Assembly (NCBI GenBank): GCA_051294375.1
Contig: CM119265.1
Coordinates: 15,476,963 to 15,540,962, forward strand
Reading direction: 5' to 3'
Length of the DNA: 64,000 nucleotides
Source of the DNA: Paraspadella gotoi
Lineage: Eukaryota; Animalia; Chaetognatha
This document shows, piece by piece, positions 1 to 64,000 of this stretch. How positions within the stretch are numbered: position 1 is the first letter of the stretch; every line of letters begins with the position of its first letter. The position numbers and the translations under genes are program-made. The notes under the pieces are model-generated. The model saw nothing but the letters and a program-made list of their open reading frames with translations. It did not search any database and had not been told where the DNA came from.

Positions 1-2989
1 CCGTTTCGCAGCACGATTCTCAAAAACAACCTCTTTTACGTAATGGAATATCGCGATCTATTCGTCATGCTACTCAAAAAGTTCGATGATTCGCGCCTAT
101 CCAAGTCGTTCCTTCGCGATCTCTTTGAAACAGCCCATGCCTTTGTAAAAATGTTAGAAGAACACTGTAAAGGCAACACACACACGATGGTACAAAAGAC
201 TCAAGTCGTCGGGAGGAAAAAGAAACCCACGCCGAAAAGCGTTCATAGGTATGGTTAATTGGCATAACATGTTCTGTTAGAAGCATTCTTTGCTACTACC
301 TTGATATTTAACTTTAATAGCACTTTGACCGAAGAGGAACTGGAACTGAAATGGTCCTCTATGCAATCGGAAATCGGCGAAGTTTTGAGCGGAACTCGGC
401 CAATGGCAGACGACATTATTCCGTTCGACGCTGCTTCATCCGTCAGTGTAGAAGATCAAAAGACTCAAGTAAGCGAAGATGGAAAGAATAATCTTTACCT
501 ATAACCTGAAACCTGCTTTCTAACCTTCATAGGCTATGAACCGAATTCAAGCGGCGCTCCGCGACAGACAGGTGGGCGAGGCGGTAGCGTTGTTTCGCGC
601 TGCCCGCGGTGTTTGGCCAGAGGGTGACGCCTTTGGCTGCGTGGGATTAACGCCGGAAGAGGAGCTCCAGTCGCTGAAGCAGATTATGTTGGCCGACTTG
701 TCTGACTTCGAAGACCAGACGTGTGATCAGCAGGAGGATGACGAAGACGAAGAAGAAGAAATCGCCCAGATGGTTCCTGTTGAGATCGAATTTAAATTCG
801 AAGAATATCTCACGAAATTCGCCCGAGGAGAAGTAGTTAAGAATTGCTGCTTAGTTCTTAAGGACTACGCAACCAATTCGGCGTCCGTCAATCATGCTGT
901 CGTCAAGTTGCTTCATCGTTTAAGTGTCGACATGAAACTTGCCGGGTTGCTTTATCATGTCAGCGCCTTAAAGATTTTTAAAACTATTCTTCACGATCCT
1001 GGAGCCCGGTCAAAACATTTACGAGAACTCTCTACGTTCTCCAAATTCCTAGTGCAAAAATTTTTTCAAGATTTGGAGAGGAATCCGTTGCTAGTGGTGG
1101 AAACGCTTTTTTGGAAGGATCTCAAGGAGGCCGTTGATGTCACCGAAGGCTACGGCTCTTATAGGGAGAGATCGAAGACGAAGAAGACCCTATGGACTGA
1201 AGAACAAGAAAACGAAATCCGCCTCTTATGGGAAGAGCACCGCAACAAGCTCGAGGAAGGGGCGGATGTTGCCGACCTCGTTCTCGAAAGTCTCAGCAAT
1301 CCCGGGGAAAAGACTCGCACCCAACTTGTTCGGCAAATGGTGCGAATGGGACTCTTGGGTTCCGCGAAAGACCTGAAGACGCGCGCGAAACCACGAAAAG
1401 CAAAAACGCCCAAACACGTGTGGCCAGAAACACTGAGCGAGGAATTAAAGATGTTGTACGAAAAGCATCGGGAAAACGAAGAGAATGATGAGTCGGGACT
1501 GGATGTCATAGACAAGATAATGCGAGATCTCACCGATGCCTCCCGGTCTCGCAAGGAGATTTTAATGCAACTGGCGGCAATGGACTTAATACAGGATCCA
1601 AATGCGTACCGTAAAAAGGGCGTCCGTCATATCGCATATTGGCGCCCTGAGCAAATCGATGAACTTCGCGAGTTGTGGGCTCGCTATGAGAATGCCATGA
1701 ATCCCTTAGATCGAATCAAAGAAGCTCTCGTCGCCAAAAGAAGTAAAAATATGCTTGCTTCCAAGTTATTAGAGCTGGGACTTATCGCCGACAAGAAGGC
1801 GCTTATGAATAAGGGGAAGGAAGAAAAGAAGAGGAAGAAAACTGATCCGTGGGAAAACGCCACGGATGAAGAGGACGTCGTAACCCCGCCAACCACGGAC
1901 GACGAAACCGTCCAAACTACCACCGTTGAACGGAAGAAGGTCAGTATGACAAGCCGGCAGCGAGATAGCGCTCGCGAAAAGCGTCGGTATGCCGTGTCCG
2001 ATCTCCCCATGATCGTTAGAGACTTGAAGGAGCGCGGCTTTGAAGAGCCTGTTAAATGGGTTTGCGGGATGATGCAGTTGCGCGCCGACGACCTACAACA
2101 AAATAACGAAGATGAAGAAGACGACACCGACCAAGGATTCGCTTTGGTTCCTTTGTCAGAAGAAAACGAGGAGGCTATGGACGACGCCGGATTCTTGAGA
2201 CTTTTGCGGGCATTGGGCTTCTCAGCGCCGGTCGTTGGTCAAGAAGCTTTTTGGAGAATTCCCTGCTCCTTTGGACACGAACGACTCTACGCAACTGTTG
2301 ATCGTATCGAGAAAGCGTTGACCCTCGATGGCGTGAGAGGGGTGGTCGAACCCTCTTCCGGGTCGGAATCGAGTTCCATGGAAAACGACGATGATGGGTC
2401 GGCAATCAAAGTTCCACAAAAATCGCATAGCGATGAGGATGACGACGATTTCGATAATTTTTTAAAGTCTGCCAAGAAAAATCGTGAGGACGGAAACGAT
2501 TCCGACAGCGTGATGCAAAGCGAATCTATCACTGCGAAATCCAACCGTTGGAAGATGCTCCGGGAGATGGCGAACACCAGAAGAGTGGAAGACAAAAAGG
2601 GCGCCAAGGACAATCACCGTAAACGCAAGTTGAATCGTGACACGTTGGATCTGGATGAAATAGCTAACGAACAATCCTCGGCGACGACGAGCGAAGCGCT
2701 TGAAAATGAAGGGGACATGAGCGTTTCTCAGAAGAGCGTTGACTTAAACGCCAACGCCGCCAGTCCGATTATCGACGAGCCGCAAAAACCTATCAAACGA
2801 TTACTGGCGTCCGATGACGATGAAAAGAATTCTTCGGTGGTCCAATCTCCTGAAAATTTTAGGGAAGACGAGTTTCGAAGGAAGAAACGGAGGATCGCCC
2901 TTTCTGACGACGACGAAGAAGAAGAAAGAAAAGAAAATAATAAATCGACCGCGAAAAGACGAGCCGTTATTGAGTCCGACAGTGACTGA
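1..2989 (+). CDS. TIMELESS: Timeless (mammalian-type TIMELESS/timeout) fork-protection protein, 3' part; 5' end lies outside window
   Basis: Two short exons (approx 1-248, 320-467) plus a long terminal exon (ORF 536-2989). 'NLFYVMEYRDLF', 'LVVETLFWK', repeated 'WTEEQENEIRLLWEE' helical units and the C-terminal PARP1-binding domain 'LVPLSEENEEAMDDAGFLRLLRALGFSAPVVGQEAFWRIP' match recalled human TIMELESS. Confidence 0.9.
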
Positions 2990-3253
2990 GCGATGAAAAA
3001 ATTGATTCCTTTTCACCATGCCGCTATCGTCATCATATTTTATACTTTTTTACAAATTTATTGTTTAATGTTGATTTTTAACTCCGTTACTTTTCTATTA
3101 ACGTTGTTAAGCTTTTTCTTTGATTTATCACTTTTCTTAATCAAACAGTTATTTGGGAGGTTGCTTTCACGGGAAATTTTATTTGTTAAAATCTTATGTA
3201 GCGTCAGCTTCGGGAAAAAAAACTGGTTTAAAATAAAGTAAAATATCGTCAGA

Positions 3254-6200
3254 ATGAGTGAACGACATATCGTCCGAATGCGGGGTCTTCCCTTCTCCGC
3301 CACAGCCGATGAGATCGTCAAGTTCTTCTCTGAATCTAAGTAAGCTAGTATTGAAAATCGTAAGCTTTTATAGAATTTATTCATCAAAAAACTTTTCCTA
3401 ATTCAATTTTTCTTTTGTGAAGAATCGCGGACGGCAAGGACGGGATCCACTTAACGTTTTCCCGCGACGGTCGGCCATCGGGCGAAGCCTTTGTAGAGTT
3501 TGCTACTGAGGCTGATCTTGAGCGTGCTCTAGAAAAGCACAACGAGCACATGGGACACCGCTACATAGAGGTCTTCAAGACGAAGGCGAGCGAGATGGAA
3601 TGGGTGGTGGGGAAATATCAGCCGAGAGGCGGTTATGGTGAGTTAAATACCTATCTTTAATCTTTTTATCGTCGGAATCGCTTGCACTAGCGACGATTTT
3701 AGGACGATGGTCCCAATAAATGTCGGCGTTGTCGGCGTCGTCGTCGTTCCAAATTTATATATAAAATTAATTACATTAAAGATCGCCTTTATATAAAAGT
3801 GTAATTGTATGAAGCTAAAAATTTATATATATGAAATTGGTACAACCAATATATTATAATCATCAAAGTCCTTCATAAACGATAATTTTATAGTGATCCT
3901 AATATTTTGGTAGGATTTTATAAAATATTTATATAAAATTAATTATAATATAGATCACCTTTTTATAAAAGTATGCAATTGCAATTTTATCATCAGTCTT
4001 TCAAAATCGATTTATATTTGATAATGATTATGATATTTTTATATTTTGTGTTATTTTCTCTCTTTTTGTTGGTTTTGGGATTAGCGAAAACAAAAGTTTA
4101 TTTTGTTAGGTATTACAACGATTTTATTTAGAATGGGACGGTCATGTTTCGACTCTGTTTTTCGAGTCTTCATCAGCGTTTGAAAAACAGAGTCGAAACG
4201 TGTCCGTCCTATTCTAAATAAAATCGTTGTAATACCTAACAAAATAAACTTTTGTTTTCGTATGTCGCTCTCTCTCTAAATATTTCTTTAGTTTTTTTAC
4301 TTCTAAGCTAATTTTTAGCCAGTTCTGCTTACGGCAGATCCTGGCTCAAGAATTAACTTTGTCGGTAAGTCACTTAGATCTTGTCAGATCATCGAATTAT
4401 GATGAATTTTGCAAAAAAAATTGATGTCTGTCTGTCTGTCCGTCTGTCTGTCTGTCCGTCTGTCCCACCTTTGCTAATTACCAATGGATTGGGCGATTGA
4501 CTTAAAAATCTGTGTGATTGAGCTGGAAATCAAGTTTCGCTGGAATCCTCCGAGTAGAATTGAGTTAGTGGAAAAAATAACAATTAAGCTTAACTATTTG
4601 ATATTGCCCGTTTTTTTTGTTTTTTTTTGTTTTTTTTATTTAAAAAGTAAATGCATGTTGCAAAAACTAATACAAATATAACAATCACTGGCCGTGTGCA
4701 AATCCGGCGTTGTTTGCTTAACTTTTTTTATATATAATTTTTATGTTTAAAACTTAGTTTTCCTGTATAAAATTTGATTTTTTTTAGTATCAAAGTTTGT
4801 CATGAGTCCAGATTTTTGCTATGCGATTGTGACGATCCTTATTCTTTTAAGAGGAAAGGTCATTCAGCATAACAATACGTAATCATTGATGTGTTAGAGC
4901 TAATATATCGAGAAATACATTATAGTCATCAGTAATCACAAAAAAAAAGTTCTTATTTTATTTGTGTTCATTCTGTTTTCAATAATTTTTTTTAAATGGG
5001 TAAATAACAAAATTGTTAAGTTAAATGGGTAAGTATGGCAACAGCCGGGTTGCCTGTGATGCCCATTTGGGATGGGGCATCTCACTGTTGGCTTTGGGGG
5101 CTTCCGACCCTCAGTGACGCATCCAGTCACTGGCGCGGTTACCCTAGGACGGTCTCGCTTTGCCAACGCAGAGGGAAGTCATTAGGACTGTAGATGGAAC
5201 ACTACGCCTGGGATGGTGTGTTCCCCTCTGAGCCAATGGATTTGCTGAACGATGGTGGACGTGAGGCGGTGTGAATATACCGCCACAGGATCCCCGGACC
5301 AAGACATCACTCAGGTTCCTCAGCCTGAGAGGTGTCTGACAAGACTGTCACCATAGTGGGAGAGAGAGAGAGAGAGCGCGAGTTGTGGGGGCATAGGCGT
5401 TTGTCGTAGCGTACCCCAGGGGCATAGGCGTTTGTCCGTACGTACCCGAAGTCGGCAGGGCATAGGCGTTTGTCGTAGCGTACCCTGAGAAGGTTGCGTG
5501 TTCGATAGTAGGGCTCACCACTTATGGCAACGGCCGGTTGCCTGTGATGCCCATTGGGATGGGCATCTCACTGTTGGCTTTGGGGGCTTCCGACCCTCAG
5601 TGACGCATCCAGTCACTGGCGCGGTTACCCTAGGACGGTCTCGCTTTGCCAACGCAGAGGGAAGTCATTAGGACTGTGGATGGAACACTACGCCTGGGAT
5701 GGTGTGTTCCCCTCTGAGCCAATGGATTTGGCTGAACGATAGTGGACGTGAGGCGGTGTGAATATACCGCCACCTAAGCACATTTTTTAAAGATTTGTTT
5801 TTCAATCTGGTTGTTAAAAGATTTAGGTAAGAAGTTAAAACACGGATGGGATAGTTTAGAAGGGGAGAATTAAACAATTAATCTCGTTACTCTGTTGGTT
5901 TTCTAGTCATGAACAAAATCTTCAGTTAATAGATGGTAAAGAAATTCGAGCTAACAATGAATTTGAAGAGTTGCAGCCTAAACGACTGCAATAATATTGA
6001 ATTAAAAATTTGATTAGCAATCTTAAAAACATTTTTAAAAATGTAATAGAGAGACATTTTGATAAACGCGTTCCAGTTAGAAAGAATTCAGGGTTAAAGT
6101 TTAAAAACGTTTCATTTTCAAGGATACAAGTTGAAATTTAAAAATGTCTCTCTATTACATTTTTCTAATTCAGTAATAAAGAATTCATAAAAATATCAGA

Positions 6201-8253
6201 TCGATTGGCCTTTTCGTTGACCTGCAACTCTTCAGATAGGTTTCTTTTATTTTATATTATAATTAAAACCGATATAAAATGGGGTAGAATGCATCAAATG
6301 CTTAAAGTGAATACATTTTCGGAATCGCCAGGGAGTCAGCTTTCTGAATTTGTACTCCATTTTAGCCTTTTTGAAGTTGAATTGAATGACCCTTTTTTCT
6401 TAGTTTTAGTATTTCGTTTTTTAAAAATTTATATATTTTTACCTCTGTCACTTGAGGCTCTGGCGATGAGGAAGGAGTTGTCAGATTGAGAGGCTTACCT
6501 TTTGGATGCTCGAAGGAAGAAATTTCACAGTTCTTTAATGGCTTTGAAATAGTACCCAATGGTATCACCCTATCGTTTGATCATCAGGTATGGACTTTAT
6601 ATATACATAAGTATTAGCATGCGAATGTTTATTGCTAAAAATAGACTATATGCCCTCGATATAAAACCAGTAAAATCAATCATCATTCGCTGAATTGTCA
6701 AGGATTTATCATTTTAATTCTATACGGATAAATCAACTCTTTTTTTTTTTTTTTCTTTTCTTTCAAATTAGGGACGAAGTACTGGTGAGGCATATGTACA
6801 GTTTATTAATAAAAAAACAGCAGATGATGCTTACGCCAAGAAAAACAAAGACAGAATAGGCCACAGGTAACTATCCAGAAAACAGTTCGAGCTTTAAAAT
6901 GACCGATTAGTAATTTAGTTTTATAATAAATGCTTCCACTTTACAATTCCTACATTAATTTTAAATTTTCCTCTAATTTATATCATGGAGAAAATTAATA
7001 AATTGAAAAATAAAAAGCGGGAGCCTAAATTGAACCAATTACCAGACATGCCTGGGTAACGGGCAATGGGTTAATAATGGTTTAAGGGGATTTTTTTCTT
7101 TGTCATTGGGCAACTCTCTATCAGATACATCGAAATCTTCAAGTCTTCATCCTGGGAAATCGGAGCTGGCGGCATGGGAGGAATAGGCGGAAGAATGGGC
7201 ATGAGGGGGCCAATGGGCATGGGAAGACCAGGGCCCTATGATCGAGGAGATCGATATGGCATGGGGGGTCCGATGGGGGGACCCATGGGTCGCTATGGCC
7301 CGGGAGGATACGGCAACGTGAAGGGACCTGGGGGCATGTACGGTTATGGGGGGTATGGAGGTGGGTTCAATTTTTAATTTTATTTTTTGGATGCGATGTT
7401 CTCAAGGGGTCATATTAAATATATTAAGATTTAAATATAATAAATTAAATAACCAACTCTTATTATTATCGTCTATCTTTGAAAGAAATCGTACCTATAC
7501 CTTGACACCTTGGTAGTGGATCGATGTTTCTTGTTGATCGATGCCATTTATTATTTTGAACGTTGTGTTTTATTTACATGTGTGTGCGTCTTGTTTTGTA
7601 ACTGAATTAATTTTTTGCAAAGTGCAATTTTCCCCCTAATAACCGAAAAATTATGGCCGATCATTAGGAGGTGGTTATGGTGGACCCGCAATGCCAATGG
7701 GGCGTGGAGGCTTCGGAGGAGGATTCGGAGGTGGACGTAGTAGTGGGCCGCCTGGAAGCAGTTTTCATTCATCTACAGGCAAGTCGATGTCTATCGTTTC
7801 TTCCCTGCTCTAAATACTGTACGCATTTGTTTTGTTTCAGGCCATTCGGTCCACATGCGCGGACTTCCATTCCGGGCGACCGAAAACGACATTATCGAAT
7901 TCTTCTCCCCGCTGGTTCCCGTCGGAGTTCACGTTCACTACGAGAGCAATGGGCGCGCCACCGGCGAAGCCGACGTTGAATTCGAGACGCACAGGGATGC
8001 ACAAGACGCGATGAAAAAAGACAAACAAGTAGGACTGGGGAAACGCGCGAATAAATTAGTAAATTAAATTATTAGTAAATTAAACGACTAATTTTTCTTC
8101 GTCTAAACTTTTTTGCAGAACATGCAACATCGGTACATCGAGTTGTTCTTGAATTCCGGCGAGAGTGGAGGCCGCCGAGGCGGGGATTTCCGAAATGGCG
8201 GGTTTGGAGGTTACGGCGGATTCGGGGGTGGTGGCGATTACCCTTACTACTGA
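3254..8253 (+). CDS. hnRNP F/H family (glorund-like) protein, paralog 1; three qRRMs, multi-exon
   Basis: Exons read by hand: 3254-3339, 3423-~3638, ~6457-6587, 6772-6866, ~7125-7361, ~7669-7778, 7841-8028, 8119-8253. qRRM motifs 'VRMRGLPFS', '[11 protein letters not shown]', 'MGHRYIEVF', '[15 protein letters not shown]', '[12 protein letters not shown]', and the 'RPGPYDR' GYR motif. Confidence 0.9.
4085..4260. mobile_element. Inverted-repeat relic of a Penelope-like element carrying a minimal hammerhead motif
   Basis: Arms 4085-4163 and 4182-4260 are near-perfect reverse complements. The minus strand of 4138-4179 reads ACG-CTGATGA-A-GACTC-gaaaaaca-GAGTC-GAAA-CATG-AC-CGT. Confidence 0.65.
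5087..5167 (-). ncRNA. Predicted twister ribozyme, P5-type permutation (LTR copy 1)
   Basis: Minus strand: GUUGGC AAA GCGA GA CCG UCCUAGGG UAA CCGC GC CAGUGAC uggaugc GUCACUG AGGG UCGGAAGC CCCC AAA GCCAAC. Fits twister P1-P5 with pseudoknots T1 (CCG/CGG) and T2 (GC/GC). Confidence 0.8.
5388..5485. repeat. Three ~29-bp direct repeats (gggcataggcgtttgtcgtagcgtaccc) inside the LTR element interior
   Basis: Copies at approx 5388-5416, 5419-5447, 5458-5485. Confidence 0.85.
5488..5520 (-). promoter_or_regulatory. Primer-binding site complementary to a tRNA-Trp-like 3' region
   Basis: Plus strand agaaggttgcgtgttc...gggctcacca resembles the variable loop/T-arm (AGAAGGTTGCGTGTTC) and 3' end (GGGGTCACCA) of recalled eukaryotic tRNA-Trp; it lies 2 nt from the LTR. 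Confidence 0.65.
5573..5653 (-). ncRNA. Predicted twister ribozyme, P5-type (LTR copy 2)
   Basis: Same core sequence as 5087-5167. Confidence 0.8.
5964..6234. repeat. MITE/foldback-like element with nested inverted repeats
   Basis: tgaagagttgcag (5964) versus ctgcaactcttca (ends 6234); internal aaaatgtaatagagagacatttt versus aaaatgtctctctattacatttt. Confidence 0.5.
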
Positions 8254-8985
8254 ATTCCCTAGGAATTTGTACGTTTTCTTTGATATGTTTTTATTTTGGG
8301 CTGTTTCGTAGATCGGTCTGTGTTAACTTTGGCGGGAGATTTAAAAGTATTTGCACCTAGTTACTAAGTTACATTCCATGGATTTTGGGTAACCTGGTTT
8401 TAAGGAAGTTTATTAATTTTTCAAACATTGGCTTATTGGAACTGAATTTAACTTATCAAAAATACTATTTAGTATTTAGTATTATTTAATACGCTCTTTC
8501 GTACGAATAAACGAAACGCAGATTCTAACAGATCTTTTCACGTTGCTCTGTCCTGAAGCATGTCGGGCCTGTCGGCGCTTTGCCATTACAGTAGGTCTCA
8601 CTCGACTTGGATGATATGATTCTATGAATCCTTCGATACGTCATAGGGGCCCCTTCAGCTTCCATTTCCTGCTTTCCCCTCTAGATTTGTCATCTTTTTT
8701 CGAACACAAGATGTTTATTAGTAGCTAGTCTTGAAGAGCGATTACGATCGAAACAAAAAACTTCCTAAGTTTTCGCATTTATTTATTCCTCGTAAAATAT
8801 GTAAACCATAACAATAAAGGAAAATCAATGAATTTTCTCTCATTAGCGAATTGTGTTGGTATTTTGATTTGAATATTTTTTTCACTCTACCAAAATATCG
8901 TCTCTTATCGTAGGTTGATGTAAAAGTTCAAAATTTTTTAAATAAAGCTCAAATAAAAAAACGAACGAAATACTAATTGATAAAA

Positions 8986-10916
8986 ATGTCGACGGAAAGC
9001 AGTGATTTCATCGTCCGCGTACGCGGTATTCCATTCTCCGCGGGTAAGGACGAATTGCGCGCTTTCTTCGCCGGTTGTCACGTCCGCGGAGGCCGCGACG
9101 GCGTTCACCTTACCTACATGCAGGGCGGACGTCCGTCTGGGGAAGCCTTTCTCGAGCTCGAGACACAGGAAGATCTGGAAAGAGCTCTCAAGAAAAACAA
9201 GGACTACATGGGGCAACGTTATATCGAAGTCTTTCAAGCACAACGGGTAAAGATGAATGTTTTTCCCCTTTTGTAATTTTTTTTTCATATAAAAAAACCA
9301 ATAATTGCTTTCCCTGACTCTAAACTTTAGTCGGAATACGAGTGGGTAAAGCGACGAACAGAGTTCGACACATTCAACCTTGAGGACGGCGTCTTGCGCC
9401 TTCGAGGATGTCCCTTTAACACGAAACCCGAGGACGTCATCAGATTTTTCAAGGGCCTTGAAATTGCGCAGGACGGAATAGTTCTTCCTATGGACGAAAT
9501 GGGACGGTGAGAGAGAGAAGAGGCATCTTCTCAAAATCTGGGAGTCGTTCCATTGAAAAGTATTCCATTGGTTGTATTTGTCCACAGGCCGGGCGGAGAG
9601 GCGTACGTCCAGTTTACGACCAAGGAAGCTTCGGAGGAGGCGATGAAACTGAACCGTGAAAGAATGGGTCACAGGTGAACTATTTTCCTCCCCGTTTCTT
9701 CAGAATGAGAAATCGGGGTATGTCTTATCCTTTTAAATCCCCCCGACCCTGTTGTGGAGGGTGGTAGGGAAGCTTAGGTAATTCATTAGTTAATACACAT
9801 CCACGTAGGTACATAGAGATCTTCAAGTCTTCGCTGTCCGAGATGCGGGCGGCCGAGCGCGGGGAACGCCCGAGCGCGCCCCCAGGAAGGGGAGGTGGGC
9901 GTGGGGGGATGGCTGGGTGGAGGCCGGGACCCTACGACCGCTCCGACGGAATGGGCTTCGGAGGGAGGAATGTTAAAGGCTTCGGAGGAAGAGGTTTCGG
10001 AAGAGGCGGAATGGGTGGGATGGGCGGTGGCGTGGGAATGGAAGGCTGGGGATATGGCGGCGAATCGATGGGCGGCGGTTTTGGCAAGTGGTCATCCCGC
10101 GGAGGTGGCGGGACTGGACATTCCTGGGCCGCGCCCAAGAGCGGTCCGGGGAGCGACCACAAGCCGTCGACCGGACACGCTTGTCATATGCGCGGTCTGC
10201 CATGGCGAACCACGGAAACGGATATAATCAATTTCTTCCACCCCATCGTCCCCGCCGCCGTGCATCTACACTACGAGCCCGACGGTCGCGCCACCGGTAC
10301 TGCTGACGTCGACTTTAACACTTTCGAGGAGGCGACGGAGTCCATGAAAAAGTCCGGGGAGTACATTGAGTCCCGATACATCGACCTGTTCCTGAACACC
10401 ATCGGACCCGAAAACGACGGCCCGACCATGATCGGCAATTCTATGATCAGTCCCCGCGGCAGCGCTGGATACACTAAGTCCTTCTCTATGCGTCGACCCC
10501 TCGAAACCAGCACCGAGATTGGACCCAGGGCTGGACCGGGCGACGGCGCCGGAGACGTCGCTTCCTCTTACGCCGCCAACTCCTCCTCCTATGGCGCTTC
10601 ATCTTCCTCTTACGCTGGTTTGAGCGCCGCGACGGGTCGAGACAATTACAAAGACGAGGGATGGGGCGGAAGCAGTGGGTGGGCCGGAAGCCAAGGGTGG
10701 GGCACCGGTGCCAACGGTTACGGGGCCGGGATCGACAGTTCCAGCGGTGCGAGTAAGGGGTACGGCGCTTCGGGATCCATGGACGCCGGCTACGGATCGA
10801 TGCATGGAATGGGAGCGATCAACGCTATGAACGCGATGGCTGGGATGAGCGGCTCAAATTACGGTGGGTTTGGATCTTATGGAGGATTAGGTGGTTACCC
10901 TGGCGGAAAATACTAA
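8986..10916 (+). CDS. hnRNP F/H family protein, paralog 2
   Basis: 'VRVRGIPFSA', '[12 protein letters not shown]', 'YMGQRYIEVF', 'LRLRGCPFNT', 'RPGPYDR', 'CHMRGLPWRTTE...GRATGTADVDF', Gly/Tyr-rich tail; short GT-AG introns. Confidence 0.9.
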
Positions 10917-11306
10917 GAACCACCGGGAAAAAAAAAATTTCCATATCCCTCGAATTGATATACTTTATATAAACTAACAAAAAACTTTGGATCAGTAGTC
11001 TTTTTTTCGTTATTCATGTTAGCTTAGAGTAATTTTGGAAAAGATATTAGATGCTTTAAGCCTAGAAACTTTTAAATTATAACTATATTTTAACTTTAAT
11101 ATTTTCGTATTTTAAATCGGCATTTGTATTGTCTCCTTATTGCATTCTGATTCCCCAATTCACCCATTTTTTTCTTCTTCCGTCATTCATATTTTTTCAT
11201 CCATCTTCAGCATTGTAATTTAAGGGTTAAATCATTCGCCGTTAGCGAACTTTTCAGTACACTGTCGATTTTTTTCTCGCCATTTCTTCCCGACGGATAC
11301 GATAAA

Positions 11307-13519
11307 ATGGCTCCAGACGATTTTATTGTCAAAATTCGAGGCTTGCCTTTTTCTGCCTCTGCCGACGAGGTGACCAGCTTTTTCGCCATGTGTCGAATCC
11401 GCGGCGGCAAGGACGGTATCCACATGGTTTACTTGCGCGAAGGTCGCCCCTCCGGAGAGGCCTTCGTCGAGTTCGAGACGGAGGAAGATTTGCAAAAAGG
11501 ATTGGCAAAGAATCACGATCACATGGGGCACAGATACATCGAAGTTTTCAAGGCTAACCGGGTGATCAAATTAATTCTTTCTATTTTTTTCTTTCTTTTA
11601 TTGTTTTTCTTTTATTACAAATCTGGGCTTTGAATTTTTTTTGAGAAAAAAAAAAGACGCTCAAATTTTTTTTTCGATGAACTTTATTCTTAAAATCTGA
11701 TTTTATTTGAAGGGTGAAATGACATGGGTTCTCGAACGCCAAGGAGCCAATGGTGGCGAAATCGGAAACGACGGAGTTGTTCGTCTTCGAGGACTGCCGT
11801 TTGGTACCACCCCGGATCAAGTCAAAGATTTTTTCATTGGCTATGACGTCTTAGAGGATGGCATTGTCATCCCAACCGACTCCATGGGGAGGTGACTATC
11901 TTGTTTCATTTTAAGTCAAGATCTAGCGTTTAATGGTTTTGTTTTTCACCCGCAGACCCGGTGGTGAGGGTTATGTTCAGTTCGCTTCTCAGGAGCATGC
12001 GGATCATGCTCTAACCAAGGATCGAGAAAAAATGGGGCATAGGTAATTTTATATATATTTATATATTTTATACTGTTATTTTAGGACCATTTAGCTCTGT
12101 TGCAATTCTTTTTCTCCTTTCTGGTTTTATTTTCATTCAACGACAACGGGTTACGGTAGATAAAATATTCGATAGCTGCCCCCTATTCAAATTTTCAATC
12201 TTCTGGTCCTCTTGCTTTTCCTATACTACTACTATCAATTCCCCCCTCCCCCCTTCCCTCCGATTGGTTCCTTTTCGCCCCATGGTTAACTTTTATCAAT
12301 CGGGTTCTGCTCAGGTACATAGAAATCTTCAAGTCATCGCTGGCAGAACTCCGAGCTGCTTCCAGTGGAATAGCGGGGGCCAGACCTCTGATGCCTAGGG
12401 GGGGCATGCGGGGGGGAGCCAGGCCGGGACCCTACGATCGCGGAGATCGATACATGGGCATGGGAAGCTATGGAGGACGCCAGGGACCCATCAAAGGCCC
12501 AGGGGGTGGAAGCATGGGGGGTTGGGGCGGTTATGGCGGCTACGGGGCGGGGGGTTTGGCACCTACCCCGGGATGAATCAAGCTGGGTCCGGGATGGGGT
12601 TTAACTCGACAACAGGTACGGGTTTTTGTGTTTTTATTTTGCGTAAAGGCGGTTGTCCCATGCACACCAAGAAAGAATAATAAACAGATTTTTGTATCCA
12701 GCTAGTTTGTGGGACAAACGTTTTTGAAAAAGTTGTAAAATCAGTAATTTGATATAACTTTATCGAAAGTTGTGATTTGTTCAATTCTTGATCAATTAAC
12801 CAACGTGCTGATTTTGTCATTTTCTTCCCCACTCCCCTTGCATGTCTCCTCCCTAAGGTCACTCCGTCCACATGCGCGGCCTGCCCTTCCGCGCTACAGA
12901 GAGTGAAATCATGACCTTCTTCTCCCCTCTCGTGCCCTCGGCCATTCACATCCACTACGAGGCCAACGGTCGTGCCACCGGTGAGGCCGACGTCGAGTTT
13001 GACGATCACGCCTCTGCGCTGGAGGCCATGAAAAAAGACAAGCAGCACATGCAGCACCGATACGTCGAGTTGTTTCTGCAAAGTCAGCCCGCCATCGGGG
13101 AAGGGTAAGATGTGAAGCCTTATTGGAGTTTGCTGGCTAAATGCTTTGAGCAATGTATATATGTATATTTTTTTTTTTAATTTTATTTCCGTAGCTACGA
13201 TCAATCATACGACGGATATGACATGTCAATGGCAGGACATTCCTTAAATGGCGCCGGGGCGCCAGTACCGCTGATGGCGAAGCCTCTTGGACCAAACCGC
13301 GGAGGCTATGGAGGAGGTCGCGGAGGTGGAACTGGATACGGCGTTTCCACTGAAGTTGGATTCGGACCACCACCTCCTGGCACCAGAGGCGGAGGGAGGG
13401 GACGAGGGGGCTTTGGAAAAGCACTCGGCAGAGGAGGTGCGCCGGGCTCCGCCGGAGCGTTGGGATACGGGGGGATGAGAGACAGTTTTGGCTACGGAAA
13501 CGGAGACTTTGGGTGGTGA
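11307..13519 (+). CDS. hnRNP F/H family protein, paralog 3
   Basis: '[10 protein letters not shown]', '[11 protein letters not shown]', '[10 protein letters not shown]', 'RPGPYDR', '[12 protein letters not shown]', RGG-rich final exon; intron positions shared with paralogs 1 and 2. Confidence 0.88.
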
Positions 13520-13975
13520 ACTGGCCGATCACTGGCCGATCTGTGTTTGTTAGCTGGACCAAAAGGAACTTTTCTGGCACTTAATTGTCTCGGGCGAACT
13601 TTATATTATGTCTCCTAGCAACGTCGTATTTTTTTCTTTTTTGTAACCCGATTTTTGTGTCCTTTTTTTCTCAATTCATTTACAGCAATATTTTTTGTCA
13701 GTTTTGATTTGCTGGTAATTGTCATAATTATGATAACGCAGTTTTCTTTTTTGTTAGATTACCGACAAAAACAGGAGAGAAAAACTTTACGATCAACGAG
13801 ATATTTTTGTTTGTGCCTTTTTAAACCCAGTCTCCCTCCGTAAACGTTTGATTGGCTTTTGAAACTATACCGAGCACCTTCGGTTAAAAACCCTATAACG
13901 TTCAAAATCACAGCATGACTTCGACAGGAAATCATTTCATGCATAAAAAAATTGCTTAATCATAACGTTGCCTCA

Positions 13976-16900
13976 ATGGCCGCCATGGTCGACAGCAACG
14001 TTTCGACTGGCGTTTCCGTGGTCGGTGCCTCTCTTGCTCCCAACGCCGTCGCGGCGCCACGTAGCCCCGCTTCCACCACGGCGATGACTCCAGCTCCGAC
14101 ACCGATGCAGACGCCGATCACTACGAGCGGGAATACGATTTCCGCTGGTGCCCCAGTTCCGCCCGCGCCGACTCTTCAGCGGATATCCAAAGAGGACTTG
14201 CAAACTTTAGAGTCTTTCACCAGCCTACGGTCCGGTTTAATAGAGTTAAAGACCCCTCTCGACGTGGAACACCAGCATTTAATATTTAAAGGGATCAGCT
14301 TCCTCGAATCTGTCTTGGGCGCCTTCGTCGACCTTGTCAAGAAAGATTTGGAGCCGGATGAGACCATTGACGATACAAGGATCGTTCAGACGATCAAGCT
14401 GGAGGGTGGATTCGATTCACGCGTCGCTCTTTATCTCGGACACTTTAATTTATTGATGGAAGATTACCACAAGGCGCTTTCGGCCTATCAACTGTACTTT
14501 CGAATTGAAAGTGAATCCTACTGGAATGATTCCCAGTTCCTTTACGGATTGGCGATCGTGTACTTCCACTTCGGCGCCCACAAATGGGCCGTTCGACTTT
14601 TTCAAACTATTCTTTATTTTGATCCCTCCTTTACGCGAATCCGAGAAGTTCACTATAGATTGGGAATTCTCTTCAAGTTTCTCGATGATTTCGAGTCAAG
14701 CATGAAACACTTTCGTCTTGCAATTAGTCAAGGGGGACAGCGAAGGACCTTTTCTGAGATCGAGGTTCAATTTCATATCGGCCATTTGCTGGAAACTCAG
14801 GATAAACCTAAAGCGGCGAAGGACGCTTACGAGGGCCTTCTATCTGCATTGGGGAAAGTGGTTTCACCTTCAGCACCGCTTCCTAGTCTTGCGGAAACGG
14901 TGAAGAGCAACGCACTTCGACACCTTGGTTGGCTATTTCAAACCAACGACGTTTTAAACCCGCAACAGGCTCATCAGCCTTTACCAAATCCTATGGAGCC
15001 ACCCGTGGATCCGCGAACCCAACGCACCGCCGCCGCCATTGACTGTTTGCGAGAATCGATTAGGACCGACGAAAATTCTGGTCAGAGTTGGTACTTTCTC
15101 GGGCGCTGTTACGCGTCGCTCGGGAAAGTTCACGACGCTTTCGTCGCCTATCGTCATTCGATCGACAAGTCGGAGGCATCGGCGGATACTTGGTGCTCAA
15201 TTGGGGTATTGTATCAGCAACAGAACCAACCCATGGACGCCCTCCAAGCATACATTTGCGCCGTGCAACTGGACAAATCTCACGTTGCCGCCTGGACCGA
15301 CCTCGCGGTTCTGTACGAATCGTGCGGCCAACCTCGCGACGCACTGACTTGCTACATCAACGCCGCCAACTCCACCATGGCGCCGCCAGAATTTCCCGGG
15401 TCGGCGTTTCGTAGCGGTCGGCGTTTCGGCGGTTCCGGCGCGACCGGAGTTATTCAGCGACATTTCAATTCTGCGCCTCCTTCTGAAGCTTTGCGTCAAA
15501 GAATCAAGTTTTTGCAGACCGAACTCAATAAAGTAAAAGCGTTGATTCATTCTCACCCGAACAAGGTTAAGACGCTGCCGTCCATTGAAGAAGCTTGGAC
15601 CTTACCCATCCCGGCCGAGTTGACTTCGAGACAGCAGCAACTGGCACAGCAGCAGCAGCAGGAACAGTTGTTTCAGCGCGATGAATTTAACAAGGGCCTT
15701 GTATTGATGAACGACGAGCCCGACGGTCCCATGGGCGCCAAGAGGAGGCGATTAAATGGAGACCCTGGAGTTGGCGGCGGCGAAATGGGAACGGCGAGTC
15801 AATCAGCTGCCATGTTTCGAATACTGCATCAAAATAGAGAAACGCTCAATGAAAGACAGCGAGAAATTTTAAAGAAATTAGAAGCGCGAAGAGAAAAGGC
15901 CGCCAGCATTATGGGACACCCACCGCCCATGGGCCCTAACTCTGCTCCAATTATGGGACTAAGACCTAATCCTCATTTGATTGGATTACAACCACGACCG
16001 CCCCCGCCACCATATCCCGGTCCTCCTTGTTCTTTAAACGCGGAATTGACTCCTACCATCGCTGCCGCTGTGCCCTCTGTCGTCAACGGAGATGTTCCCC
16101 CGACTACATGCACGGACACAAAACCCATCGTTACATCAAAAACAGAAAATATTTCTGAACCTTATCTTGCTCCCTCCGCTAATTTCCGGTTGCCCTGGCC
16201 AAAGCAACGCAAACGAAAACCGTCAGAATTTGACGCCAAAGATTCCGCCAGCATCATAGTAAACGAAGCTAAACAGTTAGCTTCCAAGGAGACGGATGCA
16301 GCGAGAAAAACTCGCGTATGGCTGACGCAAAGCCCGATTGGTGCTCCTCCGAACGAACCGCCGACGCCGTTTCCACCGCTACCAAGAGATAAGCTTACAC
16401 CCGCCGTGCAAACGATTCCTTTAACCAGCAAGAAGGACGCCAATTCGCCCGGTCTGCAGGGCATATGCGCTTCGCAGCCATTGACTATTCTCAAAGGCCT
16501 CGCATCCGCGCTCAAGTTAGATTTGGGTTTATTTTCGACCAAACGTCTCGTCGAACAAAACCCTCCTCAATCCATCGAAATTCGAACTCAGAGAAAACAA
16601 AAGTCGGACGACAATTTCGACGCCACCGGTCGCTTCCGGGTGTGGCGCTGTGATAGTGAAAGGTCAAAGTCGAACATCGCTAAATACGCCAAGTACCAGG
16701 CGGCTTCATTTCAAGAATCACTCTTGGAGGAGGCCAACGGGGCCGGCAGCGACGTTAAGGACGACTTTGAGTCGCCGGGATTTCTTGGAAAAAGATCGAA
16801 GCGAAGGCACGACGACAAGCCCTTCAAAGTCATCAAGACTGGTCGCTGCGACATCGTTCCTAACGACAAAAAGTGGCGTCTTCAATTGGCGGAATTGCAA

Positions 16901-18424
16901 AAGGTCCCTCAGTTTTTGCGCGTGATTTCTGCCAGCAATATTCTCTCCCATCTGGGACAAAATGCGATGGGAGTGAACGCGATTCGCCTTCATCTCACGG
17001 TGCCGGGGTCTCGAAACACTGCTCATCAGGAGGAGAATAATCTTTGTTACGTCAATCTCAATATCGGGCCTGGAGAGTTGGAGTGGTTCGCCGTCGAAGA
17101 GAAGTTTTGGGGCGCACTGAGGTCCCTCTGTGAAAAACACAACGTCAATTACCTCACTGGTCCCTGGTGGCCTGTACTTGAGGAGCTCATTGATAATGAC
17201 ATTCCTGTCTATCGATTTCAACAAAGCCCCGGCGACTTGGTTTGGGTCAATTCCGGCACAATCTTTTGGGTTCAGTCGATCGGTTGGTGCAACAGTATAT
17301 CTTGGAATCTCGGCACTCTAGCTTTTTCTCAATATAGTCTAGCCATTGAGCGCTACGAATACAACAAACTTATGTCGGTGAAATCAAAGTTACCCATGAT
17401 GACTCTCTCCTGGAACTTGGCCTCAAACTTAAGAATATCCGAGAAAAAACTGTGGGAACACATTCGTCTTGTTTTGCGTCGAACCCTACATCAGTACGCG
17501 TTGACTCTCGAATATCTTAGAGGCGTTAAAGGCGTGCAAGCGGAGACGGAGCTCTTCAAATCCTGCAACACCTCGATTCTCTTCGACCTCTGCAACCCTT
17601 TTTGTGCTTTTTGTGAGGTAGAAATTTTCAACGTTTTCTTCGCGCGCGAAGATCACAAAAAACCCAAGTATTCCCTGTTTTGCATCGATTGCGCTTCTCG
17701 CTTTCCATCGGGAGATAAGTTTGACGACTTTATACTTTTCCATCAATTCACTCTCGATCACTTGACTGAGGTTTACGACAATTTTACGTTGAACGTGACT
17801 TCCTCCATGATGCCCCCACCGATGGCGCCAGTATCGCCGAGCATGAGTCACATGGCCGTAGGGACCATGACGCCTCCAATTGGATCGAACTACCCTCATT
17901 CTTCCATAAATCCTGGCCCTCACGGATCGAACACCTTCTCGTCGCAAATGTCCTCTTCGATGGAATTACCCTCAAAGGTTCGAGGGTCGCTGCAACAGAC
18001 GGCTTTACCCCATGGCCCTGGCGGTGCCCCTAGCTTATCGCCTACCAACATCAAACCGAATCTCACCGGATTTCCATCCAATGCTTTTCATCACAACCTC
18101 AAGTCGAGTTTAGCCAGTCAGTCGCTGAGAGAGTCGCTCGTACAACAAACACTGAAATCCGCGATCTCCAATTCGCCTAGTCTGAGCATGATAAAACAAG
18201 GGTTGAATTCCGGAAACGTCTCGACTGGAGCTTCCCCATCTAACCCTAATCAGCAAAATGTCAAATCGGGTCTTCCCAGCGCCAACCAGGGCGTCGGTTT
18301 TCAACCCAACGTTAAAACGGATCTCACGGCCACGTCCAAAGTTGGAAGTTTGAGCACATCGATGTCTATGCTCAGTACGGAAAGTAAACTGCATAATCAT
18401 AATCCTTCAAAAACTGTGGAATAA
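13976..18424 (+). CDS. KDM6A: KDM6/UTX-like TPR + JmjC + Zn-binding protein, single exon; catalytic residues degenerate
   Basis: TPR block 'GQSWYFLGRCYASLGKVHDAFVAYRHSIDKSEASADTWCSIGVLYQQQNQPMDALQAYICAVQLD', 'LPSIEEAWTLPIPAELTSRQ', 'ALKLDLGLFSTK', JmjC 'HQE...NIGPG' and C-terminal CxxC...CxxC match recalled UTX. First ATG at 13976. Confidence 0.92.
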   Translation: MAAMVDSNVSTGVSVVGASLAPNAVAAPRSPASTTAMTPAPTPMQTPITTSGNTISAGAPVPPAPTLQRISKEDLQTLESFTSLRSGLIELKTPLDVEHQHLIFKGISFLESVLGAFVDLVKKDLEPDETIDDTRIVQTIKLEGGFDSRVALYLGHFNLLMEDYHKALSAYQLYFRIESESYWNDSQFLYGLAIVYFHFGAHKWAVRLFQTILYFDPSFTRIREVHYRLGILFKFLDDFESSMKHFRLAISQGGQRRTFSEIEVQFHIGHLLETQDKPKAAKDAYEGLLSALGKVVSPSAPLPSLAETVKSNALRHLGWLFQTNDVLNPQQAHQPLPNPMEPPVDPRTQRTAAAIDCLRESIRTDENSGQSWYFLGRCYASLGKVHDAFVAYRHSIDKSEASADTWCSIGVLYQQQNQPMDALQAYICAVQLDKSHVAAWTDLAVLYESCGQPRDALTCYINAANSTMAPPEFPGSAFRSGRRFGGSGATGVIQRHFNSAPPSEALRQRIKFLQTELNKVKALIHSHPNKVKTLPSIEEAWTLPIPAELTSRQQQLAQQQQQEQLFQRDEFNKGLVLMNDEPDGPMGAKRRRLNGDPGVGGGEMGTASQSAAMFRILHQNRETLNERQREILKKLEARREKAASIMGHPPPMGPNSAPIMGLRPNPHLIGLQPRPPPPPYPGPPCSLNAELTPTIAAAVPSVVNGDVPPTTCTDTKPIVTSKTENISEPYLAPSANFRLPWPKQRKRKPSEFDAKDSASIIVNEAKQLASKETDAARKTRVWLTQSPIGAPPNEPPTPFPPLPRDKLTPAVQTIPLTSKKDANSPGLQGICASQPLTILKGLASALKLDLGLFSTKRLVEQNPPQSIEIRTQRKQKSDDNFDATGRFRVWRCDSERSKSNIAKYAKYQAASFQESLLEEANGAGSDVKDDFESPGFLGKRSKRRHDDKPFKVIKTGRCDIVPNDKKWRLQLAELQKVPQFLRVISASNILSHLGQNAMGVNAIRLHLTVPGSRNTAHQEENNLCYVNLNIGPGELEWFAVEEKFWGALRSLCEKHNVNYLTGPWWPVLEELIDNDIPVYRFQQSPGDLVWVNSGTIFWVQSIGWCNSISWNLGTLAFSQYSLAIERYEYNKLMSVKSKLPMMTLSWNLASNLRISEKKLWEHIRLVLRRTLHQYALTLEYLRGVKGVQAETELFKSCNTSILFDLCNPFCAFCEVEIFNVFFAREDHKKPKYSLFCIDCASRFPSGDKFDDFILFHQFTLDHLTEVYDNFTLNVTSSMMPPPMAPVSPSMSHMAVGTMTPPIGSNYPHSSINPGPHGSNTFSSQMSSSMELPSKVRGSLQQTALPHGPGGAPSLSPTNIKPNLTGFPSNAFHHNLKSSLASQSLRESLVQQTLKSAISNSPSLSMIKQGLNSGNVSTGASPSNPNQQNVKSGLPSANQGVGFQPNVKTDLTATSKVGSLSTSMSMLSTESKLHNHNPSKTVE

Positions 18425-19289
18425 AAAAATTGGAATGCAGAGGAACGCATCTCTAGAGGATGTAGAGTTAAACACTAGTCACTATAAGTATAAACCTTTG
18501 TTTCTTTAGGGTTGAGCGTCCGTTTCGAGATTAGCGATTATATTTTTTCTGTATGAAAATTATTTATTCATTTCGAAAATTTTTCATGATAGGTAAAAAA
18601 CTAAGTATTAAAACGAGAATAACGCATTTGTGCCGACTCAAAAAGGATACATTGATCTTCTGTTCCATAACGTTACTTTTATATAAAATAATTTCAGAGA
18701 ATTTAAGTTGGTTATTCATATAAATATTATGGAGTCAGAGACGATTGCAGGCGTGGCAAGGCTATCGATACTGTTACTCGATGGATAAAAGTTTATTTTT
18801 TTTCTAACACTGTTCCCCATTGCAAATACGAATGTTTTATATTCATTGTCATTAAATCTTTTTTCGAATCTTTTCTTATACTTTTTCAAAATAATTTAGA
18901 AGTTTTGAATTCCGTACACGAAAATACAGTGATTCGCCGTGAACATTGCATTTAAGGAGCTATTAAAGAATAATGTTTGTTAATAAATCAGTTTAGTTTT
19001 GGCAATAAATTTTGACTTTCTTATTCCATGAATTTATTTTCTGCCGAAAGAGTTATGACCTTTTACCCTTTGAACTGGGATTGACTTTTCAATGAAAAAT
19101 CGTGTTTACTATAGCGGGATCTTCATGTTTATGTCGACCTAGAATTGAGACGATTGTTTCTAATGATGAGCACTCAGGAACTTTTGTCATTAGCTTTAAA
19201 GTAATACATGGAATCAAGTTTATTTATCTTTACTTTCACTCATTGCTTGAGGTCATTTTGTTGATTTGCTTTTCCATTAGATTTGTGAG

Positions 19290-22200
19290 ATGGCGTCTCT
19301 TCAATGGAAACCATCTCGATACGCTCATGGAGGTAAAGTTTTAAGATTTATCGATATTTTAAATGAAAACATTCATATTAAAATAAGTTAACCTATAAAT
19401 TCATGAATTCTAAACAGTATTTATTGGTTTTGTTATTATTTCTTTTAGATGGCCACACCGATCTGGCTGTAGACGATTCCGTAACGGAATATCCCGGTCA
19501 GTTTCTTACTTGCGGCGCCGATGGAGAGATCCGCATCTGGAACGGTCTGGACGACGATTCTCCGGTCGCTATTTCACTCGGCGACTGCGCCATGGGTCTC
19601 GCCTGCCGTCCTCGCTTACTTAATGGGTCCGTTCCCAATTCCGGCCGTTTCGTTGCCGGCAACGAGGACACGCATGGACTACACTCATTCGATCTTCCGG
19701 ACGGCACTCCAGACGGGATACTCACACGATTTACGGCCGACGTTACATGCGCGAGCTACTCGAAAGACGGCGCGGTTTTGGCCGCCGGCGCTCGGGACTT
19801 TCAAATCAAGGTGTTCAAAAACGATTCCGTGGCCGATACGTTATCCGGCCACTCGGGGCCCATTCTTTCTTTGACTTTCGACCCGTCGGGCACGAGACTC
19901 GCCTCCTCTTCCTGCGATGGTTCCGTCAAGATTTGGGATATGTCTAAGGAACCTGCATCGGCTTGCATCAAGACTCTCGCCGACGTCTTTCCCAAGTCAA
20001 ACGACTTTGGAAATTCACCGACTCTCTGCCGACTTTGTTGGTCGCCCGACGGATCCAAACTATTAGTGCCGGCCATCGGCGGCGTCAAAGTCTTCGAAGC
20101 CTCTTCTCTGGATTTTCAGTTTACGCTGACCGACTCGGCGTTGACCATTGCCAACGTGGCAGTTTTCGCCCCCGGCGCTAAACACGTCGCCGTGGCCTCC
20201 GTCGACGGCGTCGTCGTCGTCTTCGATTTCGCCGATCGAAGCGTCGTCGCCAAATTGGAACCCGACAAGAAGGTGGCAATATGCGCGGCTTCTTGGAACC
20301 CGACCTCTCCGCCGAACAAGAGTCTAGAGTTGATAATCTGTGACGTGGAGGGTCAGTTGGGTGCTTGTGAGTTTCATCTCGGGGTCGCCTCATCGAGCAA
20401 ATCCAAGAGGGAAAACGTCGAGGATTTTCGCGGCCTTTTCGAGGACGACGACAACGAGGCCTTTGTTGCCGCTTCCCAAGCCGCTGAGCGTGGGGACCTT
20501 GACGACAAAGAAGACGAAGCTCACGTCGAGGAACATCTGGATGCCCTGTCTCGCGAAGACGGCGCCATTTCCCGCGCCGATTCCGACGTTCCGCTTTCTT
20601 CACGCGTGATTTACTCGGGTCCGAAGCTTCCTACGCCGCAACAGTCGTTTCAACCATCAGCAACGCCGAGACATCTGTCCAACCGCTTCATGGTGTGGAA
20701 TTCGGTTGGCGTTGTCACTCAACACAAGACGGAGAACGCCATCGAGGTCGAGTTCCACGACGCCTCCATCCATCACGCCATTCACGTCGATAACGACGAC
20801 AATTTCATTATGGCCGACCTGAACGAAAATATGGTGGCATTTGCGTCCGAAGCCGAAGACGGAAACGCCTCCAAGTTAAAGGTTCTGCACATCGCCTCTT
20901 GGGACGGCGCCAAAGACTGGAGCATTTCTATGCCCGAAGGAGAAGAGATCGAAGCGGTCGCCGTCGGTTTTACCTGGGTCGCCGTGGCGTCGAACAAGCG
21001 ACATCTGCGTTTCTTTTCTGCAGCGGGAAATCAGCGAGAAATGATGACCTTATCCGGACCTGTAGTGTGCATGGCCGGCTTTAAGTCGGAACTCCTGGTC
21101 GCTTATCACGACGGCGTCGGCGTTTTAGGCGACCAAAAATTAATGGTTTCTCATTTTCGCCAAGTTGGCCTCAGGCCCTATTCTTTCAGACCCACCACCT
21201 TTCCGCTACCCCTGAGTCCCAAGACAACATTGGAGTGGCTCGGCTTTTCCTTGGAGGGTAGTCCGGTATCGGTCGATTCTGATGGCGTTGTTCGCTTGAT
21301 GAGGCGCTCGCTTCAAGGGCACTGGTTGCCCATCGTCGAAACCAGAAAAAATCTGGCCAAATCGGACAATTACTTCATAGTCGCAGTCTCCGAACGCGAC
21401 GCCCACATCCGTTGCATTTTCTGCAAAGCCTGTGGATACCCGGCGGTACTCCCCAAGCCCCTCGTTCAAACCCTGCCCATATCGATTCCTTTGGCGGACA
21501 CAGAAACCGATAAGGGGATCTCGGAGGCAGCTTTTTGGTCGGCGGCCGCATTGGAATCCAACAGCAATACAGAGATGGTGATGCAGGAGCATCTCATTAA
21601 GCTCGTCGCTCTGGCTTGCAAAAGTGGACGAGACTTTCGAGCTACCGAAACCGCGTCGCTATTCCCGTCTGCAGTGTCGATGCAGTTCGCCATTAAGTAC
21701 GCGACCCGAATGGGAAAGATTAATCTTGCGTCGCGTTTCGGAGAGATCGCATTGAGGCGCCGCCAAGAGGAGGCGCTGGGTTCAGAAAGATACGAGGAGG
21801 AAGATGAACCGCCTAATTCTCAAATGTCGCTTTTCGAAGACTCGCCGCCGAGAGGGAAAGAACCGGAAGGACTTCAGGAGGAAATGCAGGAGGAAGAAGA
21901 GACAGAATCGGTGCCTCTGCTTCAACTGGATCAAAGATCGAAACCTTTAACGCCGTTAGTGGCTTCCGCCAAAGATAGCCAAGATATTTCACGAAAAGGA
22001 AACAACCCCTTTAGGCGGCACGCCACGTTGGATGGCTCAGACGCCAAGTCATCTAACGTTTTTGCCGCCTTGGCCCAGCCTTCTAAGAAGTCTACTAGTC
22101 TTAGTTCCGGTCGCTTTTCCAAAACGGCTGCGCCTAAAAGCGCTAACGACATTATCCGGCCCCCTCCGGTAAAGCGCAAGGCCGGATCTCAAACCAAGAA

Positions 22201-22684
22201 AGCAACTTTGTTCGCGCGATCCGTTTCGGAGCCCGAGGACGCCGGTGGGAAAAACGAAGCCCCTACAATGACGTCCACACCGGCCCCCAAAGACACTCAA
22301 GACGAATCTCCTTTTTCTTTTTGGAGACGGTGCAACCTGGAAGCCGTCATGGCCGACTTTCCCGACGGCGATGACGCCGAGGACGACGAAGCCGTTACTC
22401 AGCACTGTGTCAAAAAGTTTAGAGAACTTCCAACCGTGGAGAAAAAAGAGTGGATCGCCAAGTTTAACTCACAAAAGGATAAGGGCTCTCGCGTCATCGC
22501 GGAGCGGGACGGAAACGCCGAAACCGCCGAGGACTCTGGCACTAATTCTAAAAAACGCAAGTTAGAAAACAAGGAGGAAGAATTCGGTGCCATCAAAAAG
22601 AACGGATCTGTTATGGACAAAGAACAAAAACCACCGTCAGTTAAAAACAAGTTAGCATCTTATGCTTTTTCCTCAGATGATTAA
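19290..22684 (+). CDS. WDHD1: WD repeat and HMG-box DNA-binding protein 1 (AND-1/Ctf4)
   Basis: Exon 19290-19332 + exon 19449-22684 gives 'MASLQWKPSRYAHGDGHT'. WD40 repeats, SepB domain 'FQPSATPRHLSNRFMVWNSVG', 'IEVEFHDASIHHAIH', 'WLGFSLEGSP', and a C-terminal HMG-like segment. Confidence 0.93.
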
Positions 22685-22952
22685 TTAGTGTGTACGTAAA
22701 CCACGAAGTGATAAAACCGTTATGTTTTAACTAGTAATGAGTTTTTGTTGACAATAATATCCCTTTATCGATATCTAAATTTGGGAGCCGAAATATTTTT
22801 TTTGTGGAGGGATTTGACCATATAATTTTGTTAAACTTTTTTTGATGAAAATCCGAAGTGCCATGTGATCATTGTTAATATTTTACGTTATATCTACGGC
22901 CTGAATGTTTAATTAATGTCTCGTTTAATTTGTTTATCATATTTTATTTTAG

Positions 22953-23327
22953 ATGGTTGTGATTCAGGTATCATTGCCTTTTAACAATAACGAATTCGAT
23001 ATTGGAGTGAGCGACAAAGAATGGGTCATCGTTGAATTGCAAGGATCTCTCGAGGTTCAGCCGCATTGTCGAGAGGAAACTTTGGTCAACAAGTTCATTG
23101 GAGATCTTCATTTCACCTTGAAAGGCGAACCCACTCTCATTATCGGCCACCACATTTTATACGGAAAAGTGATCAAACTCGAAAAGCCTTTCGCCGTCGT
23201 CAAAAAAATTCAAGTTTCAGAGGCGAAATCTTCTGTCCGTTACGACGTCGTTGGCATCATCGAGAAGAAGCTCTTGTTTAACCAAAGACCCAAACCCATA
23301 ATTACCAACGTGCCTAAAAAGGTTTAA
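22953..23327 (+). CDS. CHTF8: Chromosome transmission fidelity protein 8 (CTF18-RFC subunit)
   Basis: 'EWVIVELQGSL', 'IGDLHFTLKGEPTLIIGHHILYGKVIKLEKPFAV', 'KLLFNQRPKPIITNVPKKV'. Confidence 0.93.
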   Translation: MVVIQVSLPFNNNEFDIGVSDKEWVIVELQGSLEVQPHCREETLVNKFIGDLHFTLKGEPTLIIGHHILYGKVIKLEKPFAVVKKIQVSEAKSSVRYDVVGIIEKKLLFNQRPKPIITNVPKKV

Positions 23328-23393
23328 AAGTACGTTCGATAATCAATCAATATATACTTATTTCTGTTTAAAATTAATTCGACAATTTTTGAG

Positions 23394-26300
23394 ATGAATT
23401 CCGATGAAGATAAAGCTCTTTTCGATTTAAGTGTGTACAAGAAGCAGGAAGGATCACTACTTAAGTTTTTGTCATCGACGAAAAAGCCAGTTAATAAAAA
23501 TCCAGATTCGATGAAAGAAAATCACGAAGCCGAGAGCGTGAATCATTCGAAAAGCATTTCCGCGAACGACGACGCCGTAACCATTAACATAGCTAACGGT
23601 TTGGAAAACGAAAACAAGCCCCAGGAATGCAACGTCGTCGACGCTGCTTTCTCTCGTTCTCCAACGAACACTCTTCTTAATTATTTCCGACCGGCTCAGT
23701 CGTCGCAAGAGAAAAAAGAGGTCAAAGCCCAACCAAACATGAAAACCTTGTCGACTCGAACTGTGTTCGCCGATATCCATCCTGTTCCCCCCATCTATCC
23801 CTTGCGAAATTCTGAAGAACCCGAATCAACGGCGCCGCCTACTTTGGAAATGCTTATTTCGAACAGCGCCAACCTCGTGCTTAAGGACTCTGAGGAATTA
23901 GAGGCGCTGGAATCTCCGGTGAAAAAGGCATCTGAAGAGAAAGTTGAGCCGGAGGCGAAGATCCCCATCGCCTTGACGGACGAACAGAAGGAGAACTCAA
24001 AAAGGGAGCTTGTCAAGAAAAAAACCCAAGCTAAACTCTCTTTCGGTGGAGGCAACGGGTGTCAGGTGGGAAAACCGAAGATTGAAATGGAAATCGCTAA
24101 CGGGAAATCGGCGGAAGAATCCGAGGAGAAATCTTTTGGAGAAAATGTTAACGAAAAAATAGATGCGATGAAGCAAGTTAAAAACAAGGAAATTGTAAAT
24201 CTGGAGAAATCTGCGATGAAAAAGAGAGGAAGGCCACTAGGTAGTGCCGTGAAAAAAATGACAATGACTCAGTCGAAAAAGCGAAGTCAATCGGTGCATT
24301 ACGTCTCAGACGAAACAACCACGAACACGGAAATATGTAATTTTGAAAAATTAAAATCTACAAATCTGGAAAAATTGTCTTCAAGTAGACCGAACAGAAT
24401 CTCCTTTTCGGAAAAAGAAGGGAAAAAAGATATCTCGATTGCAAAAGCATCTAAACGACGAACGTCGGCCCAAGAGCCGACTTGCGATTCCAAACGGAGG
24501 AAAGTCGCAGAAGAAGACGACGACCTCGACGCGCCTTGCGACAGCCTCATTGGCAGGATGCAAAGAAGGATGATTGCTGACAGTTCTTCTTTTCAAGACA
24601 ATCAATGCCCTGACGATACTTCGATTCCTGAAACTTTTAATGATTCCGAACAGGGAACGGAGTTTATGGAGGAAGCTAATACTGCTGAGGTTGCTGAAGC
24701 TGCTGACAATGCCGACGGACTTCGTCGGTCCAAACGGAGTCGAACGCAAGTCGCCACCTACAATGATGATCGGCGTGGGTCTCCCATCAAAGCGGAATCG
24801 AATCGCGACGACTCTGTGGGAAAGTCGGCGGCGTCCGATGCCAACGACCATCGCTCGCCCACTCCAGATTCCGCGGATAAAAAAACTCCGAAGCGAATCA
24901 GAAGATGCGGTGAGTGCGGCCCCTGTCTCAGGGAAGACTGCGGCAAATGCGTCAGCTGCCTGGACATGACCAAGTTTGGCGGGCCCTGCATCAAGAAGCA
25001 GAGTTGCATGATGCGGCGTTGCCTGGTCAAGATGGCTAGATTGGGCGGTTCTGTGGGATCGGATGAAGGCGAGGAAGGGACTCGCATCAAGAGCCGACGC
25101 TCCTCGGAAGAAGGTGACGATGACATTAAAGGGAGAAAAAAGAATCGTGAGGCCTCTAAGGAAGATACCAATAAGAAATCGACCCAAGTTGCTAAAATCT
25201 TTACTCAAAAATCGGAAAAAAAGAAAAATCAGTTAGGCGAAAGCAGTGGAAACTCATCTTCACTCGAAAAAAAAAGCCAGAAAAACTATTCAAAGGTCTC
25301 TGCAATTATGGCGCCCATCTTTCTCAAAAACCAAAGCGAAAAGAAATCGACGCATACNNNNNNNNNNACGCATACAGGAAAAACCGCCGACCAACTGGAA
25401 AGCGAAGCGAGACGAGCCGCGTTTCTGCAGAGAGGAGTTCCTTCTTGCCTTAACAAGGAAGTGAAGATGGACGGCTTCGACGCCAAACTAAGAGCAGAAG
25501 AGATTCCAAATGATTTCTCCCACTTTCGATCAGTCCTTCATGTGCAGCAGCTGGATCGGGCTGAATATAGACCCGTCTCTCTTAATCTAGGTAAATTTAA
25601 GCTTAAGATAGATGACGATGAGCCGGATTCTAGTTCCATTCCGTTTTCGACTTGGGATAATAACCCTCGCCGTGTCTCGATGCCGGACTCGGATGAAAGA
25701 GAGGCCGTTACCAAGAAAAAAGTAATGTTGGAACTCGCCAAAATTCATCCAGACGGCATCAACGGTGCTACCATGACAGAGTTTTTCGTCAGCTACTTAA
25801 ATCGAGGGACGCCGTCGGATGAGCAGCCATTGAAGCTGAATAAACGACGCCTGGACTCGGCCGACGATGAGCCGGACGCGGATGGCGCCGAACTCTGTTG
25901 GACGAGCAAGTACCGGCCGACAAAGGCCAAGGAGGTCTTGGGCAATCGCGCCGCAGTTAAATTCCTCTCAGATTGGTTGTCAGAGTGGAAAGAGTACGGC
26001 GCCTCCGAGGCGATCAGAATGAAGCGAAAGGCCGAAGAGTCCGACTCCGAGTATTCCGACTCGGAAGAAAGCTCGTTTGATAGCGACGATGATGCCGCAC
26101 CTTCTCGTTTGGTCCTTCTCAGCGGTCCCCACGGCGTCGGAAAAACTGCCATGATCTACGCCCTTGCCCGGGAAAAGGGCTTCAAGGTCTTTGAGGTCAA
26201 TCCCTCCTCTCCTCGAAATGGACGAACAATTCTAAAGCAACTGCAGGAGGCCACGCAGTCGCATCACTTAACTCGGGGTGAGGCGACTAGAGAAAAGAAG

Positions 26301-27470
26301 CAGAAGGTCAAATTGACCAAAAGACGATCTTCCCAGGGAAAACGTAAGTCGGGCGGTCGTCGCTCCGAAGAAGTGAAAAAGAGCGTGGAGTTCTCCAACG
26401 CCAGCCTCATTCTTTTCGAGGAAGTGGACGTTCTTTTTGAGGAACAGGACAAAGGTTTTTGGGGCGCAATTCAGACATTTCTGACATCAACAAAACGCCC
26501 TATCGTGATGACGGCCCGCGACAGCGCGCGCGGTATTCCCGATAACCTCGAAGGTAAAAAGGATCTGATCGGGATTGATCCCGTGCCGGCGCGGGACGTA
26601 GCCACTCACTTGCAGATGATTGCGGCGGCCGAACGCGCGTTCATCGATCGCGAAGAGGCAGAGTGTCTGGTGAAGAATTGCCAGGGCGACATAAGAAAAT
26701 GTGTCAATTCGTTGCAATTTTTACTGGCAGAACCACGATTGAAGTGTAGTTTTATTCCCTTCCTACGGATTTCTGAGTCTTCAAACGACATTGCTCAAAA
26801 CTCTCTACCTTCAATCGTCGACATTATAAAAAAGGCGGCAGAGCAAGCTCTGCTATCCGCGGAAACTTCTTCTTTATCTGATAAAATAAAATGTCGCGCG
26901 TTGAAAAATTTGACGAGGGACTACAGTGTGTTAGATACACTGTTCGGCCGAAATCGTTTTCACTGTTCTCTCGAAACTAAGGTTTTGATCTGCGCCCATC
27001 CCTACTCCCTGCATTCTACCGACCTGCAAGACGGGCTAAACTCTGACGACTGTCGTGAGGAGAGCCCTGCCCACCCGTCGAGGAGTGACTTTTGTTCACG
27101 ACTCTCGCGCTCCGTCGCCGATTTGTCGTCCCAATACATTTCGTCTTTTATAAAACTTGCGCCTCCGAACATCGAAGCGTCAGCGGCGAAGTCGCCGTTC
27201 GAAGCCGTCGCGAAGCAGTGGAATGAGAACAGCACGACTCTGCGATACATCCGAACTACGTTGCCCATGGAGAGGAGTTGGGAGACCCGCAGCTTTGTCG
27301 AGGATTACGCTCCATTCTTGAAGAAAGTGGCCATGTTAGAGGAGCGACGCTCCATCGAGTGTCCCCGGCGAAGATTCACGCATTACTTGGACTCGATCGA
27401 TTTTCCTAGTTTGGAGAAAGACTGGATGGAAGACGAAAGCTTCGGTTATCTCGTCGATCGTTTCAAATAG
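23394..27470 (+). CDS. ATAD5: ATAD5/Elg1 PCNA unloader (AAA+), with an internal zf-CXXC domain; spans a 10-N gap
   Basis: 'WTSKYRP...VLGN...LSDWLSEWK', Walker A 'GPHGVGKT', 'GFKVFEVNPSSPRNG...LQEATQSH', 'SLILFEEVDVLFEEQDKGFWGAI...TKRPIVMT', C-terminal 'RRRFTHYL'. Confidence 0.9.
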   Translation: MNSDEDKALFDLSVYKKQEGSLLKFLSSTKKPVNKNPDSMKENHEAESVNHSKSISANDDAVTINIANGLENENKPQECNVVDAAFSRSPTNTLLNYFRPAQSSQEKKEVKAQPNMKTLSTRTVFADIHPVPPIYPLRNSEEPESTAPPTLEMLISNSANLVLKDSEELEALESPVKKASEEKVEPEAKIPIALTDEQKENSKRELVKKKTQAKLSFGGGNGCQVGKPKIEMEIANGKSAEESEEKSFGENVNEKIDAMKQVKNKEIVNLEKSAMKKRGRPLGSAVKKMTMTQSKKRSQSVHYVSDETTTNTEICNFEKLKSTNLEKLSSSRPNRISFSEKEGKKDISIAKASKRRTSAQEPTCDSKRRKVAEEDDDLDAPCDSLIGRMQRRMIADSSSFQDNQCPDDTSIPETFNDSEQGTEFMEEANTAEVAEAADNADGLRRSKRSRTQVATYNDDRRGSPIKAESNRDDSVGKSAASDANDHRSPTPDSADKKTPKRIRRCGECGPCLREDCGKCVSCLDMTKFGGPCIKKQSCMMRRCLVKMARLGGSVGSDEGEEGTRIKSRRSSEEGDDDIKGRKKNREASKEDTNKKSTQVAKIFTQKSEKKKNQLGESSGNSSSLEKKSQKNYSKVSAIMAPIFLKNQSEKKSTHXXXXTHTGKTADQLESEARRAAFLQRGVPSCLNKEVKMDGFDAKLRAEEIPNDFSHFRSVLHVQQLDRAEYRPVSLNLGKFKLKIDDDEPDSSSIPFSTWDNNPRRVSMPDSDEREAVTKKKVMLELAKIHPDGINGATMTEFFVSYLNRGTPSDEQPLKLNKRRLDSADDEPDADGAELCWTSKYRPTKAKEVLGNRAAVKFLSDWLSEWKEYGASEAIRMKRKAEESDSEYSDSEESSFDSDDDAAPSRLVLLSGPHGVGKTAMIYALAREKGFKVFEVNPSSPRNGRTILKQLQEATQSHHLTRGEATREKKQKVKLTKRRSSQGKRKSGGRRSEEVKKSVEFSNASLILFEEVDVLFEEQDKGFWGAIQTFLTSTKRPIVMTARDSARGIPDNLEGKKDLIGIDPVPARDVATHLQMIAAAERAFIDREEAECLVKNCQGDIRKCVNSLQFLLAEPRLKCSFIPFLRISESSNDIAQNSLPSIVDIIKKAAEQALLSAETSSLSDKIKCRALKNLTRDYSVLDTLFGRNRFHCSLETKVLICAHPYSLHSTDLQDGLNSDDCREESPAHPSRSDFCSRLSRSVADLSSQYISSFIKLAPPNIEASAAKSPFEAVAKQWNENSTTLRYIRTTLPMERSWETRSFVEDYAPFLKKVAMLEERRSIECPRRRFTHYLDSIDFPSLEKDWMEDESFGYLVDRFK

Positions 27471-27778
27471 TTTATTTCCTTCATATCGAATTCACTGACA
27501 GAATATCTATAATTTAAAATGAGGTATATTTTTTCGGAATAGACTGTGATTTTGTTATAATGTGATAGTTTAAAAATAAATTTTTGAATGTTACAAAAAA
27601 ATTAATTATTTAATATTTTTATATTTTGTTACCCAAATATAATTATAAATTTATAAAAAAGCGAACTTCTATTTTCTTTTTTGATACTGCTTTTCAGTCA
27701 TCGTTACTGTTGATTGTTCAATCGTTATATATTTGCTCTCAATTATTTTTAGTGTAGGTATTAACAGTTTAGTTTGGG

Positions 27779-30700
27779 ATGACGGATCTTAACGAGACTA
27801 TTGACTTAGGGCTGTCTCTCAGCGACGAAGAACCGGACGACAGCGAGGACGACCTTGAACCAGAAGTTTATCTTTCCTTCAAAGACCCTGACGTCTTCGC
27901 GAACTCGAGAGTTCAACTTAAACTTGGCATCAACCACATCGGTCGTGATCCGTCCTCTTGCAACGTATCCCTCAATTCGGACGCGGTGTCCAAGCAACAT
28001 GCCGTTATCGAAGTCGCGGTGAGTTTCACGATGACATAATAAATAACCAAGTATATAGAATGCATATAGAATGACACACGAGCAATACACATACGAAACC
28101 CCGACGATGACTAATTAATATTATCATAATCTGTATGAAAGTAAATCATAGTTAAAACATATCAATAGAATAATAACAAACAGCAATGTTTATGAACAAA
28201 TATTGATTGTTTAATGTTTATATTTTTATATTTTACAAAAGGAAATTAAGAACGACGAACCACAACGAAAGTTTGTCCTACAAATGTTTAGATGATAATT
28301 TATTTGTTAATTGTTAATATAAAGTAAGAGTTCAACTAAACTTATGGAGAAAATTTTACGAAAACGGTTTTTTATTTTTGCAGAAAAACTATGTTTTTTT
28401 GTTTGACTCCGGAAGTCGTAACGGAACTCGACGCAATTCAGTCCGCTTGACGGCCAACGTTCGCTACGAGGTCGTTGACGGCGACGCCTTGGTTTTTGGA
28501 GATGTCGATGCGTCTCTGCAAGTTTTTAACAGGTGCCGCATCCTCGTTCCGGATAGCCAGCCGGCCAGCAGCTCCAAGAACGTTACTGATGTATGTATTT
28601 TGTTATATTTTTAATTCCTTTTTTTATAAATTTTGTTTTTAAATTTAACTTGCATGTATATTTCGAAGGAAAGACAAAAATTTATTAGCCACAGTCAAGT
28701 ATAAAAATAAAATTGTTTAAAATAATATGCTCCATTTTTCTCATTCAGTTTTCTCTTCTTTCGGAAGATGGTTCCATGTTATCTCCGATCAACTCGTCTA
28801 TGAAGCGTATCAAGTCGACTGTCCGATGCATCGTTCAGGATTCGCTATTAGCCACGGATTCTGACATTAGTTGCGCTGAAGACGATAATGAAGCCATCGG
28901 GGGGTTATTTACACAAACTTACAGGTTTTATCATTTGTCAAAATTATGGACATTTTTTAATTCATGTTTAACATTTATTAAAAAAATTTTAGTCCCATCT
29001 TTAAACCGGAAAAGAATCTGAAAGAAAAATCTGAAGACGACGATGACGACGACCTGCTCCTTTCGTCGCAACCCGTTGACCCGAAGTATGGCCAAGCGAC
29101 GGCCAAGAATTTTTGCCATTTGCCGCTGACACAAATCTACAGCGGCGAAGGTTGTCAGAATCAAACGCAAATGATTGACGCGAATCCTAAAGTCTTTAAA
29201 GATCAATTGTCTGTACCCACGCAAGTGTTTGAAAGTAACTCTTTGGACTCGGCAAATATCCTTTCCCTTCAGACGCAAGTGTTTGTCGGAGAGGAGCAGG
29301 CGGCGCCTCTCGACAGTACCCGGATGTTCGACGATGACCACGACGACGACGAACCCCCTTCCAAGACAAGAAAACTTGGTCATTCTTTAATGCTACGAGA
29401 GCAACCAAATTTAAGCAGCAGCGCTTCAACTCAGATTTTGGTGCCAGAAAAACCTTTAGAATCTTCTGATGTTGCCGTTGAGGATTTGGAACCGACGCAA
29501 AAGTTGGAAAGCGTCAAGTCCGTCAAATTTCTTTCTCCCGTCGAACAAAATACGTCGTCCGTTTTTGCACCGCCAGTCGCCGTTTCTAAGAGATCTTCAA
29601 TTTTAAAGACTGACAAACGAGATTTTCGAGAGTCTTCAAACGAAGAGATGATTGATTTGGCTGAAGATTACGTCGATTCCAGGACTCAATTGTTTACTGC
29701 AGACAAGGAAATCACTGATTCTTTAATAAACGAAGAGAACAACAAAAACGAAGGGAAAGAAAATTTAGTTCCATCCAAAACATTGGACGATCTCAACAAT
29801 AACGACGACGAAACGCAATGCGTTCTGGCCACGGTTTGCCTTAAAAAATATGATGAAAAATACTTGAATGAATCTCGGGTGGCTTCATTTATTGCTAATA
29901 AATTTGACCACAACCCCCAGCTCTTTAACGCAGAAACTCAGGTGGTTAGCAACGATTTCAAAAAATTGGAAAAAGACACCGAAATAGATTTCAAAATCGG
30001 AAAACAAACGAGCGATGACGATGAAGTGACACAGGATTTTGAGGGGAACGACGTTAAAAGCGACAGCCCTCGTCTCGATGGCGAATCAAATCAGTCCATA
30101 ACAATGTTAACAGACAATACGACCAATTACGATGAGCTCGTTACTAAATCGCCGAACAAAGAAAAAGTGTCAGCTGACTTTTTGACTGAGCGAACCGAAG
30201 CCGTCTGTTCGACCGGTGCAGTCGGAAGCAGCCAAAAAAGTCACGATGAATTTTACGACTCTTACGATTGCCTCCCTCTAACGACGCCGACAAAATCAAA
30301 GCCTCGCGACGATGCCGACCCCGAGTCGCAATATTTCGATGCGGATTCAGACACGCCTCGGCGAACGAATTCAATATCAGTGCCTTCGGTCGCTTCGACG
30401 ATGATCCCGGTTAAAAAAGAACCTAATAAGAAAAAAGTAAGGAAGAGTCTCGTCGCCGAAGAAGCGGTCGATACCGGTCATTCTTTGGCGACCCCTTTAG
30501 AGAAAGATGAAACTCCTTCATTGAGCGTTCGGGTGTCTGAGGATCAAAAATTCTCGTCGACGATAGGAGAAGAGACCGAGGAGAGTTTGAACGAGAGCGA
30601 CCCCGAGAATCATTCAATTGTCGACGTCTTTGATTTGCGGGGCCTGAGCGACACCGAATCCTCGTCTCGAACTACGACTACGGAGGTCAATGAAGACTCC

Positions 30701-31903
30701 GACATGGAGACCACTATTCGCGGGAACGAGGCGGAAGGGTCGACGGAAACGAGGGTTGCCGCACAAAAACCGTCGGACAATCTCGACTCTGAAGAAAAAA
30801 CCGAAACCTGCCAACTCACAGATACTAATACAAATAACAATTACGAAAAGTCGCTTGATTCCGAAGTTCCTATCCATGACGACACCAGAGAGTCTACTGA
30901 ACAGAAAGAAATGAGAACTGACGACGAAACTACACCACCTCGTCCAGATAGAGTGGAACAAGCTTCGGGAGACCCCGCTCAATGGAACTGCCCATTCTGT
31001 ACCTTTCTTAACCATGTTGAGATTCAGGAATGCGAAATGTGTCTTTCCCCTCGAGTTTATAAAAAGACGCGTCGGTCGGAGATTTTTCCCCAATCGCCTT
31101 TGGGGCCATCGATCTCCTTTTCGCCCTCGTCCTCTAAGAGCAGAGGGTTCTCAAAGGAAAATGAGAGGGACGGAGTTAATGGAAATTGTAACAATAAGGA
31201 AAAGCCTCAAGCTTCGGAGGCTAAAGTTTTTCCGCAAACCGTCACGCGGCAGAAATCAACGAGAAGCAGAAAAAAAATATTGGCAGGCGAAGGCGAAGAG
31301 GCTGGGGGCTGTATTGACGTCCATGAAAAAGTTTCAAAAACTCACGTCAGACGAGATAGCGAGGCTTCGACTGATTGCGAAACCGTCGACAAAGCTTCAA
31401 AATCCTCTCTCCGACCTCGAAAGGACAAAGAGACTGTTGCCGGTCGGAAGCCGAGAGGCCGGCCAAGAAAAGATGCTCAAAAAGTGAAAGTAGAGACGTC
31501 GGAGTGTGAGAATGATGCGGTCAGCGTAACCTCTTCATCCAGCGTCCCTTCCAGCCCCTCTAGCGTATCTAGCGTGGCCTCGACGGGATCGAGTGAAGTT
31601 GGCTTGAGGAGGTCAAATCGTCGCAAGACGATCGCCGCAGTTTTTGAGGAAGCGTCAACGTCAGCAGTCGATCAAAAGAAGATTAAAAAAACGCGATCGC
31701 GGCTTACTATTGTTGCGGAGGACGCTAAAGAAGAGGAAGAAGAGACGCCAGTTAAGAAGAAGCGGGGCGCCAAAAACCTCAAAGAAGTAACCCGCTGTAC
31801 ATTTTTAAGTTATTTACCATTTGTGCCATTCTATACTTTTTTGTTAATTGGTAGCGATTTATTGTTGACAACGCCATATCTTTGTTTTAATTACGTTAAA
31901 TAG
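27779..31903 (+). CDS. MDC1-like FHA-domain DNA-damage mediator (TQxF/SDT motifs, NZF finger, AT-hook); 3' end uncertain
   Basis: FHA split over exons ('LGINHIGRDPSSCNVSLNSDAVSKQHAVIEV', 'LFDSGSRNGTR...GDALVFGD'); repeated TQVF/TQLF/TQDF/SQYF; DSDT and SDT motifs; 'WNCPFCTFLNHVEIQECEMC'; 'RKPRGRPRK'. Confidence 0.65.
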
Positions 31904-32024
31904 ATGAATAAATTTAAGTCTCATAGTTGCTTCAAAAACTCTTATTCCCCCAGCTAAGTGGGTCGAGAGAAACATCGACAACATCGTGTATCTTTTGCTT
32001 AAAATGTATTAAGCATATCACATC

Positions 32025-32851
32025 ATGACGACGATAAACTCGACTGCCGAAAAGGGACCTTCTTCACTGGTGGATGCAGAAACTTGGGAAAAGCGATGCG
32101 CCGCCGCTTTGACTAAAGACGAATCCGCCTTAAAAACGCTTGGTGAGACCTTAGACGAGCGGAGAAAATCTACAACTAAAAAGTTCAAAGCGGACGTCGA
32201 ATCCTTGGAAAAACGCTTTGACGACGACAGCGCTGCTTTAAACGTCAGATTTGCTTGACTTTTTTTTATAACTTCTCGACGGTTACACTGGTCTGCATTA
32301 AGTGATCTTTTTTTTCATTTAGAATTTGGTCGGCGAAATATCCCCTCTTCGAGACGAAATCGAGTCAAGCGCCGATGAACTTCGCGGAAAGTCGGGCGAC
32401 AAGGCCAAGTTGGCCGCGGATGTGGAAGAAGCTTCGTCGTTGAGGGACGCCCAGAATAATCTTCTCGGTCGCAAAAGATTCCAGATCGACGAACGACTTA
32501 AACGCGTCACGGACTCGTTCCTTCCATTTCAAGTTGGCGCGTTTGAAGTACTACCTGGAATTTCCGGTTTTTTTTAATTTTCTTTTTAATTTGCAGAAAC
32601 ACCTAGGATTCACCGTCCTTAGCAACGATGGAAACCTCGAGTTCCGCTTCTCGCGCGTCGATCGTCAAACGCCCCGTCGAATTTTCGGTGCCGTCATTCA
32701 TTTGGACTCCAAGACCAACGCCTACAGTCTGGTCTCAGCAGCTCCCTCCGTGGCGGGCGTGGAAGAACTGGTTAAAGCTCTTAACAGAGACCACAATCTC
32801 AAGCGTTTTCTTTTTAAATTAAGAAAAACTTTTGTAGAATCTTTGATTTGA
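32025..32851 (+). CDS. SPC25: Kinetochore NDC80-complex subunit Spc25 (3 exons)
   Basis: N-terminal coiled coil followed by RWD-like 'LGFTVLS...LEFRFSRVDRQTPRRIF...YSLVSAAPSV...LVKALNRDHNLKRFLFKLRKTF'. Confidence 0.8.
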
Positions 32852-32995
32852 TATTTTATGTATTTTTGTTATACATTTAAATTTTACTCGTTACTGTTCC
32901 ATTATAAATTGCACCATATTTTCATTTAGTGGGTTAATGGCTCGTGTTTTTCAATAAAATTCTGCATCAGGTGGCCGAGTAAAAAACATTATATC

Positions 32996-34537
32996 ATGGA
33001 ACTGCGTGGCAGTCAGTTTTCCCCCGGGCTCGTCGTGACGACGCCCGGGGGATTGGATTATCTAAAAATGCCCATGCAAGCGATGCAGTTGGGGCCTAAT
33101 GGTGAGCTTATTCCCACCAGTATCACCGCACCAATACCCACCACAGGTACCTTCCTGGTTAGTAATTTTCCGAATTGACTCCTTTCTTTGAATTTCAAAA
33201 CTATGTTTTTTTTAGGAACAAACATCGCGATTATGGAACCGCTGAGCATTCCCTCTACCACTGTGGTGACTCCCAACACAGTTGTTATGAATCAAAACAC
33301 TCAGTCTCAATCCGGATCAAGGCAAACCATCTGGTACATTCCGTCTCAACAAGCGCAAAATGAAGCGCAGCCAGGAAAGGATGAGCAAACGCCCAAAGCG
33401 TCTTCTCGCGGCGAAAACTCGGAAAGCAAAGAGGCCAAGTCAGCGAACGTCTTCCGTGTGCAACCGGGCGAGGCATCCACGCTCAACGTAAGCAGAATCG
33501 AAGTTCTGGAAAGTTTACTAGAAAGAATCGTCTCTCAGAATTGTTCTTTTTAGCTCACCGATTTGGAGGACACTCCAGCCAAAGAGAACCCAGCTCACGA
33601 CAGGCCAGAAATGGCTGTTGTCAAAGTTCGAGCGGAAACGGCCCACTACTGCGCCACCTGCGACAAAGATTTTCACAACGATTTCAATCTTAAAAGACAC
33701 AATCGGGATTTTCATGGTTCCGGAGCCACCACCATCTACCACTGCGATATTTGCAAAAAAAACTTTCAGAACAAGTTCAACCTTCGCCGGCATAAAACCG
33801 CCGTCCACGGCGACGACGAAGGAACTTATTTTTGCGAGATCTGCGTCAAAGACTTTCACTACCGTGACAACTTAAAACGGCACATGAAGGAGGTTCACAA
33901 GCAAAATCTTGGGTCGCCGGTGGCTCAGGATGAAAAGGTGAGAGAAAAGCTTCAATATTCTTTTTTTTTCTAGCAATCGTTGCATTATACGTCATGTGTT
34001 AAAATTTACTTATTCGAATGAAATTATTTTTTCAGCCCTCAAATACTCGTCCTTTCACTTGTTCCATTTGCAACAAAGATTTACAAAATAACTACAACCT
34101 AAAACGACATCGAATGGCGGTTCACAAAGAGACTAAGCTTTTGTACGGATGCGACGAATGTGAGAAGGACTTCACCACAATAGCCAGTTACAAACGGCAT
34201 AAAAACATGGTTCACGGTCAAGGAAAGCAGGTACATATTTTTTGCTTTATTGTAATTTTTAAAATTTGATAGTAGTAACTATGATTTAATTAAAAATTAG
34301 ATTGATCTCTCCAAACCGCAGGCTTTTCACTGCGACCAGTGCGACAAAGACTTCGCCAGCAAGGACGGCCTTAAACGGCACACTCAAGCGATTCACGAAT
34401 TGGCGGAAGGACGTTTCGAGTGCGACGTCTGCAAAAAGAGATTTTTGCGGAAAGAAAACGTTGTTAAACACAGAAAGACGCACGAATTGAACTTTTCAAC
34501 CGACGAATTACAACCTACAAAGTTTAAGTTATTATAG
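32996..34537 (+). CDS. C2H2 zinc-finger protein (about 7 fingers), multi-exon
   Basis: Repeated CxxC-K-x-F-x5-L-x-x-H-x4-H units in ORFs 33563-33973 and 34018-34269 and in the exon 34322-34537. Confidence 0.85.
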
Positions 34538-34993
34538 CAGATTAGTTTATTCAGTTTTATATTTTTTTTCTGTGGAGGCGCGATTGACTCGCATTACATA
34601 AAAGTTTGTTTGTATGTACAGCGGGTGTCGACTCCGATTATATTTATTATCGAATGTTTCGATTGAAATTATATTTTATGTAAATTTTAGTCGACAGTCG
34701 CGATCGTGTTTTTATTTTTTTTTTTTTTTTGGTTTGTTTCTTTCGGAAAGATTTGTTAATTTTTTTTTACTCTACGTCACACCGCATCGCGCGTTTCTCA
34801 CTTATGCGTTTATTAGTAAAACCACCGTTACTATCACTTTATTTTTTATCGACTTTCTTGAATAATTTTTCTATTTCTTTATTTGCCCTCGCAAATTCTA
34901 TCCTCGTTTTTAGTCAGGGTTTGGACTCTTTTTGGGCCATTCGTGGCCAAGACTTTTTGATCCTCATTGGTGACCCCGCCATATTCGGTCACC

Positions 34994-37900
34994 ATGGAGA
35001 TAGCGGTGTCGGTCAAAGACGTCGTGGAGGCGACGACACAATTTTTGAGTCAACCCTCTGAAGCCAACATGACGAAGTTGCAGCGCAACTTTGATGCTGT
35101 CAATGGTCTGGTTTCGCGCGACAGCTCGGGAACCATTTTTAAAGGTACTTAACGATCACCGTGATTAGCGATTGAAAATTTTATTTGGCACTCTTTCTTT
35201 AAATTTAATCTAATTTCCGGTGCTCCGACAGTTCTCAATCCCCGCGGGATGCTGGGTGTGGAGTGCCTCTCTAATCTCTCGACCCTGTTATCATCGTCTT
35301 TCCGCATTCGCTCCACCCTTTCCTCTCGACTCCTGCAATTTCTCGAGCTTCTCGTCCGCGACGACGAGATTCGAACTGCGCTGCACGAATCTTTCAACTG
35401 CCTGGCAGCGATCTCCTCTTTCCTGCAGAATCACGACACGGGCCCGAAGGACGAGGCGACTGTCAAGTGCGTCTCGCTGCTGCAGCGCATCACTTTCGGG
35501 GTCGAGTCCAGCAACGAGTCGCACCAGCATCTCGAGTTTCTCGTCAGCCTCCTCTTTTCCCTCGTCCTCGGTAACGAGGAGCCGTCGCTCACCCTTTCGT
35601 CTCTGGCGTTATTGGCCAACCTGTCCAAAAACAATTCCTTTGTTCAATCGCTCGTCAAGAATCACGTCAATATCAAGGCGTTTTACAAGCGGCTCATCAT
35701 CTGCCTCAACTGCAAGGAAGATACTGCAGTCATCGTCTGTGCCAAGTCCATCTTTGCCAACCTTTACTTGAATTCCCAGGGGTGTAACGATCGACTGGGC
35801 GAAAAGTTTTTCAGGTCAGTTTTTCATTTCAATACTGAACGGCAATTGTTTATTTTTCTCAATTCCCTACATTACAGTCAGGCCAACATTCGACAAACGT
35901 TTCAATTGGTGCTCAACTGCATGCAAAAAGCCACAGAGTCGACGACTCTCTTGGCGCAGAGCTACGGCGCCGACTTGCTGTTGACCCTACTCCACGTGCC
36001 TGTCTTTGTTGACTGCCTTTTGGGATACGACAATCGCGACGCCTTCGTCCGAGGATGCCTCGACCTCCTCGTCCACTTCCAATCGCGACGCAAATCTCTC
36101 AAGGACGGCGCCGCCTTCATTCTTTCCAAGTTTCTCCAGTTGGTGTCATTGTTCACAGAGTTGGAAGAATTGCACCAGATCCTGGCAGCGTCTATCAACT
36201 CCTCGGTCGGAGGGGTGAGTAAGATCTTTCGCCTTTTCTCGAGTTTTTCGATGATTGGATCGTGTTTTTTCTTCCGCTAGGAACCGTCTTATTTGATGAC
36301 TTGTCTCCTAAACATAGTGGAAACGGGACCCAAGCTTATGACTGCCGGATCGTTGAAAGCGGCCGAGGCCTCGGTCGATGTTCTCGAGCGTTTGAAAAAG
36401 TAAGTTTTTCGATTCGATTTGCTTCGCAATAGCTTGGTGCGTTTTCCTTCGACTTTTCCTTTTATCATTCTATTGGTAGAATCGGTGCGGCGGGGACGTC
36501 GACGTTGTTTGTCAGTCACGTGATACCCGTTTGTTCCCTAGTTTTGAGGGCTTTAATCGATCAGCCTCCTATTAGTCAAGCGGTGAGTTAACGTCATGTA
36601 TTTGGTTTAAATAAAAAATGGGGCATATTTTACTTTCGCCGACCGGGGTTAGGATGGTTTAGGGTTAAGCGTGGTTAGGGTTAATAGGGTTCAGGGTTAG
36701 GATAATTAGGTAATATTTTTTAAATTTTTTTTTTAAAATAAGACGCCAAAACCAGATCGGCGAAAGTCTTAGCTAAATAAAGTCGACAAATAAATCCTAC
36801 AGCCTCTTGCTCCTCGCGACTCTATTTCCACTGGCTCCAACGTCCAGACATCAACGTCAACGCCGTCCGACATTCCATCAGAACCTTTGCTCGCTGTCAC
36901 CGCCACCATCTTTAAACTTCTGGCGTCATTAATGCAGTTTCCCGACGCCATTGCCTCGTTTCGAAATCGACTTTCCTTCAATTGCCCAATTGTGGTTAGT
37001 ATGGCAACGGGGAGACAAGTGATGCCCGGGGAGTGAGGCGTCTCCCGACAGCTGGCGCTCAGGACTTTGGACCTGCAGTGACCACCCTGTGTCACTGGCG
37101 TGTTTATACCGACCCCATCACACTTTACCAGCGTGGCCGTGAGGAGATTGAACCCGGAACTCACGGTTGGTGAGCGAGTACTTAGCTGTTCAAGCCAATA
37201 TGTTTGTTTCAGATCATAGAAAATTTGAGAAGTCAGTTCAGCGCTTCCTCCGGGCAAATCGCCTTTCCCGACGCGAGGACAGACGTCATTTTATACTCTC
37301 TTAAATTTTTAGTCGTTGCAGATAAAATGAAAGGTAAGGGGACTAAATAGTAGATTAACTTAATATATAAGAGAAGTGATTGATCTCGGAACTTCTATTT
37401 TTTTTTCTTAAACGATCAGGCATCGCCTCAGACGAAATTTCATCGCAGTTGACGAGTTTTCTCGAAGACTCGCAGATCAGCGCCCTTATCGCTAGAGCCG
37501 TGAGTTCCAAGGTTCAGGACCGCGTTCAAGTCGGCCTCTTTCTTCTCCACGAAACGATGGGCAACTCCCACTTTAGCGCGGAACAAGTGAGTTTACTGCC
37601 TCGACGGGTTCATTAATTTTCTAACCTTATTTTATTATTTTCAGTTTGCCGCGACTCTATCTTCTTTAAATGCTACGAAAGCAAGTGATGCCGCCGTGGA
37701 CTATCCATCCAAACGTCATGCCTCAATGACAAGGTAATCATCTCCTATTTGAAGCCAAATTAGATTTTTTTTGTATCATACTAGTTCTCTCATTTTGTTT
37801 CTAGCTTGCACCTTTCGAACGGCAACAAGGAAAACGTTTTTCTTACTTCGAAATCGGTAAAGCAGGTGAAAAGAATGCATATTTCATAAAGCAGTTGTCT

Positions 37901-40900
37901 ATAATTTTCGTGCTTGATTGTTTTTTGCTAAGCATTTACGAAGTATAAATTCCTCCTTTATAAAGCTTTACTTTAATCAGCTTGGCGATTAAAGTTAGTA
38001 TTTATATAATATTAACCTTATGTATTTTTCTAAGGATCTGTTTATTCTAAAACCATTTCAGGATTCTTTGGCCGACGTGGACGTTATAATCGGTAAATTG
38101 TCTACGGAGGTCGCCGAAGGAAAAGATCTGCGGACGTCGGAGATTCTCTCCGTTTACGAGCACAAATTCAAATCGCTTTCGATGAAGGAAAACCACTTGC
38201 AAGTGAGCGTCAAAAGAGGGTATTTGATTTCGAATACTATTTTTATACTATTTCGTCAATAGCTTTCAATTTAAACGGGTCTTTAAATATACGTATTATT
38301 AAATACAAATTTGACCATTTATTAGAGATCGCGCGACTGGGACGAACAAAATCATTTCCTCTATCCAAGCCTTATTGTCCCTTTAATTTATCTAAATTCT
38401 ATCTCTGCCACACGCTCCTTAATTAGGACCTCCTCGATGCCAAAGCCCTTGCCCTGGCCCAGGCTGACAGGCTGATCGCGCAATACCGCTGTCGTAAGGC
38501 GGAATCCGAGGCAGAGATGACAAGGCTTCGCTCTTTGCTACATCAATCTGAGAAAGAGGCGGAAAAGTCGAGGGACTTACTCAACACGGGTGAGTTCTTT
38601 TCTATCTCTAAACGACCTCTGACTAAGTAGTATAACTTTTAATCAATGTTTACTTCTCTCGATCTAACAACAACCATCTTAATTGTTTGTCTTTATTTTG
38701 TGCCAATGGAATCGACGTTGAAAGTTAAAAGGAAAAAAATCACAGAATTTTAAAAATCAATAAAAGCACTTGACAAGTTGCGCGTTGGAAACAATTTTTT
38801 CTTTTTTTTTTTTTTGAAACCCAATCGGTCAATCAATGCAACCTTTGCCATTTCGAATACACATCACCGTTTGTTGAATGGAATGAGAGGCGGAGGGAGT
38901 CCTCCCTGAGGTTTGGGTACCAAAGGTGGTGGCGTCGGGGCCTTCCTTGTCGGCGCCGGGCGGCTCGGGATCAGAGGCGGAGCTGTCAAAGTTGAAGGTT
39001 TTATCACGGAAATTAAGTTTATAATACGTAATCTATACTGATAAAATATTAAGTTAACGCATACTTGCGGTGGAACTCCTGGGCAAAACATTTCCTGTAG
39101 GTACGGGCGGCGGCACCCGACCTTGTGTCACTGGCGGCTGCATCATTTGCTGGGGAATGTTGCCTGTTGACCATGGAGACTGCTGGGGGATCGGGGAAGG
39201 ACTAACTATGTGCCCAGAGCTTGGCCGTCCACCTGGGGGCCGCCCAGGTCGAGATCCTGCAGTTGCGGGCCGCATGACTGGAGGCGGACGCGGCGGTCCG
39301 TCCGATGCCGTCTCCGTCTTTATCCAGTCCGTGTTAACCGGAGGCGGAAGGGGCTTCGACACAGTCGATATGTTTACCTCTGAGATGATGTCGAGCGCTT
39401 CCTGTAACATTTAAGTAAAACTTGAAGAATAATCCCTTGGATACCGAGACTTGTACCGCACCTTGCAGGCGTGGTAGGTTCTCAACATGTCGTTTCTTCT
39501 CGCTTCCTCCTCCGCCGATTCCTCCATCATCCTTGACTGGTCCCCGGACGCATAGAGACTCGCTAAAAGGTCGTCTTTGACGAACGTCTTCAGGTCGTTT
39601 ATAATTAGGTGGACGATTGTTTTGGGGACGAGATCTTTTGTAGTCTTAACTACGATCTTCATATAAGACTCGACGAGGTTACGGATCGTGGCCACTTGAC
39701 GCTCAAGAACGGGATCCCCAGTCTTCTTGTAACTTTCTGCGTTGGAGATATGAACTTTTGTGAATTCAATTGGATCACTTGACCTTCCTCCATTTCTTAC
39801 GAACCGTCGTCGTAAGAGCCCGAAATCTCGGAGCCGTTGTCACCGCCGTCCACGGGAAAAACACCCGCTCTCAAGAATGAGCTTTTCCAACTGGCCACTT
39901 CGTCCGGATTATTGTGCGAAAGTTCAAGTTGTTTGTGTTCCCTGGCAAAACAAAATAAAAATGGAATGTAACAGTAGGTCGTATTTTTCTAAAAAACTAA
40001 CCTGTAAATGTTCATGTTGTTGCTATTAAAAAGGGCGAAGCGGGATCTGTTCGACATGAACCCAGTGTCCATGTCTTTGAGTTTGAGACCGTCCAGCGGC
40101 AACATGTATTGCTTCTCCTTTTCCGTGTCATCTTTGAACCAAGACAGGGCGTCGGCTGCGTTAGAGCGTTAGGATGTGAGACCTTCAGCGACATTTCTGC
40201 GCATTTAATTAAAACTTACCAGTGAGGACGAACCAAAACTCCTTGGATCTGAGGCTAATGCCGTGAATGGTGAGATTTCCTTTTCTTATGACGACGTTGG
40301 ACCCTCGACCTGCCCCTTTTCCGCCGCTGCTTCCTCCGGAAGATTTGTTTTCCACCGTCGCGTTAGCATTAGCAAAACCTGCGACATAATTTTAGTAGTT
40401 TGGTTTATTAAATGTAGTCACTTTTTTTTTCAATTTTTACCGATAAAATCCTCGTGGTTGGTGTTTATATAGGCCTGCTGAACCTCGACGTATTGATCGA
40501 AGTGTTCCCGACATCGCTGTTGCGTGGCGCTGATTCGGCCCATGACTACGCGTTCCGTCTCGTCTCGTAAAGCCGGATATCGGCTCATTAGTCGCGATGC
40601 GATGTCAGCAATAACCTTTTGCAACTCTTCCATCACCATGTCGATGCACTTAAGCAAGGGAAGTAAAATGAACTAGTTTAAAACCATTTTCCATTATTAC
40701 GTTAGTTGTTTTTTTTACCCTCATTATCGGCCCCCGAATGTCGCTTATTTGGTCATTTACGATCCCATCGAAAGCCATCTTTGGAGTAAACAACCCAGTG
40801 CGGATTCCCTGCGCGTTGAGAATGGCTTTGCCGATTTTCGCATGCAAGGCTTTCTCGTCAGATTCGAGCCGAGCGAGTTCGAACATAAACTTGTCGTAGA

Positions 40901-43292
40901 ATATACGATTGATTTTAGCGCCGCCTGGTTAAGTGGGTGGTAGTTCGCACCAATGATAATTTTTTTGTTTAGAATAAAAATAAATAGTGACAAAAATACC
41001 TGACAATTTGTTAGTCATGACTTCTCCTGAGCCGCGACCCTCTATAGCTTCGAACAAATCGTCTCCGAATTGGCGCACGATTTGAATCAGCGCTTTCGTC
41101 TTTCGGTTTGGATCATCGACTCCGAATTGTTTGAATTCTTGAACCTCCTTCTCCATCTTAAGCAGCTGGGATTGAAGTTGGTTCCTGTTTCGATACATGT
41201 TTCTTTTAAAATGTATTTTTAGGTTGGTCAAGATTTTATTGACCTTGTCATGATGATAATCCGGTGGAAGTGATGACGAATGCGTTAAATCGTACAGAAA
41301 ATGTTATTACTTATTTACCTAAGCGCGGGTAAAGTATCCTTAATATGATTCGTCAGTTGTTGATTGAGGACTTTTTGAAGATAAGGAGTTCCCATTTTGT
41401 CCGCCATATGAGAATAAGACGGATGTGAGAGAAAATATTTTCTCTCAGACGCCAATGCAGCTTTGATATCCTTTTTTCCTTAAAATTTAAAAATCAACGT
41501 TTAGCGTCAAATCCTAATCACCCTTTTATCGATCTCCAATCTCATACAACCATTTATATCCTTTTGACTTCTGTTGACCACGCCGACATAACCCCGTCGC
41601 AAGGGCAGCGTCTTGTTCTCCAGCACATCCTTGGCGTCGGTGCCGTCGTCCATAAGGTCAAGCTTGGTGATAACGCCGATTGTGCGTGTCGACCCAGGGT
41701 CGACTTCCTTGGCTATCTTCAGCGCGTCTGAATTGGCGAGGTCCGAGTTGGCCGGTGATACCGCAAGGATTAAGCAGTTTTCTTTAGTAATAAACTGAGA
41801 AAAACGTGTAAAACTTAGTCTCGAGACACCTAGAATGAAACGAAGGCACTGCTGTGTACCTCCATAAGCATGTTCCGGATTTGAGTCTCGATGTCTGGCG
41901 GCTGATCGCCGACTGCAACTTTTGTCATCCCGGGCAGATCGATGAGCGTCAGGTTGAGGACGTGTGGTGAGTACACGCGCAAGTTGATGGGGATGGAGGA
42001 AATTCCTTTGTTCGTCCCCGTCGCGCGGTCCGTTTCGCTCTCTATCTCTAATCTAGGATCAAAATATTCGCAGGTTGGCGATAATTCTTTCGAGTAATAG
42101 TTATAATTTCGTCCTCACCTGACTTCCTCGAAGTTAGTGTAGTATTTGCCCCGTTGGTGCAGAAATTCGGCGTATTCGGATGTGCTGTTGATCAGCTGGA
42201 GAATTAAGGGCCTTCTGGTGACAATCCCTGAGCCACGAGGCAGGAAATCTCTGCATTGAAACGTGTGAATATTTAGATGCAGGAGATGGTAGGGGAATAG
42301 TTTACATTTATGACTTGAATACTATCATGCACTCACCGTCCCACGAAATTTTCCAAGACGCTGCTCTTTCCTGCCGATTGACTACCGACGACGGCGATTT
42401 GAGGCAGGTCCAATCCAAGTGGCACGCCCAGGCGAGCAAACGCGTCTTGTAGCCGATTCACTACTGGAATGAGCTGTGCCATCCCTGCGTTCCCGCCTGA
42501 CGCCGCCATGGTGTGGTAGGGCGACCGCCGACGTTAGCGTGAAGACCGTGATGGGAAGGAAAGGTGCGAGTATCGGTTACGCGAGAATTTTAAATACTTA
42601 GTTTCGTCGAATTAATAAAGGATTTCGATATAAGGTGTAATAAAGTTTAATCGTAGTCGCAGAATTTTGGTTTTGAAGACAATTTTAGGGACTTTCTTTC
42701 CTTTTTTTTTCGAAGTTATTTCTACCGAACCGCCCCCTTAGCCAGAGCCGAGGATTTTCGTCGAGTCTCATCGATCGGGGAAAAAAAGTTTCGAAGAACC
42801 TTTTACGAACCCAGTATCGAGTTTCTCCAACACCAATTTCCATATCCGAGTAAATAGTTGTAGTAATTCATCGTATTTTTTTTCGAGTCCTTAAGGGTTC
42901 ATCGTGCTTTCTTCCGAATTTTCCTTTTTTCCCCCGTTCCTATCGAAAAAAGGTTCGAAAGTGGTAGCCGAGACCAGAGTACTGAGGAGCGAGCTGCTTC
43001 CCAGTTCTGCTTGCTCCCTTTATCTTTCTTTCTCTCTGTCTCTCTCTCGTGGCTTCGTGCTTAAGCTGACAATTGAGGATAATCCGTTCAAATAAGTCCT
43101 CTTCGAAAAAGCTTTTTTTTTTGGATGCTCGATTGAGATTGATGAGTCGCTGAGAAGGACGGAGGCCAGTGGACGGAGCTGATTTCGTTTCCCCAGCTTC
43201 GTTATTCGGTTATGATCTTCGGGACGGATCACAACAATTGGATCCGTTCGTTTTTCTCGGGTTTTCTGTTACTGCCGGTTGGAGCTATTAGT

Positions 43293-43340
<48 letters not shown>

Positions 43341-44505
43341 TGCCAGTGACGTCAGCGTTTTTCAACCTACTTTTCCCTTGAACCAGCGATCGAACTTCCT
43401 CCTCAGTCCATTCTACTCTTCCTTCTTTCCCTTATTTTCGTGTCTGTCAGCTCCTGCCCTCTTATAACCGGTTTCGTCAACTCTCTCTCTCTCTCCCTTG
43501 GCGTCGCTTCCCCTTCAGAGATCCTTTTTTGGAATGGCGCCGCTTGTCTTTTATTTTTCCACCTTTTCGGTTAAATTGCCCCCCATCGAGTGGGAAGTAA
43601 ATTAAAGACAAAAAACCTAGCTTTTTATTGATTCGATCAATCGATGTAAAGCCTTTACTAAAGGGCCAGTATTATTATTATTATTATTTGAGGAATTATA
43701 TAACAAATATCATCGTAAAACTACTTATAAATACAATTATCGCTCATTTGATCCATTTCTTTAAATTAAAAATACTAAACTAACTAACTAAACTAACCAA
43801 TTTTATTTTTTTCTTCCAGCGCGACTCGAGGTGGATCGACTTCAAAACCTCAACGATGAACTCAAAAGCGAAAAGGCGAATCTGGAGAAGACGGAAGAGG
43901 CGTTCAAGAAGCTGACTGTGGAGCGAGCGGAAACCGTCAAGAAGTTGGAGGAATCCGTGAGGAACAACCAGAAACTGAGACAAGAAAACAAAACTCTCAC
44001 TGTGAGTGCTGAGCAGAAGTTTAAAGGAAGGGCCATAAGAAAATATAGTCTGACCTGGTTACTCTCTCTTCTCCTCCAGGAAATGAACGACATGCAGAAG
44101 AAGCACAACGAGTCACTCCGCGCCACAAACGATAATCAGGCAGAGCAGATCGCCGTCCTCGACGAAGCCTCTCGACGTCTCAAGGACGAACTCGACGTCG
44201 CCGTCGCCGAACTCACGCAGACAAAGCAGAGGGCGCAGCAGAGGGCCGATGAAGGTGAAGCGCTCGAACGGGAAAAACTCAAGCTTGAGGAAAGCATCGA
44301 CAGCTACAGGAAGAAGTTGGACCTACTGGAAAAAGCCAACCGGGACCAGAAACACCAACTGACCAGCCTCAAAGTCGTCGTGGAAAAACACGAGGCCGCT
44401 ATCGTGGACAAGGAAAAAACCAACAAGGAGTTGGAGGAGAAACTGGCTCAGCATTCTGCTATGATTTCTATGATACAAAATATAACCACGGGACGGAAAA
44501 ACTGA
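34994..44505 (+). CDS. CIP2A: CIP2A (KIAA1524): ARM region plus C-terminal coiled coil; multi-exon with a 5.2-kb intron 38590-43819
   Basis: '[25 protein letters not shown]|[30 protein letters not shown]' matches recalled CIP2A, as does the ending '[15 protein letters not shown]'. The splice 38589/43820 is in frame (T-A-R-L-E-V). Confidence 0.88.
36632..36767. repeat. Small TIR-bounded element with degenerate TTAGG-like interior
   Basis: actttcgccga ... tcggcgaaagt terminal inverted repeat; a related fragment lies on the opposite strand near 45480-45531. Confidence 0.45.
37000..37198 (-). mobile_element. tRNA-headed SINE-like element carrying a twister ribozyme, filling a CIP2A intron
   Basis: Minus strand: tRNA-like head (TGGCTTGAACAG...GGTTCAATCTCC B-box-like) at 37133-37198, then a twister core, then the tail gggcatcac...gttgccata shared with the LTR family end. 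Confidence 0.65.
37051..37132 (-). ncRNA. Predicted twister ribozyme, P5-type, divergent variant
   Basis: GCUGGU AAA GUGU GA UGG GGUCGGUA UAA ACAC GC CAGUGAC acagggug GUCACUG CAGG UCCAAAGU CCUG AGC GCCAGC. P2, P4, P5 and T1 all differ from the LTR twister yet still pair. Confidence 0.8.
38864..42509 (-). CDS. DNM: Classical dynamin (GTPase, middle, PH, GED, PRD), multi-exon, nested in CIP2A intron
   Basis: '[12 protein letters not shown]...[26 protein letters not shown]', '[14 protein letters not shown]', '[12 protein letters not shown]', '[12 protein letters not shown]', '[11 protein letters not shown]', PH 'FWFVLT', GED '[13 protein letters not shown]', proline-rich tail. Confidence 0.95.
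43293..43335. repeat. (GA)n microsatellite
   Basis: Pure GA dinucleotide run. Confidence 0.95.
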
Positions 44506-44935
44506 AATTGTGTGGTTGGGGATGATCTAGACCGGGGCAAAGTATTTCGAATGAATTTCTCGAATTAGCTTTCTGTAGTTAATTGCCTTAATGCCGCCTT
44601 ACGTTTTCTATATACAAAACATTCCTTTGAATTCTATTTAATGTTATTTGTTGACGAAAAAAAAATTTTTTTTTCGATATCCTTGCGAAAATATAATGTT
44701 ATGAATTTCGATTTCATTTTTAATACGTAAAATAGAGAAAAACGAACACGATTTAAAATAAGTAATGACCAATAAGTGATAAATACTGAATAGTTTTTTA
44801 AAAACAAAATTTCAAATGTCCGAAAGTGAGATAATTAATAAATGTAATAGACATATCCAAGAGATATTCAACCGAGCATCCTTAAATATATTTCTCGCCA
44901 CTCTCGTCGAATGTCACCCCCAAAAAAAATCTGAT

Positions 44936-45892
44936 TCAAATTTGGTAATTTCTAAATTTGTAGAGCAGAGATCCAGGTTCGGGAGCGGCCGAATTCCAAT
45001 CGGTGGTCGCCATAAAAGATGGTGGGGATTGCGTGAAACCTTCGGGCGTCGTCGCGGGCCCTGGCGGCGATTCCGGCGTTGTTGGCATCGGCGCCGGATT
45101 TTCCTGCAGCATCGACTTCTTTTTTGGGGCGGCCCAATGCATCGAGGCGTCGATCGTATCCCCCATCCTCGCGAACTCGTCGAAAGGAATGGCCAGCTTC
45201 GCTGCACGCCAGTTGTCGTATCTATAAAAATATTTTTGAAAAACAAATTAAAACAAACAAATTTTGGCGTTTTTTGAAAAACAAATTGCGATGTGATCCA
45301 TCCTTTCTTTTCGTTACGTTAGTAGATTAGTGAAAAGTTTTTATTCGATTTCTGTAACGAATTTATTTCATTTTAAAGCGGACATGTTCCGGCTTTTGTT
45401 ACAGAAATCAAATAAAACCTTTTCACTTAAAGAAAAATAAATTAAAAACATAAAATATTACCCAATTAATAGGTAATTACTTAAACCCTAACCACCTTGA
45501 ACTACTTTATAACCACCCTAACCCCGGTCGATGATGATAATGCACGGTCACCCTCAGATTTTGTCTCCCTTACTTTTTTCTCGATTGCTCATCTGTCAAA
45601 ATGGTTTTAGCGCGAAAGATTTTTTGAAAAAGCCTTTTCTTTTCGTCGTCTCCTGGATATTTGTCCGGGTGACAGGACATCACGCGTTTTCGATATTCTA
45701 AGCAAAGAACAAGTTAATTTCGAGGCTTAATACACTGTCATGCATCAATTTAATAAAGATTTATATTTTACAATTATGTCTTTATATAAAAATACCGGCG
45801 TTGATTTGCTCAACAGAAGACGTCTCGTCGCAGCCAAGAAGACCATAAAAATCATTGTCTTTATCAGGAGAATAGTTTAAAATAGCATCCAT
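44936..45892 (-). CDS. DNAJC12: DnaJ homolog subfamily C member 12 (3 exons)
   Basis: Spliced read '[32 protein letters not shown]|[16 protein letters not shown]...|YDNWR...[10 protein letters not shown]...[11 protein letters not shown]' matches recalled DNAJC12 N- and C-termini; HPD motif present. Mostly missed by the ORF track. Confidence 0.92.
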
Positions 45893-46796
45893 GGTTAGTT
45901 TGAGGCGCTGAAATTGAAAATGTTTTGCTGGTAACTTTATCGTTTAGCACTTTTAATATTTTCAGCTTTTAGAATAGTCGAAGTGTCCTACGATTTAAAA
46001 GGAAAAGATGTAAGGGAACTATTTGTCAATACGACAATATGCAAATGAGATTGATGAACTCTATCTGATTCTTGGTTGCATCAAAAGTTCCTTCCTTATT
46101 AAGATGTTAAATATGAAACATATAAAACCACTTCATCAATTTCTCTTCTCTACTCTATCATGAAAATGTTTATAATATCTACTTAATTGTGTTTGCGAAG
46201 ACATGCAAAGTAAGGTAAGTGTGGTAAGTGTAACTATTTGCCCTAATAGCGAAATAAACTTTTTGGCCTACATTTTGTTTTATAATAATAACGAAGAGCT
46301 GTCAGTGATGACGTATATTATTTCTTTGTGTTGACAGAGACCAATGATTACAGTTAAAGTAATAACCAAAAATCCTGTTTTCTTTTTTTTTTTCAATTTC
46401 AAATCGAGTTGGTTTGTATTTCGCCTCCACCTACTGAACTGTTCGTTCACTATTTTGATCCGACTTTCTTTTGACCGGGTTCATCAACTTCTCGTTTTTC
46501 TCGTGATCAGGGGCTGAGATATTTGTTCGACATTCTGTGCCTCAATCGAACCTCTCCTAGTTCAGTTTCAGTAATCAGTATCGTCGAAAGAAAATACGGG
46601 ATTCAGTTGCCGGCATTCGAAATTTGGTCGAGAGAGAGTTCCGCCCCGGATGATTAAAGGTCCTGCGATCAGTCCCGACCGCGTGATTCACCGAAAGCTA
46701 CGGAGTCCAGAGCATTATCGGAATCTCTTATCTCTCTTTTTTTCTCTTTTTTTTTATTTTCGTCGCCGAATCATCGGCTCGATTCCTGGATTCGAA

Positions 46797-49700
46797 ATGC
46801 ACGATTCTTTCTCTTTTGGAGTCATTGATCTGTCTTCGTCGTCAGATCGAAGAAAAAATAAATCTTCCTCAGAAAATCGAATCCGCCAATTTCCTTCGTC
46901 TTCATCCTCGTCCAGAGTGAAAGGCCACGCCACGCTTCCGCCCAATCCTCTACCGCCTCCGGGCCCCGCCAGGGCTACGACCCGAATGGCACACAGCTTC
47001 GCCGTCGGCTTCGAGTACGAATTCGCCGGAACGCCGTCAGTGGCCACTGGCAAGCGGCAGGTCCGGCTGCCGCAGCGGCTGAGACCACGGCGGCGGCGTC
47101 GACCGGATCCGAGGAAGGAGCCAGGTCGTCCGTTCGAGGACACCGTGATGGTGGCAGAGTTCAGCGAGCAGGTGGGACCGCGTCCGCTGCTACTGAGTTC
47201 ATGCGGTGGAGACGCCGAGCGGGGAGAGGAGTCGAAGACAGGTGGCTGGGATGATTTGCTATCTTCTAGAGGGTCGGATCGCGAAAGGACGAATGAAGAC
47301 ACAGATTCGATCGTATCTTTCTTCGATCCCAACGAGTTCGCCGTTCGAATCATGTCGGTCGACGCCAGCCTTCCGCCAACTAACGAACCCAACGACGACG
47401 TTGCGAACCTACATCTACTCGACACCTCCTTTCGTTTGGCGGCCGATTCCGTCGTCGTTCATCTCGAGACTTCCGGCGAGACCGTTGCCTCCCACGTGCG
47501 TCATTTTACGCTCTATGATCTCAGCGCCCGCGGGTTCGTCCGCCCCTTTTGCGTGTCCTACGTGACGCGGGACGATCGCAAGTTGACGCGTCGCCATGGA
47601 AAGATCGACGCGGCGTTGCGAGAAGCCGTGGATTTGTGGCGCCTCGCAAATTTGAGGCGTTTTTCCCGGGAGTTGGAGATGAGGCTTATCGATCTCGGTC
47701 ACACTAAGGGTCGGATGATTGAATTGCAACAGGTGCGATTATTGACGCAATATTTTGATGTTTTGTTCCTGATTCGCAATTTGTGGGTTCTGAAAAAGCA
47801 TACATATATATTATGTACATTATACGAGCAACCAAAACAATCGAATCCTTTTACTGTCTGTTCAATGTTCAGTGTTCATCCTTCAGCCTGAAGGTTCGTA
47901 TTTTAATTATAAATAAAGTTTAAAGAGTGTTTTAAAGTATTACAAAGAGGTACACGGTACCGACCTCAAAAAAGCACCCATATGACTTATCCATTTGTTA
48001 TGATAGATTTTATTAGTTTATTTAGTTTATTTTATTTAGTCCTGAAATTTTTTTGGGCGCTTTCCTATAAAACATATGACTACATGGTCCCTTCATATAT
48101 AAGAGTGCAAAAACTTGAAATTTTTTTCGGCGGGAAAGAATCTTGATTTTTTTGAAATTCTTAGAACAAAACTTTAACTTGACTTGCGCTACCCTTTCCA
48201 AGTTACCTTACTAACTTTCATGACACCAATGGCCGACCTGATACAAAACAAGATGCCCTTTACTTTGTGCGGCTCATAAAAAAATTACAATAGACAAGAC
48301 CTGCATTGAATAGCAGAGAGTGAAGTTCAAAGTAGAAAGCCAGAACCTCAGAGAATTTGAAAATCAGAAAACTTAAAAAGGCGATCTGAACTTTGTCTTG
48401 CTACGGGGGGCAAACACCTTGATTTTGCAATAGGATATGGGTACTCCAAAAAAATTTTCATGATTGTTTTGACATGTTAATGAAAATTGTATTAAAATTA
48501 GCTACTGAGCTATTAAAATTCTTTTGAGGTCGGTAACCGTGAATATCCTTGTAGGTAAGCTCATTGCTCAGACGCTTACAGAGCAAAGTATTTTGCACGT
48601 AATCGAAAACAACTGAAAAATACATACTAATTCTTTCGTTTGGCCTCAGGGTCAAAGCCCGTCGTCGCCGCCACAAGTCCGCCTCGACGCCACGCTCCTC
48701 TCTTCAGTACGCTCCTCCTCTTCTTCTTGTTACGCGTCAATGCCCCTCTCCTCTCCCGAAATCCTCCAAGCCACGACCTCCACCCGCGGCTCCACTGATG
48801 ACAGCGTCTTCGGCACGCCTTCGAACTGCTCGTGCGGGGAAGTCGAGAGCGGGGAGGAAGGGATTGACCTTGAGACTTTGGAGGAGAGTTTGGAGGAAGG
48901 AAAGAAGAAAGGAGGAGAAAGTGAGAGTTACAGAGAAGAGGAAGAGACAAATGGAAAGGAGGAAAGTCCTCAATGGAAAGAGAGAGAAGAATGTGGGGTT
49001 TTAGAACCTGACGAGAAAGGATCAGATCGAACCAACGAAAGCGAGAAAGAAAAGTCGGATTCAAAGGAAGAAAATCGACTCTCGAACGATAACCGTGACA
49101 AGAAATTTACTGAAACGAAATCCAGAATTGGCCCAATGAACGAAAGCAACGATCATTTCTTAAAATCTAACGTCTATCCGAATACCGAATGCTCGGCCAA
49201 AGTCACCGTGGTTCGGGAGGCGCGAGAGAGTCCTGAGAAGTTAAAGTCAAAAGAAAGCAGCCATCTCGTCTCTCGGTCTGGCGCTTCCAGTGACAACGAG
49301 GTTAGCGCGGAGACTTTAAAATGTTCTCCCCCTGATCTGGACAGTGGATTGTCGACCGAAGTCGAAAGTCATTTGCATAAAGAGGAAACAAAGGTGATGA
49401 GAAGAGACGAAGAAAAAGACGTAGACGTCGAAAATTTTCCTTTCAGCGGCGAAGAAAGAGAGCAAAATTTCAATAATGTTATTAGCGAAGAAAGAAAAAA
49501 AGTAGATGACAGAAGAGCATTACTTGACCAAAAAGAAACAGAAAACGTTGGCTGTGAAGAGCGAAATAATAAACACAAAAATATAACTAACACATCCGAA
49601 ATCAAAGGGTTCGATTGGCCCCCGACTAGGGGTTCCATCAATTCAGATGTTGATTCCGAGGCGAACAGAAAGCGTCGTTTGTTACCATGGCAACATCCCT

Positions 49701-50542
49701 CGCAGTCACCGGAAGCATTAACGCCAACGATTAAATCGCCTCCTCCGCCGATCCAGCCGTCGTCCCCGCCACTTGCCAAATTGACGTTGAGCGTCGAAGA
49801 ATTGGAGATACTGACGACTTCGACGGCGCCACAAATCGACGCTGCCATCCGAGAGATCCGCGCCATCAGGACGATGGTCGACGAGCGACTGGCGCAACTC
49901 CAAGAAACCGAAGATGCGGAAAGTGAAGACAAGGATGCGAAACGCGAGGGCGATTCTGAGCACCCCTTCAGTCATTTATGCCACGCATCCGGTTGGTACT
50001 CGCCCAAAATCGTTCCCCCAGTCCTGCGGCGTCGCTTCGACAGCGAACTATCGTCGCTGAGAGTACTGACGCCGGGTAAACACGAAATGGCGCTCGCGTC
50101 TTTGACGGCGTTCCGAGAGAGAATACAAAAAGACTGGGAGGTAGCGGAGGAAGAAGAGGAGAGAGAGAGGAAAGAGGAAGAGCGGAAGAGAAGAAAGGAA
50201 AAAAAAGAAAAGAAAGTACAAGATGGAGAAAGCGGGAGGCTGACCGTCACGCGGGGTTCATTCAAACGGAGATCCGTGACGAGACTTTTCGAGAAAAACT
50301 ATGAATACGAATCGAAAACGGGAGTTGAAAATCCGAGATGCCCCCTTCGCGATGACAACGAAGAGATTACGCTCGCGCCGCGCCGCGCCTTCGACGCCGC
50401 GAATCCGGAACTCGAACCGCGTTGGCCGACGGAGGGCGACGCCGAAGATTTAAGAAAACTGCCGACGCCACGAGATTCCGATGACTCTCGCGGAAAAGAA
50501 CAAGAATCGAGGAAAAAGTTGGCCAATTGGCGTCGATTTTGA
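46797..50542 (+). CDS. SMCR8: SMCR8-like (folliculin-family uDENN/longin) protein; start codon and 3' end uncertain
   Basis: 'VAEFSEQVGPRPL', 'FDPNEFAVRIMSVD', 'HVRHFTLYDLSARGFVRPFCVSYV'. Donor at 47732/3 and in-frame acceptor at 48649/50 lead into the 48740-50542 ORF ('FDSELSSLRVL'). Confidence 0.75.
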
Positions 50543-51403
50543 GTCGTAATTCTTTTTTTGGTCAAGCGTTTAGCAATTGAAAAAAAATGATATGTACTGA
50601 AAAATTCATTAAAAAAATATTTTTTAGTTATATCGTAATTTGACGATTAAAAGAAATATAAGAATTTATGACTTCATCATATGAAAAATTGGATAAAAAC
50701 ACAAACCGTGACAAAAAACATAAGGGCAACCGGTTAAACTTTTACGATTAAAATAAATATAAGAATTAATGATTTCATCATATAAAAAATTAACAATTAA
50801 AATTAACAACTAAAATATATAGCAAACCGCGACAAAAAACAAGGATTGCCTGTTGAACTTTTGAAGATAAATGACATACGTAGATGTTGACGACAGCGGA
50901 TGACAGCGATGGCCTTTTCAACGAAACTTCTCTGAGAAGTGATTGAGAAACCGAATTTTTACTGACATTCGCAGGAAAGTCTAAGAAAAGGGCGTGAGCG
51001 AAACGGGAAAATATTGGAGTCATGACGTGACGTCTCATATCGCGCGACGTGAATTCTTCCCTCGTCACCGAATCGCTCGATGATATTCCGTCAACGCAAG
51101 ATTGAGTGAGACATTAAGCTTTTGAGGAAGAGGAAGAAGAAGAACGGCGAAGACAGAATACTTTCTAATTCAGCGCAGGATCAAATCTAATTAACTCATT
51201 ATACGAAATACAGAAAAGGGACCGAATGAAACTAACATGAACTCTTTTCTAATCAATTTTAAGCAAAGTAGATGAGAAAAAATATATCTTAGTTTATACA
51301 AAAAATATCGGCGACCGTTAATAAAATTAAGAATAAATAAAAAAAAATACGAAGCGATAAGCTGAGTTTTAATTATTGGTGTGGTGCCTACACTGTAAAA
51401 GAT

Positions 51404-51513
<110 letters not shown>

Positions 51514-51686
51514 TCAACAAAAGTCGATGAACAGAACACGTCCCTTTCCTTCATCTTTCCTCATAATTTTTCCGCCTCACGTCGCTTTTCCATCAGAAAA
51601 GATATAAAAATAAGCCGATTTGGTCGATCAAAGGCGGATAGAATTATCTTTTTATCCATATATGATATATAAGAAAACCAGGAAAG

Positions 51687-53961
51687 ATGGCGCTAACAAC
51701 GACGGAGAGAGAGACGCAGCTCGCGCCGCTTTTTGACGCCGGATGGACGATGGTGGAAGGACGCGACGCTATATACAAGGAATTTTTATTCGAGGTTAGT
51801 CGCTTCGGACATGTCGAAACATGTCTGTCCTATTCTAAATAAAATCGTTGTTACTAGGGGTAGCCGCACTCAATGGGGTGAGTCAAAAATTTTGAGTGAG
51901 TACATGCTCAAACGAATATTTAGACATTTTTAAGAATACTTTCAATGGACCAAAAATTTCTAAAATGGCTCTATACCCTAGTAATTAATTTTTTAATATT
52001 TATTTATAGATAGGAAAGGCCAAAAATTTTTTTTGAATTTTTAAATTTTAAGACCAGATTCAGATAGCTCATAAAAAGTTGTCTACACAAAGTATGATTC
52101 TTTTTTAAATATTTTTACGATAAGTGTGTCAAAAATAAGAAAAACTGTAAAAAATCATTATCATCATCATCTTTCGATGATTTTATCAGTTTTTTTATAT
52201 TTTCACTTAGAAAACGTAAGAATTTTAAAAGCTGTAATTATATTTCTCGTTTAACTTTTTATGCTCTATCAGAATCCATCAAAAAATTTTGAGATTTTAA
52301 AAAAATATTTTTTGCTCAATATAGTAATATTATATATTTAATTAGGCGAGTACCCTCAGAAGAAAGCATTTTTGACAAAAAATATTTTAATACCATAATC
52401 TATGGTCATGATAGATTATTTTAACGCTGTATACATTAGCATTTAAATTTCATCGGCTATGGCTATTGTTACACCTAACAAAATAATAACATATTTTATA
52501 AAATTTTCTTAGTTTTTTACAGCGAATCCAAATCTGTTCTTAAAAATAAAAAAAAATATTTTATAAGGATATTAGTACATAAATAATTGAATTTACTATA
52601 CTGTTATGCTAAAAAAAATTTAAAAGAATTTAAAATTTTATAATTATATGTCCATAAGCAGCAAATAATAATGTTTAATCACTCCACCCAAATACACATA
52701 TAAGGACCAATTAGACACACACTCTCTTACACACACTCACACAGAAAAACATTTGTTCTTATTCTGAAGATATCTTGTTAAATTTAATACTTTTTCTAAT
52801 ATTATGTATTTCATATTAATTTTAACTTCCATGTCTAAATAATAAATTTGTTCTCAAAGTTCTGCATGAAAAACTCACACTTACTAACGAATCAGAAAAT
52901 GAAAAATAAAGAAAATGTACTTTTTGTTTCAGAATTTCAACGAAGCATTTGGTTTTATGTCACGAGTAGCGCTGTTCGCTGACAAAGTGGACCATCATCC
53001 TGAGTGGTTTAATGTATATAATAAAGTACAGGTATTTTTAATTATTAATAAAGTTCTGATGACTTACCCCAATTCTTAAGTATTTTTGCCGTATTTCTTC
53101 TTCCAGATACAATTTTGAAGGTAGTTAATAAATTTGATTTGATCTTTACATGCAAAATAAAAAAAGAAAAATTATTTCTGGAGATAACATGATTTTTATT
53201 TTTGAAATAAGCACTGACCTTCATAGTTCAAAAGTTTCTGAAGATCAGTGCTCATTTAAAAAAAATATGTTATCTTCAGAAATAATTTGGTTTTTTTTAT
53301 ATTATTGGAATGTAAAGACCAAGTCAAATTTATTAACTACTAAATCTCCTGCCAAAACCAGGACTCTGAAACAAACAATTTTGGATGTGTTTGGCCTTTC
53401 TTAATTCAAAATAAATTAAAGAATTTCATAATAAGCAGTAAAAATAAAATGTAACACTAATATTATTAGAACGTTTGTTTACAGTTTACCCAAAAGCTAA
53501 AGATACCTGTTAATTCGTGTCCCTTACTTTTAGTTTTCATCTATCTTACTTCGGCCATGACGATTGTACTGATTAATAATGATACTGTGGAGCAATCCGC
53601 AATAGGAATGATAACCATATACTTTTAATAAATAATACAAAAATAGTATTACACAAGCGGAGGTTACCTATTTGAAACTGCGCCATTAAATGGCACAAAT
53701 GCGCAAATTCTTTCGCAGTATTGCATCATAAGGAATTGTGCAAAAACGAAGGGAATGACTCTGACTTGTCACTTTTTTTATTTTCCTTTAAAAGAGGAGA
53801 CCTTAGGGAATTTTTAGTACTTGAATACGATGAAAAACTTGCGTTACAAATTTGTTATTTAAGTATTTGTTTTTAAGGTAACAATGAGTACTCATGACGT
53901 GGGTGGACTCTCCGACAAGGACGTCAAGATGGCGTCTTTCTTAGAGAAAATCGCGAACTGA
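51687..53961 (+). CDS. PCBD: Pterin-4-alpha-carbinolamine dehydratase (PCD/DCoH), 3 exons, 96 aa
   Basis: Exons 51687-51794, 52933-53031, 53878-53961 give '[18 protein letters not shown]|[33 protein letters not shown]|[27 protein letters not shown]'. Confidence 0.95.
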
Positions 53962-54630
53962 TGAAAAGAAGAACAACGTCAACGCTGGTCGCAAGAAATT
54001 ACCGCCACATTTTCGTCGCCAACGACGTCAAAATGATCTTTTTTTTTAGGGGGGCGTCGCCGGGAATACTATCCAAATCCAATGGAGCAAACGAATCTAT
54101 AGTTCTTATTATTGGCAGTGATTTCTATTTGGGTATTTTCAACAATGAATTTGGAACTTTACTAACTATTATTTCTTTTTTTCCCACTGATAAATATGAA
54201 ACACCCTTTATTTAAAAAAACGGTTGGTTATAGTTATCTTCTCTTTATAACATAGAAGTCACTGGGTGAATTTCTATGTTTTCAAAATACGGTAAGATAT
54301 GATTTCTTTTACGATGATCATTCCAAATACGGTATCATCCTTAATTAAGAAGAAACTAAAAACGATTTTTCATGGTAAGACCAACTTTTAGAGATTAAAT
54401 TGCTCGTAAGATCTGTCACGTATTTTAGATATAGTACTGCTTAGGCAAAAAAAACGGCATGCTATAGTATAAAACTTTTTTCTTTTTTTCTATTCCTTTT
54501 CTTATTTACTTTTCTCTTTTGAACTTTCTCTCTGTCCCTCTTCTTTCTCTCTGTCTTTCTCCCTTTCTCTTACTTTTCTCTCCTCATAATTATCTGAGTC
54601 ATCCATCCTTTTCTTCCTTTACCTTTATAA

Positions 54631-54859
54631 TATGAGGAGAAGAGGGAGAACGAGAATGATAAAGAGAAAAAAAAAACAAGAAAGAAGGAAAAAAAAGAAT
54701 CAAAGAGGGAAAGAAAAGCAGAAATAGAGCGGAAAAGAAATAAAGTTTATTTCCCTTCCGCTCTATCTCTGCTTTTCTCTCCCTCTTTGATTCTTTTTTT
54801 TCCTTCTTTCTTGTTTTTTTTTCTCTTTTATCATTCTCGTTCTCCCTCTTCTCCTCATA
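54631..54859. repeat. Long imperfect palindrome (purine arm / pyrimidine arm)
   Basis: tatgaggagaagagggagaacgagaatgataaa... mirrored by ...tttatcattctcgttctccctcttctcctcata around approx 54744. Confidence 0.85.
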
Positions 54860-56155
54860 TAATATTTTTTTTCCACTTGTTCTCCCTCTCCCTGCCCCTT
54901 TTTTTTACCCATACTCTGCTTCTCTTATCTTTTTCTCCTTCTCACTAATTTTTCAAATCTTTCAAATGTATTGTAAGAAAAAAATAGGGTAGTGCAAGAT
55001 TTTAGCGGAAGTTTGGTTGCCTAGCAGATTTAAAAAATCGACAGATTTTTGCGGAAATTTTTTCCGCAAAAACGTGTCGATTGGGAGAAAAAAATGTCCT
55101 GACACTTCCATGACATTAAAAGAATGCGGTTTTTTTTAAAACTTGAACATTAGTGGGTTTCTCATCTGATGAAACTATAAAGTTAGTTAAAAAACGAGTT
55201 TTAGTTTAAAAAAAATGCACCTCACAAAACCTCACAAATTAAAAGTCGGCTTAAAATTTTTTTTACAGCCAAAGTATTGAATAGTTTGCCATAATTTTTT
55301 AGGTGTTGGAAGCTCAGTTGAATAGGAATATTTTCCTAGAATTGTAGGTAAATCAAATTATTTTTGTTAAACAAATTGTAATAAAAACTAAAAATGTGAG
55401 TTTTTGACTAGTCAATTTTAAAATTAATTCAAAGGCAAACAATAGATTTTCAATTGAATATGAACTAACTCAGTGGTAAGGAAGATAAAAAGGACCCGAA
55501 AACCGAAATAAAAAATTTTTCTCAAACCATCTTGTCATTCAAATCTCAAGACAAAAGTCAAAATGGACAAAAATGGACATAATTTTTTTTATTAAAAGTA
55601 GCAAAAATGATATTGATTCTTGATTAAAAAATTCTGCAGATGATTTCAATTAATCCGTAGTCTAGCCCACTTTGTCTTCGGGTTCAAATTTAATTAACTT
55701 TGTAGGTAATATTCTTGCAATATTGCAAAAAGTGGTTTTTTTGCTGAATTCCTCGATAGAAATCACTGCCTATTACGTTATTCCAAGAATTTGTTTATCT
55801 TTAAGGATAAAAATTGTAATATAATAAATAAAAACGTTTATTCGCCTGAAAATTTATATATATACATACGTTTGAGTTATCGAATTCCTAAAAACATAAC
55901 CGTAAAGTGTCGAAACTTGTTAAACAACAGATACATTAAGTTCTGGTATAGGCTGCGGCGTTTCGGGATTTTGTTGTTCCGGCTCCAGCTGCACCACTTC
56001 GCTTTGGGGCTCCTGCTTGTCCACCTGCTTGTCCACCTGCTCTTGTGTGTTCGTATTGTCGGGCAACTCTGGACAAGCGTTGAGCCAGGCCCCTCGGGCC
56101 TCTAGGCAGGCCCACGTCAGGTGTCGCTTTCCCGGGTTCGTCCGTGGCCTTGACT

Positions 56156-56350
56156 TTCGGCCCTTGGTATGAGTTGGAAGGTTAACGCATCATAAAGTTA
56201 ATAAAGACTCGATGTTATTATTCGGCCCTTGGTATGAGTTGGAAGGTTAACGCATCATAAAGTTAATAAAGACCCGATGTTATTATTCGGCCCTTGGTAT
56301 GAGTTGGACGGTTAACGCATCATGAAGTTAATAAAGGCCAGATGTTATTA
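56156..56350. repeat. 65-bp tandem repeat, three copies
   Basis: Units start at 56156, 56221 and 56286 (ttcggcccttggtatgagttgga...gatgttatta). Confidence 0.9.
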
Positions 56351-57979
56351 TGTAGTCGAAAAATTTGGAAGACCTTCATTTTTTGTCTAGCGAAAGCTTC
56401 GACGACGAGACCATCAAGTAGCTCGTCCAGCTGTTGATTGGTCAAGTACTTGAGATTCATCATTTCCTGACGAACGCTTTCCGGCAACATAGCGCTGGGT
56501 TCTATGCGTTGGAGCTGAAACAGAGGAAGTGACGCGTGGATGTCAATATATTGGTTGCAACAAAAAATTCGTGATTTATTAAAACGGGTAAAATGACAGC
56601 AATGATGTGTAGTTTGACCACGGATACATCTTAATATTTCATAGATTTATTTAATATCTCTCTTTATGTAGCTCCGCGAGACATTACTCTATACCCTATA
56701 TATTAATGTTTTAATATATAATTGTGTTATATAATGAGGTTTTCTTTCGTTGTGTAACGGGATTTAACGATTTTTAAATATTTAATTATAGATAAGAAAG
56801 ACTAAATATTTTTTTAAATTTTTTTATTTTTAAGATTGCATTGAGGTAGCTTTTAAAAAGTTGTCAACACCTCCGCCCCATTTGATTTTAATTTCATACC
56901 GAAAGGAACTATATGCGAGTTCCAGAAAACTAGCAAAACATGCAACCAGAAGAATTAATTGTTTATAGCTACTAAGAAACGTCAACATGTAGTTTCAAAT
57001 AAAATACCATATTGAGATCGTCTTTATACTGCTGAATGGCGCATTCTTTTCTCCATTCCGGAATTTCCTCTCTCAACAACGCATTATCGTTGTGTCTATA
57101 AAAAGAACAAAAGACCATCGAAAAAAAGGGCGACTGGAATTTTTATCTTTTCTGAAGCGGAAACGCGCTGGTCGTTTCAGTTGTGGGAGAAAGTCCACGA
57201 ATAAAATCGTCATTCATTCAATGTTTATATTATGATTACGATCGTACAAACCCGGGGTTATCGTAGTAACTGCGAATATTAATTTCGGTTTCCATTTCGT
57301 TGCGATTTTTGTTGCGAAATTGTTTCGTCTGCGCGCATCCCATTTTTTAAAAAAACGCCACAAATTTTAACCCACTCATTCGCTACAAACTGTTTTTAAA
57401 TGCCAGTTTAATACCAACCTTTTCTTCGTAATTTATCAAATCATTACTACATTCAATTAAATAAATATAATTCACTTACTTTATGACATAATTTTTTTTA
57501 GGTTATAAATAGAAAAAATGCCTCTACGAATGACGGAACAGGATTTCCGACGAATTCACACGGCAAGCCTTGAAAGGAAAATTTTTTTTTCGCTTCAAAT
57601 TTCACTAAATATTTTCTGACAGCCTCAACCAGGAATTTAACCTTAAACGTTCAAGGGGAAAAAAATCTTCTTTTTTTTCGTTGAGGGTGAAACAAGGGAT
57701 CGGCCCGGAACCGGCTAACCACACAAGTTCGTGTTATCTTTTCTTAAGATGTCTCAGGAATTTTTAAATTATTTGATTTAAATATATTCATAAACCGCTA
57801 AACTTACCAATATTAATAATGGTTAAAAATGAAGTTTATAATGAAGTAGTACGATAACGGATGAGAAAAGGAAGGGATAAGCCATAAGAAGGCGGAGATT
57901 CTCCGAAAATTGGGCAAGTCTCAAGAGCATCCGTAGAAGTGAAAGAGGAATTTTAAGTTGATGTCGAAAATAATTATAG

Positions 57980-58234
57980 TATGGCAACAGCCGGGTTGAC
58001 TGTGATGCCCATTGGGATGGGGAAGCTCACTGTTGGCTTTGGGGGCTTCCGACCCTCAGTGACGCCTCCAGTCACTGGCGCGGTTACCCTAGGACGGTCT
58101 CGCTTTGCCAACGCAGAGGGAAGTCGCTAGGACTGTGGATGGAACACTACGCCTGGGATCGTGCGTTCTCCCTCTGAGCCAATGGATTTGGCTAACGGAT
58201 GGTGGACGTGAGGCGGTGTGAATATACCGCCACA
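57980..58234 (-). mobile_element. Solo LTR of the twister-bearing element
   Basis: Near-identical to 5034-5287; flanked by 4-bp TSD ATAG (57976-57979 and 58235-58238). Confidence 0.88.
58032..58112 (-). ncRNA. Predicted twister ribozyme, P5-type (solo LTR)
   Basis: Core matches 5087-5167 except for a change in the P3 loop (gcctcca versus gcatcca on the plus strand). Confidence 0.78.
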
Positions 58235-58538
58235 ATAGAAAAGTTATTTATATCCAAATTACACGTCAGGTTCTTTTTAAAAATGGGGCTCCGATAGAAC
58301 GTACTGTAGTCCGGCGAGACGAGTGACATTCGAGTTTGCTGAAGTACAAAGCGAAATAATGACTAATAAGACTGACTCAGATTTGTTTAGATTGTCTTAG
58401 AATTTCATTTTTAAAAAATATAATATGTGAAAAGTCTTTCGTTTCGTTGCTTTTTAAAATTATCTCCCTCTCACTCTCAGTCTCACTCTCTCTCTATCTC
58501 TGTTGTTTGTTTGACAAACATTTTATAAATTCACATTT

Positions 58539-58630
58539 CGCTGGAGAAGACTCGAAAAAAGTGTCGAAACATGTCCGTTTGAAAAATAAAACGCGTTGTT
58601 TGTAAACAAAAATAAACTTTGTTTTCTCTC
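58539..58630 (+). mobile_element. Degenerate Penelope-type hammerhead repeat copy
   Basis: cg-CTGGAGA-a-gactc-gaaaaaa-gtgtc-GAAA-CATG-TC-cg followed by an ...aaataaa...cgttgt...aataaactttgtttt tail as at 4182-4260; a further fragment lies at 51813-51851. Confidence 0.5.
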
Positions 58631-61600
58631 TCAAAAAAACATAATTATAAAGGTTAAAAATCTTGTGCATTTGAGAGAAAATGAAGGAGAGAGCGAGGGA
58701 AAGGGGGCTGGGGGGGGGAATAGAGAGAGAAAATCAAAGAGAGAAAGAGAGAGAGAAAAAATTGCTGACATTGGGTCTTTGCCCGATATAAGTCTATTGT
58801 TTTTGCTTTGGGACTAAGTCTGGTTTTTTCGTAATGTTTTAAATAAAGGGACTTTATTTCAATTATTCAATGATTAAAAAGTACTTTCGAAATACTAATC
58901 AAATGACAGCCAAAAAAATGTTAATCAAGGGTATTAAAAAAGTAATCAAGCATTAGTCATATTATTGCTAAATGCACGAAAACAAAACCTGTACCAAGTT
59001 TTAAAGCATAAAAAATATAATATTTTATGTTACTCATTTAAAAAAATTATTTAAATTTAATATTAACTATGAATTTTTTAAATTAAAAAAAAATAGAAAA
59101 AGAGCTGAAGTTTTATAAATAAATTATCTCCTTACTGTTTTGAAGAGTTACTAAGCACCTAAGCATTAAACGAATATGAAATCTATACCACTTTGAAGAA
59201 CAGACAAAATGCTACATTTTATATTTAACTAAGTTTTGATTGGTTGTGAAATATTAAAAGGTAAAAAAATCAAAAGTTTATCGACAAATTTGAAGACATC
59301 ATTGGGGCCAAGAAGTTAATACCAAAACTTATAAGAATTATGTAAAAATTAATAAATTATAAAGAAACAAATTATAGAAATTAATGGTTGAAGAGTTGAA
59401 ACACTTTTAAATTTTGAAGGTAACCAGAGAAAGCGTGAGTTAAGAGACGTGAAAAACCACGCTCCTCACGCATGGATCGTAATATCCTTTAAATAATATC
59501 AATCTCTGATTGGTCAACGGGACGAACACGCATTCGGAATACTTAAGGCGCAATAGTCTCTGATTGGATAAATATTTGACCCCTAGGGCCTAACGTTGGG
59601 GTGGTCTATCTTCGCGCTTTCTTCTGATTGGTGAGCTCGCCGATCGTGAAGTTAGAGATCTATTAAGTATGGGCCGATCGGCGGATGTGGTCCGCACAAT
59701 TGTCGTTAATGTTTCTCTATTGTGGCAAAAAGTGCTCATTTCGTTATAGAAATTAAGCTCCAATTATATTGTTTTTTTTTTAACTAAACGCTACTTCGGA
59801 ATTAATACGATTAATTTGACGCCACAAGTAGTTTTAAGAACCCTGAAATTAATACGCATCAAAAACGCCAAATATATATGGCTAATCCTTTTTTTAAATT
59901 TTTTGTTGGGTTTCAATTAAATTCTTGCCACTCGAAATTCCAGGTTGATGGCACTCTCCAAATAGCATTGAATGCAACATTTATTTTAACTCTACATATC
60001 GTTCTATCTTTAAGAGATTTACTTTTAGTAACTTTTCTTACACTTTACCTCAAATTGGTGTTGAATTTCTGCAAACGAATCCGTCTGACCATGACTTTGC
60101 ACAAACGAATTGGCCTTAAATTTTATTTTTGCCTCCCGGGCGGGATTTTTTTTCCCGACGCTCTTTAAAAAAAAGTTACCTGTCTGTTCGACCGCGTTTC
60201 TCCGCTTGGGCGGTTATTTCATGCAGAATAAGTCAAACACTATCAAAAGCCAGCGGGTGCTGTCTTCAGCTTTGACGTCAAGCTGGCAAACGTTTTTACA
60301 TGAATTCTAAGGCCCAACGCCCTGGCCATATAAACGCCGTAATCTCGCCAACGATTGCATCATAGCATTTCGAATGCAGGGCGATGGCTTATTTCGTTTT
60401 TCGGGCACGCACTTTCACCCTCATCTTCCCCTCTCGTAGACTCTGACACTTACTTTACGATCTTCAACGCTAGATGGCTGATGTAAAATTTGAACAAAAT
60501 TGCAATCTTGCGGTGAACCAAAAGGAGCGGAGCGATGCGATGTATAAAAAGCCAACGCGGGAAATTTCTTCTTCTTCTCGACTTCTAAAAAAGATGTAAT
60601 TACAATCGCAGCCGACGTCGCGCCGACAAAAGATATTAAAATATTTTTTTATCATTCGACATTTTTAAATGTTCGACCGCATCTTTAAGTGACTCTCTTA
60701 ACGTCAAACACTATTTTTTGTTTGCTGAATATATTTTTTTTTATTCTAAAAAGTCTCGCAATGGAAATTGCAATAACGTAATTAAAAATATTAGCATGTG
60801 TGTATTAATTCGAGAACATTCACAACCTATATATATTTAATTAATAAACGAAATGTATTTGGACACTTTTTAGTCAGACGAGAACAAATGGTAAGATACT
60901 AACAACTGCCTCGACTATATTTATAAACTTGTTATTTCGGTCCCGATTCAGATTGGTCACTTGGAACATCAAGTAAGACGAGTGAAATGTCCATTGTATT
61001 TTTGTGGATGAAGGCCGTGGATTTTTTTCCTTTCTTCAGCGGGGGTCCCTAATAAACGTCGGCAAAAGTGTAAATAGTCTATTACACGGTCGTAAAAACT
61101 TCAAGGCCATCTCGGCGCGAAGTTTTTTTTTTTTAAATCTAAAAAAAAAACAATTATTTTTTTTTAAACTTTTTTCCCCGTACGATCGAGAAGCCTCTCA
61201 CGGATGCTCGTTCACAGGACGATTCGCTCAAAGGATCACTTTTCACCACCGATTTGATTCATCGCTACTTTGCCAGACATCCTGTAATAATCAAGACCCC
61301 TTCTTTTTTTATCTTAGTCGCTATAAGCTGTCGGTTAAACGAAATTATTTTTTTTGTACCTTTTTCGGTTTTAAAAAATGGGTCTAAAAGAGATTTTAAA
61401 TTTCAGATATTTATATTTTTATTTAAGTTTTTTTTCTCTAATCCGCGCCAAAAAAGTAATTTTTGATAAATGAATCGGGTAAAAAAAATCTTTGAACGCC
61501 CTTATGGTTTAAACCTAAAAAAATATCTTTTAAAGCTATATCGATCTGACATCAGGTGTATAACTGCTGTCGGACAGGATCTCAAACAACGCAAAACCTT

Positions 61601-62667
61601 TTTTTTTTTAAGTTTTACCTCCCACTTCATTTGATCATTGATTATTGAAAGTGACACATTGTATTTATCATTCTCTCGAAAATTAAGTTTTTTCTTCCAC
61701 TTCATTATTCGCCTTTTCGTTTCGAAGTCGGACCGTTTATTTTTATTTTTTTATTCCCGTGTATTTTTTTTCGCTTCTTGGTGGTTTTCTTTTTTTAGAC
61801 TACAATACTATACAATAATATTTATTTTACAATAAATAAGCTATAGCACAATTTTTTGTTGTTGTTGCTAAGCTGAAAAACTGTAATTTCAGGATTTATT
61901 AAAAAAGAAAAAAATAGTGAGAAAACATTTTGTTTCGTTTGGGCTATTCTGACAAAACGGTATTCTTTTTCAATTTCTTAAAATGTAACTTATGACAATG
62001 AAAAGGGGAAAAGCGAGAAGTGCTCTTCATCTATTTCGGAATGTCTTGTGGTAAACAGCTGTCTTAAGTATTTGCTAAAACTAATAAATCTTTGACAGTA
62101 CTAATTGCATAAAATACATATCAATTAATTGCCTTTTTCCAGTGATTGGTTTAAATTTTTTTTCAAGAAATGTTCTTTTCTTATTATTTAAAACCAAAAC
62201 GGTCTTTAAAATTCTATTAGTTAATGACTTGCCGAACAGAAAAAAAGTCCTTTTTTTACATTTTTAAACCTCGACTCAAGCCGTTCAAATCGTTATTGAA
62301 ACAAATTTAACTTTTTTCGTCAATTTTCTTTTTAATCTTTTGTAATCAAATTTTATAAAATCAAAAGAAAACATTTCCTTATTCTTTTTCACAGACAAGT
62401 GCCAAATCGCCCGTAATCGAAGAGCCCAACGAGCGACCAAAAAAAAAAAACCAACATTTATTAACTCGAAATTGTCATGAGTTTGTACCCTGGAAAACCG
62501 CGGAATTCCTTGTCCCGTTTTTAAAAGAAAAAAAATTAAGGTGTAAATAAACAGTAAAAAAAGGTTTTTTTTGAAAAAAAAAAACCGCGTATACGAACGA
62601 ATTAAAACATAATTAAACTTTTCATTGAGATTGAAAAAAAGATTAATAATTCAACTCAAAACCGGAA

Positions 62668-63722
62668 ATGAACGAGAAAGCGGCATCGACGACGCCGGCT
62701 TCGACGCCGCGCAGGACTCCATCGCCGGAAATGTCGCCGGGACCCAAGTACAACAATATCTTTCTTCATTTGGGCGATTGGGGTCTTTGGCAGAAGATGG
62801 TGTTTTTCCTCGTCTCTGCGCCGGTCATCTTCTGCGCGATTCACACTTATCTCAATTCCTTCACAGCTGCCGTCGCCGATCACAGGTAACCGCTTCATTT
62901 GGACATGATCACTTAACAATTAACAGATGAATGTATCTCTGCATTGACCAGGTTGTTTTTATTATTATTATTACTCTTTCTGCCACGATGTTTGCCTTCG
63001 GCGTTATCTGTTTACGTTTGTTTTCCTAAAAAAAATCTAAGTTGATTGTCTCTTTGTGTGTGTAAACATTAATCAACCTAGTCTGCTATCGTTTTTTCAC
63101 CTTTTCACTCTTCATTATTCCTGATTGCACATGTTGTAAATTTGCCGCCATTTAAATTCTCATCCTTATGGGTCCCTACTTTTCCCCGCCTGCCAGATGC
63201 CTAATCCCAGGCGTGGATAACGTGACGGACCGATCGAGGAATTACTACGAACCCACGGAGGACCTGGAGAAGATGGCGGCGCTGCAGAGGCTCGTGCCCA
63301 GAACCAAGGACGGAAAGTTCGAACAGTGCGTCAGATACTACGGTAAGGATAAGAGTGGTCTTCGTTGTTGTTGTTCTTATGGAACCGTTTGAGAATAGTC
63401 AAATATCAGTCTTTGAGAAAACGAGTTTATTCATCGACAACGCTCGTGCAGGCAAATTACATTATTTTATAAATCATAAATATTAAATTTATTTTTTCAT
63501 CGTCAATCTCGCCCACATAGAGAACGCCTCCACGGCCAATTCCTCCGCCGTCCTCGGCCCCTGCTCTGACGGGTGGGTCTTCAGCCACGACACATTCGGA
63601 TCGACCGTCATCGAGCGACTCCAACTCGTCTGCGACCGGAGCGACCGGCGAAAGTACGTCGACGTCTCCACCATGGTCGGCATGCTTATCGGCGCCATCA
63701 CATTCGGTCAACTCTCGGACAG
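62668..63722 (+). CDS. SLC22 organic cation/anion transporter, first three exons; continues beyond window
   Basis: 'IFLHLGDWGLWQK', 'DHR|CLIP', 'CSDGWVFSHDTFGSTVIERLQLVCD', 'MVGMLIGAITFGQLSDR'; exons 62668-62885, 63197-63342, 63521-63722. Confidence 0.9.
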
Positions 63723-63917
63723 GTTGTGGGGAGGATGGAATCGGGTGGCGCTTTGTGTTGGGGGGGGGAGTGAAGAGAATTATGGCAGGGATGGACGTTA
63801 ACGAGATTTGGGAAGAAAATTCAGGGGAGAGAGAGAGAGAGAAAGAGTGAGAGAACATTTTTGAACATTTGAACATTTATCTGAGTGGGGCTTTAGGCAC
63901 TAAGTTAGGCCCTTAGT

Positions 63918-63918
<1 letters not shown>

Positions 63919-63995
<77 letters not shown>

Positions 63996-64000
63996 GAGAG
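63919..64000. repeat. (GA)n microsatellite
   Basis: GA run to window end. Confidence 0.95.

Follow-up and report, generated by a model that had tools for sequence, protein, structure and literature searches.

The LTR retrozymes of plants (PMC4918200), an example being NbRZ1 of N. benthamiana (PMC9695139), are described as non-coding elements of 1-1.5 kb that have a binding site for the primer (PBS), a polypurine tract (PPT), a target site duplication of 4 bp (TSD) and solo LTRs. They depend on Ty3/gypsy elements, their PBS is of the tRNA-Met type, and each LTR possesses one type III hammerhead ribozyme, at the same site and on the sense strand. The monomer of 600-1000 nt forms a compact circle, which in the model proposed for these elements replaces strand transfer (PMC4918200) and whose structure is described as preventing re-cutting (PMC7229834). 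The retrozymes of animals are described as non-LTR elements, or LTR retrozymes as primarily those of plants (PMC7761336, PMC7229834, bioRxiv 10.64898/2026.07.22.740005). These animal elements are non-coding, their ribozyme repeats are spaced at a few hundred bases, and a circle is expected; they have type I hammerheads, occur in tandem arrays, depend on Penelope-like elements and are without LTRs, a PBS or a 4-bp TSD (PMC7229834; bioRxiv 10.64898/2026.07.22.740005).

Small LTR elements known as TRIMs are also present in animals, those compared here being PbTRIM of ants (PMC3532108), ta-TRIM of tapeworms (PMC4558846), biv-TRIM (PMC6934838), and Helenus and Ajax (PMC10886601). They are non-coding and less than 1 kb in size, with two LTRs, a PBS and solo LTRs, and PbTRIM and the animal Helenus have a 4-bp TSD in AT-rich DNA. 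The word ribozyme is absent from the main text of PMC3532108, PMC4558846 and PMC6934838 and occurs just in the title of a reference in PMC10886601, which describes tRNA or 5S pieces in the LTRs of Helenus and Ajax. In the CsRn1 clade of Ty3/gypsy (CsRn1, PwRn1, AgCR), the termini are TGT...ATA or TGT...AAA, the PBS is TGGTGA(G/C)CCC of tRNA-Trp, the TSD is 4 bp and the LTRs range from 146 to 383 bp; the passages on this clade in PMC2582038, the source of these marks, make no mention of a ribozyme.

Twister ribozymes are tied to non-LTR elements, those of Perere-3 being located at the 5′ end of the element (PMC8501958). The twister types are laid out in the legend of Fig. 3 of PMC6765202, and a P5 stem occurs in about 1% of twisters (PMC6154101). 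Natural twisters are given in Table 1 of PMC8501958 with UAA, CUCC, GC, P3, CCG, GUCCCAAGC, CCGG, GGAG and GAGGG.

The window analysed here, a 64,000-nt stretch of the genome of the chaetognath Paraspadella gotoi, contains a mini LTR element of 741 bp (5034-5774) which is non-coding, has the minus strand as its sense strand and carries a twister-type motif in each LTR. With a probability of about 0.5, we read it as an independently arisen animal LTR retrozyme: a parasite of CsRn1-type elements that acquired a P5 twister and would replicate through a 486-nt circle, reverse transcription running round this circle without strand transfer. The features of the element and of a related solo LTR are as follows.

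5030..5033: left TSD copy, TAAG, 4 bp (in the sequence; a single copy at the empty site in contigs of three of four runs)
5034..5287, minus strand: 3′ LTR, 254 bp, TGT...ATA (many unlike flanks at 5034 and 5287)
5288..5522, minus strand: interior, 235 bp, non-coding
5511..5520, minus strand: PBS TGGTGAGCCC, tRNA-Trp/CsRn1 type, 2 nt past the LTR
5523..5774, minus strand: 5′ LTR, 252 bp, starts GGT, ends ATA
5775..5778: right TSD copy, TAAG, 4 bp (in the sequence and in contigs)
5141..5626, minus strand: predicted monomer between the putative cut sites, 486 nt
57980..58234, minus strand: solo LTR with an intact twister motif at 58032-58112
57976-57979 and 58235-58238: TSD of the solo LTR, ATAG, 4 bp

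The sequence-only reading had claimed two direct repeats of ~253 bp around a 235-bp interior, a 4-bp TSD (TAAG), a PBS starting with TGG and a solo LTR with a 4-bp TSD of its own, and all of these were found. The element has the marks of a TRIM, namely a size below 1 kb, two terminal direct repeats and a short non-coding interior. Its LTRs begin in the sense direction with TGTGGCGG and end with GCCATA, which is followed by AG and then by the PBS TGGTGAGCCC (5520-5511). The first letters are TGT in two of the three LTR copies of the window and GGT in the 5′ LTR. The 5′ and 3′ LTRs share 97.2% identity, differing in 8 columns (4 substitutions and 4 single-base gaps) which may reflect age or assembly error, while the solo LTR is 93.7-94.1% identical to the two. 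The G+C content of the element is 57%, that of its flanks 27-28%. Within the interior there are three 28-nt repeats (5458-5485, 5420-5447, 5389-5416) and a short (CT)n run. At position 9 of the LTR a TATA-like word occurs, a poly(A) signal (AATAAA or ATTAAA) is absent, and no tRNA gene was found within the 64-kb window. A coding role was excluded, as there is no long frame (ATG frames reach at most 52 aa in the element and at most 47 aa in the predicted circle read along its sense strand, for which an endless frame was also checked). The plus strand was likewise excluded as the sense strand, there being no TGG site past the left LTR and both motif and PBS being on the minus strand.

Like the plant retrozymes, the element is non-coding with a PBS, a 4-bp TSD and a solo LTR, has one ribozyme motif per LTR at the same site of the sense strand (judged by sequence), appears to be dependent on Ty3/gypsy and has a predicted monomer lacking the terminal repeat (R). 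It differs from them in having a twister instead of a hammerhead, a PBS of the tRNA-Trp/CsRn1 type instead of tRNA-Met, no clear PPT, a smaller size (741 bp, with a predicted monomer of 486 nt), a circle which is not predicted to be compact, and an animal host. By this analogy it would resemble a plant LTR retrozyme in its workings, yet it is not a member of that group. With the animal non-LTR retrozymes it shares its host kingdom, the lack of coding capacity, the spacing of its ribozyme motifs and the expectation of a circle, but not their arrays, hammerheads, Penelope-like dependence or lack of LTRs, PBS and 4-bp TSD. The animal TRIMs are similar in size, LTRs, PBS, coding status and solo LTRs and, for PbTRIM and Helenus, in a 4-bp TSD within AT-rich DNA, whereas in the place of the tRNA or 5S pieces of Helenus and Ajax the element has a twister motif and no tRNA (PMC10886601).

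The mobility of the element is apparent from public sequence runs. The element or part of it is present in 13 of the 15 runs listed, from six studies; four runs were compared in detail over 4850-5960, and three further runs with small shares were left out. In three of the four, contigs (9, 3, and 2) join 5029 directly to 5775, omitting 745 bases with four letters that fit both sides, which corresponds to an empty site with one TAAG. The fourth run has 8 of 30 bins covered at a depth of about 6. At the LTR end at 5034, 112, 95, and 26 contigs enter unlike AT-rich sequence (agreement 0.44-0.48), and contigs with unlike flanks are also found at 5287 (69 and 72) and 5773 (49), these figures being drawn from the best 19 of 860 rows of loose ends. 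As such contigs diverge at the exact ends, there must be at least about 100 insertion sites, and the element is a mobile multi-copy family in an animal, with exact ends. The flanks of the empty site are well above single-copy contigs in depth, so that the target appears to be a repeat itself. The empty form may therefore be a paralogue, and its interpretation as an allele was set aside; the contigs prove the TSD, while insertion polymorphism does not follow from them. It should be mentioned that the best-covered run may be the sample from which the window derives. Two runs guessed to be RNA were not taken as expression, as one shows DNA-like coverage over the flanks as well as the empty site and the second (8 of 30 bins, depth about 6) may be carry-over.

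All three marks of the CsRn1 clade, these being termini, PBS and TSD, fit the element, with one of the three LTR copies starting with GGT, and its LTR length lies inside the range of the clade (PMC2582038). Of the first 13 letters of the PBS, 11 pair with the 3′ end of a tRNA-Trp, this being the tRNA of a bee and not of the host (supplement of PMC10886601). Because ends, PBS and 4-bp TSD agree, the CsRn1 clade is the likely helper, and we regard the element with considerable confidence as a CsRn1-type TRIM. The Ty3/gypsy dependence proposed from the sequence has thereby gained support and been narrowed to one clade. Unlike the members of the clade (PMC2582038), the element has no gag-pol. In addition, no clear PPT precedes the 3′ LTR in this copy, where the interior ends with GGGGATCC and the longest purine run nearby is 6 nt, located 28 nt upstream of the LTR. 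Contigs in three of the four runs match 5492-5533 alone and differ on both sides. This segment comprises the PBS together with the final 11 bp of the LTR before it and 19 nt after it, and these contigs point to a possible second family that shares the integrase end and the primer. It was by such a shared end and primer that ta-TRIM was tied to its proposed helper (PMC4558846). Neither an autonomous partner nor a tandem multimer of the element was encountered.

The twister motif occupies positions 122-202 of the LTR, once per LTR and on the strand of the PBS, an anatomy shared with the plant retrozymes (PMC4918200). Its parts, given in full for the 5′ LTR, are as follows.

5087..5167, minus strand: twister motif of the 3′ LTR, P5-permuted, predicted cut U5141^A5140
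5573..5653, minus strand: twister motif of the 5′ LTR, P5-permuted, predicted cut U5627^A5626
5653-5648/5578-5573, minus strand: P5, 6 bp
5644-5641, minus strand: P2′
5640-5639, minus strand: GA
5638-5636, minus strand: T1 CCG, pairing with CGG in L4
5635-5628, minus strand: P1, 2 bp (U-G and C-G) with a 4-nt loop
5627-5625, minus strand: UAA, followed by P2 and T2 GC
5618-5598, minus strand: P3, 7 bp
5593-5586, minus strand: L4, loop UCGGAAGC closed by P4 (3 bp)

Twister ribozymes of type P5 are reportedly among those presented by Roth et al. in 2014. The twister parts named from sequence (P5 GUUGGC/GCCAAC, P3 CAGUGAC/GUCACUG, P4 GGG/CCC and the rest) are all located where they had been placed, as are the two U^A steps (5627/5626 and 5141/5140), and these predicted cuts are 486 nt apart. 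Pairing is complete in T1 (3/3) and T2 (2/2, GC with GC), P4 has three pairs and P2 three of four, the exception being a C.A mismatch adjoining the cut loop and active site. In comparison with Table 1 of PMC8501958 the fixed letters are all kept (UAA, GC, GU-nnn-AAGC, GA), and the motif shares with the P5 twisters and the T-variants of Perere-3 a UAA cut loop, P2, the GC/GC pairing of T2, P3, a P4 with the GU-nnn-AAGC loop, GA before T1, and a T1 of 3 bp. It differs from the twisters described there in the C.A within P2, in having both P3 and P5, and in T1, which is changed on both sides (CCG/CGG replacing GGG/CCC). It sits in an LTR, and not at the 5′ end of a non-LTR element, and is not recognised by Rfam.

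Regarding this last point, no match at the gathering score was obtained with Rfam across the window, and none to a hammerhead. The significant twister match looked for was thus not obtained, the best being a partial twister-P1 match that scores 16.1 bits where the cut-off is 67.2 (E 3.1 and 0.35) and in the 3′ LTR covers P3-P4-L4 (5092-5135) on the right strand. Sub-threshold matches to snoRNA and frameshift families (E 3-7) were regarded as chance. The twister likeness could itself be a chance pattern in a GC-rich and hairpin-rich LTR, as the failure to reach the Rfam threshold might suggest, but within 5560-5670 twister-P1 is the sole match displayed, in the right strand and register, with the display hiding any weaker overlapping match of another clan member. 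A descriptor combining letters and helices, composed after the motif had been seen (a point in favour of chance), has three matches in the window, which are the three LTR copies; it has none in 60,000 dinucleotide shuffles of the LTR, and none in 865,176 control bases from 66 loci sharing the conserved letters. A pattern scan for relatives gave one match in viral contigs and 65 in metagenome contigs, none of them a diverged relative. These 66 were rejected as chance, having the conserved letters without the helices and without similarity to the LTR (best blastn E 0.26); their lack of the helices speaks against chance for the motif of the LTR. An origin of the motif by chance is hence highly improbable, and it is very probably a twister by descent.

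When the three window copies are compared, a single column out of the 81 of the motif is variable, in the P3 loop, whereas outside the motif 19 of 175 columns are (Fisher p=0.004, or p=0.023 for substitutions only). At the level of the family, and among the LTR variants listed (40 of 85 rows), the only motif variant also lies in the P3 loop. No covariation is visible among the three copies because the motif is nearly invariant, and the compensation in T1 is visible relative to published twisters only. The motif appears to be under constraint. Of the claim for a twister retrozyme, the mobile, multi-copy mini LTR element and a twister-type motif beyond chance have held up, while recognition by Rfam has not. 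The rival fold set out below, the missing PPT and the Rfam non-recognition are points absent from the sequence-only reading.

Whether such a twister would also be active was approached by folding. With pseudoknots left out, P5 and P3 are predicted to form (0.99), and P2 (0.02) and P4 (0.01) are not. A rival nested fold, whose helices have a probability of about 0.95, lies 9-10 kcal/mol below the twister fold by energies that have no pseudoknot terms and no calibration on known twisters, and holds both pseudoknot strands and also the scissile U in base pairs; the stacks of T1 and T2 are worth about -9.1 kcal/mol. In the modelled nascent RNA, P2 forms first when the motif is taken alone (0.73-0.96 up to nt 60), and is erratic early on when the upstream LTR is included (0.06-0.81). 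The favoured rival fold, together with the C.A in P2, the 2-bp P1 and an Rfam score far under the cut-off, would suit an ordinary CsRn1-dependent TRIM that captured its twister from another retroelement, the motif now being inactive and kept by the youth of the family, or its hairpins being used in packaging or transcription. Such elements do exist in animals, as PbTRIM, ta-TRIM and Helenus have solo LTRs and a 4-bp TSD with no ribozyme reported in the text of their descriptions. However, the catalytic and pseudoknot letters are all intact here, no part of the LTR varies less than the motif, and P1 is dispensable for twister cleavage (PMC6154101, section 5). An inactive motif is in our estimate distinctly unlikely, and the twister motif probably cleaves.

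If it cleaves in both LTRs, a 486-nt RNA would be released which consists of one LTR's worth of sequence with the PBS and the interior. RNA cut in both LTRs is without the terminal repeat, and therefore no first strand transfer could take place. Its 5′-OH and cyclic phosphate ends would instead be joined to form a circle. RtcB would serve as the ligase. The P5 permutation would hold the cleavage products paired and the ends side by side; by prediction the two products do remain paired (-30.2 kcal/mol, against -19.0 apart). A tRNA would then prime at the PBS, with a reverse transcriptase borrowed from Ty3/gypsy running round the circle. Within the predicted circle the rival fold has a probability of 0.83 and may guard against re-cutting, at the cost of slowing the precursor too. 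Tandem twisters are known to yield circles in mammalian cells (PMC7229834). By analogy the element may well replicate as the plant LTR retrozymes do, by way of a 486-nt circle, at what we take to be even odds, and on this model a circle as replication intermediate stands at much the same.

An active twister could alternatively serve as a maker of the ends of a linear RNA, either by forming a 3′ end in place of the poly(A) signal or by releasing a 5′ end from read-through, with cutting limited to a single LTR or to some of the molecules, which would leave the terminal repeat and ordinary strand transfer in place. The twisters at the 5′ end of the Perere-3/RTE non-LTR elements process ends in this way (PMC8501958, PMC7761336), and such a function would fit a ribozyme that is predicted to be partly misfolded and probably slow, as well as a predicted circle which is not unusually structured (z -0.8, 56% paired). 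The LTR is also without a poly(A) signal, although ta-TRIM polyadenylates without AATAAA, so that the missing signal requires no ribozyme (PMC4558846). Against it, the whole motif is present in both LTRs with the TATA-like word far upstream (position 9, the motif being at 122-202), so that transcripts should include the full motif of both copies, and cutting at the two sites leaves RNA without R. The formation of linear ends is an unlikely function of the motif, but one to be reckoned with.

With regard to novelty, no report of a twister in an LTR or of an animal LTR retrozyme was found in the literature searched, in agreement with the suggestion made from the sequence that a twister-based one was undescribed; the search stopped short of most subscription journals and Repbase notes, and the twister supplements of Roth et al. 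and PMC8501958 could include LTR-borne copies that went unremarked. Should the animal LTR retrozyme reading be true, no earlier natural pair of twisters would have been shown to give rise to a circle encoded in a genome. LTR replication driven by a ribozyme would also have originated a second time, with another ribozyme, another primer and another helper clade. The strategy of cutting both LTRs, circularising and copying round the circle would then have evolved again, with ribozyme classes interchangeable within it, and the rare P5 permutation would have a natural role in keeping the monomer's two ends together. The high copy number of the family offers a sharp genomic prediction of the proposed circle-template model, namely recombination breakpoints at the cut site.

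The neighbouring genes of the element include Timeless, KDM6A/UTX, and WDHD1. Among the best 120 of 401 CTF8 relatives, every named protein is from an animal, with an identity of at most 59%.

Three public sequencing runs (X5, X9 and X10) contain contigs whose similarity to the element is confined to positions 5492-5533, which comprise the final 11 bp of the LTR of the element, its PBS and a further 19 nt. As the sequences on both sides of this match are divergent, it points to a second LTR family that has its end and primer in common with the element. This family is possibly the autonomous CsRn1-type (Ty3/gypsy) helper of the element.

The flanks of the element (4850-5030 and 5775-5950) have a depth above that of single-copy contigs in three runs, so it is inserted within another AT-rich repeat. 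The following repeats lie in the element or near this flanking repeat stretch:

5389-5485, element interior, three 28-nt repeats, all of which can fold into small hairpins on the sense (minus) strand
6037-6060/6141-6164, near the flanking repeat stretch, 24-bp inverted repeat

The 28-nt repeats are candidates for a packaging or dimerisation signal. A near-identical 276-nt piece corresponding to 5441-5711 is present at a depth of about 6 in X10, a run whose label names another organism and whose RNA nature is a guess; this piece may originate from carry-over, prey, a close relative or transfer.

Replication and chromatin genes are densely packed and intron-poor at 533-35000, including Timeless, KDM6A/UTX, WDHD1, CTF8 and what we take to be an ATAD5-like gene, with a CXXC-like cysteine stretch presumably inserted at about 24950-25050. 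At least three RNA-binding genes, presumably of hnRNP F/H type as named from translated frames, lie in tandem at 7000-13600, with related repeats among them at 7839, 10172 and 12856.

Further repeats in the window are:

4085-4260, near-perfect inverted repeat, 79-nt arms
53121-53340, near-perfect inverted repeat, 50-nt arms
54626-54864, near-perfect inverted repeat, 119-nt arms
56156-56350, tandem repeat, three 65-nt units

These long inverted repeats are of MITE-like or fold-back type.
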